Assembly: GCA_963727775.1 (NCBI GenBank)
Contig: CAVSHB010000004.1
Coordinates: 96,001 to 160,000 of the forward strand
Source of the DNA: an uncultured Nitrospiraceae bacterium
GTDB taxonomy: Bacteria > Nitrospirota > Thermodesulfovibrionia > Thermodesulfovibrionales > SM23-35
Reading direction: 5' to 3'
Length of the DNA: 64,000 nt
The notes under the pieces are model-generated. The model saw nothing but the letters and a program-made list of their open reading frames with translations, had not been told where the DNA came from and did not search any database. Position 1 is the stretch's first letter. Each line of letters opens with the position of its first letter. Positions 1 to 64,000 of the stretch are shown here, one piece after another. The position numbers and the translations under genes were made by a program.

Positions 1-290
1 ACCCTACCCCTGCGAGAATATCATCGCTGGTGGACAGGATCATAAACCATATATTCCTCGAAGGCCAACTTGATGAATGCGAGCTTACTCTGAAAGATAT
101 ACATGAGATAAAAAGGCGTTTCACGTTTATCCTTACCGGCATATTCCATAAAAGGATAGATTATCCCGGGTTTGATTTTACAGATGAAAGTCTACATAAA
201 GAACCAACAAAAACTTATAAGGATAAACCAGCAGAGGATAGTATACCTTCTCCGGAAGGCCCTTCGACTGCTCGGTCTCCGCGAGGCTGA
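1..290 (+). CDS. C-terminal end of HD-domain (7TM-HD/PgpH-like) phosphohydrolase, partial at window edge
   Basis: GQLDECELTLKDI...FILTGIFHKRIDYP is the typical 7TM-HD C-terminus; lies upstream of ybeY as is common. Confidence 0.8.
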   Translation, partial: PTPARISSLVDRIINHIFLEGQLDECELTLKDIHEIKRRFTFILTGIFHKRIDYPGFDFTDESLHKEPTKTYKDKPAEDSIPSPEGPSTARSPRG

Positions 291-684
291 ACTCAGCATA
301 CTCCTTGTCAATGACAGGAGGATGAGTAGGCTGAACCTTCAATATCGTGGGCTGGATAAGACCACGGACGTCCTGTCATTTCCCCAGCTGAGCATTGAAG
401 AACTCGGGAGCAAATGCCCGGAAAACAATTGCAAATCTTCCGTGCTTCGAACTTTAAAACTTCAGGCTTCAGACTATAGCTTGCCCCTCGGTGACATTGT
501 CATCAATCTTCATAGGGCACAAAGACAGGCAGAGGAGAATGGGGTCTCCTTTAATGAAGAATTGAAAAGGCTCCTGATACACGGACTTCTCCATCTCATC
601 GGACATGATCATGAAAAAAACCGGTATGCAGAAAGAAAGATGCGGGGCAAAGCAGAAGAACTTTACAAAGCTTTAGGGCTATAG
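184..684 (+). CDS. ybeY: rRNA maturation RNase YbeY
   Basis: LNLQYRGLDKTTDVLSFP, LGDIVI and HGLLHLIGHDH motifs. Confidence 0.95.
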   Translation: MKVYIKNQQKLIRINQQRIVYLLRKALRLLGLREAELSILLVNDRRMSRLNLQYRGLDKTTDVLSFPQLSIEELGSKCPENNCKSSVLRTLKLQASDYSLPLGDIVINLHRAQRQAEENGVSFNEELKRLLIHGLLHLIGHDHEKNRYAERKMRGKAEELYKALGL

Positions 685-706
685 TTTTTTGCGGCATAGC
701 ACAAAA

Positions 707-780
707 TGGAGATCCCAACGAATTCGGCCCCTTGTTCCGGTCAATCGTCCGCCCATTCCGTTTTATTCCGTCCGCCTTTG
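707..780 (+). mobile_element. IS21-like left end (multiple internal repeats), no transposase
   Basis: Starts TG; repeated (T)TCCG/TCGGCC motifs; resembles the reverse complement of 3981-4079. Confidence 0.45.
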
Positions 781-843
781 TTTGTAACACCTGCAAGCAA
801 CGGAAATGACGGAAGCCAAAAAATGATGATTTGCAGAAGAATT

Positions 844-934
844 ATTTAACGACACCCATGAGCAACCGGGCCACAGACATCTGCTCAAAACCAACCAGCT
901 TTATTTCCGGTCTGCCTCGATGGGCTTGTTACCG
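844..934 (-). other. Integron attC site
   Basis: Minus strand CGGTAAC(R'')-aagcccatcgaggcagaccgg...ccggttgctcatgggtgtc-GTTAAAT(R'); starts 2 nt after the stop at 937; R'' complements GTTACCG at the cassette start. Confidence 0.85.
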
Positions 935-936
935 TT

Positions 937-1203
937 TTATATTTTGTTATATTTCGGTTTTAAAACTTTTCGAAGATCTTGCTCAAGCGCCTTACGTTCT
1001 TGTTCATCCGAAATCGGTACGAAATTCCAGCTCGTAAATATTTTGTCAGAGTCTTTTCGCGTATGCTCGGCCACACGCAAAAAGCAATTCCAGCCCTGCC
1101 CTACATAAACCAGTTCGCTATTAAGGAACAAAAAGTACACGCCGGAGCAAGCACCAGAAACATGATGACTCGTTCTTTCAAGTTCTTCAAGATTTGGTTT
1201 CAT
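937..1203 (-). CDS. Small GIY-YIG nuclease-like protein (cassette)
   Basis: SGVYFLF...VYVGQG...LRVAEH...LE...PKYN pattern. Confidence 0.7.
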   Translation of the reverse strand: MKPNLEELERTSHHVSGACSGVYFLFLNSELVYVGQGWNCFLRVAEHTRKDSDKIFTSWNFVPISDEQERKALEQDLRKVLKPKYNKI

Positions 1204-1222
1204 ACAGCTTACTGAGTTAGCC

Positions 1223-1690
1223 TCAACTCTTTTTCCTGTAAATATAAGACCCAGTGAATTCTTTGGCAACAAAATTGCCAGTGAAGTCTATCTCGTCGTA
1301 TGGAGTTTTTGTCCCTTTTTGATTAATTAATTCGTATCCTTCGGCTAATGCATGTTCTATGAGAGCTTTTTCAATTATGCTTATACATTTATTTGAACTC
1401 TGCCCCGGCTTGCATATATATTCGCCGATGACAAGAACCTTTGTGCCATTTTGTGAGTTTTCAATTGCCTTCATCAAGTTTGTTGTATTAAATTGTGAAC
1501 GTATGCGATATGCAAGGTCTCCAGCTTTGCCAATGTAAAGCGGGGTCAGATTTTCACCATATAGCCGACAGAACATATAAATTCCTGGTACCCCTTCAAA
1601 TTTAGACAAGTCCCTTATGTTGTAAATTAGATTCTTCTTTGATCCGTCTTCGAGCGAAAGCGGTTTATGCCAAAACACAGAAAGGCTCAT
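1223..1690 (-). CDS. GIY-YIG nuclease-like protein (cassette)
   Basis: PGIYMF...LYIGKA...RI...IEKALI...LINQKG pattern. Confidence 0.7.
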   Translation of the reverse strand: MSLSVFWHKPLSLEDGSKKNLIYNIRDLSKFEGVPGIYMFCRLYGENLTPLYIGKAGDLAYRIRSQFNTTNLMKAIENSQNGTKVLVIGEYICKPGQSSNKCISIIEKALIEHALAEGYELINQKGTKTPYDEIDFTGNFVAKEFTGSYIYRKKS

Positions 1691-1733
1691 TGTTTTGCGC
1701 TCCTTTTAAGATTAATATTATTCATTTTTGTCG

Positions 1734-1783
1734 CGGTAACATCAAGTTAAGCAGGTGCCACCGCTTGAACGGCTGGGTGGAAT
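1734..1783 (-). other. Integron attC site, short, with degenerate R''
   Basis: Minus strand attccac-ccagccgTTCAAGCggtggcacctGCTTAActtgat-GTTACCG; R'' ends CAC instead of AAC. Confidence 0.75.
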
Positions 1784-1825
1784 TAGCCATCCTTGCCCAG
1801 TAAAGGGGGTCCACTCACCGTTTCC

Positions 1826-2771
1826 TTATTTTGACTCATTAGTTGCAGCTTTGATATGAACACGTAGTTGTTCGAGAAGAAATTCAACATTAAGGTTGCT
1901 ATCTAACTCTCTCCACTCGTCAATGAAGCTTCTTTCTGTTGCGATGGTAATCAGCCCCGCCCCTCTAATGAGCTCATAAAATGCGTTTGTATCTTCAGGT
2001 AGAACAGCTTTACATGTATGAAAATAGTCTAAATCGATATCTATGATATAAGGAACATTAAAAAAATTGTCTGTAAAGAAAGAAGGGTACATTTCCTTCA
2101 TTATAGACAGCTTTTTCATCAAAAGCGCTGATTCAATGGCTTGATTATAATGAGGGATCGTACAGTCATCATTATGAGATTGACGGGGACAACCTATATA
2201 ACACAAATTCTCTACTAAACATGGCGACATAATTTTTGCCGCATAATTACAATGCAACCCTATAATTCATGCCACTTCATGCGACAATTGTTATGACGGT
2301 ATGTTTAAATAGATTTCAGCGTCGGGGTATGTGAATGGCCTTTGAGGGCGCTCAGGGCGAGGGAGCATGCCAATGACGTTATCTCTGTATGGCTGCCTCT
2401 TCATAGGATGAAGGCTCATCGAACGCTGCATCATAGCTTATAATAAATGCCTTTGAAATAATGCCTGCTTTAATTGCGGCATCAATATGTTCGTCGTTTC
2501 TCAGACAAGCTACCGCCTTCTTGACCGAATTAATGTCAGAAAATTTAATGTCAGAGATTAGTTTTTGCGCTAAATCATCATTACACTGGAAGCTATTGGT
2601 GTCAAATGTTGCTGCTGAAAAAGCATTATGAGTATCAGTATGGTGGTCTAAGCTGAGTAGTATGGGTGGTGCATCTCGTTCCTGACGATACAATGCCCAA
2701 CTCGTCAGAACCATCTGATGCTTAGGGAAAATATCAATCTTCTTGTTATTGATAGTAATCTCTTGTCTCAT
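1826..2771 (-). pseudogene. UPF0489-family protein cassette, disrupted by a frameshift near 2380 and a MITE
   Basis: LSLDHHTDTH and LRNDEHID in 2379-2771; IIDIDLDYF in 1826-2257; removing 2218-2307 restores ...EIYL-VENLC... Confidence 0.75.
2218..2305. mobile_element. 88-bp MITE with TA target duplication
   Basis: Terminal inverted repeats AACATGGCGACATAA / AACATACCGTCATAA (reverse complement); TA at 2216-2217 and 2306-2307. Confidence 0.7.
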
Positions 2772-2781
2772 CTTTATTCAA

Positions 2782-2831
2782 AACCAACGACGAGTTGAGC
2801 CGCCATTGGCGGCTCGAACGACTCGTTATAA
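2782..2831 (-). other. Integron attC site (about 50 bp)
   Basis: Minus strand TTATAAC-gagtcgTTCGAGCCGCCaatGGCGGCTCAActcgtc-GTTGGTT directly after the stop at 2833. Confidence 0.9.
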
Positions 2832-2832
2832 C

Positions 2833-3696
2833 CTACTGCGGTAATTGCTTCTGAATGTTATCGACTAGAGTTTGAGCCTGCTTCGTTAGTTGTTTGAAAA
2901 AGGGTTCCATTTTCGCTTTTTGTTCGAAGCACCGGCAATATGCTTTAAAACCCTCATCTTCGTATCTATGCGTGTCGTCGATAGCTTTCTGATCTTTAAG
3001 TTTCGATGCTCGATAAGTGGCGAATGCAGCATCCGATTTCTTCTTGAATTTATCCCACACGTCTTTGCATTCCGCGATTTGATTAATGTTGCTTTGCACC
3101 TCGGCAGATACCATAAATACACGATCGTCATTTGAGAAAAAGACAAAAAGATGTTTTGGTAAGAATAGCCCGATATCCTGTGCCCATAATCCAAGGAATG
3201 TATAGGCAAACGATTTATTATTGGTAGTCCGTACCGGTACATCTGCAAAATGGGTAACAGCTACATCCCAATTAAAAACCAAGCTATAAAATTCTTCAGC
3301 TTTTGCAAGCTTGCCCAATTCTGTGGGCAGTTTTTTGTGCTGTTGCAAATAACTATTCAGCAAATCCGTGGTTGTCACGAATAATAGCTCGTGCTTGGAA
3401 TCGAACCGCAATCCATCGACTTGGCCAAAACCGCCATCCTGGTAAAGGGTTTCTAAATTAATCTTTCCTCGTTTTGGAAAATGTGCGACATCAACGGGGC
3501 CTATTATCAACTGAAGTTGCTTCTCTAATTTTGAGAGGGCTTTTTCATCTGAATTAGCCTCTGGGGCGCTCGCTGTGGAAAATTGATGGATAAATCCATC
3601 ACGTGTATCGAGATATTCATCTCGCGACGACGCGGCCTCGGACTGTCCGGTAATGCATAGCAACAATGAAATAATCGATATGAAGACTTTTATCAT
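2833..3696 (-). CDS. Exported hypothetical protein (cassette)
   Basis: 287-aa ORF with signal peptide; GTTATAC core site at 3715-3721 upstream and attC downstream. Confidence 0.75.
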   Translation of the reverse strand: MIKVFISIISLLLCITGQSEAASSRDEYLDTRDGFIHQFSTASAPEANSDEKALSKLEKQLQLIIGPVDVAHFPKRGKINLETLYQDGGFGQVDGLRFDSKHELLFVTTTDLLNSYLQQHKKLPTELGKLAKAEEFYSLVFNWDVAVTHFADVPVRTTNNKSFAYTFLGLWAQDIGLFLPKHLFVFFSNDDRVFMVSAEVQSNINQIAECKDVWDKFKKKSDAAFATYRASKLKDQKAIDDTHRYEDEGFKAYCRCFEQKAKMEPFFKQLTKQAQTLVDNIQKQLPQ

Positions 3697-3980
3697 GGAT
3701 CATGTCCCTCTTCGGTATAACCAGCCATTAGCTAGTTTATCGAGAATACTCTTTTTGTAATGTTATCTGTCCAGTTGCTGCGACTAATATCCGAAATCTC
3801 ATATTAGTCATCCGGATAATATCGGATTTGTAATGTTAGTCGTACAAAATCTGACTTTCTCATATAGTTTAATTCCGATAATAACTTACACTATTTTAAA
3901 TTTTATGAAAATAACATATTTCAGAAGAGGAAGTTAGTCGCGGGACACGTTTCGGATTAAAGTCGAGATTTCCTCCTCAA

Positions 3981-4079
3981 GGGGTGGCAACTTTGCTCCG
4001 GAACGGGCGGTCGGAACAAACGGAACAGCTGGCCGGAATGAATCAGAATCAAAGGCCGAAATGGTCCGGGAAATGAACA
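3981..4079 (+). mobile_element. IS21-like right end (multiple internal repeats)
   Basis: GGTGGCAACTTTGCTCCGGAA followed by repeated GGCCG/CGGAA motifs, ending CA. Confidence 0.5.
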
Positions 4080-4090
4080 AATCCCAAATT

Positions 4091-4492
4091 TTACAGCATC
4101 GCTATTCGTTTGTCTTTGTACGGCTGGGGCCATTGGTGGGTATCAATCAGCCATATAAGATGCTCAAGCAGGTTCGGCTGGTTGGTAATGTTCGGCTCCT
4201 CATCGAAAAGAACGCCCACGAGATACATATCTTTAAACTTTTTCTGCCAGTCGACTTTGCCTGATATTGTGTCCTCCCGCGTTTTTCCGGCCCTACCGAC
4301 AAATGAGACATTGATACTCACCATCCTGCCTCTTCCTATAGACCGGGATGAATATAGCCCTATCCCTGAAAATGATATATTAGCTATGGTTGCTTCAACA
4401 ACTTTTTTCTCTTTGAGAACCGTAACAGTTGCGCTGCCGAAAAACTGATACCTGTTCCATTTTCGGGCATCTTCAAAGCTTTTCTTTTTCAT
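4091..4492 (-). CDS. PilZ-domain protein
   Basis: RKWNR and NISFSGIG motifs. Confidence 0.8.
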   Translation of the reverse strand: MKKKSFEDARKWNRYQFFGSATVTVLKEKKVVEATIANISFSGIGLYSSRSIGRGRMVSINVSFVGRAGKTREDTISGKVDWQKKFKDMYLVGVLFDEEPNITNQPNLLEHLIWLIDTHQWPQPYKDKRIAML

Positions 4493-4498
4493 ATTTTC

Positions 4499-4645
4499 TC
4501 ATTCCTTTCCGATATCTTTTCTAAAACGTATGCCTTCAAAATGGATTTTCTCTATATTCCGGTAGGCGACATCCCTTGCAGCCGATAAAGTACTGCCTTT
4601 GCCGACTACATGCAGGACCCTGCGCCGTCGGGTACCAGCCCCTTT
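4499..4645 (-). pseudogene. purD: 3' remnant of a purD gene
   Basis: Translates to RVLHVVGKGSTLSAARDVAYRNIEKIHFEGIRFRKDIGKE*, a GARS C-terminus. Confidence 0.75.
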
Positions 4646-4650
4646 TACAC

Positions 4651-4690
4651 TGACCTGCCCCCCGTTATTGTACCACACTCAGAGTGGCAC
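4651..4690 (+). mobile_element. IS3-family-like terminal repeat remnant
   Basis: TGACCTGCCCCCCGTTATTGTACCAC resembles IS3-family ends; lies at the break of the purD remnant. Confidence 0.45.
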
Positions 4691-4782
4691 TTAGAAGGTA
4701 AATGGCTTACAAAGAATGAGACTTATTTGAAAAATGATATAATATGCAAGTTTTGAATTCTTAGGGAAAGGAAACCAAAAAA

Positions 4783-6057
4783 ATGCGCGTATTAATGGTT
4801 GGGCAAGGTGGGCGTGAACATGCCCTGTGTGTAAAGATAGCCAAGTCTCCTTTGTGTGAAGAACTCTTCTGCGCTCCCGGAAATGCTGGTATAAATGAAG
4901 TTGCTAAATGTATTCCTGTATCCTCTGAAAATACAGTAGGGCTGGTTGATTTTTGCAAACAGGCCACGATTGATTTTGTAGTTATTGGACCGGAAAATCC
5001 ATTAGTTGCAGGACTTGCTGACGTCCTTGAGAGCAATGGCATTCCGGTTTTTGGACCATCTAAAATGGCAGCGCAGCTCGAAGGCTCAAAGAGTTTTACA
5101 AAGGAGTTCTGTGTCGCATACAATATTCCAACAGCTGCTTTTGCCAGGTTTACAGGTGCCGCTGGTGCAAAATCTTACATTAGATCGCAGGGAACCCCGA
5201 TTGTCATTAAAGCCAATGGTTTGGCCGCAGGAAAAGGCGTAACCGTAGCTCAGAATTTTGAAGAGGCTTCAGCAGCCGTAGATGCCGCACTGATCGGTAA
5301 TAAGTTTGGGGAGGCGGGTCGGGAAATTGTAATTGAAGAATGTCTTACCGGAAAAGAATTTTCGTTTTTCGCTTTTGTAGACGGCTCAAGCGTTATGCCA
5401 CTTGCAACCGCCCAGGATTATAAACGTGTTGGTGACGGGGATTTGGGACCGAATACCGGTGGGATGGGGGCTTTGTCCCCTGCCTTAGGACTACCGGAAG
5501 GTATAGAGCAAGAGATGATGAAGACTGTAATCCTGCCTACTGTGGAAGGAATGAAAAAAATTGGCAGCCCTTTTAAAGGAATTTTGTATGCAGGAATGAT
5601 GCTTACCGAGGCCGGGCCCAAGCTGATTGAGTATAATGTGCGGTTTGGTGACCCGGAATGTCAGGCGCTTTTGATTCGCATGGATAACGATTTATTACCG
5701 ATTCTGATTGCTACTCATGAGGGCAAACTAGCAGACTTCGAACTTTCATGGGATCAAGATTTTTCTATATGTGTTGTGTTGGCTGCCGAAGGATATCCTG
5801 AAGCGCCCAAGAAAGGAAGTATTATATCTGGCCTTGCGGAAGCGGCTTCCAGTGACCCTGATGTGCAAATTTTACATGCTGCTACCAAATTTGACGGCGA
5901 CAATATAGTCGCTGATGGCGGTCGAGTATTAAATATTGTGGCACATGCCCCAACTATTGACCAGGCCCGCGCCAAAGCTTACGCAGTTGTCAAAAGAATA
6001 CATTGGCCGGAAGGGTTTTGTCGACGCGATATCGGAGCTAGTGTACTGTCCCACTAA
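4783..6057 (+). CDS. purD: Phosphoribosylamine--glycine ligase; last codons supplied by IS630
   Basis: GQGGREHAL, GPENPL, GLAAGKGV, QDYKR, GPNTGGMG and EYNVRFGDPE motifs. Confidence 0.95.
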   Translation: MRVLMVGQGGREHALCVKIAKSPLCEELFCAPGNAGINEVAKCIPVSSENTVGLVDFCKQATIDFVVIGPENPLVAGLADVLESNGIPVFGPSKMAAQLEGSKSFTKEFCVAYNIPTAAFARFTGAAGAKSYIRSQGTPIVIKANGLAAGKGVTVAQNFEEASAAVDAALIGNKFGEAGREIVIEECLTGKEFSFFAFVDGSSVMPLATAQDYKRVGDGDLGPNTGGMGALSPALGLPEGIEQEMMKTVILPTVEGMKKIGSPFKGILYAGMMLTEAGPKLIEYNVRFGDPECQALLIRMDNDLLPILIATHEGKLADFELSWDQDFSICVVLAAEGYPEAPKKGSIISGLAEAASSDPDVQILHAATKFDGDNIVADGGRVLNIVAHAPTIDQARAKAYAVVKRIHWPEGFCRRDIGASVLSH

Positions 6058-7177
6058 AAGCTGGACAATGATTAGTTGTCATGGTAAGCTATATGGCATG
6101 TGGGAAAAAGCAGAAGTTCTGGAGATGACAAAAGAGCAGCGCAGGACATTGGAAGCTTGGAAACGGGCTAAGACCAGCCCTCAGCGAGCAGTACTGCGAG
6201 CGAGTATTTGTCTTTTGGCGGCGGATGGCTTGTCGAACAACGCTATCGCGGCCCAACTGTCCACCTCCCGCCCGACAGTAATCCAATGGCGCAAACGTTT
6301 CGAAGAGCATGGACCGATGGGATTGGCCGAGGACGCACCCCATGGCCCGAGTCCACAGGCTCTTCCGCCGGACCGGGTGAAGGCCATTGTCGAAGCGACT
6401 CTCCACACGACACCTCGCGATGCCACGCAGTGGTCGGTGCGTTCGATGGCAAGGGCTCAGGGAGTCGGCAAGTCCACGGTGCAACGTATATGGGACGCGC
6501 ACGGTCTTCAGCCTCATCGCGTTGAGACATTCAAGTTATCCAAGGACAAGCGGTTTGTTGAAAAACTGACGGACGTGGTGGGAGTGTACTTGAATCCGCC
6601 GGACAAGGCGGTGGTGCTGTGTGTTGACGAGAAGAGCCAAGTTCAAGCGTTGGATCGGACACAACCCGGCTTGCCGATGAAGAAAGGGCGCTGCCGAACC
6701 ATGACCCATGACTATAAGCGCAATGGCACTACGTGTCTGTTCGCGGCGTTGAATGTGCTGGAGGGAAAAGTTATTGGCTCCTGTTATCCGAGGCATCGCA
6801 ACATCGAATTTCGGAAATTCCTGCGACAGATCGACGCCACCGTACCCTCGGAATTGGGCGTCCATATGATTCTGGATAATTATGGTACGCACAACCATCC
6901 CAAGGTTAAAGCATGGCTGAAAAAACATCCCCGATTTCACCTTCATTTCACGCCGACCAGTTCCTCATGGTTGAATCTGGTGGAGAGATGGTTCGGAGAG
7001 ATCACACGGAAACGCATTCGCTGTGGAGTTTTTCGCAGTGTTTCGGAACTTGTTGCGGCAATAGAAGACTTCATCCAGATCAACAACGAGAGTCCCAAGC
7101 CGTTTGTCTGGACGAAAAAGGTCGATGCCATCTTGGAAAAGGTCGTTCATTGTAAAGCCGTTAGTGGGACACTACAC
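6041..7177 (+). mobile_element. IS630-family insertion sequence
   Basis: TIRs GTGTACTGTCCCACTAA / GTGTAGTGTCCCACTAA; CTAG at 6038-6041 and 7177-7180 (TA duplication). Confidence 0.92.
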
Positions 7178-7180
7178 TAG
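6098..7180 (+). CDS. IS630 transposase
   Basis: VDEKSQVQALDR, THDYKRNGT, ILDNYGTH and PTSSSWLNLVERWF motifs. Confidence 0.95.
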   Translation: MWEKAEVLEMTKEQRRTLEAWKRAKTSPQRAVLRASICLLAADGLSNNAIAAQLSTSRPTVIQWRKRFEEHGPMGLAEDAPHGPSPQALPPDRVKAIVEATLHTTPRDATQWSVRSMARAQGVGKSTVQRIWDAHGLQPHRVETFKLSKDKRFVEKLTDVVGVYLNPPDKAVVLCVDEKSQVQALDRTQPGLPMKKGRCRTMTHDYKRNGTTCLFAALNVLEGKVIGSCYPRHRNIEFRKFLRQIDATVPSELGVHMILDNYGTHNHPKVKAWLKKHPRFHLHFTPTSSSWLNLVERWFGEITRKRIRCGVFRSVSELVAAIEDFIQINNESPKPFVWTKKVDAILEKVVHCKAVSGTLH

Positions 7181-7209
7181 TTGAAAGCGTGCGTAAAAGG
7201 CAAATTATG

Positions 7210-7343
7210 TTTACATTAACGGATGGTATGCCCGAAAGTCCGAAAAGTGCCGTCAGATGACAGAGCATTCCCCAGACACGCTCCTTTTTTTCGATGGGAT
7301 TATTGACAATGGAATCTTCAGTGATCTGATTCAGCTCTTGCAT
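7210..7343 (-). pseudogene. Truncated DUF4870-like membrane protein (5' part)
   Basis: ERVWGMLCHLTAL...GIP, after which similarity is lost. Confidence 0.55.
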
Positions 7344-7424
7344 AACGGATGTATTGTATCAAAACAGAAGTTAAAAAGATAACGTACCTCGTATTGCTTT
7401 TCAGGAATTAATGCATGTTAAAAA

Positions 7425-8177
7425 TCAAATCTTTCCCACTACTGCAAGGTAAATTGCAAATTCGTTTTTACCGTCAACATCCAAAAGCTTGTCCATCAAC
7501 TCCTGGTGATAAGCGGCAACAGCGCATGTCCCCCCGCCAATTGCTGCACTGGCTAAATACAGATTCTGGCACACATGTCCAGCATCGAGCGCAATAACCT
7601 TATGGGCCGCAATATGGTACCGCCATTCCATTCGATAAGGTATGGTCGTCCATATAAATATTGCAGGGGCTTTGCCGATAAAAGATTGATAAAACGTCGC
7701 CGTTACGATGTCCTCTGATAAGTTTTCATTTATTGATACGACGAGAAGCTGATGTTCAATCGGCAGATAACGGTAAATCCCCATCGCTGCTCCTGTAACA
7801 TTCAAAAGACATATATAAGTCTCAAGCGCATGGCGACAACCGGCTGAAGGTACGGTCCGAAAAGCTGTGGCTTCATCTTCCCGCTTTCTTATGCCCTGAG
7901 TCGCCCAAAGCAAGAATGATAATTCTTCCAGGGACAACGGCTCTTCCTTAAAATGTCTATGACTTTCTCTATTTTGTATTGCGGAAATAAGATCTATATT
8001 AGCAATGCTATGCAAGTTATCTTTTGTCACCAGTTCAATCCGGTTACCTTTCACGTCATAAGGCTTTTCAATCGGAGGAGGTGATAGCCCTTTTCTTTGA
8101 TCTGTCTGACTGAAATCAATCGTCTGACGTACTGTGTCTTTTAAAAAAGAACGGTATTGCTCCAATAAATTATCCAT
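7425..8177 (-). CDS. SagB/ThcOx-family nitroreductase-like dehydrogenase
   Basis: RESHRHF, FRTVPSAGCRHALETY and LDAGHVCQNLYL motifs. Confidence 0.9.
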   Translation of the reverse strand: MDNLLEQYRSFLKDTVRQTIDFSQTDQRKGLSPPPIEKPYDVKGNRIELVTKDNLHSIANIDLISAIQNRESHRHFKEEPLSLEELSFLLWATQGIRKREDEATAFRTVPSAGCRHALETYICLLNVTGAAMGIYRYLPIEHQLLVVSINENLSEDIVTATFYQSFIGKAPAIFIWTTIPYRMEWRYHIAAHKVIALDAGHVCQNLYLASAAIGGGTCAVAAYHQELMDKLLDVDGKNEFAIYLAVVGKI

Positions 8178-8185
8178 AACACTTC

Positions 8186-8269
8186 TCCTCTTTCTTGACG
8201 TTCGGTGAAGCCATGCTGTGCCGGAGTTGCACAAACGTCTTTGCCCGAAAGGACAGGGAGCTTACCCAA
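8186..8269 (-). pseudogene. hicA: Truncated HicA toxin remnant
   Basis: (M)GKLPVLSGKDVC...HGF...RG overlaps the hicB stop; the catalytic SH and C-terminus are missing. Confidence 0.6.
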
Positions 8270-8483
8270 CAGCAACCTCGACTTGTGTAACAAATATCTC
8301 GCCATGAAGCCGCTGTTTTATCTCTTCAGGAGAGGCGGCTTCAAAAAATAATTCTAATGCCTCCTTGAGGTTATCACGTGCTTGCTCGATGGTATCCCCC
8401 TGGCTTGCTATATAGAGCTCTGGACATAGAGAAACATATCCATCATTTTCTTTTTCTATGATTGCCGTCAGTTTTTGTGTCAT
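8262..8483 (-). CDS. hicB: HicB-family antitoxin
   Basis: YVSLCPEL.IASQGDTIEQARDNLKEALEL. Confidence 0.9.
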   Translation of the reverse strand: MTQKLTAIIEKENDGYVSLCPELYIASQGDTIEQARDNLKEALELFFEAASPEEIKQRLHGEIFVTQVEVAVG

Positions 8484-8555
8484 ATCGCCTCTTTTTGCTT
8501 CTATTATACCTTTAAGTCCTAAGTTACTGAAGTTGTAAATATTCGCGGGACCGGA

Positions 8556-8981
8556 TTATTCCGGAGAAAGAATCTTAAAACCTTCGGTAGATGCGGCATC
8601 ATTCAGTTTATCATCAAATGATGAAAATAACAGCGAAACATTGTCCTGATTTGCCTTCAGCAGCGTTGCAGCAGAGAGATGAACAGCATCGAAACCTCGC
8701 AAACCATATAGGTTCACCAGCCGCCCGGCCTCCAGTTCATCAAAGTCTAATGCCGCGAACCGTACCCATTCACTGGAAAACTTAGCGATCAGGGAATCGT
8801 ATTGCTTTTCAGTTAAATCACCTTGTCTGAAGCGTCTACCTATTGCCGACATCGTTTCAGGATACGCTATGCGGCAGGTGGCAACTATTTCAGCTTCTTG
8901 AACCCATTTCTTAACTAAAGCCGTGTGGGCTTCCTGAACGTATAACTTCACAAAACTACTAGTATCAAAATACACAATCAT
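8556..8981 (-). CDS. PIN-domain (VapC-like) toxin
   Basis: YFDTSSFVKLY, LRGFDAVHL and SFDDKL motifs. Confidence 0.9.
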   Translation of the reverse strand: MIVYFDTSSFVKLYVQEAHTALVKKWVQEAEIVATCRIAYPETMSAIGRRFRQGDLTEKQYDSLIAKFSSEWVRFAALDFDELEAGRLVNLYGLRGFDAVHLSAATLLKANQDNVSLLFSSFDDKLNDAASTEGFKILSPE

Positions 8982-9238
8982 CGACGTTCCTCAAGAACAG
9001 TTTTAGAAAGAGACTTGCCTTTAATTTTGATATTATCGAGCCCCTCGGGCTTTCCTCCTGACCACTTAGCCCTGCCTGAATCAATAAGTGACTTCAGAGC
9101 TTTCCTCTCTCTGGATATTGGGACAAACAAGGCAACTTCCTTGCCGTGTTCAGTTATGACGACTTCTTCGCCTTGGCGCACTCTATCAACATAACTGCTG
9201 AGTTTCGTCTTCAATTCTTTTATTCCCACAGAAATCAT
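8978..9238 (-). CDS. Phd/YefM antitoxin
   Basis: VGIKELKTKLSSYVDRVRQGEEVVITEHGKEVA; overlaps the toxin start. Confidence 0.9.
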   Translation of the reverse strand: MISVGIKELKTKLSSYVDRVRQGEEVVITEHGKEVALFVPISRERKALKSLIDSGRAKWSGGKPEGLDNIKIKGKSLSKTVLEERR

Positions 9239-9312
9239 ATTAACCTCCTTAGTACATATTATGGTTACAATATACAATAAAACTGGTTACATTAGCAATA
9301 GGAATGGCTACT

Positions 9313-9375
9313 TATCAACACGCTAAACTACCGGCTTGCTCTTATTGCCGGTCAGGTTTGACGCAGGTATTCGAC
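9313..9375 (-). other. Integron attC site
   Basis: Minus strand GTCGAAT-acctgcgtcaaacctgaccggc...gccggtagtttagcgt-GTTGATA; 8 nt after the restored DUF2726 stop; R'' nearly complements GTTCGAC at the cassette start. Confidence 0.7.
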
Positions 9376-9863
9376 ATTCTTTTTCATTGCTTATTTGCTA
9401 TTTCAGATTTGTTGCTGAAAAGGGAATTCTGGAGTTCCTGTATTGAATATTGCTGTTTCGCAGCAAAGTGAAAAACAGGGATATCAGCAGCCGCAAGAAC
9501 TTTGTCTATGAATTGGTCGCGGTATTGTCTTTTGGATTGATTATGGCTCTTGCGTCTAATTCTATTACAAATTTCACGCCGAGAGACGTGGAGTCACATG
9601 CAACAAAATCAAGGTGCTTGCTTTGAATCCGATTGAACGCTTTCTGCCATGTGCTCTTATTATTTCCTTTTTTTACTTTGACCACATCGGCAAGACGAAC
9701 TTTACCCATAATTCGCACTTTTCCGTCAACGGCTTGCTCAAGCACACCGAAAAATGACCGCTCCGCTGGCGTAAAAAGTGTCTGCTCTTTTTCGTATGGA
9801 TAATCTTCTGTATCGCCGCTTTTTCCTCTGAGAAATGTCTTTAATACTGTTGCGGCAATTCCA

Positions 9864-11204
9864 GGTAGTGTCAACTATTTTGTGTAAATTTGATAAAGGG
9901 GCAAATTGGGTCGCACCTTTCCTATTGGATTTGATCTCCAACTCAACTCCATCTTTAACGATATAAAAGCAAGAAGCCTATAACAGGCATCCTCTCCGGC
10001 TACTATCTCCATAGTCTTCGTTCTTCTCTTGAATTCCTTGTTCAGGCGCTCAATAATGTTCGACGTCCGTAATGATATCCATTCTTCTTCCGGGAACTTG
10101 AAGAATGTCAAACAGGCGTCTATTGACTGGCCTAATGATTTCACGGCTGAGGGGAGTTCTTTGCTCCACTTCGTGTAAAAGCTCCTGTAGAATTCATCTG
10201 CCTTTCCTTTTGAAGAGGCATAGAATATAGACCTCAGATCATCTGCTACTTCCTTTTTCAATTTATGAGGTACCTTCGCCAGTACATTACGGGCCACATG
10301 CACCTGGCACCTCTGCACTTTTGCATTGGGAAACTCTTCTTCAAATACTTTCTCCAGCCCAGAAAGCCCATCCATGATTCCCAGCCTCACCGATGACCCG
10401 TCGAGCCCTCTGCTTTTTAAATCCTTAAAAAACTCCCTCCAGTTCGTAGCCGATTCCTTGTCGCCGCTCTGCAGACCGAGCACTAATTTCGTTCCATCCC
10501 CTGTTACCCCTATTGCTGCAAGTACGGGGACATTCTCCACACTATACTTCAATCTCATCTTGAAGATCACGCCGTCTACAAAGATGTATTTTATTGGCTC
10601 CTGGGATAAATCACGGTTGCGCCAATTCTCTACCCCTGCCGTCAATTCCTTGCTCGCCTTGCTCACTTCTTCATGAGATATCTCACGCCCTATAAGTCTC
10701 TTGCTTAACATCGAGAGCGTCCGCGTGCTTATCCCCGTCAGATACATCATCGACAAATCCTCCGCGATCCTGGTTTCATATCGCTTCCCACGAGGCAATA
10801 CCTGTGTCTGATATTCGCCCTTCCGATCTCTAGGTACCTTTACTGCTACTTCTCCAATCCCCTTAATACAGAAGTCCCGGGGATAGCTCCCGTTGCGATG
10901 GTTGGCCTCCCCCTTGCCACGCTCATATCTTCCACGCCCTAAAACATGCGTCAGTTCTGCCTTCATCAGGTTCGTCAAATAGTTGCCTACGTCCTTTTGC
11001 ACATTCAGCGTGGCCATCTCAAATATCCTCGACGGATTCTCCTGCAATTCTTTGATTAAATTTACGACTTCTGGTACGCTAATCTTAATTTCCATGGGTG
11101 CTCCTCCTTTTGATTTTTGTTATTGGTCTAACAAAATATTTTATAGGAGGTGCGCCCTTATTTTTCCCCTCGTTTGAATTTCACACAGTCAAGTTTACAC
11201 TGTC
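9864..11204 (-). mobile_element. IS256-family insertion sequence
   Basis: TIRs GGTAGTGTCAAC / GACAGTGTAAAC; 8-bp TSD CAATTCCA at 9856-9863 and 11205-11212. Confidence 0.93.
9875..11095 (-). CDS. IS256 transposase
   Basis: RNGSY, VPRDR, QRCQVH and TSNIIERLNKEFKRR motifs. Confidence 0.95.
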   Translation of the reverse strand: MEIKISVPEVVNLIKELQENPSRIFEMATLNVQKDVGNYLTNLMKAELTHVLGRGRYERGKGEANHRNGSYPRDFCIKGIGEVAVKVPRDRKGEYQTQVLPRGKRYETRIAEDLSMMYLTGISTRTLSMLSKRLIGREISHEEVSKASKELTAGVENWRNRDLSQEPIKYIFVDGVIFKMRLKYSVENVPVLAAIGVTGDGTKLVLGLQSGDKESATNWREFFKDLKSRGLDGSSVRLGIMDGLSGLEKVFEEEFPNAKVQRCQVHVARNVLAKVPHKLKKEVADDLRSIFYASSKGKADEFYRSFYTKWSKELPSAVKSLGQSIDACLTFFKFPEEEWISLRTSNIIERLNKEFKRRTKTMEIVAGEDACYRLLAFISLKMELSWRSNPIGKVRPNLPLYQIYTK

Positions 11205-11416
11205 CAATTCCAAAGACGATCAGAATGGCAACCAATGGCCACAGACTTTGAATCATGGTTTTCTCCTTTATTTAGGTGTCGAACATGCGGCTCACCTGGA
11301 GCCAGCTTTTTCGGCGATCAGGTGCAGCCGATTGATACTCATTAAGGCCCCCCTGAACCATACCCGAATCAGGTATGATTCAGGAACCGAAATCATTTAC
11401 CAAAAGGAGGCCTCAA

Positions 11417-12463
11417 ATGAGATTTTACATCAAGCAGCACAAATTTTACTGCGGTATCGATCTTCACGCAAGGACTATGTACCTTTGCATCCTCAACCAG
11501 GAAGGAAAGATCGTCCTGCATAGGGACATCAAGACAGACCCCGACATCTTTCTCAAGACGATCGCGCCATATCGTGAGGACATCGTAGTTGCCGTTGAGT
11601 GCATCTTCACCTGGTACTGGCTCGCCGATCTCTGCTGTAAAGAGAATATTTCCTTCGTCCTTGGCCATGCTCTCTATATGAAAGCCATCCATGGCGGCAA
11701 AGCCAAGAACGACAAAATAGACGCATATAAGATAGCAGCCCTGCTTCGGGGCGGCATGATGCCCATGGCCTATGTTTATCCTTCCGATATGCGCTCCACC
11801 AGAGATCTGCTCAGGCGGCGCACTCACCTCGCAAGAAAAAGGGCTGAACTCATTGCCCATATCCAAAACACCAATCACCAGTATAACTTCGCCGATATGG
11901 GAAGGATCGCAAGGAAATGCGACAGAATCAAAGTAGGCGTTGCCGACCGCTTCACCGATCCCAGCGTACAAAAAAGCATAGAGCTCGATATCACCCTTAT
12001 CGAGCATTACGATAAACTCCTAAACCATCTCGAACATGAACTCTCTCTTATTGCGAAAGTGCATGATGCCGATTCCTATTTCCGCCTCCGCTCTATTCCA
12101 GGCGTCGGAAGGATCCTCGGCCTCACCATCCTCTATGAGATACATGATATCAACCGCTTCCCTCGCGTACAGGATTTTGTCTCATACTGCAGACTGGTGA
12201 AATCCGCCAAGGAGTCGGCTGGGAAAATAATCGGGGCATCCGGCAAGAAGATCGGCAATGCCCATCTGAAATGGGCCTTTTCCGAAGTTGCTGTGCTTTT
12301 CCTCAGGAGAAACCCAGAAGCCGTAAAATACCGCGCAAAGCTGGAGCGAAAGCACGGCAAGGCAAAGTCTCTGACCATCCTTGCTCATAAGCTTGCAAGG
12401 GCTGTCTATAATATCCTCAAGAAAAAGGAGGTGTTTAATCCTAAAGTATTCTTTGCGAAATAA
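11417..12463 (+). CDS. IS110 DEDD recombinase
   Basis: GIDLH, AVEC, KNDKIDA, SIPGVG and ESAG...KKIGN motifs. Confidence 0.95.
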   Translation: MRFYIKQHKFYCGIDLHARTMYLCILNQEGKIVLHRDIKTDPDIFLKTIAPYREDIVVAVECIFTWYWLADLCCKENISFVLGHALYMKAIHGGKAKNDKIDAYKIAALLRGGMMPMAYVYPSDMRSTRDLLRRRTHLARKRAELIAHIQNTNHQYNFADMGRIARKCDRIKVGVADRFTDPSVQKSIELDITLIEHYDKLLNHLEHELSLIAKVHDADSYFRLRSIPGVGRILGLTILYEIHDINRFPRVQDFVSYCRLVKSAKESAGKIIGASGKKIGNAHLKWAFSEVAVLFLRRNPEAVKYRAKLERKHGKAKSLTILAHKLARAVYNILKKKEVFNPKVFFAK

Positions 12464-12960
12464 AGCTGGGACCGGGTGAGCCTGTTCGTCTAACTGGCGC
12501 CATTAGGGTGAAGTCCGATAGATGCTCGTAAACATCATATGTTTGCAGCTTCGACTGCCCTTCGATCATCCTGGAATATTATGCCCGGCGCAAATACGCT
12601 TTGATTAGGACATCCGGTCCCTCATAACATATAAAGATTGTTAAGGTTCTGTCCCTTACCCGAGCCTGATACTAACTGGATGAGGCCACTGACCTGAACC
12701 AGACCTTTGAATAGGACGGTACAAGGGTACTAAATTGTTTCTAGGTCGTGGAGAACAAGGGCGATTGCTCTCTCCACTGTCGCCGGGGATAGAGATTGTG
12801 AAAACAGTTCTCTTTCTCATGGCTATTGAACCTCGATAAGTGTTTGGTGCAGACATTGATCTAACGCCGCATTTGAAACCAAGTCAGAGCTGGCGATGGT
12901 CTTTTAAAAAAAAGAAATAGAATTTTATTTTATTTCCGATCAGGATCGTTTTTTCTCTTG
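12464..12960 (+). ncRNA. Candidate bridge/seek RNA region
   Basis: About 500-nt non-coding region with duplicated GAGCCTG..TAACTGG and CTTTGA(T/A)TAGGAC modules; boundaries approximate. Confidence 0.6.
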
Positions 12961-12982
12961 ACAGGGCAGGGCCTTATAAGTG

Positions 12983-13570
12983 TTAAATGGTCTGTTCCAT
13001 CTTCTCTTTGGGTCTCTCGTCTACGTACGCATGGTAATTCTGTGAATCGGGACCCCAGTCGAAGAAAACCCCGACATCCTTATTCCTCATGGCAGTCGCA
13101 TGCTCGTCACTCAAGGACAAGTTTATGATCGAAAGGAGAAGCGGAGATCGTCTGCTTACCAAGGAAGCATAAACCTCGATAGTATAGCCGCCCGAAAGAA
13201 AATCGTAAGTAGTTCCATCTTTCGGTGTTAAGAAATGATGGTTACAGACTAGGCCGTCAATCCCGACAGTAATTCCCGAGCCACGGGCAAGAAACGTGTC
13301 TCCGTAAACCCACAGGTTGAACGTCTGCAAGGTCTCTCCTCGCTTTACTTTGACAAACATGCTCTCCACTATCTGATTCCTTCTTGACGTACTATAGAGA
13401 AGGGTTCGCAAAAAGACCTTCGACATTCCTTCGGGGTCTCGCCCGAAGAAGATCATCGTGGGTTGCGTCATCTTTATTGTGCCCTTTCTGAGAAGAGTAA
13501 GCCACGCAGTAAGCCCTGCGACAAACAGAGAGAATATGGCGATTACAATTGCAGCAATCTGGAGAACCAT
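12983..13570 (-). CDS. Hypothetical membrane-anchored protein (cassette)
   Basis: N-terminal TM helix; stop lies inside R'' ATTTAAC; core site GTTAAATGG at 13594-13602 complements CCATTTAAC. Confidence 0.8.
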   Translation of the reverse strand: MVLQIAAIVIAIFSLFVAGLTAWLTLLRKGTIKMTQPTMIFFGRDPEGMSKVFLRTLLYSTSRRNQIVESMFVKVKRGETLQTFNLWVYGDTFLARGSGITVGIDGLVCNHHFLTPKDGTTYDFLSGGYTIEVYASLVSRRSPLLLSIINLSLSDEHATAMRNKDVGVFFDWGPDSQNYHAYVDERPKEKMEQTI

Positions 13571-13636
13571 TATTTTATGCCTCTAATCTCTTTCCATTTA
13601 ACATTTACTTTTACGCATATTATATATTTGCTTAAA

Positions 13637-13665
13637 AGATTATAATTTCCCAAGTTGATTGTCAA
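13637..13665 (-). promoter_or_regulatory. Sigma70-type promoter facing the cassette array
   Basis: TTGACA-N15-TATAAT, or N17-TAATCT. Confidence 0.55.
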
Positions 13666-13764
13666 TAAAATTTACCGGAAAACCGCTGATAGGTGACTAA
13701 TAATTCTATATGCGGATCTGTTATTGATGGATGCAAAAGTAATGTCCTATCCCTGTTGCGAATT

Positions 13765-13825
13765 TGTCATTCTGGCTTGTCCAGAATCTTTCTTCCGGAA
13801 GGACTCCCGACAAGCGGGAGTGACA
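13765..13825. repeat. REP/dRS3-like palindromic element
   Basis: TGTCATTCTGGCTTGTCCAGAATC...GACTCCCGACAAGCGGGAGTGACA. Confidence 0.55.
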
Positions 13826-14295
13826 GACAGGGAGACGTTATGAGAACATTTACTTATATAGGAGTCTATAGTTTTCAGACAGGCTCTGTGTCTCTATATT
13901 TACTATTAACATACATTATTCATAATTCATAAGATTGCCGACAGATGCAGTATTTAAGCGGTTTTAAATGCTTTCGAAGAAAGAATTTACCTCGGAGGCC
14001 CGATTTGTACCGGGCCGAGAATGAGCGCAAATACTGTATTTGTCGATAGTAGCAAATTTTATGAATTAATCGGGTTAATTAATACGGAGGAGATATGGGC
14101 AGCAAAAGCTTGAGGGCAGCACCTTTGTGGGCGGCAAGATATCAAATTGGACCTGCGGTTTTAATGTTACGCGCAACAACATCGAGAAAACACAAATTCT
14201 GCATCCTCAAGGTTTTGATGCCCATATCTCCGACGTCCTGAGCCACTTTCGTAAAGACTAAAAAACGCGTATGTGTGACGGGTCTGACTAAAAGA

Positions 14296-15171
14296 TTATA
14301 GTCCGGCTTCTTCCAGAACCATAGGGACCTTCTTCTCCCAGCCGATAGCCATGATGTGGACACCCTGGCAGAGGTCTTTCATGCCCTTAATAAGTTGCGC
14401 GGCTATCTTGACGCTGGTTTTTGTCTTGTCCTTTGTCTCTTCCATCTCTTTAATGAAAGGATCGGGAACGGACACGCCGGCCACATTTTTATTCATGAAC
14501 TTGGCCATACCGGCTGATTTGAGAAGGATGATCCCGCCCATTACCGGGACCTTAAAACCTTCTACCCGTTTCATAAATTTTTCGAAGAGGTCTAAATCGA
14601 ATATGCCCTGGGTCTGAAAGAATCTTGCGCCGGCTTCGATCTTCTTCTCCATCTTAATAATCTGCATCTCCAATGCGGCTTCATTATCGGCCCCGGGGTT
14701 TACCACCGCTCCGGGAAATAATTGCGTAGCGCCCTTAAGCTGGTTACCCATCATGTCAAAACCTTCATTGAGTTTACTTATCACCCTTAACAGGCCGACG
14801 GAATCCAGATCGAAAACAGGCATCGCCTCAGGGTGATCGCCGAGTGACGGATGGTCTCCGGTTAGGGCCAGCACATTTCTGATACCCAGGACCCAGGCGC
14901 TTAACAGATCGGATTGGAGCGCCAGCCGGTTTCTGTCCCTGCATGTCATTTGGAAGATAGGATCGATACCGTGGTCCGTAAGGAGGTGGCTAACCGCCAT
15001 CGAACCCAATCGCATAACAGAGCTCTGCAGGTCGGTGACATTGATCGCATCCACTTTCCCTTTAAGGAGTTCCGCGTCTTCCAGTAATACGTCTGTATCT
15101 GTTCCTTTAGCCGGACCTATCTCAGCCGTGATAAGGAACTTGCCGGAATCTAAAGCCTCCCTCAATCCCAT
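14296..15171 (-). CDS. metF: Methylenetetrahydrofolate reductase
   Basis: TAEIGP, TCRDRNRLALQSDL, ALTGDH and GARFFQTQ motifs. Confidence 0.93.
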   Translation of the reverse strand: MGLREALDSGKFLITAEIGPAKGTDTDVLLEDAELLKGKVDAINVTDLQSSVMRLGSMAVSHLLTDHGIDPIFQMTCRDRNRLALQSDLLSAWVLGIRNVLALTGDHPSLGDHPEAMPVFDLDSVGLLRVISKLNEGFDMMGNQLKGATQLFPGAVVNPGADNEAALEMQIIKMEKKIEAGARFFQTQGIFDLDLFEKFMKRVEGFKVPVMGGIILLKSAGMAKFMNKNVAGVSVPDPFIKEMEETKDKTKTSVKIAAQLIKGMKDLCQGVHIMAIGWEKKVPMVLEEAGL

Positions 15172-15172
15172 C

Positions 15173-15856
15173 TCATTTTGATCCTTTTGCAGGCCCCTTC
15201 TTCAGCCTCAAATCTTCTCTCACCATCCTCCGGGGGCTTACAGGTCTTGTCTTCGGCTTGGTCATCCCGCTCAGGACATCAGCCATTTTTGTTTTCCCGA
15301 GTTGCGCGTATATGAGCTGCCACGCGCATGGGTTGTCCTTCGAAACCTCGCACATGCCGGCCTTTGCCCCGCCGCAAGGACCGTTGATCAACTTTTTAGC
15401 ACAACGCGCCACAGGGCATATTCCGCCTGTTTTATGGAGTATGCAGTCTCCGCACGCCGCACAAACCTCAACCCATGTACCCTGTCCGCCTGAAAGTCCG
15501 AGGAAAGTAGTATTCATCGCAGGCAAAACAGTGACCCCTTTCAGTCTCTCGGCGATACCCTGCACACCGGCCCCGCAAGCCATAGACAGGACTGCATCGT
15601 ACTGAGAAGCCTCTTCTTTTATCTGATCGATGAATTCCGGATCGCACTGCCGTAATATCGTCTTTTCTCCTGCAACAATCTCTTTGCCTTCCAGTTTCTT
15701 TGCCATCCTGATAGAAGAAGCCAGCAGTTCAACCTGCCGCTCACCACCGCTCATGCAGACGGTGACACAGGTGCCGCAGCCGAGGACCATAACTTTCTTG
15801 CAGTCCTTCAGCATCTCCTTTATCTCGTCGAAAGGTTTGAGTTCAGCGACAATCAT
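15173..15856 (-). CDS. metV: MTHFR small Fe-S subunit MetV
   Basis: GCGTCVTVC and CAACGDC...GICPVARCAKKLINGPCGG motifs; adjacent to metF. Confidence 0.88.
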   Translation of the reverse strand: MIVAELKPFDEIKEMLKDCKKVMVLGCGTCVTVCMSGGERQVELLASSIRMAKKLEGKEIVAGEKTILRQCDPEFIDQIKEEASQYDAVLSMACGAGVQGIAERLKGVTVLPAMNTTFLGLSGGQGTWVEVCAACGDCILHKTGGICPVARCAKKLINGPCGGAKAGMCEVSKDNPCAWQLIYAQLGKTKMADVLSGMTKPKTRPVSPRRMVREDLRLKKGPAKGSK

Positions 15857-17874
15857 GGCACTACCTTCTTTCCCGTACGTAAGGGATTTACACCCATGGC
15901 ATCAAGCCTCTCCCGGAAATGCTCGAAATCCTCATCTCCAGAAATGATGGCCAGTCTATCTTCTCCCAGGCCTATTTCATTTAAAATCTTTTTGGCCCTT
16001 TTTATATGTTCCTCCATCCATCGAGCGCCATCCCTGAAACGGCATGCGTCAATGGTGCACATGTGTACAGCAACACCTTCAACGCCAAGTTCAAAAGGAT
16101 AAAGTATCTCCGATTCTTTCAGATTGCCGGTGCAGTATCTTCCGAGCCAGTATATATCGTCCCTCTCAACAGGGGGGCTCAAAGGAGAATCATATCTGCA
16201 ATAGAAACCGATTACGAGGATTTCCGGCTCCTCTTCTCTTGCGGAATCCACAAGCTGATCCAATTCCGTATGCAGGTCTTCTTTTCCTATTCTTTCAATA
16301 TCTATCGCAGCTGCCGGGCATTCAGATGCGCAGATTCCGCAGGACTGACATTGACTGATATCTATTTCCGCTATCTCCCTTCCCGGGACCGGCACGCCGA
16401 AGGGACATATACGGACACAATTGAGACATGCCGCACAGGTCTCTGTAACCGATGCCCCTGCGCCGCAGTTCAGGCATCGCATGGCTTCCCTGCATGCCTG
16501 CTCCTGGGTATAGCCCAAATCCACTTCTGCAAAATTATCGATGCGTTCTTCAAACGGCAAAGTCGGCATCTTCTGTCTCTCAGATTTATTTAACAAATTA
16601 ACCACATTCTCATCTAAGGCCCGCAAAGGCTCAGCGACATGATGTCCTTTATCCGGTTCATTGCGAAAATAACGGTGTATTGCTTCAGCAGCTCTTCTTC
16701 CAGCTGCCATTGCTTCGATGACACTCATGGGACCCGTCACGACATCGCCCGCGGCAAAAACGCCCTTTATGTTGGTAATGCCCGTCTCGTCCTGAACGAT
16801 CACGGTACCCTTCCGGTTTATAGTTAAGCCATTGTGAGTAAGGGCTTCCGCGTCAGGGATATACCCGATCGCAGATATTACTGTATCAACTTTCAATTCA
16901 AACTCGCTGTTTTCTATCGGCTCCGGCCTTCTTCTTCCCGAAGCATCTGGCGCTCCGAGCTCCATCTTCACAAGCTTTACACTCCGGACCTTACCTTCAC
17001 CTACGAACCCGACCGGAGAAGTCAGGTACAGCATCTTGACCCCTTCCTTTTCAGCCTCCTCCACCTCTTCTTTGCCGGCAGGTATCTCATCCAGTGTCCG
17101 GCGATAAATAATGGTAACGTCCGGACATCCAAGGCGGACGGAGGTCCGCGCCGCGTCGATAGCGGTATGCCCTCCCCCGATAACCAATACCCTTTGTCCC
17201 AAATCCGGAACCTGTCCCCTGCATACCGATTTAAGAAATTCAAAACCGGAGATTATTCCGGACAGATCGTTCCCGTCGCACTTCGGCAATATGCTCTTCT
17301 GGCTGCCTACAGCCAAAAAAACCGCATGATAATCTTTAAGAAGTCCTTCGAGGGTAAAATCTTTGCCGAGAGAAAGGCCGGTCTCCGCTTCAATACCCAA
17401 GGATAAGATATTATCTATTTCTTGTTTTACGAGCTCTTTCGGGAGTCTATATTCCGGAATTCCTTCGCTCAATAATCCGCCGAGCACATTCCGCGCTTCA
17501 TATATAGTGACTTTGTAACCGAGCAATGCGAGGTCGTGGGCCGCTATAAGACCGGCCGGTCCGCCCCCGATTACGGCTATCTTTTCGGCGTATGAATTTC
17601 GGGGTTTTTCCAGGAGGTCCAGTTTTTTTGTCTGATCAACCGCAAAGCGTTTCAAAGCCCTTATCGAAACAGGCTTGTCCACCTGTGCGCGCCTGCAGGC
17701 CTTTTCACATAGCCGGGTGCAGATCCTTCCGCAAACAGATGGTAACGGGTTTACCTGGCGGATAATATGAATTGCTTTTTCTACATTATTTTGGGCAATA
17801 GCGGAAACATAACCGCGGACATCGGTTTTTATCGGACATGCTGCCTGGCAAGGGGGTATGGCTTTTTCACTCAT
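15853..17874 (-). CDS. GltD/NfnB-like FAD/Fe-S oxidoreductase fused to ferredoxin and MvhD-like domains
   Basis: PCQAACP, CGRICTRLCE, GGGPAG, GGGHTAID, two CxxCxxCxxxCP motifs, C-terminal GFYC..YCTG..C...CRF. Confidence 0.85.
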   Translation of the reverse strand: MSEKAIPPCQAACPIKTDVRGYVSAIAQNNVEKAIHIIRQVNPLPSVCGRICTRLCEKACRRAQVDKPVSIRALKRFAVDQTKKLDLLEKPRNSYAEKIAVIGGGPAGLIAAHDLALLGYKVTIYEARNVLGGLLSEGIPEYRLPKELVKQEIDNILSLGIEAETGLSLGKDFTLEGLLKDYHAVFLAVGSQKSILPKCDGNDLSGIISGFEFLKSVCRGQVPDLGQRVLVIGGGHTAIDAARTSVRLGCPDVTIIYRRTLDEIPAGKEEVEEAEKEGVKMLYLTSPVGFVGEGKVRSVKLVKMELGAPDASGRRRPEPIENSEFELKVDTVISAIGYIPDAEALTHNGLTINRKGTVIVQDETGITNIKGVFAAGDVVTGPMSVIEAMAAGRRAAEAIHRYFRNEPDKGHHVAEPLRALDENVVNLLNKSERQKMPTLPFEERIDNFAEVDLGYTQEQACREAMRCLNCGAGASVTETCAACLNCVRICPFGVPVPGREIAEIDISQCQSCGICASECPAAAIDIERIGKEDLHTELDQLVDSAREEEPEILVIGFYCRYDSPLSPPVERDDIYWLGRYCTGNLKESEILYPFELGVEGVAVHMCTIDACRFRDGARWMEEHIKRAKKILNEIGLGEDRLAIISGDEDFEHFRERLDAMGVNPLRTGKKVVP

Positions 17875-18038
17875 TTGTTCATTCCTCCGGCTAAACTTCC
17901 TAAAAAATACTTTGTGCCTTCGGCACCCCTATATGAATACTTTACCTCATCGACACAAAACAGTAAACGCAGTACCCTTACCTCCCTCGCGGGCATTACA
18001 TATAGTGGCTTATCTCCCTGCATTCTGCAGCTTCCACT

Positions 18039-18887
18039 TTAGCCTGCAGCGTTCGCGGCCTGTACGGTATTGTACATGAGCATCGCTATTGTCATTGGGC
18101 CCGCGCCGCCCGGAACAGGCGTGATAAAAGCCGCGAGCTCCTTGGCGGCTTCAAAATCTACGTCGCCTACGATCTTGCCTTCTTCATTAACATTTATGCC
18201 TATATCTATTATCGCGGCCCCTTCTTTTATCCAGTCACCTTTTACAAATTTCGGCTTTCCGATCGCAACACACAGGATGTCCGCCCTGAGACATTCTGCC
18301 TTGAGGTCCGCAGTCCTGCTGTGGCAGATCGTGACAGTCGCATTTTTCCTCAGCAGAAGCAATGCCAGCGGCTTTCCGACAATCACACTTCTCCCCAGGA
18401 CAACCGCGTGTTTTCCGGACGGGTCAATGCCGTAGGCTTCGAGCATCTTCATGGCGCCGTGTGGAGTGCACGGAAGATATCCTGCTTCATCAAGGACCAG
18501 CCTGCCGAGAGACTGCGGCCCGAATCCGTCCACATCCTTCTCAGGCGCGATCCTGTTCATGACCTCTTTTTCATCAAGACCTTTCGGCAAAGGGAGCTGG
18601 ATGAGAATCCCGTGGACTTTTTTATCGCTATTCAGCGCGTCTACCAGCTTCATGAGTTCTTCCTGTGTAGTTGTCTCCGGTATTTTATGCGCTATGCTCG
18701 TTATCCCGAGCTGAACGCACGTTTTTTCCTTTGAGGCGACATATTTTTTAGACGCGGGGTTTTCTCCCACGAGAACAACGGCGAGACATGGATCGATACC
18801 CCTTGCCTTCAGATCTGCGATCTTCTTTTTCAGGTCCTCCTGAATGTCTGCCGCTACCTTTTTACCATCGATTATTTGCGCTGACAT
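18039..18887 (-). CDS. folD: Methylene-THF dehydrogenase/cyclohydrolase
   Basis: GILIQLPLP, KDVDG, PCTP, GRSVIVGKP and TPVPGGAGPMT motifs. Confidence 0.96.
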   Translation of the reverse strand: MSAQIIDGKKVAADIQEDLKKKIADLKARGIDPCLAVVLVGENPASKKYVASKEKTCVQLGITSIAHKIPETTTQEELMKLVDALNSDKKVHGILIQLPLPKGLDEKEVMNRIAPEKDVDGFGPQSLGRLVLDEAGYLPCTPHGAMKMLEAYGIDPSGKHAVVLGRSVIVGKPLALLLLRKNATVTICHSRTADLKAECLRADILCVAIGKPKFVKGDWIKEGAAIIDIGINVNEEGKIVGDVDFEAAKELAAFITPVPGGAGPMTIAMLMYNTVQAANAAG

Positions 18888-19081
18888 TTTCCCTCCGTAT
18901 TTACAGGAATTTTTGATAATGCAGATGTTGTGATTAAATTTATTTTTCGATACAAAATCGTACCTTCAATCGATGATTCCCGGAATATCTATTCGATAGA
19001 ACAAATAGAGATAATACCAATAATCCATCGAGTTAAATAAATTTATGAACAATATCTGCATTATTCCAATTAAAGAACAGA

Positions 19082-19645
19082 CTAATCCCTTTTCTTGATA
19101 AGCTCCAATAATTCTTCTCTTGTAGACTGTTTGGTCCTGAATATCCCTCTGACAGCCGATGTGACCGTACGCGAACCTGACTTCTTTACCCCTCTCATAC
19201 TTATGCACAAATGCTCCGCATCAATAATAACCATCGCGCCCTTTGGCTTCAGTTTATTCATTATTAAATCGGCAAGTTGCGTTGTTAAACGCTCCTGCAC
19301 CTGCAGCCTCTTTGCCAGGACCTCGACAGATTTGACAAGCTCGCTTAGTCCTACAATCTTTCCGCCGGAAGGGATATACGCAACATGCACCTTCCCTATG
19401 AATGGAAGCATATGATGCTCGCAGACGGAATAAAACGGGATATCTTTAAGGAGCACCATCTCGTCGTGGGTTTCGCCCTCAATAGCTTTCAGTAATTCTT
19501 CAGTGGGGGTCTCAAGGCCGGCGAATATCTCCTGGTACATCCTTGCAACACGTTCAGGAGTCTCTTTGATACCGGACCTTTCCGGGTCTTCACCGATCCC
19601 TTCGAGAATCATCCTTACGCCTTTTTCTATTTTTTTAAGATCCAT
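19082..19645 (-). CDS. folE: GTP cyclohydrolase I
   Basis: [26 protein letters not shown] and HLCISMRG motifs. Confidence 0.95.
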
Positions 19646-19744
19646 TTCTCCTGCCGCCTAACAGCGAATTTCTTCGCATTTTAGCATTAGTTATTATTCC
19701 CTGTCAAAAAATAATAATCTTTTGCTTAATGATTAAATTGGGAA

Positions 19745-20548
19745 TCATTTACTGATGGTCCCCCCAAAAACCTTTCTTATCTCATTTAACAATTCCTTAT
19801 GTATCAAAGGCACGCCGGCAATGATGTTTCCTGTTGATAAATGATCTCCACTGCCTCCAAAATCCGTAACAACCCCGCCCGCTTCTTTGATCAGGATCTC
19901 TCCTGCAGCGATATCCCATGGGCTGAGACCTAACTCAAAAAAACCTTCACATCTGCCGCAGGCGAGGTAAGCAAGATCAAGTGCTGCAGAGCCGGCCCTT
20001 CTCAGGTCGCTGACCTTCATAAAGATATTCTTAAAAAGCTTCAAATACGGATCAACAAATTCTTTTTTACGAAAAGGAAATCCTGTAGTAATTAAACTGT
20101 CTTTCAGATCTTTAGCTGAAGACACCCTTATCCGGCGTTCATTCAAAAAAGCACCCTTGCCCTTTTCTGCGGTAAAAAGCTCGTTCCTTAACGGGTCAAA
20201 AACAACACCCAAAATTATATCTTTTTGGTATTCAAGGGCTATTGATACTGAAAAAAAAGGAAACCCGTGTATATAGTTAGTAGTGCCGTCCAATGGGTCT
20301 ATGATCCATCGATATCTGCCTGTCCCGGTTTCTTTTACGGATTCCTCCATCAAAAAAAGATGGTGAGGAAAATTTTTCCTAATAGTTTTTATGATGACAT
20401 CTTCGGATTCCCTGTCGACGCGCGTAACAAAATCCGATGTCTGCTTGAGCGTAATGTCTTCCGCTGATATCTTTCCGAGATTGTCGAGGATGACTTTTCC
20501 GGCAAGCCTCGCAGCCTGAACAGTAACAGCAATGAATTCATTCTTCAT
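19745..20548 (-). CDS. suhB: Inositol monophosphatase family protein
   Basis: WIIDPLDGTTNY, GSAALDL and WDIAAG motifs. Confidence 0.9.
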   Translation of the reverse strand: MKNEFIAVTVQAARLAGKVILDNLGKISAEDITLKQTSDFVTRVDRESEDVIIKTIRKNFPHHLFLMEESVKETGTGRYRWIIDPLDGTTNYIHGFPFFSVSIALEYQKDIILGVVFDPLRNELFTAEKGKGAFLNERRIRVSSAKDLKDSLITTGFPFRKKEFVDPYLKLFKNIFMKVSDLRRAGSAALDLAYLACGRCEGFFELGLSPWDIAAGEILIKEAGGVVTDFGGSGDHLSTGNIIAGVPLIHKELLNEIRKVFGGTISK

Positions 20549-21111
20549 GGAATCCGGAGCACCCTTTTATCAGTAACAAGCATGTCCACTTTCACATCGT
20601 GTTCCTCTGAGGGGATAGAGTCAACAATCTGTTCTTCATACGCAAGCGCGATAACAGCGACATCCTTCTTTTTATTCGACAACAGGATATCATAATATCC
20701 CGCCCCGTATCCGAGCCTGTTCCCTGACAAGTCAAATCCCGCGCCGGGGACAATAATAATATCTATCTCTTCAAGTTCAGCAAGCCTTTCACCTTGCGCA
20801 GGCGGTTCAGGGATGCCCATATAACCGGAGGTTAATTCAGTCACGTCTTTTATTTCATACAAAACCAAGACGTGCCTATCCGCAGCTACCTTAGGAAGCA
20901 AAACACGTTTGCCCATGCCGAGCGACTCTTGCATCATGCTCAAGGTGTTCACTTCGGACCTGAATGAAGCGTAAAAAAAAATTGTTTGTGCATTAGTGAA
21001 TTCAGGCGTTGAATAAAGCCTTTTCTTTATGAGAGAGTCCTTTTGCGCTTTCAGGTCAGGCGGGATCTCATCCCTTTTTCTTAACACTTCTCTTCTTATC
21101 GCTTTTTTCAT
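20545..21111 (-). CDS. 5-formyltetrahydrofolate cyclo-ligase
   Basis: IIVPG.GFD..GNRLGYGAGYYD and EEHD motifs. Confidence 0.93.
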   Translation of the reverse strand: MKKAIRREVLRKRDEIPPDLKAQKDSLIKKRLYSTPEFTNAQTIFFYASFRSEVNTLSMMQESLGMGKRVLLPKVAADRHVLVLYEIKDVTELTSGYMGIPEPPAQGERLAELEEIDIIIVPGAGFDLSGNRLGYGAGYYDILLSNKKKDVAVIALAYEEQIVDSIPSEEHDVKVDMLVTDKRVLRIP

Positions 21112-21377
21112 CTTGAAACAGTTTTAATGGAACTTGGATTTTATGTATATTTAAGTTTACTTTTAATTGACAGTTTTGGGAAGTATTTTACATTACAGTT
21201 CAATACAACTTTGGGCTAAATCAGGGTGGTATGTTTCACTCCGTAATATGGCGTCCATGTTTGCGACTGTCACCTACAAGCCAATGCATTTAACCAATCA
21301 GAAATAATGAAGATTATCGATTGTAATACACATAATAAACCGAGATAGACAGTATTGTGAAAACCATCACTACGGAA

Positions 21378-21680
21378 TTACTTACGTTTTAAAGGAATGA
21401 CCTTCTTTCTGCTTTTCTTGCTTTTAGGGGAATCCCATTCTTTTGTACTGGTATAAACCGTGCAGACTTGTTTCTTCTCACAGGCATAGCAATACCCATC
21501 GCAGCTGTCATCAACGTAACTAAACCCCAACTCAGAAAGTATTTTGCTGAACTGTTCAGGGTCATGCACATATTGATCAAACTTCTCAACCATTTCTTCA
21601 AAACTTAGCTTTTTTCCTGATGGTTTTATCGGAGTGATTTTTCTTTTCCCGTTGAAGGGATCAGGTTTTTTTGATTTCAA
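21378..21680 (-). CDS. Hypothetical protein with C-x3-CxxC-x5-C motif
   Basis: 100-aa ORF containing CDGYCYACEKKQVC. Confidence 0.55.
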   Translation of the reverse strand: MKSKKPDPFNGKRKITPIKPSGKKLSFEEMVEKFDQYVHDPEQFSKILSELGFSYVDDSCDGYCYACEKKQVCTVYTSTKEWDSPKSKKSRKKVIPLKRK

Positions 21681-21856
21681 GATAACATATCCTTAAAAAG
21701 CGTGGAAATACCATCGAGTCTACTATTCCATTTCAATCTTAAGCCTCCACATCCAGGATAGAGGTTATTTTTGTTGCCGTCACCAATGTTCAGACTCAGA
21801 CTCGTTATAAACCACATACAAGAAAATTTTGAGGTGAAGGAAAAAATCGTTCTTAA

Positions 21857-22216
21857 TTAATTTGATTTCATAACCACGACATCAGCAACAAGCTCCTTGC
21901 CATTATTTGCTGACTTCGTTACTTTCTTGAGAGTGAAATCTTTTCCGCAAACTAATTTTGCAACGTCTTCTGCTTTTAGGTTAGAAAATTGCCCTTGAGC
22001 TACAGTCCATGTTACTGGCCCCAAAGTAACTGCTTTGCCTTCGGCATATCCTGCCACCATTGCGGTAACATTCCCTGTTCCGTTGTCATATATTGCTCCT
22101 AGTCTTCCCGAAACTGCGGAGACTGATGAATCTGCATAAGCCAGAGTTGCTCCGATGGAAACCGTTACTAATAACAAAACACTGAACAATAATCTCACTT
22201 TGCTCTTTTTACACAT
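21857..22216 (-). CDS. Exported hypothetical protein
   Basis: Signal peptide ending AYA; RBS GAGGGG upstream. Confidence 0.65.
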   Translation of the reverse strand: MCKKSKVRLLFSVLLLVTVSIGATLAYADSSVSAVSGRLGAIYDNGTGNVTAMVAGYAEGKAVTLGPVTWTVAQGQFSNLKAEDVAKLVCGKDFTLKKVTKSANNGKELVADVVVMKSN

Positions 22217-22392
22217 TTCACCCCTCGCTTTTTTCTCGACAAAAGTTTGTAAGAGAAAATCTGATCCCCCAAAACATTTCTTCCTTCACCTCTCATCCAT
22301 GCCCATATGTCTCCGTAGTCACCAACACTTTTCAATATTTCTATTGAATTTTGTTTAGTCATAATAATTCCCTTGATATGTATTTGATCAAT

Positions 22393-22827
22393 TCAATTGG
22401 CAAATAATTCAAATACTTCTTTAAATTCTTCAGAGAGATTCACAAATTCACCGAGTTGGGGATCGACATCTGTTCTATACCGGCTTTTTTCATGTTCATC
22501 CAATAAATCTATAAGTCCCTTTATCTTTTCCTGTGAATCATCTGTGAATTTCAAGCCAGCTGTAAATATGGGAATAATATTGCCTTTATGATCGGCTTTG
22601 GATTCAGTCAATAAAGACCATACGACAACCACTTTTATCCGTATGTCAATCTCTTTAGTTTCCATCTGGAGTAGATACTCTTTCCCAATATTCAATCGCC
22701 TATCGGCTTTCAATGAGGTTCCTCCCATACTTAAATTATTAATTATCACCTCATCGGCCAAAGCTATTTTGACATTGATTTCAAGGTCATTTATTTTGTG
22801 CCTCTTATATTTTCTCTTATCTTCCAT
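22393..22827 (-). CDS. PilZ-domain protein
   Basis: KRKYKR and NLSMGG motifs. Confidence 0.85.
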   Translation of the reverse strand: MEDKRKYKRHKINDLEINVKIALADEVIINNLSMGGTSLKADRRLNIGKEYLLQMETKEIDIRIKVVVVWSLLTESKADHKGNIIPIFTAGLKFTDDSQEKIKGLIDLLDEHEKSRYRTDVDPQLGEFVNLSEEFKEVFELFAN

Positions 22828-22930
22828 ATCATTTATCTAAGACATTGTTGGCATATCGGAGAGATTCAGCTTATATTTTAGAGTTTTCAACAAGAGAAGC
22901 AATCCTACCTGGGTAGGGGGAGATATTTTT

Positions 22931-23533
22931 TTATTTTTTAAGTATTTGGTCTGGATTTTGCTGCTCGGAAGAATATATGAGGGTTCGCATAAGTGCCATT
23001 CTGTTTTCAACACCTATTTTCACATAAATGTTGCTCAGATGGTCTTTTACAGTCTGTTCTGTTATTTCAACATCCTCTGCAATTTCAGTGTTTTTTAAGC
23101 CATCGAGGACACGTCTAAGAATATCTGTTTCCTTTCTTGTCAATCTGTATTGCCGTCTTATTTCATTCATTTCCAATTTATTTGAAATCTTTTCTTCCAT
23201 AATGAATATTACAACAAGCGGGTTTGGGGGTTCACATATCAAAACACTAAACCTCCAATTGCTCGGAGAGCCATCAAACTTTTTTGTAAAATGGACTTCT
23301 CCTGGAAATAGTTCATTAATTTTAGATGCTTTTATGGCATAAAAAATTCTTCTGTTTAGAGTTGTTATCTCATCTGGAAGTTTCTGTCTGTTGAGAAAAT
23401 ATCTCGCTTGCCTATTACTGTAGACAATATCCAGTTTCTCATCAAAGACAATGACACCTGTGGGTATTTTATAAAGGATATGATCGGTAAGCTGATTGTT
23501 GAAGCACAGGTTATCAGTGTTCATCAACTTCAC
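22931..23533 (-). CDS. PAS-like/LuxR HTH transcriptional regulator
   Basis: LTRKE...GLKNTEIA...TVKDHLSNIY.K. Confidence 0.88.
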   Translation of the reverse strand: MKLMNTDNLCFNNQLTDHILYKIPTGVIVFDEKLDIVYSNRQARYFLNRQKLPDEITTLNRRIFYAIKASKINELFPGEVHFTKKFDGSPSNWRFSVLICEPPNPLVVIFIMEEKISNKLEMNEIRRQYRLTRKETDILRRVLDGLKNTEIAEDVEITEQTVKDHLSNIYVKIGVENRMALMRTLIYSSEQQNPDQILKK

Positions 23534-23767
23534 CTATATTCTACAATTCCTATAAAGTTCCGCTCTTGTTGGACACAAACAAGCATAGGAATCTCCAAAT
23601 GAAAGTTTATAAGAACAAAACCCTGATTTTATTGTTTCCAGAACGCATAACCCTCCAATACATCTGTCAACGTTACAGACATCCCTTGTTTCCTCATTTA
23701 AACATTTGAAATCAAATGCACATTTTGTAGTTTGCTTGAGAATTTCTTCACTAACTTTAAAAGCCAT
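23534..23767 (-). CDS. Small Cys-rich hypothetical protein
   Basis: 9 Cys in 77 aa; RBS AAGGAGG; abuts the LuxR gene. Confidence 0.7.
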   Translation of the reverse strand: MAFKVSEEILKQTTKCAFDFKCLNEETRDVCNVDRCIGGLCVLETIKSGFCSYKLSFGDSYACLCPTRAELYRNCRI

Positions 23768-23983
23768 ACCTTCTATTCAACCTCCTTTTCATACCGCCCG
23801 ATCTCAGCGGTTAATGCATAGAGTATATCAAATATCCGCCGCACAATAGGTACTGCAGGAGGAATATTGCTATTACACGTAACTTTGATTGCCCCCTCCT
23901 CCCCCCCACATTTATTTTCGCGAGAAACCTTGCGTCTGTAATAAGAACGCTACTGTGTTGAAGAGGAAGAAGCGCTTGTTAGT

Positions 23984-24259
23984 TTATTCTTTTATTCTCG
24001 AAAGTCTGTAGGTCACGAAGCCGTCCGGACAAACTATATTAACGTAATCAGCCTTCTCCCACTCCATCTTCTCTGACCACCGCATGGCAAATGCCATTGG
24101 ATGTATGGAAGCAAATGCCCGACCGCACATCCCTCCGGGTTCAGGTGTTCGAGCTGTCAGGATATAAGTTTCTCCCTTTCGGCATTTGGCTGAACCTGGG
24201 CAAGTTCCGGATTCACTGCGGACATCAACAGCTTCACATCTGATTTTATAATTAGCCAT
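23984..24259 (-). CDS. TIGR04076-like small Cys protein
   Basis: GTCP...GMCGRAF...CPDG; RBS AAGGAGG before the ATG at 24259. Confidence 0.75.
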   Translation of the reverse strand: MANYKIRCEAVDVRSESGTCPGSAKCRKGETYILTARTPEPGGMCGRAFASIHPMAFAMRWSEKMEWEKADYVNIVCPDGFVTYRLSRIKE

Positions 24260-24303
24260 CCCTACCTCCTTTGTATTGAATAGTGAATATGGGGAATGCC
24301 GTT

Positions 24304-24969
24304 GGAGAGTAGACCAGCGGAACTTCCCCGCCAGCCCCTCGCAGAACCGGACGTGAGCCTCTCGACTCATACGGCTCCCATTATTCTGTCGCTAACCTTA
24401 GCGGCTTTGTTTTATTCGATAAATCCTCCCATCTCTGGTTGTCAGTCAAATAAAACTGAATAACTCAACCCCTTCGCTCCATCCCCATTACAGGGACCTC
24501 TTCGCTACTACGAGTTGCCCCGCCCCTGTTCTCCGCATCAGTACTCTCATCCTTGGGGGTCTGCCCCTTGGATTTCTCCCTTTACATCGGAGCGACAGGT
24601 TCCCACAGTTCCACACAAAAGCCTGAATCAGACTCGCGCCACCTATATGCCGGACACCATCCATCCAGTAAACAGGTTCCCGATGGATTTATCCCAAGAT
24701 AAGTACAAGACCCTGGTTTTGATGTCATCCCCGTGCTTTCGACACGTCATCGATGGTTTACTTTCATTCGCCTTTCTGATTCACACATGACGCATTATAT
24801 TGCGCCTTTTCCCATGACGCTCAGTACCTTGGCTCTTTACCAAAGCACCCCATGGCTGTTTAAAGCCTGTCCCTGTAGACCGGCTCTGGAGGGCCTTCCT
24901 CCATCTCTTGTGCAGCTTATGCACAATTTGGTTCTTACATGAGAACCTTCTTGTGCGCCTGCGGCGCAC
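24304..24969 (-). ncRNA. ORF-less group II intron (3' end approximate)
   Basis: 5' GTGCG; domain V GAGCCGTATGAGTCGAGAGGCTCACGTCCGGTTC; domain VI ending CTACTC; no RT ORF. Confidence 0.88.
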
Positions 24970-25014
24970 TGTACCATGCATAATTATATCAGGGTTCAGG
25001 CGTGTTGAGTTCAG

Positions 25015-26627
25015 CTTACTATAAGGAAGAGGGAAAGACATGGCAATCTCGAACTGTTAAAGTTGAATATCCAAACAACATAACAGAAAGGAGAGATCAC
25101 CATGTCTGAGAAAGATTATAACAAGCAGGTAGCAAAGCGTGAAAGGATTAGTAGGGAGACCCTGGTCATAGGAGTGGACGTAGGGAATGCATGGAATGCG
25201 GTGGGGTTCATGAACAAAGAGGGCAACGTGTTGGGGAGTTGCGCCAAACTGTACAACAACCGTGAAGGATTTGAGCAGTTTGTAAAGATGACAGAGGGTT
25301 TTAAAGCAAAGTATGGCATGAACGGCGTGCTCATTGGGATGGAACCGACAGGGCACTACTGGAGGAAGCTTGCCTACTTTGGAAAAGAGAAGGGTTATGA
25401 AGTTCGGTTTGTACGGACTACGGCCCTGAAGCATCATCGGGAACTTGACGAGAGTTCCTCTGCAAAGAGCGATAAAAGAGATGCATTGACCATAACGAAT
25501 ATCACCAGAGAGGGTAAATATATCGATACCGTAATTGAAGACGGGGTGGTAAGACAGCTAAGGACATTGTCGAAAGTAAGGGAGAGACTCTTGAGATATA
25601 GCGTGGGAGCGAAAAATGCGCTTCATGCTGCACTGGATGACTATTTCCCTGAGCTGCATGAGATATTTTGGTCAATGAATTCCCGGAGTTTATGGGCAAT
25701 CCTTGATTTGTGTCCGTTTCCCGAGGATGTGGTATCGATGAAACACGCAGTTATCAAGGAACTGATCGCCCACAGCTCAAGGAAGAAGGCGGGAGCAGCC
25801 GAAAAAGCAAAAGCTCTCCAGCAGGCAGCAATAAAGAGCATTGGAGTAAAACGAATCGGCAGTACGGATCGCTACAGGGTAAAGATATGTCTGGAAGAAG
25901 TGAAACGGACCGTACTGATGCTCAAGGATATTGACCGACAGATGAAAAGCACACTAAAGGAGATCCCCTATTCGGAGTATTTATTGAGCATCCCAGGTAT
26001 AGGCCCCCTTTCAGCCGCTATCTTCTTAGGAGAGTTAGGAGACCCGGCGTATTTTCAAAACGCCCGTCAGATCGTCAAATATGCAGGATATGATCCACAG
26101 GAGAGCGATTCCGGTTATAGGATAAGCCGCAAGTTCATATCCAAAAAGGGACGCTGGCTCTTAAGGAAGTGTCTTTTCTTTATGAGCATGAGGGTGGTAG
26201 TCCTCACCAACTATTTTCAAGAATATTATCAACGAAAATTGCAGACAAAGAACCGGTTTGGTCAACTGCCGAGGAAGAAAGAGATCCTGTGCGCAGTAGC
26301 AATAAAGCTGATCAAGCTAATCTTTGCACTCTTAAGAGACAAACGGAGATTTCAGGATACGGTAACAATTGCTGCTTAGTATATGGGAGTAAACAGTGGT
26401 TGTGGTGGAAGAAGGACCGTGCTTCTTCGTAAGCTAAAAAGAAGGCTTGTAGGATTCAGCTTGGTCAACTTCCACCATCCTTTCGACCTGAATAAGGTAA
26501 GTTGAGCTATAAGGCTCGTAGAACAAAAGAGGTTAGGTGAAAAGGTAAAAGGTTGAAGTAACACCACAACCATTTCAGCTTTAACAGAGAAAGACAAGAA
26601 AAAAACTTGACTTCTTCCTTAGAAGAG
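25015..26627 (+). mobile_element. IS110-family (IS1111-type) element
   Basis: Sub-terminal IRs TAAGGAAGA / TCTTCCTTA; AG core at 25013-25014 and 26626-26627; structured 3' non-coding region. Confidence 0.75.
25102..26379 (+). CDS. IS110 DEDD recombinase
   Basis: IGVDVG, MEPTGHYW, KSDKRDA, SIPGIG and ESDSG...ISKKG motifs. Confidence 0.95.
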   Translation: MSEKDYNKQVAKRERISRETLVIGVDVGNAWNAVGFMNKEGNVLGSCAKLYNNREGFEQFVKMTEGFKAKYGMNGVLIGMEPTGHYWRKLAYFGKEKGYEVRFVRTTALKHHRELDESSSAKSDKRDALTITNITREGKYIDTVIEDGVVRQLRTLSKVRERLLRYSVGAKNALHAALDDYFPELHEIFWSMNSRSLWAILDLCPFPEDVVSMKHAVIKELIAHSSRKKAGAAEKAKALQQAAIKSIGVKRIGSTDRYRVKICLEEVKRTVLMLKDIDRQMKSTLKEIPYSEYLLSIPGIGPLSAAIFLGELGDPAYFQNARQIVKYAGYDPQESDSGYRISRKFISKKGRWLLRKCLFFMSMRVVVLTNYFQEYYQRKLQTKNRFGQLPRKKEILCAVAIKLIKLIFALLRDKRRFQDTVTIAA

Positions 26628-26642
26628 GAAGATATTGATTCA

Positions 26643-26909
26643 TTAATATTTTTTACCGAAATCCTGCCTGGTCAACAGTCTAACGACTGTAACAGTATTA
26701 CTTTTCCATTCAAAGACTACCCTGTAATCCCCTATCCTCAAGCGATATATATCTTTATATCCTTTGAGTTTCTTGATATGCTTACCATCCGGATGAGGAT
26801 TTGTTTCGAGTCTCAAACATGATGAAAGGATTTGGGCTATCTCGTCTTCAGATAGATCATATAAGTCCTTCTGTGCCTTTTCAGTAAAGACGACCCTGAA
26901 TTCAGGCAC
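26643..26909 (-). CDS. RelE/ParE toxin
   Basis: KKLKG...YRLRIGDYRVVF. Confidence 0.9.
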   Translation of the reverse strand: MPEFRVVFTEKAQKDLYDLSEDEIAQILSSCLRLETNPHPDGKHIKKLKGYKDIYRLRIGDYRVVFEWKSNTVTVVRLLTRQDFGKKY

Positions 26910-27162
26910 GCTTTCTTGCTTTTATGATATTTCTCAAGGGTATAATTTTTCCCTCTCTGCTGTCTCTCAGCCCTTCTTCAATTTTTTTTCGGATACCGGG
27001 GCTATGCTGAATCATATAATCCTCAATCGTATCTTCGCTGAGTGGATATATAACGGCAGCAGGTTTGCCTCGTTTGGTGATGATTACATCCTCCCCCTTT
27101 TCAACAAGCCTGATAATGCCGGAAGCATCTTTCTGGAGTTCTTTCACATTTGCAAATTTCAT
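26902..27162 (-). CDS. Phd/YefM antitoxin
   Basis: GEDVIITKRGKPAAVI; overlaps the toxin start. Confidence 0.88.
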   Translation of the reverse strand: MKFANVKELQKDASGIIRLVEKGEDVIITKRGKPAAVIYPLSEDTIEDYMIQHSPGIRKKIEEGLRDSREGKIIPLRNIIKARKRA

Positions 27163-27339
27163 AAATTACCTCGTATGTAGTTTTGTATATACATTAAAAT
27201 ATTTATTGCGATCTGTCAACAGCACATTTATCCGGATTCAACCGCAATGCTTCTGCCCGTATTTTACCCAAGCCTCATGCTCAACTTCTTCCCGAGCACA
27301 AGTAACACTTAAATTCCATAAAAATTATATAATTACATT

Positions 27340-28038
27340 ATGGTCTCATCAACCGAAATAATCCTCAGGCTATTGCTCGGCGCGCTCATCGGCGGGATAA
27401 TAGGGTATGAAAGACAGATCCACGGCAGGCCCGCCGGGTTCAGGACCCATATACTTGTCTGCATCGCTTCTGTCCTGTTAATGCTCGTCTCCGAATACTA
27501 CCATTATCTCAGCATATTAGATCCTTCATACGCAAGGGTTGACCCCGGAAGAATTGCAGCGGGCGCAATAACCGGCGTAGGGTTTCTCGGAGCGGGAGTC
27601 GTATTAAAAACAGGCTTTACAATCCAGGGATTGACCACTGCCGCATGTATCTGGGTTGTATCTGCAATAGGGCTTGCAGTCGGCAGCGGCCTTTATCTCG
27701 CGGGTATCGTTACTTTCCTGATAACAATTACCACCCTTTCCTTTTTAAGAATTGCTGAAAGAAAGATGCCCAGGCTATCTTCCAGATTTCTGGTCCTGAC
27801 CGGAGACGAGAACGCAAGCGAACAGGAAATTGTCTCTATTATTCAGAAGTACGGCTTGTCTATAAAAAATATAGATTATGAAAAGGCTATTGACAGTAAA
27901 AAGACAGTGTTTCACTTTTCCGTTACCTTTTACAACCAAGGTTCGATTAAGGCATTGCTGGATGAACTCTCCGCGCTCAGTTTTATGAAAAGAATCAGCA
28001 TAAAAAGCCGGAATTATGAGCAGCATAACGATTTTTAA
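27340..28038 (+). CDS. MgtC/SapB-family membrane protein
   Basis: GYERQ...PAGFRTH, DPGRIAA..GVGFLGAG and GLTTAA motifs. Confidence 0.92.
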   Translation: MVSSTEIILRLLLGALIGGIIGYERQIHGRPAGFRTHILVCIASVLLMLVSEYYHYLSILDPSYARVDPGRIAAGAITGVGFLGAGVVLKTGFTIQGLTTAACIWVVSAIGLAVGSGLYLAGIVTFLITITTLSFLRIAERKMPRLSSRFLVLTGDENASEQEIVSIIQKYGLSIKNIDYEKAIDSKKTVFHFSVTFYNQGSIKALLDELSALSFMKRISIKSRNYEQHNDF

Positions 28039-29057
28039 CGGATGCCGATATACAGCACAACGGCGTATATAAGGTAAAGCCCCCCGCCGAAAAGCAGCGT
28101 GAACGGCGACAGCCGTTTTATGAAGGTCAATTCCATAAGAGCGATAAATGCAGAAGTAAGCGCGATCACAGCGGATAATTTCGCCATGCCGGTCAGTTGC
28201 CACTCGGTAAACAATAACCCGACAGTGACGGGAAAGGTGGATTGAAAAACCATTGCTCCTGTTATATTTCCTATAGCAAGCGTATCTCTGCCCTTCCATG
28301 TCCATGTAATGCTGTTGACCTTCTCCGGAAGTTCTGTCGCAACAGGCGCAAGTATCAGTGCAAAAAGTAAAGGGTCCATGCCGAACCGCAAAGCCACGTG
28401 CTCAAGGCCTGCAACAAATGTATGTGCGCCGAATATCATTATGAACAGGGAGCCGGCGACCTGCGTCGCAATTAAAAGAACGTGAGGCTCCTCAGAATGT
28501 ATCAAGCCCGTTTTCCTGATAATTTTCGATAGATACATCTCCCCAGGATATTCTATATCGGCGCTTTCATCCCTGAAGGTCCGATAGACATAGAATATAT
28601 ACCCGCCGATAAGGATGATGGAGAGCGGTATGGCGAACGACTTTCCACCCACGACCGGCGTCAAAATCGCGGCAGAGTACATAACTAAAAAAAAGAAGAG
28701 ATCTCTTTTAGTAGAATGGGCCTCGATATTAATTTGAAATCTTCGTCTTTTCTTAATAGACGATACGATTACCGTCACTCCGACTAAAAAAAATGCCAGA
28801 GTTGAGAGCATGAACGGGGCGCCGAGTATCGCTCCGACCCCAATATCCTTGGCCGATCCCCCGGTATAAAATAATATCGCGACGATAGGTAGTATGGTCT
28901 CGGGCAGAGCGGTGCCCACCGCGGCAAGGAGGCTTCCCACAACGGCCTGGGAAAGCTTAAACCTTTGGCCGAACTTTTCTATACCATTCGTAAACCCTTC
29001 AGAGGAAATTAATATCAACAAAATGCCTATAAGAAGAAAGAGAACCTCACCAGTCAT
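28035..29057 (-). CDS. Sodium:calcium antiporter family protein
   Basis: AVGTALPE and ATELPE alpha repeats. Confidence 0.88.
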   Translation of the reverse strand: MTGEVLFLLIGILLILISSEGFTNGIEKFGQRFKLSQAVVGSLLAAVGTALPETILPIVAILFYTGGSAKDIGVGAILGAPFMLSTLAFFLVGVTVIVSSIKKRRRFQINIEAHSTKRDLFFFLVMYSAAILTPVVGGKSFAIPLSIILIGGYIFYVYRTFRDESADIEYPGEMYLSKIIRKTGLIHSEEPHVLLIATQVAGSLFIMIFGAHTFVAGLEHVALRFGMDPLLFALILAPVATELPEKVNSITWTWKGRDTLAIGNITGAMVFQSTFPVTVGLLFTEWQLTGMAKLSAVIALTSAFIALMELTFIKRLSPFTLLFGGGLYLIYAVVLYIGIR

Positions 29058-29138
29058 TAATGTATTAATGTAAAAAACGGGCAGGGAGAAGATTTTATAA
29101 CGACGTCAGGTCCAGGGTCAACACACGCAAGAACTTTT

Positions 29139-29924
29139 TCAGCCTTCATAGGCCAACGCTTCTTCGATCCTCTTCTTTAATTCTTTCACCTCCCGGACCG
29201 TATCAGGTGCATATGTATACGGGGATGAACCCTTTATATCGGCCTCCATGACGGCATGGCTTGATGTGATCGATCCGATGACGTCCATTTTTCCGATATG
29301 CTCTTTGATGAATTGAAGGTCCTCCGGTCCTCTCACTTTATTTGCGACGACAAAGACTTTTTTGACACCGAGCACTTTTGCCATTGCATGAACGGTCCTT
29401 GCGGTCTGCATGCTTCTCTGCCCCGGTTCTACCACAACGATAAAAGCATCTACATACTCAGAGGTGCCCCTTGTAAGATGCTCGATACCCGCCTCCATGT
29501 CTACGATCACAACTTCGCTTCTTCCAACTATGAGATGCTTGAGAAGACTGCGTAATAGCACGTTCTCAGGGCAATAGCAGCCTGAAGCCGCGTCCTTCAT
29601 CTTTCCCATAGTGAGCAGGATAATACCCTCCATACGGTATCCTATACCCTCAGGAAGGTCATCGACCTTCGGATTAAGCTTGAACATCCCGCCGATACTT
29701 CCAGGTCTGACTCCTGTCCGCTCTTCTATAAGGTCAGACATGTCCGCTATCGGTCTTATCTTCAAGGCTTCTTCGACCGGGACGCCCAGGGCCGAAGCCA
29801 GATTTGCATCAGGGTCTGCATCGACGGCAATAACTCTTTTACCCTCTTCGGCATATAGATAGACCAATAGGGACGCCAAAGTTGTCTTACCTACTCCGCC
29901 TTTTCCTGTTATTGCAATCTTCAT
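29139..29924 (-). CDS. cooC: CooC/AcsF nickel-insertion ATPase
   Basis: GKGGVGKT, DADPDANL, GCYCPEN and DMEAGIEHL.RG motifs. Confidence 0.88.
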   Translation of the reverse strand: MKIAITGKGGVGKTTLASLLVYLYAEEGKRVIAVDADPDANLASALGVPVEEALKIRPIADMSDLIEERTGVRPGSIGGMFKLNPKVDDLPEGIGYRMEGIILLTMGKMKDAASGCYCPENVLLRSLLKHLIVGRSEVVIVDMEAGIEHLTRGTSEYVDAFIVVVEPGQRSMQTARTVHAMAKVLGVKKVFVVANKVRGPEDLQFIKEHIGKMDVIGSITSSHAVMEADIKGSSPYTYAPDTVREVKELKKRIEEALAYEG

Positions 29925-30026
29925 AACATACAGGTTTCAAGGATTCGAGCCGTTAAGATCAAGGTCCAAGTAGTTCTTCCATTATCTTTTTTCACTTGAG
30001 TCCTGCCCCATGAATTCTTCTTATTG

Positions 30027-30620
30027 TCACAAAACTTTCTTGGTCGACGGCACACCCTTCACCCTCGGATCAATCGTTACCGCCTGCCTGAGCGCTCTGC
30101 CCAGGGCCTTGAATATCGCTTCTATAATGTGATGTATATTCCTGCCATACGGGGATTCTACATGCAGGGTTATACTGCTGTTGCCCACAAAGGCCTGAAG
30201 AAAATCTTCTATAAGGTCCGCATCAAAATTCTTTATCCTGCTTTTCCTGGGGAATTCGACCTTATAGACCAAATACGGCCTACCGCTGATATCGAGACTG
30301 ACCACTGCAATAGCTTCGTCCATAGGCACGGATGCATGGCCGTATCTTGTTATCCCTTTCATGTCCCCGAGTGCCTGCTTTACCGCCTTTCCAAGCACTA
30401 TGCCGACATCTTCGACGGTATGATGATAATCGACGTCTATATCTCCTTTTGCCTTTATCTTCATATCAAGAAGACCGTGTTTGCTCATCAGTGAAAGCAT
30501 GTGATCAAGGAACGGTATGGAAGTATGTATTGCGGAACTTCCCCCACCGTCGAGATTGATTTCCGCCTTAACATCCGTCTCTTTTGTCTTCCTCTCTACT
30601 TTAGCTGTCCTCATTTTCAT
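30027..30620 (-). CDS. hisB: Imidazoleglycerol-phosphate dehydratase
   Basis: [19 protein letters not shown] and NIHHIIE motifs. Confidence 0.96.
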
Positions 30621-30690
30621 CCTTTTGCCTTATTGATAAATTACTTCACAGGGTTAAATATTTTTTTTAAAACTGTCTGCATTATCCGGG

Positions 30691-31755
30691 TTAGCCTCTC
30701 AAAACTTTTTTCAAAACATTAATAAATATTTTATTCTCCGCCGGCGTACCCACTGTCACCCTCAGACAGTTATCCACAACACCTTTCATGTTTCGGACAA
30801 GCACCCCTCCGCTGAGAAGCCCCTTGAAAACCTTATCGGAACTTTCAACCCTGAATAATATAAAATTCGCTTCAGACGGATATGGACGTATGCCTTGTAT
30901 TTTTGAGAGCTCATTGAACAGTTTTTCTCTTTCCGAAACAATGGATTTAATATTCAGCTTCACCATCTTCCTGTTCTTCATTACATCCAAGGCTATTCTC
31001 TGGGAAAGGGAATTCAGATTAAAGGGCAGCCTGATTTTATTGATCTGCCCGATTATGTCTTCATTCGCTATCATGAACCCTACCCTTAAGCCGGCAAGAC
31101 CTATTTTGCTCAAAGTCCTCATAATAACGAGATTCCCATAATCCTTAAGCATGGGGACAAAACCCTTATCACTTGCAAAGGGCTGATAAGCCTCATCTAC
31201 TACAACTATGGATTTCGACGAGGTCATCTCGATTATTTTCAATATCTTTTCCGCGGAAAAACAGTTTCCGGTCGGGTTGTTAGGCGAGCTCAGGAAGATT
31301 ATCCCGGGTTTTTCCCGACGTATTTCTAAAAGTGTCCGTACCATTTCGATGTCAAAATCTTCATCAAGAGGTACCTCGATATTTCGCTCTCCGATAGCCC
31401 TCGCAATAATACCGTACATCGAAAAAGTAGGAACTGGGTAAAGGACCGGACCGCCGAATGTCGTAATTAGATAGTAAATTAACTCATCGGAGCCGTTACC
31501 CTGTAATATGTTCTTCGCCCCTAAGCCCCATTCCTCCGATATAAGCTTTTTCAATGCCTTTGCCTCAGGGTCGGGATATCTGTTCAATGTTGCAAAAAGT
31601 TTCCGGTTTTCCGAAGAGACTAATTTTATTAATGTCTCTGAAGATAATCCATAAGGGCTTTCATTAGCATCGAGTTTTACTTTGCAAGGTATTTCTTTTG
31701 CTTCATACGCCGATAATGAATAAATATTCGGCCTGACGAATTTCTTAATGTCCAT
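30691..31755 (-). CDS. hisC: Histidinol-phosphate aminotransferase
   Basis: LDANE, GNGSDE, PNNPTG, DEAY and RTLSK motifs. Confidence 0.95.
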   Translation of the reverse strand: MDIKKFVRPNIYSLSAYEAKEIPCKVKLDANESPYGLSSETLIKLVSSENRKLFATLNRYPDPEAKALKKLISEEWGLGAKNILQGNGSDELIYYLITTFGGPVLYPVPTFSMYGIIARAIGERNIEVPLDEDFDIEMVRTLLEIRREKPGIIFLSSPNNPTGNCFSAEKILKIIEMTSSKSIVVVDEAYQPFASDKGFVPMLKDYGNLVIMRTLSKIGLAGLRVGFMIANEDIIGQINKIRLPFNLNSLSQRIALDVMKNRKMVKLNIKSIVSEREKLFNELSKIQGIRPYPSEANFILFRVESSDKVFKGLLSGGVLVRNMKGVVDNCLRVTVGTPAENKIFINVLKKVLRG

Positions 31756-31980
31756 AGCAAAGAATTATACCATATAAACCGGCATGATAGAGAGGGCGAT
31801 CAGAGAAGTCGGATCCTTCACTCCTTACTCTTGAGATTACGGAAAGCGCCTTTATGCATGATATTATATATGCTCACGCGGTTATAGAAAATATCAAACA
31901 AATAGGCGTTTCGGTATCCATTGACGTTGATGCTTGTAGAGGCTTGTTAGATTGTTAGGCAGAGACCCTTAATAAAGCTA

Positions 31981-32157
31981 TTATTTCTTAACAGATTTCT
32001 TTAGAAAAGAGACAAATAGCAGGGTTGCCACTACAATGGCTATCCCCTTCCATAAAAAACCAATCGCACTTAACCCGATTCTTGTAATCGTCTTTCCAAA
32101 AAAAAACATGAGCACTACGATCCCTATCAATAGGGCGATTTTCTGATATTTATTCAT
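31981..32157 (-). CDS. 58-aa small membrane protein (not in the ORF track)
   Basis: MNKYQKIALLIGIVVLMFFFGK...IAIVVATLLFVSFLKK, two hydrophobic segments. Confidence 0.5.
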   Translation of the reverse strand: MNKYQKIALLIGIVVLMFFFGKTITRIGLSAIGFLWKGIAIVVATLLFVSFLKKSVKK

Positions 32158-32195
32158 ATATCTTTTTACTGTCGGAACAGAACTTACTAATTATA

Positions 32196-33242
32196 CTATT
32201 TCGAACCGCGAAAATGCTGATACCCTTCCGCAGTAAAGGGCTTCTCCCTCCCGGCTTTATCTACCAGAACCCTTTCAGATTTCGTTATCTCTCCGATATA
32301 AATCCCCTTGACCTTTTTTCCAGCCTGCGCGGTAAACAAGAGCTCATAATCCTCCCCCCCCGATAAAGCCATTCTGACAGGTGGAATACCGATATGCGAA
32401 GCGGCTTTCTTCAATTCATTAGAAAGCGGTATATTTTCGATATACACTCTCGCGCCCACATTACTTTCATTACAAAGTCTCGTCAGGTCTAACAAAAGAC
32501 CGTCGCTGATATCGATCATTGATGTTGCTTTATGAGCAAACCCTTTCGGGTTTCTTGCTACAGGCATAAGATGCCGCCTTAGTAGGGGTTCGACTGCTGT
32601 CCATAATAAGCCCTTCAAAGGCACATATCGCATGTGGTCATTACTTTGTGCTCCCTGCGCTTTATTCTTCGTTTTATTTTGTATAGGGACGGGCTTTTTA
32701 ATCTTTCTCAGTAATTCAAGGCCGCAAGCCGAATCGCCAAGATTACCGGTCACATAAATACGATCGCCTGCTTTCGCCCCGCTGCGTCTTACAGGCTTGC
32801 TTGCATATCCCACAAGCGTTGCCGATAAAGACATGCTTTTATGTGCAGATGATATGTCTCCTCCTATGAGTTTTATTTTATAGAAACTCATTGCCTCCTT
32901 AATACCGAGAAAGAACATTTCAACAAATTTCATGTTCGTATCTTCCGGGAGGGCCATATTCAGCAGGATGTATGAGGGGGTACCGCCCATCGCGTAGATG
33001 TCGCTGACATTAACAGAGACTAATTTAAATCCAAGCTGATAAGGAGTGGTAAAGCTAAGATCAAAATGAACCTCTGCGACCATCATGTCGGTAGTCAGCA
33101 GGAGGTTGCCGGGCTCAGGTCTGATTACCGCAGCATCGTCTCCTATGCCGACGAGGATCTTTCCGGATCTTGTTGGAAAGTCCCGTCTTATCTTATCCAG
33201 GAGGGAAAGTTCGCCTATCCGGGAGAGCTTCTTTTCAGTCAT
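32196..33242 (-). CDS. thiL: Thiamine-monophosphate kinase
   Basis: GIGDDAA, NVSDIYAMG, DISDG and GGEDYEL motifs. Confidence 0.95.
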   Translation of the reverse strand: MTEKKLSRIGELSLLDKIRRDFPTRSGKILVGIGDDAAVIRPEPGNLLLTTDMMVAEVHFDLSFTTPYQLGFKLVSVNVSDIYAMGGTPSYILLNMALPEDTNMKFVEMFFLGIKEAMSFYKIKLIGGDISSAHKSMSLSATLVGYASKPVRRSGAKAGDRIYVTGNLGDSACGLELLRKIKKPVPIQNKTKNKAQGAQSNDHMRYVPLKGLLWTAVEPLLRRHLMPVARNPKGFAHKATSMIDISDGLLLDLTRLCNESNVGARVYIENIPLSNELKKAASHIGIPPVRMALSGGEDYELLFTAQAGKKVKGIYIGEITKSERVLVDKAGREKPFTAEGYQHFRGSK

Positions 33243-33261
33243 GAGCAGATGGGCATCCGCC

Positions 33262-35685
33262 TCATCTCTTTCTTTTCTTGCCGGCCTGCCCGTGATGTTC
33301 GATTTTCTTCTTTGGTTTGTTATTGCCGACCTTCTTTAAGGCGACTTTCAAAACATCATCCATCGTTTCCGCAAACACAAATTCCATATCTTTCTTGATG
33401 TATTTCGGAATGTCCTCAAGGTCTTTTTTGTTCCTCTTCGGGAGGATGATTTTATTAATTCCCATCCTCTTCGCCGCTAAGGTCTTTTCCTTCAGTCCCC
33501 CTATCGGGAGCACCCTGCCTCTCAGGGTGACCTCACCGGTCATAGCAATATTCTTGTTAACAGGCATTCCCGTAAGGGCCGATGCAATGGAAGTTGCCAT
33601 TGTAATGCCTGCTGACGGTCCATCCTTTGGGATAGCGCCTGCAGGGACATGGATATGGATGTCCGACTTTGAAAATATTTCATCATTTATTCCGAGTAGA
33701 CTTGATCTTGACCTCACATAGCTTAATGCCGCCTGGGCAGATTCCTTCATCACATCTCCAAGCTGTCCCGTAAGCGTAAGATGGCCCTTGCCTTTCATCG
33801 TCGTTGTCTCTATATAGATGATGTCTCCTCCGGTCTCCGTCCATGCAAGTCCGGTAGAAACACCGATCTCGTCTTTTTCTATTTCTTCTTCAGGAAGGTA
33901 TTTCGGGACTCCGAGATATCTGTTAATATTCTGCGTATTCACAACAAATATTTTTTCTTTGCCTTCGGCAATCTTTCTTGCAACTTTCCTGCAAAGGTGG
34001 GCTATCTCCCTTTCAAGGTTTCTTACCCCGGCTTCTCTTGTGTATTGAGAAATAAGAGTAAAAAGTCCCGGGTCCGTAATTTTCAATACCTTACCGTTGA
34101 TGCCGTGCTCATCCAACTGCTTTGGTATCAGGTAGTTCTTTGCAATCCCGAGTTTTTCTTCCGTTGTATAACCGGATAAATATAGGATCTCCATCCTGTC
34201 CCTGAGGGGTCCCGGAATCGTATCGACAAGATTGCCTGTGGTAATAAACATGACCTTTGACAGGTCAAAAGGTACCGCAAGATAGTGGTCGGCAAAGGTA
34301 TTGTTCTGTTCAGGATCAAGGACCTCAAGCAATGCCGATGACGGATCTCCCCTGAAATCCATTCCTATCTTATCTATCTCATCAAGCATGAATACCGGGT
34401 TATTTGTGCCGGCTGTTTTTATACCCTGGATTATCCTTCCGGGCAGCGAGCCGACATATGTCCTTCTATGCCCCCTGATCTCCGCCTCATCCCTGACCCC
34501 TCCTAAAGACATGCGGATAAATTCTCTTCCCAAGGCCCGCGCAATGGATTTTCCAAGCGAAGTCTTTCCCACACCCGGGGGGCCAATAAAACAAAGTATG
34601 GGGCCTTTCATTTTTTCTTTTAACTTGCGGACGCTGAGATACTCTAAAATCCGCTCCTTGACCTTTTCCAGGTCATAGTGATCTTCATTCAATACTTTTT
34701 CACCGGCCTTAATATCGAGATTATCAACTGTAGAGTTAGACCACGGCAGTTCAACCAGCCAGTCGAGATATGTGCGTACAGTTCCTGCTTCCGCACTGTC
34801 AGGATGCATCTTTTCGAGTCGTTTAAGCTGCTTCTCAGCCTCTTTCAAGACCTTCTCGGGCATCTTTGCATCTTCAATCTTTTTCCTGAATTCCTTTATC
34901 TCTTCCGCCCTTTCATCGATGTCGCCGAGCTCTTTCTGTATTGCCTTGAGCTGTTCTCTCAGGAAATATTCACGCTGGGTCTTGTCGATCTCACCTCTGG
35001 CCTCAGATTGTATCTTCTGCTGAACAGTCAGGAGTTCAATCTCTCTTGATAATATCTCACTGACCCTCTTCAGTCTCCGCATAGGTTCTGCTATTTCAAG
35101 CATTTCCTGAGACTGTTCTGCTTTTAGCCCGATATTTGAGGCTATAAGGTCAGCCAGCCTTCCAGGCTCTTCAATATTTTCTATGACCCCCATTATGTCC
35201 GGCAGGATAGACTTGCCGAGAGAAACAACTTTTTCCATTTGTCCCTTAGTAGTCCTAACCTGTGCCTCATCCTCTATAGTGAGCTTTTCGTGTTTTTTGT
35301 CCTCTATCTTTTCTATATTCGCTTTAAAAAACGGCTCGGTCTGAGAGTAATCCAATGCTTTTGCCTTACTTAAACCCTGTACAAGTATCTTTACCCTTCC
35401 GTCAGGCAGTTTCAGCATCCTCATTACCAAAGCAACCGTGCCGACAGAAAAAAGATCCGCAGGAGTTGGATTTTCGACATTCAGGTCCTTTTGTGTAAGA
35501 AGCAGGACCATGCGGTTCGAACTGAGGGAATACTCGATAGCTTTTATAGAAACCTCCCTTCCTACAAACAAAGGCAATATCATGTAAGGGAATACGACAA
35601 TGTCCCTCACCGGCAGTACGGGCAAGTTATCGGGTATTTCTATTTCCTTATCGATTTTCTGCTCTGCATCCATTACATCAACCAT
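33262..35685 (-). CDS. lon: Lon protease
   Basis: GPPGVGKT and PKDGPSAG motifs; N-terminal Lon domain. Confidence 0.97.
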   Translation of the reverse strand: MVDVMDAEQKIDKEIEIPDNLPVLPVRDIVVFPYMILPLFVGREVSIKAIEYSLSSNRMVLLLTQKDLNVENPTPADLFSVGTVALVMRMLKLPDGRVKILVQGLSKAKALDYSQTEPFFKANIEKIEDKKHEKLTIEDEAQVRTTKGQMEKVVSLGKSILPDIMGVIENIEEPGRLADLIASNIGLKAEQSQEMLEIAEPMRRLKRVSEILSREIELLTVQQKIQSEARGEIDKTQREYFLREQLKAIQKELGDIDERAEEIKEFRKKIEDAKMPEKVLKEAEKQLKRLEKMHPDSAEAGTVRTYLDWLVELPWSNSTVDNLDIKAGEKVLNEDHYDLEKVKERILEYLSVRKLKEKMKGPILCFIGPPGVGKTSLGKSIARALGREFIRMSLGGVRDEAEIRGHRRTYVGSLPGRIIQGIKTAGTNNPVFMLDEIDKIGMDFRGDPSSALLEVLDPEQNNTFADHYLAVPFDLSKVMFITTGNLVDTIPGPLRDRMEILYLSGYTTEEKLGIAKNYLIPKQLDEHGINGKVLKITDPGLFTLISQYTREAGVRNLEREIAHLCRKVARKIAEGKEKIFVVNTQNINRYLGVPKYLPEEEIEKDEIGVSTGLAWTETGGDIIYIETTTMKGKGHLTLTGQLGDVMKESAQAALSYVRSRSSLLGINDEIFSKSDIHIHVPAGAIPKDGPSAGITMATSIASALTGMPVNKNIAMTGEVTLRGRVLPIGGLKEKTLAAKRMGINKIILPKRNKKDLEDIPKYIKKDMEFVFAETMDDVLKVALKKVGNNKPKKKIEHHGQAGKKRKR

Positions 35686-35700
35686 CTTGACTCCCCTATT

Positions 35701-36579
35701 TTAATTTTTGATTTTTTTTGCAACTTCAATAATATATTCTTTAAACTGAGGTGAAACCTTCGGGTTCTTCAATGCCAAATCCACGGTTGCCTTGAGATAA
35801 CCCAATTTATCTCCGGCGTCATACCTTTTACCCGTAAAAAGATACCCATATATCTGACGCTTTTTCAGCAACCCTCTCAGCGCGTCCGTCAACTGTATCT
35901 CCCCGCCTTTGCCGGGCCCGACACCTTCAAGCGCCTCAAAGATGTCAGGTGTTAAAATATACCTGCCTATTATCGCCATATCCGATGGCGCGCTTTCCTG
36001 TGAAGGCTTTTCCACAAGATCGTTGATCCTGTAAACATTGTCCTTTTCTTTGGTCCCGTCGATCACACCGTATTTATGCACATCTTCCATAGGAACCTTT
36101 TCCAGTGCAAGGATAGGTGTATTCAATTCCTTATAAAGGCTGATCATTTCCCTGAGCAATGAAGTATCCGGGTCGATAATATCATCACTCAGAAGGACCG
36201 CAAAAGGCTCGTCTTTTACAAACGGCTTGGCGCAATATATTGCATGGCCGAGACCCAAAGCTTCTCTCTGCCTGATATAGGCAAAATTCAGTTTGTTCAG
36301 CCTGTTGATCTCTTCGAGAAGCAATTTCTTGCCTGACTTTTTCAGACTTTCCTCGAGTTTGAAAGCGGAATCGAAATGGTCTTCTATCGCCCTCTTGTTT
36401 TTTCCGGTGATTATGATAAATTCATCTATCCCGCACTCATGCGCCTCTTCGACAGCATACTGAATCATCGGCTTGTCGACGATAGGGAGCATCTCCTTCG
36501 GAGACGCCTTTGTAGCCGGAAGAAACCTTGTACCGAGACCCCCGGCAGGCAATATGGCTTTTCTGATTACTTTTCCCAT
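35701..36579 (-). CDS. galU: UTP--glucose-1-phosphate uridylyltransferase
   Basis: GLGTRFLPATKA.PKEMLP and GEIQLTDA motifs. Confidence 0.95.
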   Translation of the reverse strand: MGKVIRKAILPAGGLGTRFLPATKASPKEMLPIVDKPMIQYAVEEAHECGIDEFIIITGKNKRAIEDHFDSAFKLEESLKKSGKKLLLEEINRLNKLNFAYIRQREALGLGHAIYCAKPFVKDEPFAVLLSDDIIDPDTSLLREMISLYKELNTPILALEKVPMEDVHKYGVIDGTKEKDNVYRINDLVEKPSQESAPSDMAIIGRYILTPDIFEALEGVGPGKGGEIQLTDALRGLLKKRQIYGYLFTGKRYDAGDKLGYLKATVDLALKNPKVSPQFKEYIIEVAKKIKN

Positions 36580-36658
36580 ACTATCATTTCATTTAATTAA
36601 GTTAATAATACATAAGTATCCCTGATAATTCAAGAAACGTTGAGGATGTGAGTAAATT

Positions 36659-36683
36659 GGATACCCGCCTGCGCGGGAATGAC
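36659..36683. repeat. dRS3/REP-like palindrome
   Basis: GGATACCCGCCTGCGCGGGAATGAC. Confidence 0.5.
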
Positions 36684-36777
36684 ATACAAAGAACCAAGGA
36701 AATGGGGGAACTACCGTTCTTCCTTCAGGATTGACAATTTTACTCTGAACAGTTTAGACTTTTTCCGAAGGACAACT

Positions 36778-37074
36778 ATGCAATTACTGATTATTCTAAT
36801 TTGGCTCTCTGCGATCTTCGTAATTTTCTTTGCGTTCTATAAAGCTTTAACTTTGAGAAAAAAAATTCCCGGAGGACTTGTCAGGAAATCCTGGACACTT
36901 CTTTATTACCTTATAGGTCTTTTAGCGGTAGGATATCTCACCATACCGTTATTTCCCGATTTGCCGGAAACATCGAGAAACCTTATCGTCGGAATTATTT
37001 CATTGGCAGGGGCGATCTTCATCGTGAAAGTTCTCAATCTCTTTTATAAGATAATAAAAGAAGTAGGACTGTAA
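36778..37074 (+). CDS. Small 3-TM membrane protein
   Basis: Three hydrophobic stretches. Confidence 0.65.
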   Translation: MQLLIILIWLSAIFVIFFAFYKALTLRKKIPGGLVRKSWTLLYYLIGLLAVGYLTIPLFPDLPETSRNLIVGIISLAGAIFIVKVLNLFYKIIKEVGL

Positions 37075-37084
37075 CTCATGTATT

Positions 37085-37645
37085 ATGAACGCCAAAGACC
37101 ATTTAAAAAAGATTATTAGTGAACGATTGGGCGAGAATGCCAGCACTATTTTCATAAATAGGACTTTGGAGATCATAAACGAAGCAGCTGAGAGTAAAGA
37201 GAGTTTGTTATCCGCTGCCGATAAGGTCAACAAAAGGATTGCCTTATTCATCGATGAAGATCTGTCAAAAAAGGTATTTGATATCCTCAATGCAGAGATT
37301 GCAAACATCTCCTCACCGTCAGGTACCAGAAGAAGATACGCGAGAGTTGTCTTATCAAACAAAGTATACGTAACCTATAAGGGTAACACTCATGAACTAT
37401 ACACCGGTAACCTCTCGGAAGGAGGGATGTATATCAAAACAACAACCCCTTTCCCCGTTGGTGCTGAAGTAGGAATAAGGCTGCTGCTGGAAACGGTAGG
37501 GGATATCCATATGAAAGGCGTCGTCATGAATATTCAACGTCCTGTCGATCATCGGGCCGGCATGGGAATCGCGTTCAAAGAAATCAAGAATGATGCTCAG
37601 GCGGCATTAAGGGACTTCATAAAGAAAGCGCTAACAATCTCCTAA
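37085..37645 (+). CDS. PilZ-domain protein
   Basis: RRRYAR, NLSEGGMYI and GMGIAF motifs. Confidence 0.88.
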   Translation: MNAKDHLKKIISERLGENASTIFINRTLEIINEAAESKESLLSAADKVNKRIALFIDEDLSKKVFDILNAEIANISSPSGTRRRYARVVLSNKVYVTYKGNTHELYTGNLSEGGMYIKTTTPFPVGAEVGIRLLLETVGDIHMKGVVMNIQRPVDHRAGMGIAFKEIKNDAQAALRDFIKKALTIS

Positions 37646-37705
37646 CACCCTTTTCACTGGAAAAATCTTTCTAAATCAACCACTTAAAATAATCTCAGTT
37701 TTTCC

Positions 37706-37760
37706 TTGACATACACAATATATTGTGGTTTAATTTCATGGTAAATACTACTTATTGTTA
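37706..37760 (+). promoter_or_regulatory. Sigma70 promoter with tandem NrdR boxes
   Basis: TTGACA-N17-TTTAAT; ACACAATATATTGTGG at 37713-37728 and ATACTACTTATTGTTA at 37745-37760, 32 bp apart. Confidence 0.8.
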
Positions 37761-37791
37761 CAATAGAGCAGGAAAAAGGAGAATATTTTTT

Positions 37792-37950
37792 ATGGAACAG
37801 TGCAAGGGCTTTGATGACTGGCTTGAATGTCTTAAATGTCCGAAGTTATGCACAAAAACCTGCCCCATAGAAGGAGAAGATGTTATTGAAAAAATGCAAA
37901 GACAACTGCGCATTCATTCTTTATGCTCAACAAAACAGAAAAAGGAATAA
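37792..37950 (+). CDS. 52-aa Cys-rich protein upstream of nrdJ
   Basis: RBS AAGGAG; C-x8-CxxC-x3-C-x3-CP. Confidence 0.6.
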   Translation: MEQCKGFDDWLECLKCPKLCTKTCPIEGEDVIEKMQRQLRIHSLCSTKQKKE

Positions 37951-38012
37951 ATACATTTAAAATTTAAATAGACAAGAAACGTAATTTTACAAAAATTAAA
38001 AAAGGGGGAGAC

Positions 38013-40235
38013 ATGGAAGCAATAAGTAGTTTTAGCCTATCATCGAATGCCTTAAAGGTCCTTGAAAAGAGATATCTAAAAAAGGACGAGGAAGGCAAGG
38101 TGGTCGAGAGGCCCGAGGATCTCTTCACAAGAGTAGCAAGAAGCGTCGCCGCTGCAGATCTGCAATACGGAAAATCTCTTGAAGAAGTCGGGACATTGGA
38201 GAAAGATTTTAACCGGATGCTGACCTCTCTGGCATTTCTTCCTAATAGCCCCACTATCATGAATGCGGGAAGGAGACTCGGGCAGTTGAGCGCCTGCTTC
38301 GTCCTTCCGGTAGATGATTCCATGGAGTCCATATTCGACGCGGTAAAATATACCGCGATCATCCATAAATCCGGCGGTGGAACGGGGTTCAGTTTTTCCA
38401 GGCTGAGACCTAACGGGGATATCGTAGGTTCGACAAAGGGCATCTCATCGGGACCCGTATCTTTCATGACCGTCTTTGACACAGCCACGGAAGCCGTTAA
38501 ACAGGGCGGCACGAGAAGAGGCGCTAATATGGGAATGCTGAGGGTTGACCACCCCGACATCCTCAATTTCATTACATGCAAGGACGATAACACGAAATTC
38601 AACAACTTTAATATCTCTGTTGCGCTCACCGACGAGTTTATGCAGGCGGTCGAAGAAGACAAGTCCTATGACCTTATCAACCCGAGGACGAAGAAGGTGA
38701 CACAAACCTTAAAGGCAAAGGACGTCTTTCACCTTATTGTGGAGCACGCCTGGAGAAACGGCGAACCTGGAATCGTCTTTATCGACAGGGTCAATGCCTC
38801 AAACCCTACCCCTAAAATCGGAAAGATAGAATCAACCAACCCGTGCGGTGAACAGCCTTTGCTGCCCTATGAATCCTGCAACCTCGGTTCGATCAATCTC
38901 GCAAGGATGGTGAAGACCGAAACAAAAGAAATTGATTGGGAAAAGCTCAAAGACACGACGCGGAAAGCAGTGCATTTTCTCGATAATGTCATAGACATCA
39001 ATAAATACCCTTTGCCTAAAATAGAGGAAATGACAAAGTCAAACAGAAAGATCGGCCTGGGTGTGATGGGATGGGCGGATATGCTCATCCAGCTCGGAAT
39101 CCCCTACAATTCCGAAAAGGCGGTGAACCTCGCGGAAGATGTAATGGGGTTCATCCAGAAGGAGGGGAAAGAAGCCTCGTCCGCACTTGCCGGAGAACGC
39201 GGTGTCTTCCGGAATTATGCAGGGAGCATCTATGACGGGAAGACACCTCTGAGGAACGCGACCATCACGACTATCGCACCTACAGGCACCCTCTCGATCA
39301 TAGCGGGCTGTTCATCGGGGATAGAACCTCTCTTTGCGGTATCTTTTGTAAGAACCGTAATGGAAGGCACAAAACTTATAGAGATAAACCCTTATTTTGA
39401 AAAGGTCGCAAAAGAACGCGGGTTCTGGTCCAGGGAACTCATGGAGAGGATCGCGGACAGGGGATCTGTGCAGGACTTCGATGAAATCCCTTCCGATATT
39501 AAAGCCGTATTTGTAACAGCCCACGATATTACCCCCGCAGAGCATATAACCATGCAGGCCGCGTTCCAGAAATTCATTGACAACGCAGTCTCTAAGACCG
39601 TGAATTTCCCTCACAGGGCAACGCCGAAAGATGTAGAGGATGTCTATCTTCTCGCATACAAACTCGGATGCAAGGGAGTTACCGTTTACAGGGACGGATC
39701 GAGGGAACAGCAGGTACTTACGAGAGGCACAAAGACCGAAAAGCAACAGCCTTCTGATGCGAGGCAGAAGATCGTGCCTAAGAAAAGACCTGATGTCATA
39801 AAGGGGACAACAAGACTTATGATAACCGGCTGCGGCAGACTCTACGTTACTATCAATGAGGATGAACAGGGACATCTCTTTGAACTCTTCACTTCCATGG
39901 GAAAGGCGGGCGGATGCGCGGCAAGCCAGTCAGAGGCGATCGGGAGGCTCGCGTCTTTGGCATTCAGGTCGAATGTAGAACCCGAAGAAGTTATAAAACA
40001 ACTAAAGGGCATCTCATGCCACTCACCCATATGGCATGAGGGCGGAAGAATTCTATCCTGCTCCGATGCCATCGCAAGGGCACTCGAAAAATATCACACA
40101 AAAGGTGTCAAAGGCAACGGAGACAGCCATAAAGTCACCATGATCATGGGCGCATGCCCTGAATGCGGCGGCGCAGTCGAGCAGGAAGGCGGATGCGCGG
40201 TATGCCATAACTGCGGATTCACCCGGTGCGGTTAG
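38013..40235 (+). CDS. nrdJ: Class II (B12-dependent) ribonucleotide reductase
   Basis: PNSPT, QLSACF, TNPCGEQ and IAPTGT motifs; TSCPD-like domain and C-terminal zinc ribbon. Confidence 0.93.
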   Translation: MEAISSFSLSSNALKVLEKRYLKKDEEGKVVERPEDLFTRVARSVAAADLQYGKSLEEVGTLEKDFNRMLTSLAFLPNSPTIMNAGRRLGQLSACFVLPVDDSMESIFDAVKYTAIIHKSGGGTGFSFSRLRPNGDIVGSTKGISSGPVSFMTVFDTATEAVKQGGTRRGANMGMLRVDHPDILNFITCKDDNTKFNNFNISVALTDEFMQAVEEDKSYDLINPRTKKVTQTLKAKDVFHLIVEHAWRNGEPGIVFIDRVNASNPTPKIGKIESTNPCGEQPLLPYESCNLGSINLARMVKTETKEIDWEKLKDTTRKAVHFLDNVIDINKYPLPKIEEMTKSNRKIGLGVMGWADMLIQLGIPYNSEKAVNLAEDVMGFIQKEGKEASSALAGERGVFRNYAGSIYDGKTPLRNATITTIAPTGTLSIIAGCSSGIEPLFAVSFVRTVMEGTKLIEINPYFEKVAKERGFWSRELMERIADRGSVQDFDEIPSDIKAVFVTAHDITPAEHITMQAAFQKFIDNAVSKTVNFPHRATPKDVEDVYLLAYKLGCKGVTVYRDGSREQQVLTRGTKTEKQQPSDARQKIVPKKRPDVIKGTTRLMITGCGRLYVTINEDEQGHLFELFTSMGKAGGCAASQSEAIGRLASLAFRSNVEPEEVIKQLKGISCHSPIWHEGGRILSCSDAIARALEKYHTKGVKGNGDSHKVTMIMGACPECGGAVEQEGGCAVCHNCGFTRCG

Positions 40236-40278
40236 TGGTATAAATATGTAAAGTTATAAGCAAGCCTTTCTTTATCCT

Positions 40279-40320
40279 CAGAACCCCCCAAGGAAATAAA
40301 TCTTAGGGGGTTCTTGCTTT
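40279..40320 (+). terminator. Hairpin after nrdJ
   Basis: AGAACCCCCCAAG...CTTAGGGGGTTCT followed by TGCTTT. Confidence 0.55.
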
Positions 40321-40628
40321 CGGCTTCTGTAAATAAATGGACTGAGGCCAAATCCAGCGATAGCAAATGTTTTATATATGTAAAATAAGTAACAAAATAT
40401 GTAATATGAGTAACAAAAGAAGTCATAATAATTAACAAACTTATCGTAGCGGTGTCATAAAAAAAATCGTCAAGCCGATGAATAATAAAGGCAATAGGAT
40501 TTGAGCATCTGTTTTTTGTTCACAACTAATTGATTTAAATATGTTTTTCAGATTTACGCTTAAAATTGAATTTACTTACCTCAACAGACAAGAAAAATAC
40601 CGGCATCCGGCGTGATCTATCCAGATTT

Positions 40629-40645
40629 GGGGCATAATAATTGCA
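40629..40645 (+). promoter_or_regulatory. Putative sigma54 promoter of the giant gene
   Basis: GG-CATAATAATT-GC (-24/-12); IHF-like CAACTAATTGATT near 40523. Confidence 0.55.
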
Positions 40646-40682
40646 TCATATAATAATGATGTATAGCATTAAGAATTTAAAT

Positions 40683-40717
40683 TATATATAATATATAATA
40701 TATAATATATAATATAT
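40683..40717. repeat. TATATAA tandem repeat (about 5 copies)
   Basis: tatatataatatataatatataatatataatatat. Confidence 0.8.
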
Positions 40718-40754
40718 CTTTCACCTAATATATAGATGAAAGAAGGGAGAATTT

Positions 40755-43700
40755 ATGAAGGTGACGAATATGAAAAATACTGATGGGTTGCCTCTGCATT
40801 GCCGATCCGCCCGCGTCAGGCTTATATACATGCTGTTGCTCGTTATCTTATTTGGCGTATTTGGTTGGACCGGGCACGCCTATGCTGAGGGCAGTCGATC
40901 TCTTTATCCTTCAAATTATCTGACGTTATATCCGCTGGGTTCCCGAGCGGACCTTGATCTTGAGCCCGGTGCCGTTGGCGCGCTAAATCAGTATGTTGGG
41001 AAGGTGACACGCAGCGGCTTTATATATGTTTATGCACAGCAAGGCGAATATATTGTGCTTGGATCGAGAAACCGCGTTTATCAAAGTGCCACTAACGGCA
41101 ACATTGCTGTTTATAATCCTACACAGAACTTCGGCATTCCCGGAGCTGAAAATTTCAATGCTGCCACTCCTGGCACCCCTGATTTCACCTGTTCGGGAGG
41201 GCTTCATACTGCTCCTCCGGGAGGAACTCCATCCAGCTACTACGACACAGGGGGGACAGTTTACGGACTGATAGCAACTCGTGCCCAGGAGTTAGCCGGA
41301 CCAAATAGCGCTGATAATTCTATACAAGTAACGAACGGATATCGGCCTTGTGCCTATTATGCGCAATCAACCGGTATCTATGGGGTGCTATTTTACCCGT
41401 CTACCAATGGCGCAGCCAATCCCGATGGCAGTATTGCCACTCCCATTGTCGAAAATCTAGGCGTTTCTGCATGGGACGTGACCGTACGCCCCACCAGTAC
41501 CTCTATCACCGATACCAACGGACGAGTCTTTACCTATGCCTTTATCGGTTATACCGGCGGCAACCAACTCCCCGTCTATACCAATCTCTATTACATTACT
41601 CAGGACGGCTATCGTTATTCCCAGTTCCTTAACGGACTGGATGGTAACGGGTATGCGCTATATGCGAATTCTCTCGGATTCATGGACAATGGGCAACCGT
41701 TATATAAAGACCTGCGCGGCAATGAGGCATTGGTGACCACACTGCCTTTGGGTGTTACAACTCAAACGGCTCAATATCCGACTTTTTTCAGCGACGTGAG
41801 CCCGTCAGGCTACAATGCTACCGAGATTAACCGCGTTCTTACAGCACTCAATATCCCGATCGCGCCTACTGCAGCGACAGTCTCCAACGTTCAATTTACC
41901 GGCACTGTATCCGGATCGACCTCGTACTTAGGAACAGGTGGGACGTTTTCATTTGATACGACTAATACCATTACGTACCAGATTGTCGTCAGCCTCGACG
42001 GGATCAATTATGATCCCTCGAATGCGAACAACGCTACGCTGACAGGGCTTGCTCCAAGCGGCAGTAACACCATTATCTGGAACGGCATGAACAATTCCAA
42101 CGTCAACTTCCCGTCAGGGGGACCGTATTACTACCAAGTTTACGGTCGTAACGGGGAAATCCATTTCCCAATTATCGATGCTGAGAATAATTATTACGGC
42201 GGTCCGGAAATTATCCGGCTCAACGGCGTTGGTGCGCCGTCTACTGCGGTCTATTATGACGACAGGGGTTATGTTCTGAGCACCGGCATCACCGTCGGGA
42301 CTCTCAACGGATACCTTTGCCCTACCGCAACCCCGGCGCAGCCTGTACCTGCATACAGTCTTACCGGCATTGATTCGTCGACCGCCTACCGGACCTGGGG
42401 TGTAAACACCGGGACCAGTAACACAAACTTCGATTGTACTTCTACCAATGCATGGGGTGATGCAAAAGCAGTTAATCTCTGGACTTATTATTCTTCTACC
42501 CCTACTCTTCAAACCTTGAATGTCATATCATTGCCTGTGGATGTGGCAACTTCAGTGAATGGGCCGGACACAGCAATTGCAGCCAGTACCGTACAAGGGA
42601 CTTTCACCTTTGCCAACAACGGGACTGCAATCGCCCATGGCGTAACCTATACCATGACACTGTCTGCCGGACTCACTAATGTAACTTTTGGCAATCTGCC
42701 CGTGGGAACGACAGCCACCTATAGCGCTGCTACTGGCATTGTAACCTTTGCGGGCACAGCCTTGCCGACAACGCTTACCGCAGGGCAGGCAGTGCTTGGC
42801 GCTACCACGACTGCGCCAATGACATACAGTTATACGGCTCCAGCGAGCGGCCCGGTAACAGTCAATACTACCATTGCAACTACGGACACGGACGGCTATC
42901 TTACAAATAATAGCGCGTCCATTACCACATACGTCGGTGCAGTCGATGTGCAGACGACTATAAACGTACTGCAAGAAGCTGAGCCATACGGTACAGTTAC
43001 CGGCAATATCCAGTTTACCAATAACGGGACAAGTGCTGCAGCTGGAGTAACCTATACGGCAACCATAGGAAATGGCAGTTATTATCCGACGTTGATTACC
43101 TTTACCAGTATTCCCACAGGGGTGACCCCGATCTATGACAATACAACCGGAGTGATTACATTTACCGGGTTACCTTCTACCCTTGGAAGCTCGGAAACTT
43201 TTAACATCGGTTTCAGTTATACCGCACCGGCGTCAGGTGTTATACCAGCCACTTCTGCCATCACCACCACCTCGACAGATCCCAATTCGGCCAATAATAT
43301 CTCCAGCGATAAGACATATGTAGGGCCGGATCTCACAGTAGCGAAGACCGACAACGGACCCTTTACCCCAGGGGGAACTGGGCAGTATACGATCACGGTC
43401 AGTAATATAGGCAATTTACCATCAACCGGTACGATAACGGTCACCGATACATTGCCGACAGGGTTGACCTATTCGTCGGGCACCACCGGTACGGGATGGA
43501 GTTGTGGTGCCGTAGGACAGGTAGTGACTTGCACATCTATTACAGCGATACCGGCAAACAGCGCAGGCAACACGATAACACTGATCGTTAACGTGTTAGC
43601 AACGGCTACGAGTCCGCTGGTCAATAACGTCAGTGTGAGCGGCGGTGGGGATGTCAACACGACAAATAATACAGCCTCTGATATAACAGTAGTAAATGCG

Positions 43701-46700
43701 TTGCAAGACCTGACGGTAACAAAGACCGACAACGGGCCATGGACTCAAGGTGGCACTGGGGCATATACAATCACGGTCAAAAACGTAGGGACAGCACAAA
43801 CAAACGGGGCAACAATAACAATTACCGATACGTTGCCGACGGGGTTAACCTATGTGTCCGGCACAGGTACAGGTTGGACCTGTAGTGCTGTGGGGCAGTT
43901 GGTAAACTGTACATCAAATGCAACCATACTACCGAACGGAACCAGCACAATAACGCTTAACGTCAACGTGTCGGCAACAGCTACGAGTCCGCTGGTCAAT
44001 ACTGTCACAGTCAGCGGAGGAGGAGAAACAAACACAAGCAACGATACAGCAACAGATTCAACAGTAGTAAACCAGCCTGACCTGACGGTAACGAAGACCG
44101 ACAACGGGCCATGGACTCGCAGTGGTACCGGAACATATACGATTACTGTCAAAAACGTAGGTACAGCAACGACAGCCAATACGATAACAGTAACAGATAC
44201 GTTGCCGACAGGCGTAACCTATGCGTCCCGCACAGGCACTAACTGGACCTGTAATGCTGTCGGTCAGGTAGTGACCTGCACCTCCAATACTGCGATAGGA
44301 GCAGGTGGTACCGCCCAACTGTTATTACTAAACGTCAATCTAACAGCAACAGCCACAGGTCCGCTGGTAAATAATGTCACCGTCAGTGTTGCCGGTGATA
44401 ACAATTCGTCCAATAATACAGGAACAGATTCAACGGCAGTAAACGGGGCTGACCTTACAGTAGCGAAGACCGACAACGGGTCATGGACTCAAGGGCAGAC
44501 CACAGCCCAGTATACAATCACAGTTAACAATATAGGTACGGCAACGACATCCGGGACAATAGCGGTAACCGATACCCTGCCGACAGGTGTAACCTATACA
44601 AGCCGCACTGGAAATCAATGGACCTGCACATACGCTGCGCCGGTGGTAACCTGCACTTACAATCGCGGTGGCACTTACACGATAGCGGCAGGCGGCACCG
44701 CCCAACTCTTATATCTAACTGTCACCGTGTCAGCAACAGCTACGAGTCCATTGGTCAATAATGTCACAGTTAGCGGTGGCAATGAAACGAATACGGCTAA
44801 CGATACAGCAACCGATTCGACAGTAGTAAACCAGCCTGACCTGATGATAACGAAGACTGACAACGGGCCATGGACTCTAGGTGGAACTGGCACATATACA
44901 ATCACTGTCAAAAACGTAGGGACAGCAACAACAGCCAATACGATAACAGTAACAGATACGTTGCCGACAGGCGTAACCTATGCGTCCCGCACAGGCACTA
45001 ACTGGACCTGTAATGCTGTCGGTCAGGTAGTGACCTGCACCTCCAATACTGCGATAGGAGCAGGTGGTACCGCCCAACTCTTATATCTAACTGTCACCGT
45101 GTCAGCAACAGCTACGAGTCCATTGGTCAATAATGTTACAGTTAGCGTTACCGGTGATAACAATGCGTTAAATAATGCGGCAACGGATACGACAATCGTA
45201 ACTCAACCCGACCTTACGGTAACAAAAAGTCATACGGGCAACTTTACTCAGAATGGAACTGGCACGTATACGATCACGGTCCAAAACATAGGCACAGCAA
45301 ATACGACCGCAGTAGCAACTGTGACCGATAACCTACCGACAGGATTAACCTTTGTGTCCGGCACTGGCGCAGGTTGGAACACCTGCACTGCTGCGGGGCA
45401 GGTAGTGACCTGCACACAGGTCACTGGGCAAAGCATAAACGCGGGGGCAGCCAGTAACCCTATTACGCTGACCGTCAACGTATTAGCAACAGCCACATCT
45501 CCGCTGGTTAATAGTGTAACCGTTAGCGGAGGCGGGGAAGTCAACACAAGCAATGATATGGCAACAGACTCGACAGTCATAAACCAGCCTGACCTGACAA
45601 TAACAAAAACTCATAATAATATAATCTTCTATCTGGGGCAGCCCGATGCGTATTATACGATCACGGTCAGTAACGCAGGTACGGCAGCTACAACCGGGAC
45701 AATTACGGTAACCGACACCTTGCCGACAGGTTTGACCTTTGTCTCTGGCATCGGAATGGGTTGGAGTTGCGGTGCTGCCGGGCAAGTAGTGACCTGCACA
45801 TCGAGCACCGCCATTGCAGCAAGCATCGCAGGCAACCCCAGCGCAGGCAACCCTATCACGTTGACGGTCAGTATTTCAATGAGTGCTCCCTATGCCTTGA
45901 CCAACAGCGCAACTGTGAGTCTTACAGGCCAGACCGAATCAAACCCCAATAACAATAACGCGTCAGATTCGACCACGATCATACCGACCCTTATCACTTT
46001 ATCCGACTTTCGCGCACACGAAGACAAAGGCAGCATGGTAATCGAATGGACAACCTCCTCAGAGGCGGGCACGGCAGGGTTTTATCTATTCAGGAAGGAC
46101 GCCTCAACCGGAGGGTACCAGCGCATAAACCGGAGGCTTTTGCCTGCATTGCTTACATCGTTACAGGGAGGCACCTACAGCCTTATCGACAAGGGCGCCT
46201 CACCGGGTCAAAGCTACACCTACTTACTCATGGAAGTAGAAGCCGGCGGCGCAAAGAACATACACGGACCGTTCACTGTTAGCACAACAGGTACCGCAAT
46301 AAACAATTTTGGGCTTTCTAATACGATAACCCCCGAGCTGCTGCTTAATCCTCCGAAGGTATCTACAAACACAGTAGTCAGGTCTTTTGCCTCAGACGGA
46401 AGTTCCAACATAAGCGTCCGTAACGACCCGTACAAAACAACCGTCGATTCAGGTCAGGACCTTTATTCCAACTATGTAAGGAAGGCCAAAGAGAACACAG
46501 TCCCCAAAGCAACCCAGGCAGTGCATATAAGAGCTTTAGCGGCAAGCACCGGAAGCGCTTCGATACAGACCGGGACATCGATAAAGATACCCGTAAGCAC
46601 AAATGGTCTTTATTCTCTGTCGTCCTCGACCATAGCAACACTATTGGGGATATCAGAGCAAAAAATAATACAGCTGATAAAAAACAATGGATTACAGCTA

Positions 46701-48629
46701 ACGAACAAAGACCAGGGAGTGGCCTATATGCCCGACACAGGAAACGCGGGCATACTGTTTTACGGCACAGGCATAAGCAATGATAACTATACAGACGAAA
46801 ACATCTACTGGTTAGCCGTGGGTAACGGAGTTCAGATGGTCAATATAAAAGGCAAAGGACCCCAGCCCGTTGCCGGAAATAACACCTTTACAGAGACTAT
46901 CCATGTGGAGCAGGACAACATCATCGTGCCGGTCATAACCACTGACCCTGAATCAGACTACTGGTTCTGGGACTATATTGTAGCCGGAGACCCTGACGAT
47001 GGCGTCAAGACCTTCACAATCCAGGCAAACGGTGTGGCCAATGCCTCAGGCAGCCTGAGTATAAACCTGCAGGGGTTCACCAATACCAAACACCATGCTT
47101 CATTCAAACTCAACGGCACACAGATAGCCGATACAGCAGATAAAGTATGGTACGGCCCGAACCCCAAAACAATCACCATTAATTACAGTCCCGGCCAGCT
47201 TTATGAAGGCAGCAATACAGTTGAAATCACAGGCTTGCTGGATAATCCGGACACGGATTACAGCATCTTCTATTTAAACTCATTCGACCTGACATACCAG
47301 AGGCTTTACCATGCCACAAACAACAGTCTGGTCTGCCACGACAATACAAACCCGGTGGTGACCATTACCGGGTTCACAGGACCTGACTTATCGCTTTTCG
47401 ATATCACAGACCCTCTGAACCCCAGGAACGTAACAGCCGCGAAGATAACCTCTACAGGCGGCGGTTATGCCCTAAGCTTCAATCCCGCATCGTCTGGTGC
47501 CGTTTATCTGGCCTTAAAGCAGGACGCTGTTATTCCTATTCCGACGGCAAATGTCAGGGCTGGCACAGTTCCCTGGCTCAAAGACAATAAAAACAAGGCA
47601 GACTATATCATCATTACCACGGCCGAGCTCAGTGACGCGGCAAATACACTGGCCGCCTACCGGAGCAACCAGGGGCTTACCGTTCAAACCGTATTGCTTG
47701 AAGAGATCCTCAATGAATTCAATTACGGCATATACAGTCCGGAGGCGATCAGAGACTTTCTCAGCTACGCCTATCATAGCTGGAAAAAAGCGCCCGGTTA
47801 CGTAGTTCTCGCAGGCAACGGCACATTTGACTACAAAAACAACCTTGGCAAGAATGATAACCTGATCCCGACGCTTATGACCTCCACACCATCTGGAGTT
47901 TATCCTTCGGACAACCTCTTTGCAGAGGTGGAAAACGATCATGTCCCGAGGATCGCCATAGGCAGGCTGCCTGTGCTGACAGCCTCGGACCTGACAAATG
48001 TAATCAACAAGATCGCCGTATACGAGGGCGCTACCGGCAATAAGGTCATCATGCTGGCCGATGTGCCCGATGACGCGGGGGCTTTCACGAAGGACAGCAA
48101 TGCTGTGTTAGCTCTATTACCTAAAAGCTACAGCGCAGAGACAATCTACCTGGCCGAACAGCCTGTCGGTACAGCTCACGACACGCTCATGGACTGGATA
48201 AATAATAAGGGGATCGTGTTCTTAAACTACATAGGGCACGGAGGGGTGGACCACCTTGCCATGCAACCCGTTCTCACAGAAGACGATGTTGTTTTCCACA
48301 TGACCAACAGCACGAAACTGCCTGTAATGGCGGCCATGACGTGTGTTGTGGGAGAGTATGGCATACCGGGTTATAACTCACTGAGCGAAGTGCTGGTGCT
48401 GCAAAACGGCGGCGGGGCGGCGGCTGTCTGGTCTCCCACGGGGATGTCATTCGACTCAGAGGCCCTGATACTCGATGAAGAGTTCTTCAAGGCGGGGTTC
48501 AAAGCCAAAAAAGCGGTGCTCGGCGACGTTATCCTTAAGGCGCTTAACGGCTTTAACAAAGCAGGCGGCCAGGACTTCATGATGGATATCTATAACCTCC
48601 TCGGCGACCCTGCTTTGAAACTCAGGTAA
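40755..48629 (+). CDS. 2624-aa secreted DUF11-repeat protein with C-terminal C25 (gingipain/PorU-like) peptidase
   Basis: Signal peptide; seven DLxxxK...YTITV.N.G...DTLP.G repeats; ADYIII, IAIGRLP, YIGHGG, MTC and YNLLGDP motifs. Confidence 0.88.
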   Translation: MKVTNMKNTDGLPLHCRSARVRLIYMLLLVILFGVFGWTGHAYAEGSRSLYPSNYLTLYPLGSRADLDLEPGAVGALNQYVGKVTRSGFIYVYAQQGEYIVLGSRNRVYQSATNGNIAVYNPTQNFGIPGAENFNAATPGTPDFTCSGGLHTAPPGGTPSSYYDTGGTVYGLIATRAQELAGPNSADNSIQVTNGYRPCAYYAQSTGIYGVLFYPSTNGAANPDGSIATPIVENLGVSAWDVTVRPTSTSITDTNGRVFTYAFIGYTGGNQLPVYTNLYYITQDGYRYSQFLNGLDGNGYALYANSLGFMDNGQPLYKDLRGNEALVTTLPLGVTTQTAQYPTFFSDVSPSGYNATEINRVLTALNIPIAPTAATVSNVQFTGTVSGSTSYLGTGGTFSFDTTNTITYQIVVSLDGINYDPSNANNATLTGLAPSGSNTIIWNGMNNSNVNFPSGGPYYYQVYGRNGEIHFPIIDAENNYYGGPEIIRLNGVGAPSTAVYYDDRGYVLSTGITVGTLNGYLCPTATPAQPVPAYSLTGIDSSTAYRTWGVNTGTSNTNFDCTSTNAWGDAKAVNLWTYYSSTPTLQTLNVISLPVDVATSVNGPDTAIAASTVQGTFTFANNGTAIAHGVTYTMTLSAGLTNVTFGNLPVGTTATYSAATGIVTFAGTALPTTLTAGQAVLGATTTAPMTYSYTAPASGPVTVNTTIATTDTDGYLTNNSASITTYVGAVDVQTTINVLQEAEPYGTVTGNIQFTNNGTSAAAGVTYTATIGNGSYYPTLITFTSIPTGVTPIYDNTTGVITFTGLPSTLGSSETFNIGFSYTAPASGVIPATSAITTTSTDPNSANNISSDKTYVGPDLTVAKTDNGPFTPGGTGQYTITVSNIGNLPSTGTITVTDTLPTGLTYSSGTTGTGWSCGAVGQVVTCTSITAIPANSAGNTITLIVNVLATATSPLVNNVSVSGGGDVNTTNNTASDITVVNALQDLTVTKTDNGPWTQGGTGAYTITVKNVGTAQTNGATITITDTLPTGLTYVSGTGTGWTCSAVGQLVNCTSNATILPNGTSTITLNVNVSATATSPLVNTVTVSGGGETNTSNDTATDSTVVNQPDLTVTKTDNGPWTRSGTGTYTITVKNVGTATTANTITVTDTLPTGVTYASRTGTNWTCNAVGQVVTCTSNTAIGAGGTAQLLLLNVNLTATATGPLVNNVTVSVAGDNNSSNNTGTDSTAVNGADLTVAKTDNGSWTQGQTTAQYTITVNNIGTATTSGTIAVTDTLPTGVTYTSRTGNQWTCTYAAPVVTCTYNRGGTYTIAAGGTAQLLYLTVTVSATATSPLVNNVTVSGGNETNTANDTATDSTVVNQPDLMITKTDNGPWTLGGTGTYTITVKNVGTATTANTITVTDTLPTGVTYASRTGTNWTCNAVGQVVTCTSNTAIGAGGTAQLLYLTVTVSATATSPLVNNVTVSVTGDNNALNNAATDTTIVTQPDLTVTKSHTGNFTQNGTGTYTITVQNIGTANTTAVATVTDNLPTGLTFVSGTGAGWNTCTAAGQVVTCTQVTGQSINAGAASNPITLTVNVLATATSPLVNSVTVSGGGEVNTSNDMATDSTVINQPDLTITKTHNNIIFYLGQPDAYYTITVSNAGTAATTGTITVTDTLPTGLTFVSGIGMGWSCGAAGQVVTCTSSTAIAASIAGNPSAGNPITLTVSISMSAPYALTNSATVSLTGQTESNPNNNNASDSTTIIPTLITLSDFRAHEDKGSMVIEWTTSSEAGTAGFYLFRKDASTGGYQRINRRLLPALLTSLQGGTYSLIDKGASPGQSYTYLLMEVEAGGAKNIHGPFTVSTTGTAINNFGLSNTITPELLLNPPKVSTNTVVRSFASDGSSNISVRNDPYKTTVDSGQDLYSNYVRKAKENTVPKATQAVHIRALAASTGSASIQTGTSIKIPVSTNGLYSLSSSTIATLLGISEQKIIQLIKNNGLQLTNKDQGVAYMPDTGNAGILFYGTGISNDNYTDENIYWLAVGNGVQMVNIKGKGPQPVAGNNTFTETIHVEQDNIIVPVITTDPESDYWFWDYIVAGDPDDGVKTFTIQANGVANASGSLSINLQGFTNTKHHASFKLNGTQIADTADKVWYGPNPKTITINYSPGQLYEGSNTVEITGLLDNPDTDYSIFYLNSFDLTYQRLYHATNNSLVCHDNTNPVVTITGFTGPDLSLFDITDPLNPRNVTAAKITSTGGGYALSFNPASSGAVYLALKQDAVIPIPTANVRAGTVPWLKDNKNKADYIIITTAELSDAANTLAAYRSNQGLTVQTVLLEEILNEFNYGIYSPEAIRDFLSYAYHSWKKAPGYVVLAGNGTFDYKNNLGKNDNLIPTLMTSTPSGVYPSDNLFAEVENDHVPRIAIGRLPVLTASDLTNVINKIAVYEGATGNKVIMLADVPDDAGAFTKDSNAVLALLPKSYSAETIYLAEQPVGTAHDTLMDWINNKGIVFLNYIGHGGVDHLAMQPVLTEDDVVFHMTNSTKLPVMAAMTCVVGEYGIPGYNSLSEVLVLQNGGGAAAVWSPTGMSFDSEALILDEEFFKAGFKAKKAVLGDVILKALNGFNKAGGQDFMMDIYNLLGDPALKLR

Positions 48630-48666
48630 AGATACACGATAGAAAAGAATGTTCTGTCGTCAGGCT

Positions 48667-49773
48667 CTACTGACGTGCTTTGCTCCGTTTCTTGGCCATG
48701 GTTACGCAGTAGACGCCCTTGCCATCGGACGCGGGTGCAAAACATGCGTTGTCTGAGACACATTCAGCTGCGCGGCGGTCGCCCTTCCGCCAGCGCTTGA
48801 TTAGCGATGGTTCACAAATCAGCGGCCGACTCATTGAAATATAGTCGGCTATTCCATTTCGGACCAGTGCCTCTGCAACGCCATAAGAGCGAATGCCACC
48901 CACCAGCATCAACGGGATCGTGACCTTCTGTTTGTAGAGCATCGCAGCTTCCCGGTAATAAACCTCTTGTTCCGGAGTCTTCAGCTTGCCCGGGCGTACA
49001 GGCGTGAACTTTTCAGGTGAGGTAACCGTTCCGCCTGACAACTCAATAGCATTGACGGAAGCATTCCCAAGCATACCGGCAACCCGAACAGCCTCCTCGC
49101 GCGTCATGCCGCCCTCCAGAAAATCCTCGGAGTTTAGCTTGATGAGAACCGGATACTCCGGACCGACTGTCTCCCGGACGCTCCTTACCACCTCAAGTAC
49201 GAGCCGCGCACGGTTCTCGAGTTCGCCGCCATATTCATCCTTCCTCTTGTTAAATGCGGGCGACAGGAACTGACTGAGTAGAAAGCCATGGGCAGCGTGG
49301 ATCTGCACGGCGTCAAAGTCGGCTTGCTTCGCTCTACCGGCGGCGCGGGCGAAGGCGGATATTATGGCCGAGATATCCTCCCTGCCGGCCTGACGGCACT
49401 TTAACAGGACGGAAGGCCCGACAGACTCCAGGCTGCTCAGCTCGGGATTCGAGCTGCATCCACCGTGGACCAATTGCAAAGCCATCTTCCCCCCAGCCGA
49501 ATGTACCGCATGTGTCATGTCCCGAAGCCCCGGCAGCAAGCGGTCGTCGTAGACAGCCAGCTGGCTCGGACTGGACTGTCCCTCGGGGCTGACGAAAGCA
49601 TAACTGCTGATGATCAACCCCACCTCTCCCTTAGCCAACTCGATCATCATCTCTATAAGCCTGCTGGTGACTGAGCCATCCTTTCCAGCCAATCCCTCCC
49701 ACGTCGCAGAACGCACGAAGCGGTTCGGCAGACTCATGCTGCCTAAGGACGTATGTTCAAATAATTCAGCCAT
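48667..49773 (-). CDS. NADH:flavin oxidoreductase (Old Yellow Enzyme family)
   Basis: NRFVRSAT, QLVHGG, HAAHGFLLSQFLSP and R.DEYGG motifs. Confidence 0.92.
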   Translation of the reverse strand: MAELFEHTSLGSMSLPNRFVRSATWEGLAGKDGSVTSRLIEMMIELAKGEVGLIISSYAFVSPEGQSSPSQLAVYDDRLLPGLRDMTHAVHSAGGKMALQLVHGGCSSNPELSSLESVGPSVLLKCRQAGREDISAIISAFARAAGRAKQADFDAVQIHAAHGFLLSQFLSPAFNKRKDEYGGELENRARLVLEVVRSVRETVGPEYPVLIKLNSEDFLEGGMTREEAVRVAGMLGNASVNAIELSGGTVTSPEKFTPVRPGKLKTPEQEVYYREAAMLYKQKVTIPLMLVGGIRSYGVAEALVRNGIADYISMSRPLICEPSLIKRWRKGDRRAAECVSDNACFAPASDGKGVYCVTMAKKRSKARQ

Positions 49774-49883
49774 TGTGAATCTCCTTTTTTATCCTTCCGG
49801 ATTATTACACCAATAGATTAGAATCGACCTTTTCTCCGGTTTTCATCATATCAGACTTGCATCAAATATTATTAGATGCAATT

Positions 49884-50285
49884 TTAAAATACTACCTGAC
49901 AGGAAATCCCTTCCCTTTCAAATGCCCTCTTTAACTCCTCTCCTTTTTGCGAGAAGAAGCTGTCTTCCATGGCCCACTGCATCCCGTATCTTTCGTATGC
50001 CCAGTCCGCATAATGATAGTTCAGCCTGTCAAGGATCACGTACTCCACTTTACCCGTAAGCGCACTAACCAGCCCCTCGGCCCCCGGAAGAATCGGCGCT
50101 ATCATGGCAAAGGTTTTAATCCCTTCCGAGTGAAGCTTCGCCAAGGCCTCAATCCTTTTCTTTATTGGCGTCGCTTTTGGTTCAAATATCCTCCTTATCT
50201 TCTCATCCGCCGTGGTTATGGTGAATCCGACCTCGGCATCCTTTGATCTCTTAAGAGTCTCCATGTCCCTCAGGACAAGAGAGGA
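49884..50285 (-). pseudogene. 3' fragment of a radical SAM (SplB-like) gene
   Basis: S.LVLRD...VGFTITT...FEP...R..AL..L...GIKTFAMIAPILP; no CxxxCxxC N-terminus. Confidence 0.6.
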
Positions 50286-50653
50286 TACTTTTTGCCTTTA
50301 TCTCCCTGATCTTCATGTCTTCAACTTTATCACGGTTCGATTAATTCTAAAAGCTGCCTTTGATATCATGCGCGCATAAGTTATAAGTGGAAGCCCATGA
50401 GGGGTTTAACGGACTTCATTCAACAGCTTCTTGCCTTCTTCCTCAAACATTTATCTGCCTTCTCTGCTAAAATAGTGAAGAGTACAAACAATAATTGAGC
50501 AGAGAGAGGCGGGGATTGTCCTTCTGTTTTTACAGGAATAATACGCATAATTTTTAAATGATTGTCTTCATATCCTTTTCATCGTTTCTTCGCAGGCAAG
50601 TTTCATATATAATATATGTATAGAAAATATCTATCTTAGAGGAGAATTTTATA

Positions 50654-51457
50654 ATGTCCATTATTACAATTTCGCGAGGTTCTTACAGCAAAGGAAAAGA
50701 GGTAGCAGAGAAGGTAGCACGAAAATTAGGCTATGAGTGTATTGCAAGAGATGCCATTCTTAACGCATCAAAAGAATTTAATATTCCTGAAATCAAACTA
50801 ATTCGTGCCATTCATGACGCCCCTTCTATTCTGGAAAGGTTCAACTATACAAAGGAAAAATATCTGGCCTATTTGCATGTTTCCATGTTGGAGCATTTTC
50901 AAAAGGATAATCAAGTCTACCATGGTCTCGCAGGCCATTTCTTCGTAAAGAATATCTCTCATGTACTTAAGATAAGAATCATCGCTGATATGGAGGACCG
51001 TGTGAAACTCGAGATGGAACGTGAGGGAATTTCAAAAAGAGAAGCTTTGCGTATTCTTACAAATGATGACAAAGAAAGACGCAAATGGTGCAAATATATT
51101 TATGGAATTGATAAATGGGATCCCAGTCTTTATGATTTAGTTATCCATATTAAGAAAATTACGGTAGATGATGCGGCAGATATTATTTGTCATGCTGTTG
51201 GGGTGAATCAATTCAAAGCAACTCCGGAATCACAAAAAGCCCTGGAGAGCCTGTTGCTTTGCGCAAGAGTTAAGCTTGCATTAATGGATGTGAAACCCGA
51301 TGCTGAAGTGTTTATTTCAAATGGGACTATTGTAATAAAAGCTACAACCTCGCAGTTTGAGGATGAACAATTGATTCATAAAATAGAGGAAATCGTAAAG
51401 AGCTTTCCAGGGGTAACAAATGTTAGAGTTGATTTAGTTTCATACACACATGGATGA
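50654..51457 (+). CDS. Cytidylate kinase-like family protein with BON-like C-terminus
   Basis: IITISRGSYSKG and DPSLYDLVI motifs. Confidence 0.85.
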   Translation: MSIITISRGSYSKGKEVAEKVARKLGYECIARDAILNASKEFNIPEIKLIRAIHDAPSILERFNYTKEKYLAYLHVSMLEHFQKDNQVYHGLAGHFFVKNISHVLKIRIIADMEDRVKLEMEREGISKREALRILTNDDKERRKWCKYIYGIDKWDPSLYDLVIHIKKITVDDAADIICHAVGVNQFKATPESQKALESLLLCARVKLALMDVKPDAEVFISNGTIVIKATTSQFEDEQLIHKIEEIVKSFPGVTNVRVDLVSYTHG

Positions 51458-51490
51458 AGGTTGAGTAATTTTAATACAGCAGAGGGCGAG

Positions 51491-51703
51491 TTAATACCTC
51501 GCCTTTTTTATTATCAAGGCATCCTTCTTGTCTTTTTTTGTCTTGCGCAGAGACAGTCGCGCAAAATTAGTAATCAATAGAGGGTTAACTACCACACAGG
51601 CAACTCCCTCTGAAGAGACAAATGAAAAGAGATTTATGTGATAGCACCCTGTGGACTCCATGGCCAACCTTATCTCTGTTATGCCCTGAGCGTATTTCAT
51701 CAC
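51491..51703 (-). pseudogene. IS110 transposase fragment
   Basis: AMESTGCYH...VVNP...RKTKKDKKDA. Confidence 0.75.
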
Positions 51704-52030
51704 CGTGGACTCCTCAGACAGGGAATGCTGGAGATAGCTGCACTTTCTGACTATTTTGTGGCTTCTGAAGAATTTGTCTGTGATCTCAAATGGAGACTGA
51801 CTGCTGTATCACTGGAAAAAAGGAGGGAAGAACTGGGATGTAGAGTTCTGACGGTGACGCTCGGCGAACGGGGAAGTATCAGCGTTTCCGATAAAGGGAC
51901 TCTGCGCGTTCCGGCATTCACGGTTGAAACTATAGATACTACCGGCGCGGGCGACGTGTTTCACGGCGGATTCATATACGGTCTCCTGCAAAAATGGGAA
52001 CTTAAAGACATTATAGTATTCGCTTCACCC
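51685..52030 (+). pseudogene. PfkB carbohydrate kinase fragment
   Basis: VTLGERGS and DTTGAGDVFHGG motifs; N-terminus missing. Confidence 0.7.
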
Positions 52031-52930
52031 CTCGAAATATCTTGGCGTTACTTTCTTACGGCCTGTTATTCTCTGATAGACTTCGTCAGTGTATCCAAGA
52101 GAGATAACCGCGTAAACCTCCTCTTCCGCCGGAATTCCGATAGCCCGCCGGATCGAAGGATCTCTCTTCATTGCTTGAACAGCAAATCCGATGAGACAAG
52201 AGCCGAGCCCCATACTGTGGGCGGCGAGTAGGATATTTTGTGTCGCGAGTAAGGCATCCTCGGCAGGGCAGCTCGCTCCCGGCCTGGATCCAACAAGGAT
52301 AGCAGCCGTACCACCATGAAAAAGACGGTCTTTACCCGATGCACGCCATTCTTTAAGCCCATCCTTCACCCTCCGGTAATAACCGCGATAATAGGCATCG
52401 ACTTCTCCCTTACCGATCAGCTTGAGAAAAGAACGGAGCAGGGTCTTTTCTGCAGTAGCGTTCAGTCTTTCAAAAAAGGAGGCAACATGTCCGGCCAAAG
52501 ATACGACCGCCTTCCTCGTCGGCAGAATGGTAAAGGTCCAGGATTGACAGTTAGTTCCTGACGGTGCGGTAACACCGATCTTCATGAGGTCTTCGAGCAC
52601 GTCCCTTTCCAGTGGCCTATCGGAAAAGTGCCGGCAGGAGCGGCGCGAGGCCATCAGCTGCACTAATAGATATGTATTAAACTTTCCGGGAGGAAGCCAC
52701 TGTTTCTCTGCCGTGAAAGTCTTAAATTCCGACATTCCTTCGTCAAGCGTGGTGACACGTATCGCCTTTTGCGGACAGACTGCTTCACAATGTCCGCAGG
52801 AGATTGAATCCTCTCCCGAGGCTATGGCCTTCCCTTCCACAATTGAGAGGGTTTCCGTCGGGCAAACAGTAACGCATAAACCGCAACCGATGCAAAGATC
52901 TCTATCAATCTCTATTTTGTTTTCTTCCAT
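52025..52930 (-). CDS. Ferredoxin-nitroreductase fusion
   Basis: CIGCGLCVTVCP, SISCGHCEAVCP, RRSCRHF and APSGTNCQ motifs. Confidence 0.9.
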   Translation of the reverse strand: MEENKIEIDRDLCIGCGLCVTVCPTETLSIVEGKAIASGEDSISCGHCEAVCPQKAIRVTTLDEGMSEFKTFTAEKQWLPPGKFNTYLLVQLMASRRSCRHFSDRPLERDVLEDLMKIGVTAPSGTNCQSWTFTILPTRKAVVSLAGHVASFFERLNATAEKTLLRSFLKLIGKGEVDAYYRGYYRRVKDGLKEWRASGKDRLFHGGTAAILVGSRPGASCPAEDALLATQNILLAAHSMGLGSCLIGFAVQAMKRDPSIRRAIGIPAEEEVYAVISLGYTDEVYQRITGRKKVTPRYFEG

Positions 52931-53145
52931 TGAAGTCTCCTCGAAAAATTTCTTACATTCCATAATTATGATAACACGACATTAAATCCTTTCTAATCTT
53001 CGCTTAAGCAAATCCTAACCGGTGGTGCTCAATTATTTCTCCTTGCAATCGTGAAGAGCCCGCATAAAAAGTGATAATTTTTGTATAATAAAACTTATTT
53101 TGAAAATGCTTTTTCCCTAAGTAAATCTATCGGAGGTAAAATTAT

Positions 53146-54096
53146 ATGTTTCGTCCACAGATCAAAGTTCTCGATTGCACTATCCGCGACGGCGGGCTGA
53201 TCAACAAATGGCAGTTCAGCGATGAAATTGTACGCAAGGTTTTCCATGCATTGTCGGCTTCCGGCGTCGACTATATGGAAATAGGATATAAATCCTCCGA
53301 GAAATATTTTTCCAGGGCAGAGCACGGCGCCTGGAAATTCTGCACCGAGGAGGACATAAAACGAATCGTCGGTGATACCGATACGAACATGAAATTATCG
53401 GCCATGGCCGACATCGGCAGGATAGATTATGAAGATATTCCTCCAAAAAAGGACAGCATTCTCGATATGATCAGGGTAGCCTGTTATGCTAAAGAAACTG
53501 ATAAGGCAATAGCCCTGGCGCATGAGTGTCTGGACAAGGGCTACGAAGCGACCATCAACCTTATGGCTGTATCGAAGGTCCTAGAAAAAGATCTTGACGA
53601 AGCCCTCGATGATCTTTCGAAAAGCAGAGTTCCCGTGATATATCTTGTGGACAGTTTCGGATCATTATACTCCGAACAGATCCATTTCCTGGCAAAGAAG
53701 TATTTTGAAGCATTGCCGGGCAAAGAACTCGGCATTCACACCCACAATAACCAGCAGCTGGCTTTCGCAAACACGATAGAGGCTATTATCGCGGGAGTAA
53801 ACCGTCTGGACGCCACTCTTTACGGCATGGGGAGAGGAGCCGGCAACTGTCCGCTGGAACTCCTTCTGTCTTTCCTGAAGAATCCGAAATTCGATATCAG
53901 ACCCTTAATAGAGGTAATCCAGGAGATATTTGTTCCGATGAAAGCGGATATAGAATGGGGATACCACATCCCATATTTAATAACGGGCGTATTGAATGAG
54001 CACCCGAGAAGCGCAATGAAGATAATGGCGCAAAAGACTTTGCCTAACCTCAGACAATTTTATGATGAACTCAAGGACGGTACGGAACTGGATTAA
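53146..54096 (+). CDS. HMGL-like/DRE-TIM aldolase domain protein
   Basis: LDCTIRDGG, HTHNN and GMGRGAGN motifs. Confidence 0.85.
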   Translation: MFRPQIKVLDCTIRDGGLINKWQFSDEIVRKVFHALSASGVDYMEIGYKSSEKYFSRAEHGAWKFCTEEDIKRIVGDTDTNMKLSAMADIGRIDYEDIPPKKDSILDMIRVACYAKETDKAIALAHECLDKGYEATINLMAVSKVLEKDLDEALDDLSKSRVPVIYLVDSFGSLYSEQIHFLAKKYFEALPGKELGIHTHNNQQLAFANTIEAIIAGVNRLDATLYGMGRGAGNCPLELLLSFLKNPKFDIRPLIEVIQEIFVPMKADIEWGYHIPYLITGVLNEHPRSAMKIMAQKTLPNLRQFYDELKDGTELD

Positions 54097-55370
54097 AAAA
54101 GCATTGTCTGTCCCTTAATCTCTGTTTTTTCCATTTTCTCAAAAATGCGCACCTTTCCGTATTCGCCGTCATATCCGGGCACAATGCCGACATCTCCTGA
54201 TCGCATCCTCTGTATGGCTTCCGCCGGCAATGGGAAGCCGGTCTTTTCTATCTCACTCAATGGGGCGTCAAGAAGAATTCTGAACTCTGGACCGAGTTTT
54301 TCAAGAAGATTCATATAGGCACCTGAGACCGCTTTACTGTTAACGCCGATTTTCATGGTATCAGCAAGAATCTCCGGGAGAGGAATCATGGAATAAAAAG
54401 GCAGCGCATCTTTCGGCCTGAACCCATTTTCACGGTCGGCGAGTTTTTCAACCCTGTGCATTACGCCGACTGTGACTCTTTGTCCGCAGACCGGGCAGAG
54501 ATAATTATGCTTTATCGTTTCCTGTGGAGAAAGGTTTACGCCGCATGTTCTGTGTCCGTCATAATAATATTTCCCTTCCTGAGGGAAAAATTCGATTGTC
54601 CCGAGAAAGCCTTTCTTTGTTTTGATCGATTCCATAATATTTTCATAAGAGGGCCTTTTATCAAAATCAAAAATATTTGCTTCACGTCCGAGTTTTAAGG
54701 GGGAGTGGGCATCTGAGTTTGAAATAAGAGTTATTTTGTCGAGAGCCGAAAGCCTCCAGTTCATGGCTGGATCAGATGATAGTCCTGTTTCAATTGCATG
54801 GATATAAGGCGTTAACTCTTCAAAACATTCTTCGATTGAATCAAATCCGGAGTTTGCGCCAAGGACGGAGAAGTGTGGCGTCCATACATGAGCGGGCACG
54901 AACATGGCCTCCTCTGTAACATCGAGAACAATTTTCAATAATGTCTTTGCATCAAGTCCGAGTATCGGCCTTCCATCAGATGAAAGGTTCCCTATTTTTG
55001 ATAAGGCATTGATAATTTTTAAAGCAGCCTGAAAATCAGGTACAAAAACGAGACTGTGTACCTTCCTCGTTTTTCCATTCTTTGAATAGATGCAGCTTAT
55101 TTCGGAAGTGAGTATGAAACGGACTTCCGACCTGCATGATAAAGGCACATTATTATCTTGGTATTTATATTTTAAACTTAATGTGTTACCATTATCAACA
55201 TGAAGTTTTTCTTTCAGTTCATGAAACCATTTTGGATGGGTAAAATCTCCTGTGCCGATGACACTGATTCCCTTTAATTGAGCCCATCTCCAAAGGCTTT
55301 CCAGGGACATGTCTCTGCTCGTCGCCCTGGAATATTTTGAATGGATATGCAGGTCTGCGATAAAGCGCAT
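54093..55370 (-). CDS. Endonuclease Q-family PHP protein
   Basis: DLHIHSKYS, GTGDFTHP, SNSDAHS, CPVCG and PGYDGEYG motifs. Confidence 0.88.
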   Translation of the reverse strand: MRFIADLHIHSKYSRATSRDMSLESLWRWAQLKGISVIGTGDFTHPKWFHELKEKLHVDNGNTLSLKYKYQDNNVPLSCRSEVRFILTSEISCIYSKNGKTRKVHSLVFVPDFQAALKIINALSKIGNLSSDGRPILGLDAKTLLKIVLDVTEEAMFVPAHVWTPHFSVLGANSGFDSIEECFEELTPYIHAIETGLSSDPAMNWRLSALDKITLISNSDAHSPLKLGREANIFDFDKRPSYENIMESIKTKKGFLGTIEFFPQEGKYYYDGHRTCGVNLSPQETIKHNYLCPVCGQRVTVGVMHRVEKLADRENGFRPKDALPFYSMIPLPEILADTMKIGVNSKAVSGAYMNLLEKLGPEFRILLDAPLSEIEKTGFPLPAEAIQRMRSGDVGIVPGYDGEYGKVRIFEKMEKTEIKGQTMLF

Positions 55371-55437
55371 AAGCTTTATGGACTCTTATGAACCTTTTGG
55401 ATACGCAATCAAGACTGGACGATCTTTGACCAAAGAC

Positions 55438-56049
55438 CTATCGTAACGAAGCATTCTGTTTTCTCTTGTGCAAAATTATGTATACGGTGACCAATAATGC
55501 ACAACCGACAATAACGTATATACTCCACTGTCTGCTTACCGCCATAATTTTTTCTTTGTTGTGACCCACAAAATAACCGATAAAAGCAAGGACTACAACC
55601 CATATACCGGCGCCGAACGCGGTATAGAAGCAGAATTTCCCGAGGTTCATTCTGCAGAGGCCTGCAGGAAAAGATATATAATGTCTTACTCCCAATATAA
55701 GCCTTCCGATGAAGGTGCTGATATTCCCATGTATACGGAAAAATTCCTCTCCTTTTATGAAATGGTTATGTGAAACGCCAAAATATTTTCCGTATCTGAG
55801 GATAAACGGTCTCCCTAAAAATACTGCAATAGCGTAATTAAATAACGCGCCGAGAACGCTGCCGGCTGTGCCGGATATTAAAACGCCTGCCCAGTTCATC
55901 TGGTTCTGTGCGATGAGATATCCTGCCGGCGGTATTACAAGTTCAGAAGGCAAAGGGATGAACGTGCTTTCGATAAACATCAGGACCAAAATACCTGGAT
56001 AACCCATAGTGCCGACTGCCTCAACAAGCCAGTTCAAAAAAGCATGCAT
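55438..56049 (-). CDS. DedA-family membrane protein
   Basis: ESTFIPLPSE and GRLI.GVRHYIS.PAG motifs. Confidence 0.92.
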   Translation of the reverse strand: MHAFLNWLVEAVGTMGYPGILVLMFIESTFIPLPSELVIPPAGYLIAQNQMNWAGVLISGTAGSVLGALFNYAIAVFLGRPFILRYGKYFGVSHNHFIKGEEFFRIHGNISTFIGRLILGVRHYISFPAGLCRMNLGKFCFYTAFGAGIWVVVLAFIGYFVGHNKEKIMAVSRQWSIYVIVGCALLVTVYIILHKRKQNASLR

Positions 56050-56354
56050 TTCTTTAAATAATACCGTACTCAGTTGTTGTAATAAATTTATTCATGCTTG
56101 CCTATTGTACCTTATAATTGGTGATCTTTGAAAACTATTCATGTTTTTATATCGTTTCACATTTGATGCAGGCTGTTTAATTCCTTTTAAAAAACGCAAT
56201 GACTGCATCCTGAAAAATGCGGCTTCCATTCACTAACTTTTCAGACGTAGACCGGTTGAATTTTCTTCGGGCAAAATGTCCGCTCAAAAAGGTATTTTGC
56301 CGATGATTCCGTATATTTTATTTTAATATATAATATAAAATTAATAACTTATCT

Positions 56355-56371
56355 CTGGCATTGATTGTGCT
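56355..56371 (+). promoter_or_regulatory. Putative sigma54 promoter
   Basis: TGGCATTGATTGTGCT; upstream inverted GGCAAAAT...ATTTTGCC. Confidence 0.5.
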
Positions 56372-56459
56372 TGATATAAATAGAATATAAAAGTTGCAAG
56401 GGATTTAGTTAGATAAATATGATAATTTTGAAAGGGATGAAGAAAGGAGAAAGTAAGCT

Positions 56460-57491
56460 ATGAAACGGTCACTTTATTCAATAATCATGACATTCGTTAT
56501 CGGTCTGGTTTTAATGCCTGAAATGATTTATGCCCAGTCTCAGCAGACGACAACAAAAGCCCCTCCGATAGAGCAACCACTTGTCCGTGAAGGCAGCTTT
56601 GCGGTCAAACTTGTCTCCTCATTGTCTTTGGTAACGACTGAAGACGAAGTTGAGGCGGAAAATCTGTTAAGCGATGCCGGCATCACGCCACGAAATGGAT
56701 GGATTGCCGATTACCCTGTTACTCCGGATATAATGGGTGAGATACGGCAATCAGTAATTGATGCGGTGAATTCTAAAAAGTTATCAATGAATGAAGATGA
56801 GGCTTTGCAGAGGTTCCAGGAAGCTAAGGCTGATGTCGGGTTACAAATTAAGCCTTATGCATCCGGTGAACCCCATGAAGTTAATCCGGATTCAACCTAT
56901 CCCGAAACTTCCGTTATAAATAATTATTATTATAATCAGGGACCGCCGATAGTTACTTACTACGCTCCTCCTCCGGACTATTATTATCTTTATTCATGGG
57001 TCCCGTCTCCGTTCTGGTGGTATGATTTTTGGTTCCCCGGATTTTTTATCCTGAATGACTTCCACAGACCTTTTCACTTTCACAACAGGAATTTCTTCAT
57101 CTCGAATCATTTCAACGATTTCAGACATCACAGGGTTTTCAGAATCGACCCTGTAGATCGGTTCCATGGAAAAACATTTGCAGGTATAGGCGCGCCGAGA
57201 ACAGGACGTTTTATTTCCCATGGAATCAGAAACGGAGCTACATCTATTTTTAATCGTAACAGGATCAGTCCGCCTTCGGGTGGTAAAACTTTCAGATCCC
57301 CTTCAGGCAGCAGGTCGATCAGTCCGCCGCATTCAGGCGGTAGGTCATTCAAAACGCCTTCAGGTGGCAAGTCGTTCAGTCAACCTTCAGGCGGTAGATC
57401 ATTCAGAGCGCCTTCGGGTGGCAAGTCGTTTAGTCAGCCTTCAGGTGGTAGATCATCGGGTTCTTCCGGCGGCGGACACCAGAGAAGATAA
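56460..57491 (+). CDS. Exported protein with aromatic/His-rich segment and PSGG repeats
   Basis: Signal peptide; YYAPPPDYYYLY; about seven PSGG(K/R)SF-type repeats. Confidence 0.75.
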   Translation: MKRSLYSIIMTFVIGLVLMPEMIYAQSQQTTTKAPPIEQPLVREGSFAVKLVSSLSLVTTEDEVEAENLLSDAGITPRNGWIADYPVTPDIMGEIRQSVIDAVNSKKLSMNEDEALQRFQEAKADVGLQIKPYASGEPHEVNPDSTYPETSVINNYYYNQGPPIVTYYAPPPDYYYLYSWVPSPFWWYDFWFPGFFILNDFHRPFHFHNRNFFISNHFNDFRHHRVFRIDPVDRFHGKTFAGIGAPRTGRFISHGIRNGATSIFNRNRISPPSGGKTFRSPSGSRSISPPHSGGRSFKTPSGGKSFSQPSGGRSFRAPSGGKSFSQPSGGRSSGSSGGGHQRR

Positions 57492-57521
57492 ATCCCTGCA
57501 GCAAGTCTGCAAATCCAAAAT

Positions 57522-57555
57522 AAAAAAGGACTTACAGGATTCCTGTAAGTCCTTT
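57522..57555. terminator. Intrinsic terminator hairpin
   Basis: AAAAAAGGACTTACAGG-AT-TCCTGTAAGTCCTTT between convergent genes. Confidence 0.7.
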
Positions 57556-57853
57556 CCCGGCACTGAAAAATATATCTGTCCCTTTGTCCATATATAGATA
57601 GGATATATTTTATAGTTTTTTATCCACGGTTGTCTTATAGTAAAATCCGTTCTGTGCCATAAAAAAACCCATGGGGCATCGGCAACTATAATTTCCTCGG
57701 CCTTTTTGAGCAGAGGAGTTTCATCTTATCATCCAACGCGCTTTGGCCCTTTTCTATAGTTTGTCTCATAAACTCGAAGAACATTTCGCTACATTTTCGC
57801 CACATAAACAAAAAAGGACCTAAAGCTAAAAAGCACTAAGTCCGTGATTTTAT

Positions 57854-57933
<80 letters not shown>

Positions 57934-57942
57934 TTTAGTTTT

Positions 57943-58335
57943 TTAATGAAGTTGACTCAGTATTTCCCTGAGCCTTTTCTTGATATGCTCAATGGCCCGG
58001 GCAGATTGACGGATTTCTTTTTTCTGTAAATCCTGCTCAGTTCTCGGTTCAGCATTGGCTATACCGACTCCGAGTTTTTTTCTGACACCTTCTATGGTAA
58101 ATCTCTCCTGATATAAAAGCTTCTTGATATTAAGGAGAAGCTCCACATCCTTCTTTATATAAACGCGCTGTCCGGATTTATTTTTCCTCGGCTTCAGAAA
58201 AGAAAATTCCGTCTCCCAATACCTGAGGACATAAGGTTCAACCCCCACAATCCTGCTCACTTCTCCTATTTTGTAAAAAAGTTTATCAGGGAAAGACGCA
58301 TATGGCACAAGTCTTTCAGGCGCGGATTTATACAT
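57943..58335 (-). CDS. MerR-family regulator
   Basis: YKIGEVS...VLRYWE; conserved ihfA-merR-tRNA-Pro order. Confidence 0.92.
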
Positions 58336-58612
58336 CCTGTTTCTCCAGTACTCCCTTCAATTGATTGCTGGCCCTGAATGTGATTACCTTTCTCGGCGTT
58401 ATCTCAAGATCATCTCCTGTCTTGGGATTGCGGCCTCTCCTCGCTGTTTTTTGTCTGACATTAAAAGTCCCGAACCCCGATATCTTCACTGATTCGCCTT
58501 CGACAAACGTCTGTTTCATAGTATCAAATAATATCTCGATAATTTCCTGTGCCTCTTTTTTTGAAAGTCCTATCTTCTCAAATATTCTTTCTACTAAGTC
58601 TGCCTTTGTCAT
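58328..58612 (-). CDS. ihfA: Integration host factor alpha subunit
   Basis: MTKADL, VKISGFG and GRNPKTG motifs. Confidence 0.92.
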
Positions 58613-58773
58613 AATACCCCTATCTCAATTTTTTTAAATTATATTAAGGACATAGATAGTTGTCAAGAAGATTTTAGTTTAATATATTATCTGACTTTGT
58701 ATTTTTTGTCAAAAGATATTGTAATAACTGAAATTTCTTGGGCCGCTTCATGATATAATTTGTTTCTAATTAT

Positions 58774-59145
58774 ATGATTTATGGAGTCGGGATAGACATC
58801 GTCAGGATAGATCGGATTCAAACGGTTGTAGAGAAATGGGGGCAGAGGTTTCTCAAGAAAATATTTACCGATAATGAGATTTCCTACTGTTATACGAAAA
58901 AAATGCCGCATCTGTCACTGGCAGTCCGTTTCGCGGCAAAGGAGGCATTGATAAAAGCGATAGCCTCTGAAATCCCTGTGGCTTTCACTGACATTGAAAT
59001 AATAAGCAGACATAACGGGAAACCTTTTCTTAATGTTAAAGGAAAACTTGAGGATTTTTTTCAAGAGAAACTCATAAGAAAAGCTCATGTGAGTCTTAGC
59101 CATGAACGTGATTATGGAGTTGCATGTGTTGTCCTTGAGCAATAG
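58774..59145 (+). CDS. acpS: Holo-ACP synthase
   Basis: GVGIDIV, RFAAKEA and VSLSH motifs. Confidence 0.95.
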   Translation: MIYGVGIDIVRIDRIQTVVEKWGQRFLKKIFTDNEISYCYTKKMPHLSLAVRFAAKEALIKAIASEIPVAFTDIEIISRHNGKPFLNVKGKLEDFFQEKLIRKAHVSLSHERDYGVACVVLEQ

Positions 59146-59151
59146 TATCGT

Positions 59152-59970
59152 TTACTGATTTTGAGGCGCCTGCGTTTGAGGGGAAACAATAGGTAGTCCC
59201 TCAGACGGTCTCTGTATCGATTTATCCTCTTTATTGCCTTCTTCTATCACCTCTTCATACTCAGGCACAACAATACCTCTCCTGACCATGATGCTATAGA
59301 TAAGATTAGACCTGTGCGTTACGTATCTGCTGTTCCCAAGCGGGTTGAATTTTCTCGGATTCGGCAGAACGGAGGCGAGCCTTGCAGCTTCTTCAGGGCT
59401 GATTTCAGCGGCTGATTTCCCATAATACCGCCTTGCAGCCGTCTCGATACCGAATATGCCGCCCTCACCCCACTCAGCGATATTTAGGTAGAGTTCAAGA
59501 ATCCGTTTTTTTGTCAAAACCCTCTCCATCCTCCATGTTATTATCGCCTCCCTGATTTTTCTCAGAGGATTTTTGGAAGGTGAAAGGTAGAGGTTTTTTG
59601 CAACCTGCTGGCTTATTGTACTTCCACCCAATTTAAACTGTTTCGCCTTAATGTCCTTTTCAATGGCCTTCTGCATTGCTTCGTAATCAAAACCTTCATG
59701 TTTCCAGAACTTATCGTCTTCAGCAATAAGCACAGCTTTAATGAGATAAGGAGACACCCTGGACAACGGCACCCATTTCTGCCGGATCCTGTATTTCTTG
59801 CCCTCCCGTTGCCACTCTCTTTCGCGGTACTCCATAAAAGAGGTTTTCTTCGGGTTTTCTTTTTTTAGTTTTGAAACATCAGGGAATAAAAACAGATAGA
59901 GCACCAGCATGCCCGACAGAATTAGGAACGCAGAGATCCAAAGGGACCTATGCCTGGATCTCCGTGCCAA
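59152..59970 (-). CDS. mtgA: Monofunctional peptidoglycan transglycosylase
   Basis: AEDDKFWKHEGFD, GSTISQQVAKNL and RKIRE motifs. Confidence 0.92.
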   Translation of the reverse strand: MARRSRHRSLWISAFLILSGMLVLYLFLFPDVSKLKKENPKKTSFMEYREREWQREGKKYRIRQKWVPLSRVSPYLIKAVLIAEDDKFWKHEGFDYEAMQKAIEKDIKAKQFKLGGSTISQQVAKNLYLSPSKNPLRKIREAIITWRMERVLTKKRILELYLNIAEWGEGGIFGIETAARRYYGKSAAEISPEEAARLASVLPNPRKFNPLGNSRYVTHRSNLIYSIMVRRGIVVPEYEEVIEEGNKEDKSIQRPSEGLPIVSPQTQAPQNQ

Positions 59971-60826
59971 TTCCCTCTTTTGTGAATATCTCGAGAAGCA
60001 GGCAGTGAGGCACCCTGCCGTCTATGATATGAGTCTTGGAAACGCCGCCCTCAATCGCCTTAAGACATGCCTGGACCTTCGGCAACATCCCGCCCGTGAT
60101 TGTCCCGTCCTTAGTCAGTTTTTTTATCTGCTCTTTCTTGAGCGCTGAGATTATTTTATTATTCTTATGCATAATTCCCAGCACATCGGTAAGGAGTATA
60201 AGCTTTTCAGCCTTCAGAGCTGACGCGACGGACGCAGCTACATAATCGGCATTAATATTCAATGTCTCGCCGTTGGGACCGACGCCGATGGGTGATATAA
60301 CGGGGATAAACCCTTCTTTTTCGAGACTGATTATTATGTGCGGATCGATGGATGTAACTTCACCGACAAGACCGATATCTATTATCTCGTCGACACCTGT
60401 TTCAGCGTGTTTATTTAACATTTTCTTCTTTGCCTTTATTAGTCCGCCGTCTTTACCGCTCAACCCAACTGCCTTTCCGCCGTGGTTATTGATCAGAGAT
60501 ACAATCTCTTTATTTACAAGCCCGCCAAGGACCATCTCAACAATATCCATTGTCTCCTTATCGGTAACACGCTGACCCTGAACAAATTGAGGTTTCTTAC
60601 CCATCTTCTCCATAGTAGCAGATATCTTAGGACCCCCGCCGTGAACGATTGCGGTCCTTATACCGATGAAGTTAAGCATAATTATGTCTTTCGCAAACGA
60701 GCCTTTAAGCTCCTCCTTCACCTGCGCAGCGCCGCCATATTTTATAACAAACGTCTTCCCGTAAAAATTCCTGATATAAGGGAGAGCCTCGATCAGTATC
60801 TCGGCTTTTGTAATTATGTCTTTCAT
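59948..60826 (-). CDS. argB: Acetylglutamate kinase
   Basis: VIKYGG, VHGGGP, NINAD and GGMLPK motifs. Confidence 0.96.
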   Translation of the reverse strand: MKDIITKAEILIEALPYIRNFYGKTFVIKYGGAAQVKEELKGSFAKDIIMLNFIGIRTAIVHGGGPKISATMEKMGKKPQFVQGQRVTDKETMDIVEMVLGGLVNKEIVSLINNHGGKAVGLSGKDGGLIKAKKKMLNKHAETGVDEIIDIGLVGEVTSIDPHIIISLEKEGFIPVISPIGVGPNGETLNINADYVAASVASALKAEKLILLTDVLGIMHKNNKIISALKKEQIKKLTKDGTITGGMLPKVQACLKAIEGGVSKTHIIDGRVPHCLLLEIFTKEGIGTEIQA

Positions 60827-60910
60827 ATTCGTCCCCATTTGACTATTTTATATTAATCCAAGAACTGCAATTAGAAAAATGTCCCGATGAATACCGGGAT
60901 TGTGAAAAAA

Positions 60911-61522
60911 TTATTTTTCGATACCGCTCTCGAAACACGGAATACACACAATCTCTCCATCTTTGACCCTTGCTCTCGGCTCCATCATCTTTTCTGAGCA
61001 AAACGTACAGCTCAGACTCGGATAAATCTTCGCCACTGCCGGCAGATCCATTTTTACTTTCTTAACCTTTAAAAGTTCTGCATCTCCGGCGTTCATTATC
61101 GTATCAAGCTTCTTTGCTTTTCTGTCATGGACAGTTTTTAAGACTTCTTCGGAATGGTCTCCTTTTATATACCGGTCCCAGGCATTTTTTTCTTCCTGAG
61201 TCTCTACCGGAGAGTTCCAGTCAACTGAAATCCTTATACCAGTGCCGGTTGTCGCAGCCCGGCCCTCAGAATTTCTCTTTATAAACGTATAGACCTGCTT
61301 GCCGTAATCCTTAAAAATCAGATTGCCCTTCCCGAACGTACACCCGGTAATTACCTGAACCGCATCAACAGCGCAGGAGTTATTCTCAACAATTGCAATA
61401 AGCTCCTCATCAGCTGCCCTTTCTCCAAGTACTTTCATAACATAAACGGCAACCCTGTATCCCAGGGCAAGCCCCGGGCATATATGGCCGTGGAAATCTA
61501 CAACATCTTCAAATGATTTCAT
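60911..61522 (-). CDS. FmdE/FwdE-family protein
   Basis: FHGHICPG and CAVDAVQ..TGCTFGKGNL motifs; C-terminal zinc finger. Confidence 0.9.
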   Translation of the reverse strand: MKSFEDVVDFHGHICPGLALGYRVAVYVMKVLGERAADEELIAIVENNSCAVDAVQVITGCTFGKGNLIFKDYGKQVYTFIKRNSEGRAATTGTGIRISVDWNSPVETQEEKNAWDRYIKGDHSEEVLKTVHDRKAKKLDTIMNAGDAELLKVKKVKMDLPAVAKIYPSLSCTFCSEKMMEPRARVKDGEIVCIPCFESGIEK

Positions 61523-61673
61523 CTGAAAATGATTTTACATCAAAACAAGTAATTTTTGTAATGGTTCAAGTGGGAAATGTATGGGCAGATGACGATTATA
61601 GATTGTAAATAGTCTTGACAGATAACACGGGAAAAGTATATTTTTATAAAAATTACTTTAGGAGGGGTCCAAT

Positions 61674-62114
61674 ATGAAAAGCTTCATTGTATCGGTATTT
61701 ATTCTCACAATCTGTACATTTCTCGGAGGTTGCACTTGTGTGCAGAGCATCAAAGTAACTCCAGAAGCTACTGGAGGAAATATTAAAAAGATGACTGCTG
61801 CTTCGATTAAAGCACCGGTTGAAATTGAACTGAAAGATTGTTGTCCCGGTAAAGAAGAAAGAAAAATTGCTTGCCGATATAATAAGGACATTTATGATCT
61901 GTGGACAAAGGCAAGAGATAAAAAAATATCAATAAAAAGATACTATAAGCTCGTCAAGGCCGCTGAGACTGCACTTCAGAAAATTAATTACTACTGTCCC
62001 ATTTCCAACATGCCTAAACCTGCTGTCAAAATAAAGACTAAAACTACCCAAGAAGGAGCATGGAAATCACTAAAGAAGGTTAATGAAGAAATCGAAAAGG
62101 AACTAAAAAAATAA
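61674..62114 (+). CDS. Hypothetical lipoprotein
   Basis: Lipobox LGGC; RBS AGGAGG. Confidence 0.65.
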   Translation: MKSFIVSVFILTICTFLGGCTCVQSIKVTPEATGGNIKKMTAASIKAPVEIELKDCCPGKEERKIACRYNKDIYDLWTKARDKKISIKRYYKLVKAAETALQKINYYCPISNMPKPAVKIKTKTTQEGAWKSLKKVNEEIEKELKK

Positions 62115-62168
62115 ATTTCCATCCTAACGCTTAAAAAGCGGACAACTGGCTATTTTGGTTGTCCGCTT

Positions 62169-64000
62169 TTATTTCGTCTCAGTCTTTAGTTCATTTAACA
62201 GTATGCTTATCTGCGCCTTTATTTTGTTTCTTGTCTCCGGCGACATGTCGCCGGATGTTTTACATGAAAATTTCTTTGATATTGGCTTCAAAACCATATA
62301 TCCGTTCCCAGACCATACTACGCCTACTTCGTTATCCCGTAAAATTTCGACCTTTTCCCTTACCCATTCCTGGAGTTCCTGAATTCCCGTTACAGAAAAC
62401 TTTGCAATATCGGGATATAATTTATTAATATCTTCGAAAGACATCCCATTTTTTGCATACGTTTGAATCTCAGTTGACAACACTGTTTTTTTATACTTAT
62501 CACCGTCACTATATATGATGGTCAGAGACTCGACTACTTTTTCTTCGGGCATGTCCTTCAGTTTCATAACAATAAAATCACAAATAGAAAAATATCTGTA
62601 CAGGAAATCTGTCTCTTCTCTCGTCAGTCCGTATTTCTCAATAACTTCCTTGTACGGGTAGACGTCGAAAACTTTACTCAGTTTAGTTGTCTCATCAAAC
62701 AGGATTTGCTCATTAATAAAATCCTCATAAATATTTCCTGTCCTCCACAAAGCTTCCTTAATCCCCAATTTATTCATTAAGGATTGCGAATTCATTATAT
62801 ATTCGGTCACCTCAGTTAATAAGTACATCCTGTTTTTTACCTTTATGTCAAACCCCTCATATCTTTCCTTTTTGTTTCCGAGGTTCTTTACAGGAAACAG
62901 TACCTCTTCAGCAGCCTTTTCCATAGACTGCTTTTCTGGTTCCTTCACCGGTGTTTGTACCTCTGCTATCTTCTCTGGTACCTGTACCTCTGCTATCTTC
63001 TCCGGTACCTGTACCTCTGCCGTCTTCTCCGGTGCCTGTACCTCTGCCGTCTTCTCCGGTGCCTGTACCTCTGCCGTCTTCTCCGGTGCCTGTACCTCTG
63101 CCGTCTTCTCCGGTGCCTGTACCTCTGCCGTCTTCTCCGGTGCCTGTACCTCTGCCGTCTTCTCCGGTGCTTCCGCTTTCTCAATTGTCTCAAACATAGT
63201 CACTATCGTTTTCAGTTTGTGTGTTCTCTCAACCTTAAGAGCCAGTGACTCAGCTTCTTTTCTGGATGCAAACTCTCCTATCATCACTTTATAGAGATAT
63301 ACTCCTCTGGATATCATTTTTGTAACCTGAACCGGATACCCTGCCCTTTTGAATTGTAGCCTCAATTCATTCGCGCTATTCTGTTTCTTGAAAACTCCTA
63401 TCTGCACCGAATACTTAACCTTCTTTTTTGATAAAGATACAGCCCGTAATGAGTTTTCAGGCTTATCCCTGTCAACAAAACTGTCTGCTGTTTCATTTGT
63501 TCCGACCGTATTTCGCAGCTCTCCGTCTGTCGACGGCGTTGTCTGTCTTTTATCCTCCACTGTCTTTTGCGGTTCTATTTCTTGAATCTTTTCTTCATTG
63601 AACACCCCTGCCTGATTCCCGACGACATTATCAACCGCCTTCGTCTCGCCGATACGGCCGCTCTCGGTTTTATACAAATCGCTCTTCGCATTTATCATCT
63701 CGGCTTCCTTCTTCGCATATGTTATGAAAGGACTCTCCGGAAACTGCTGTTTGATCTCCGAAAAAATCTTTTTTGCCTCTTCAACAGACTTTATCTGCAC
63801 TAAGGATTTCCCAAGCCAGAACAGTACAGCATCTTTTGCGGAGCTGTCCGGGAATTCTTTAAGGAATATTCTGAACTCTTCTACGGCCTTTTCAGGCTGA
63901 TAGGAAAGATAATATTTATAAGCCTCATCAAAGAGTTGAAATTCCCTACTGGAAGCTTGAGAATCAAAGACAGCAAACAGCAAAACGGAGAGAACTATGA
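62169..64000 (-). CDS. TPR plus SPOR domain exported protein (start lies at or beyond the window edge)
   Basis: FLKEFPDS...FWLGKS TPR; YSVQIGVF...YKVMIGEF SPOR. Confidence 0.75.
   Translation of the reverse strand, partial: IVLSVLLFAVFDSQASSREFQLFDEAYKYYLSYQPEKAVEEFRIFLKEFPDSSAKDAVLFWLGKSLVQIKSVEEAKKIFSEIKQQFPESPFITYAKKEAEMINAKSDLYKTESGRIGETKAVDNVVGNQAGVFNEEKIQEIEPQKTVEDKRQTTPSTDGELRNTVGTNETADSFVDRDKPENSLRAVSLSKKKVKYSVQIGVFKKQNSANELRLQFKRAGYPVQVTKMISRGVYLYKVMIGEFASRKEAESLALKVERTHKLKTIVTMFETIEKAEAPEKTAEVQAPEKTAEVQAPEKTAEVQAPEKTAEVQAPEKTAEVQAPEKTAEVQVPEKIAEVQVPEKIAEVQTPVKEPEKQSMEKAAEEVLFPVKNLGNKKERYEGFDIKVKNRMYLLTEVTEYIMNSQSLMNKLGIKEALWRTGNIYEDFINEQILFDETTKLSKVFDVYPYKEVIEKYGLTREETDFLYRYFSICDFIVMKLKDMPEEKVVESLTIIYSDGDKYKKTVLSTEIQTYAKNGMSFEDINKLYPDIAKFSVTGIQELQEWVREKVEILRDNEVGVVWSGNGYMVLKPISKKFSCKTSGDMSPETRNKIKAQISILLNELKTETK
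62955..63170 (-). repeat. 27-bp coding tandem repeat, 8 copies
   Basis: (APEKTAEVQ)x6 then (VPEKIAEVQ)x2. Confidence 0.95.

Follow-up and report, generated by a model that had tools for sequence, protein, structure and literature searches.

A conserved folded RNA gene downstream of an IS1111-type transposase is a likely bridge (seek) RNA with predicted attC-like targets

Introduction

Does the DNA that follows an IS1111-type transposase gene in an uncultured Nitrospiraceae bacterium encode the guide RNA of that element, and which of its bases would read the target and which the element's own ends? We addressed this question for positions 12464–12960 of a 64,000-nt stretch of one contig (the window). 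A first-pass annotation of the same DNA had described this region as bridge-RNA-like and built from two duplicated modules. In the parts of the two reports considered here, PMC11187229 and PMC11208160 place the guide RNA of IS1111 members in the 3′ non-coding region. We therefore asked what the element, its target sites, and its relatives in other genomes say about each candidate guide strand.

Results

The region belongs to an IS1111-type insertion sequence

Positions 12464–12960 are the 3′ non-coding region of a 1,648-bp IS1111-type insertion sequence, located on the + strand at about 11335–12982. Its ends were placed at about 11335 and 12982 because the genome holds three 100%-identical copies with differing flanks; a single G common to both junctions leaves these limits uncertain by one base. 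All three copies have ..T-TG-ATACT as their left junction and ..AAG-TG-TT.. as their right junction, and the identity of the copies indicates that the element was recently active. The neighbourhood of the element is rich in insertion sequences.

The transposase gene (11417–12463, + strand) encodes a 348-aa protein of the DEDD/IS110 family, which matches Pfam PF01548 (9.6e-16) and PF02371 (2.7e-18) as well as the NCBIfam model NF033542, "IS110 family RNA-guided transposase" (201.5 bits; cut-off, 140). Upstream of the gene lie 83 nt of non-coding DNA, versus 519 nt downstream. The left end (11335–11358, + strand) comprises a ATACTCAT extension and the subterminal inverted repeat TAAGGCCCCCCTG, is nearly invariant among relatives, and overlaps a −10-like hexamer, GATACT, that starts at 11334. 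The right end (12958–12982, + strand) comprises a −35-like TTGACA (12958–12963), the subterminal inverted repeat ..GGGCCTTA, and the terminus TAAGTG. The repeats are separated from the termini by short extensions (left, ATACTCAT-TAAGGCCCC..; right, ..GGGCCTTA-TAAGTG), with the left copy reading TAAGGCCC.. opposite ..GGGCCTTA on the right, and a variable position within them co-changes at both ends in relatives (TTAAGG/CCTTAT, TTGAGG/CCTCAT, and TCCAGG/CCTGAT). The element is thus a member of the IS1111 group by its DEDD transposase domains, its subterminal repeats, and its longer downstream non-coding region. Subterminal inverted repeats and a short 5′ but long 3′ non-coding region are the marks of IS1111 given in the relevant parts of PMC11187229 and PMC11208160.

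Judged from the DNA letters alone, joining of the ends would set TTGACA 18 nt from GATACT. No circle junction was found among the sequencing-run contigs compared with the element, no promoter-like site was found on the + strand inside the element, and a scan for intrinsic terminators called none at the 3′ end of the RNA region. DNA contigs from the sequencing runs cover parts of the element at identities of at least 99%. The matching contigs from RNA libraries are fragmentary and 90–95% alike, i.e., they come from relatives, and are uninformative on transcripts, ends, and strand.

The predicted targets are attC-like sites

The left flank (11272–11334, + strand) is an attC-like imperfect palindrome ending in TTG, as judged from its sequence, an empty paralogue in the same genome, and the flanks of relatives; its final G is common to the right junction of the element. 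The right flank, TTAAATG (12983–12989, + strand), reads GTTAAAT together with the shared G, which we take to be an instance of the attC R′ box pattern GTTRRRY. Left flanks of relatives share ..GTCnGCTG-nAGCG-nn-TTG, and their right flanks are mostly G^TTAGGC, TTAAGC, or TTATAC, such that the flanks amount to the 3′ half of imperfect palindromes that resemble attC and end in G^TTRRRY.

Empty paralogues were located by BLAST of the flanks, which gave two comparisons only: C1:926212–926275 in the same genome and a second site in the genome of relative L035. In both, the length equals that of the left flank plus one G plus the right flank, which indicates that one G (or TG) is shared and that insertion occurs at TTG^TTAG. 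A model with a TT core and one with no shared base were rejected, as each needs an indel against both empty paralogues and a single shared G needs none. A search for empty attC sites in five relatives' genomes with an IUPAC pattern returned no match, the pattern being too strict, and no integron integrase was present among the 13 open reading frames tested in positions 1–30000. The targets thus appear to be attC-like sites cut at G^TT.

A two-module scaffold is conserved among relatives

To identify relatives, one genome per species was scanned, which yielded 554 confirmed relatives; the best 80 among them (79 loci, 55–87% protein identity) were used. A two-module scaffold whose inserts vary sits downstream of the gene that encodes the transposase in most of the 79 loci and persists down to 55–60% protein identity. 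An Rfam scan of positions 9000–16000 at E values of up to 1 gave two chance-level matches, neither in the RNA region. For the covariation analyses, loop strands were anchored on conserved bases and flanks on the element ends, the two were compared locus by locus, and permuted loci served as the control.

The motifs singled out by the first-pass annotation are all in place: GAGCC-TGTTCGTC-TAACTGG (12478–12497) and CTTTGATTAGGAC (12599–12611) in module 1, GAGCC-TGATAC-TAACTGG (12662–12679) and CTTTGAATAGGAC (12705–12717) in module 2, GATTGTTAA (12636–12644) between the modules, and ATAAGTG (12836–12842) downstream. The identities drawn from these motifs are also present, in that TGATACT of module 2 (12667–12673) equals 11333–11339 (the left end preceded by the last T of the flank), ATAAGTG(TT) is the same as 12976–12984 (the right end plus flank), and GATTGTTAA equals the end of the left flank joined to the start of the right flank, i.e., the empty target. 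In a chance test comprising 2000 first-order Markov simulations on the 64-kb stretch alone, 13 exact 7-mers were shared with the two junctions and with reconstructions of the empty site and the circle junction, versus a mean of 4.8 (16/2000 simulations reached 13), and 3 exact 9-mers were shared with the same four sequences, versus 0.34 (55/2000).

Module 1 is the target-binding domain

Module 1 (12468–12621, + strand) was delineated by a single-sequence fold and by RNAalifold. The fold comprises an outer stem (12468–12475/12614–12621), a GAG/AC internal loop, a CCU/AGG helix, a large guide loop, and an inner stem that carries the variable insert. RNAalifold predicted 13 pairs from 36 sequences, and 12 of the 13, including seven outer-stem pairs, show compensatory changes; the compensated pairs fall in the outer stem and in an inner hairpin.

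Two strands of the guide loop track the flanking DNA. On the 5′ side, the right-target guide CGUCUAAC (12487–12494, + strand) complements the right-flank top strand (G+TTAGNNN), and across relatives the CUAAC-ending strand is complementary to the flank between G and about +6. Permutation of 55 loci gave this agreement by chance in 1/2000 trials at +2, 24/2000 at +4, 2/2000 at +6, and 13/5000 for the window of positions as a whole; examples include L025, with GCACAAC facing the flank GTTGTGC, and L031, which matches at 10/10 positions. On the 3′ side, the left-target guide ACGCUUUG (12596–12603, + strand) has the same sequence as the left-flank top strand and is directly followed by AU (12604–12605), the first two bases of the left end. 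In relatives, the bases just 5′ of UUGAUU equal the left-flank top strand at −3 to −6 from the G of TTG. With 52 loci, positions −4, −5, and −6 were each equalled in 0–1/2000 permutations, and over the window −3..−8 the score of 2.42 versus 1.53 was reached in 0/5000. This signal exists in register only, shifted registers being not significant, and is illustrated by L060 and L061 (CGAGUUGAU, 9/9) and by L076 (CAUCAUGAU). Module 1 is therefore the target-binding loop, both of its loop strands covarying with the flanks across relatives (0/5000 and 13/5000), as the first-pass annotation had proposed.

The bases that do the reading are others than those it had named. That annotation took TGTT(CG) to be the module 1 guide, yet of the 31 loci in which a strict pattern recovered the module 1 5′ strand, only 4 have TGTT behind GAGCC, though the TTG^TT core is nearly constant, and covariation is absent from the right-flank positions opposite such a TGTT (+7 to +10). 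What had been taken as constant scaffold (TAACTGG and CTTTGATT) holds the actual covarying target guides, CGUCUAAC and ACGCUUUG; these look constant because attC-type targets have TTG^TTAG in common. In the parts of PMC11187229 drawn on here, the top-strand match of IS1111 seekRNAs is 5′ of the bottom-strand match, and the order of the guides in module 1 agrees with this published order. A hand count for the three copies in the same genome gave matches to the flank at 4/8, 5/8, and 2/8 positions for the left guide and at 6/8, 4/8, and 6/8 positions for the right guide; although identical, these copies occupy sites with poor guide matches.

A multiloop carries the predicted donor guides

A second domain (12646–12890, + strand) is closed by a long-range helix between 12646–12651 (GUUCUG) and 12885–12890 (CAGAGC), which the fold of the whole region also pairs and which is retained through compensatory changes in relatives (GGGCUG/CAGCCC in L065, GCCCUG/CGGGGC in L023, and GUCCUG/CAGGAC in L067). 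The helix encloses a multiloop of which module 2 is one arm. Another, variable arm (12743–12833, + strand) starts from a helix between 12743–12746 (AGGU) and 12830–12833 (ACCU), whose four pairs are canonical in 57, 56, 57, and 52 of 60 loci; the fourth pair is U-A in 26 loci, C-G in 16, and U-G in 6. The two putative donor guide strands flank this helix, and a conserved single-stranded GAAACCAAG (12875–12883, + strand), found in the alignment and the motif list, also lies in the multiloop.

On the 5′ side of the variable arm, the right-donor guide region CUAAAUUGUUUC (12730–12741, + strand) contains a GUUUC core complementary to left-end G-A-(T)-A-C. In many relatives the complementarity is longer (AUGAGUUUC against the left end GATACTCAT, with one constant mismatch). 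Among 47 loci, agreement at position 6 was 0.74 versus 0.37 in permutations (0/2000), with values of 19/2000 for position 7 and 0/5000 for the window of positions. In the element at 11335–12982, this guide would pair with only about four left-end bases through the GUUUC core. No 10-mer complementary to the left end at 8/10 positions or better occurs in the non-coding region of this element; the guide is shorter.

On the 3′ side, the left-donor guide AUAAGUG + UU (12836–12844, + strand) equals the right-end terminus plus the first two right-flank bases, and a copy of the terminus with two flank bases recurs about 150–160 nt before the right end in every relative. The first-pass annotation had assigned ATAAGTG to the right end, and this assignment is borne out by covariation. 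The right end and the guide change together to ATAGGTG (nine loci), ATAGATG (L040 and L027), ATACGTG (L067 and L038), and ATATGTG (L089), and in the subgroup whose right flank starts with TA the guide reads ..GTGTA, with matches of 10/10 in three loci and 9/10 in L051. In permutations of 52 loci, agreement was 0.88 versus 0.52 at position −4 and 0.98 versus 0.86 at flank position +1 (0/2000 for each). Since guides and ends are inherited together, the permutation values for the donor overstate the support, and the states were for this reason also placed on a transposase tree. On this tree of 44 loci, non-default matched states of right end and guide occur in at least five separate lineages. The guide matches the right end over −5..−1 in 32 of the 44 loci and not in the other 12, and right-end position −2 is never tracked. 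The predicted donor guides thus sit in the multiloop, with AUAAGUG tracking the right end and the GUUUC strand tracking the left end. This arrangement agrees with a remark by Durrant et al. (PMC11208160), in the part of that report considered here, that donor-binding nucleotides lie in a multiloop in many IS1111 bridge RNAs.

The same matches could in principle act in the DNA rather than in an RNA, with internal ATAAGTGTT and TTG^TT motifs as alternative ends or decoy sites and the modules as protein-binding repeats. The element does insert into its own non-coding region at motifs of this sort (copy B of the same genome at ..AAATTG^TTTCTAGG, and L080 at the linker), and an internal copy of the right end would be expected to change with the true end in this case too. 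However, the helices beside these motifs stay paired where both of their strands have changed, a sign of RNA; no subterminal repeat adjoins the internal ATAAGTG; an RNA guide predicts segments that match unrelated flanking DNA on both of its strands; and RNAs derived from the non-coding region have been experimentally demonstrated for other IS1111 members, according to the part of PMC11187229 considered. Action at the DNA level is therefore highly improbable in our estimation.

Module 2 is conserved, with no DNA partner found

Module 2 (12653–12727, + strand) is an arm with the scaffold of module 1 (CCCUU/AAGGG, CCG/CGG, CCN/N′GG, and an inner CUGG/CCAG). At its CCN/N′GG position, 49 of 53 loci have a canonical pair, with three types of pair in all, and the loops of the module retain UAAC and UUUGA and vary elsewhere.

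In the first-pass annotation, module 1 reads the target by TGTT(CG) and module 2 reads the circle junction by UGAUACU. Such a division would fit the 7-mer shared between 12667–12673 and 11333–11339, a scaffold common to both modules as in the two loops of IS621, the location of module 2 inside the donor domain, and the retention of UGAUAC in five close relatives. The relatives as a whole argue otherwise for module 2, as they did for TGTT with its 4/31 loci and silent facing positions. The left end is TGATACT in 38 of 48 loci, but only 4 of these 38 carry TGATACT in module 2; UGAGGAC or UGAAGAC takes its place in relatives whose protein is 83% identical and whose left end is the same. An exact match to the variable hexamer of module 2 upstream of the transposase gene is confined to the TGATAC group, the module 2 strands show no diagonal covariation with either end, and a sense-strand match would pair with the bottom strand, opposite to the 5′ strand of module 1. 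We thus regard the division of labour proposed in that annotation as very unlikely. The comparison of homologues that it had suggested as a check came out in favour of ATAAGTG, which covaries with the right end, and against TGTT and the module 2 TGATACT, which covary with nothing they were assigned to.

Alternatively, module 2 may be a second loop of the target type that re-reads the attC core (TTTG / GTTA) or an alternative target, giving two target readers and one donor reader. UAAC and UUUGA, which module 2 retains, are the core-facing bases of module 1, and NAAC co-changes with module 1 and the flank (UUAC in a subgroup with GTAGG targets, CAAC in L025, and GAAC in L056, L065, and L088), with agreement at right-flank position +1 of 0.96 versus 0.84 (0/2000). 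These covarying cases come from few lineages, however, and outside the core the flank matches of module 2 are no better than chance: where the modules differ, matches of module 1 versus module 2 number 15 to 7, 13 to 6, and 17 to 7 for the left flank and 23 to 1 and 21 to 8 for the right flank. The module 2 strands also gave no signal against distal left and right flanks (8–160 nt out). A second target loop of this kind is consequently an unlikely reading, and we hold equally doubtful its extension to a three-part guide RNA in this widespread environmental IS1111 lineage, in which a target loop and a multiloop donor reader would be joined by a module 2 that re-reads the invariant attC core (TTTG / GTTA) from inside the donor domain. 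If the RNA did have three such parts, both halves of the synapse would hold the target crossover point, and the bottom strand would be exchanged first, as a mirror image of IS621, at the G^TT of integron integrases.

Other partners for module 2 were sought within the element. Comparison with the inner ends gave a weak identity signal (23 and 10/2000) that was traced to clade-specific similarities, and comparison of the module 2 and module 1 strands with the module 1 insert, the linker, and the downstream part gave nothing consistent (best, 8/2000). The module 2 CCN/N′GG pair correlates with the variable pair of the subterminal repeats (0.67 versus 0.41), with many exceptions and possibly through shared descent. 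Among the relatives, then, module 2 does not covary independently with the flanks, the ends, or other segments of the RNA, and no DNA partner was found for it. Module 2 is strongly conserved, yet the best explanation gives it only a putative docking role.

The linker between the modules (12622–12645, + strand) contains GAUUGUUAA (12636–12644), a copy of the target core TTG^TTA. The match to the empty target on which the first-pass annotation had remarked is real as a sequence identity, but the motif tracks the targets of individual loci only weakly (identity, 239/5000; complementarity, 21/5000), and its GATTGT is conserved in the closest clade only.

Discussion

We consider it likely that the conserved folded RNA gene behind this transposase is a bridge (seek) RNA with two domains, four guide strands, and a putative docking arm, and the RNA is predicted to direct an IS1111-type recombinase into integron-like attC sites. 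Conserved secondary structure, target guides that change with the target, and donor guides that match the ends of the element were all found. The donor guides are less strongly established than the target guides because ends and RNA are inherited together. The first-pass annotation was right in its general reading, the region encoding a predicted IS1111-type bridge/seek RNA with a conserved fold, compensatory changes, and covarying guides; two of its four guide assignments were wrong, and that of ATAAGTG was both right and important.

A model of how the RNA may act can be proposed from these features. The RNA would be co-transcribed with the transposase mRNA from the promoter formed by the joined ends (TTGACA, 18 nt, GATACT) and would bind the DEDD recombinase. 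Domain 1 (12468–12621) is hypothesized to pair with both strands of the attC-like site around TTG^TTAG and domain 2 (12646–12890) with the joined ends, after which strand exchange by the recombinase would take place at the shared G, corresponding to G^TT of the attC R′ box. Two dinucleotides, AU behind the left-target guide and UU behind the left-donor guide, may serve as handshake bases, in mirror image of IS621, a suggestion based on a single subgroup of four loci (UA, with flank TA) and on one of the three loci whose left end has changed. Module 2 may be the recombinase-docking arm of the donor domain.

The attC-like site class appears to be common to this family and to the integron integrase IntI. 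IntI is a tyrosine recombinase that reads folded single-stranded attC. Its crossover at attC presumably lies at G^TT of the R′ box, the same point as reconstructed here. The enzymes are unrelated, the one predicted here being an RNA-guided DEDD recombinase.

Comparison with IS1111 seekRNAs (ISEc11, ISPa11, ISKpn4, ISPst6, and ISPa25; Siddiquee et al. 2024, PMC11187229) shows, as far as the sections of that report considered here extend, that the RNA lies downstream of the gene encoding the transposase in both and that both have subterminal inverted repeats and no target duplication. The RNAs differ in size and content, in that the conserved structure spans about 425 nt here versus 148–172 nt for the seekRNA long forms, and the RNA of the 11335–12982 element has an extra module-1-like arm and identifiable donor guides. 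The ISKpn4 group (ISKpn4, ISPst6, and ISPa25) also targets attC, the sites used here being attC-like. According to Table 1 of a review (PMC13604230), considered in part, the insertion point of this group is TTGAA*CGAATTGTTAG, some 11 bases ahead of GTTAG, whereas the 11335–12982 family inserts at TTG^TTAG, inside the R′ box. Thus, this lineage uses a different point in what appears to be the same class of site.

Comparison with IS621 and the IS110-group bridge RNA (Durrant et al. 2024, PMC11208160, and Hiraizumi et al. 2024, PMC11208158, in the parts considered) reveals a similar logic in a different layout. In both, one RNA has separate parts that read target and donor, each part reads both DNA strands around a shared core, and extra bases beside the guides match the partner DNA (the handshake), which are putative here. 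The RNA is located on the 3′ side of the element here but on the 5′ side in IS621 (PMC11208160), and the order of the guides is reversed relative to IS621 (PMC11208160 and PMC11208158). In addition, the donor guides lie in a multiloop rather than in the simple internal loop of IS621 (PMC11208160), the putative handshake bases follow the sense-strand guides rather than RTG and RDG (PMC11208158), and a single G (or TG), in place of CT, forms the shared core.

In sum, systems of this kind have been known since 2024, and this locus is a well-resolved example; relatives of the 11335–12982 family may already stand in the supplementary tables of PMC11187229 or PMC11208160. RNA-guided IS110/IS1111 recombinases are under development as tools for programmable DNA insertion, and of the two branches IS1111 is less well understood. 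This locus and its approximately 80 relatives form a natural data set in which target and donor guides, putative handshake bases, and scaffold can be read by position, and the conserved module 2 poses a testable question on the donor half of the IS1111 synapse. Furthermore, a lineage aimed at the R′ box of attC-like sites across many uncultured phyla is relevant to the ways in which integron cassette arrays are colonised and disrupted by insertion sequences.

Self-insertion and altered copies of the element

One of the two other genomic copies of the IS1111-type element, copy B (own genome C4:11437-13343, minus strand), occupies a site equivalent to window 12733-12745. Immediately after this complete copy in C4 comes a second, incomplete portion of the element, from its 3' side, and because that portion begins ..AAATTG^TTTCTAGG (^, insertion point), copy B is placed within the right-donor-guide region of another copy. 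The related element at L080 likewise adjoins its own linker and module-2 sequence. Judged from these sequences, self-insertion seems to be drawn by target-like TTG^TT motifs within the predicted bridge/seek RNA gene itself.

The RNA gene of the remaining copy, copy C (own genome C1:1529824-1532614), is disrupted by a 1135-bp insertion with CTAG on either side, which splits the donor domain at a break equivalent to window 12741-12744 and is probably another small insertion sequence. In a contig of a related element from sequencing run X19, an RNA library, the equivalents of window 11385 and 12645 are joined, such that the left end runs directly into the start of the donor domain and both the transposase gene and module 1 are skipped. 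This junction, which was seen in a single contig that differs at 4 of 54 bases, may represent a transposase-less derivative.

Genomic neighborhood and left flank

The element resides in a patch rich in insertion sequences that adjoins folate/C1-metabolism genes (14296-19645). Just upstream lie genes for an IS630-like (DDE_3) transposase (5936-7180) and an IS256/Mutator-like transposase (9875-11095), with the end of the latter (~11150-11208) occurring five further times in the genome. In the left flank, the hairpin GGCTCACCTGGAGCC (11289-11303) and the run of T residues after it are additionally scored as a terminator-like site, and the attC-like palindrome could double as a terminator for the upstream gene.

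Sequence likenesses and a donor-guide mismatch

Within the element, CCTGAACCAGACC (12693-12705) in the inner part of module 2 matches CCTGAACCATACC (11352-11364) in the left end at 12/13 positions, a likeness restricted to the closest clade. The stretch GAAACCAAG (12875-12883), a conserved single-stranded part of the multiloop, is present in nearly all relatives and is similar to the 5' loop of module 2 in some of them (UGAAACUAAC).

Four related elements (L033, L042, L060, and L061) have right ends in ..TAAGGG, and their left-donor guide reads AUAGGUG versus an end of ATAAGGG. This mismatch, found in three lineages, may reflect a one-base slip in register or, alternatively, tolerance of mismatches between the guide and the right end.
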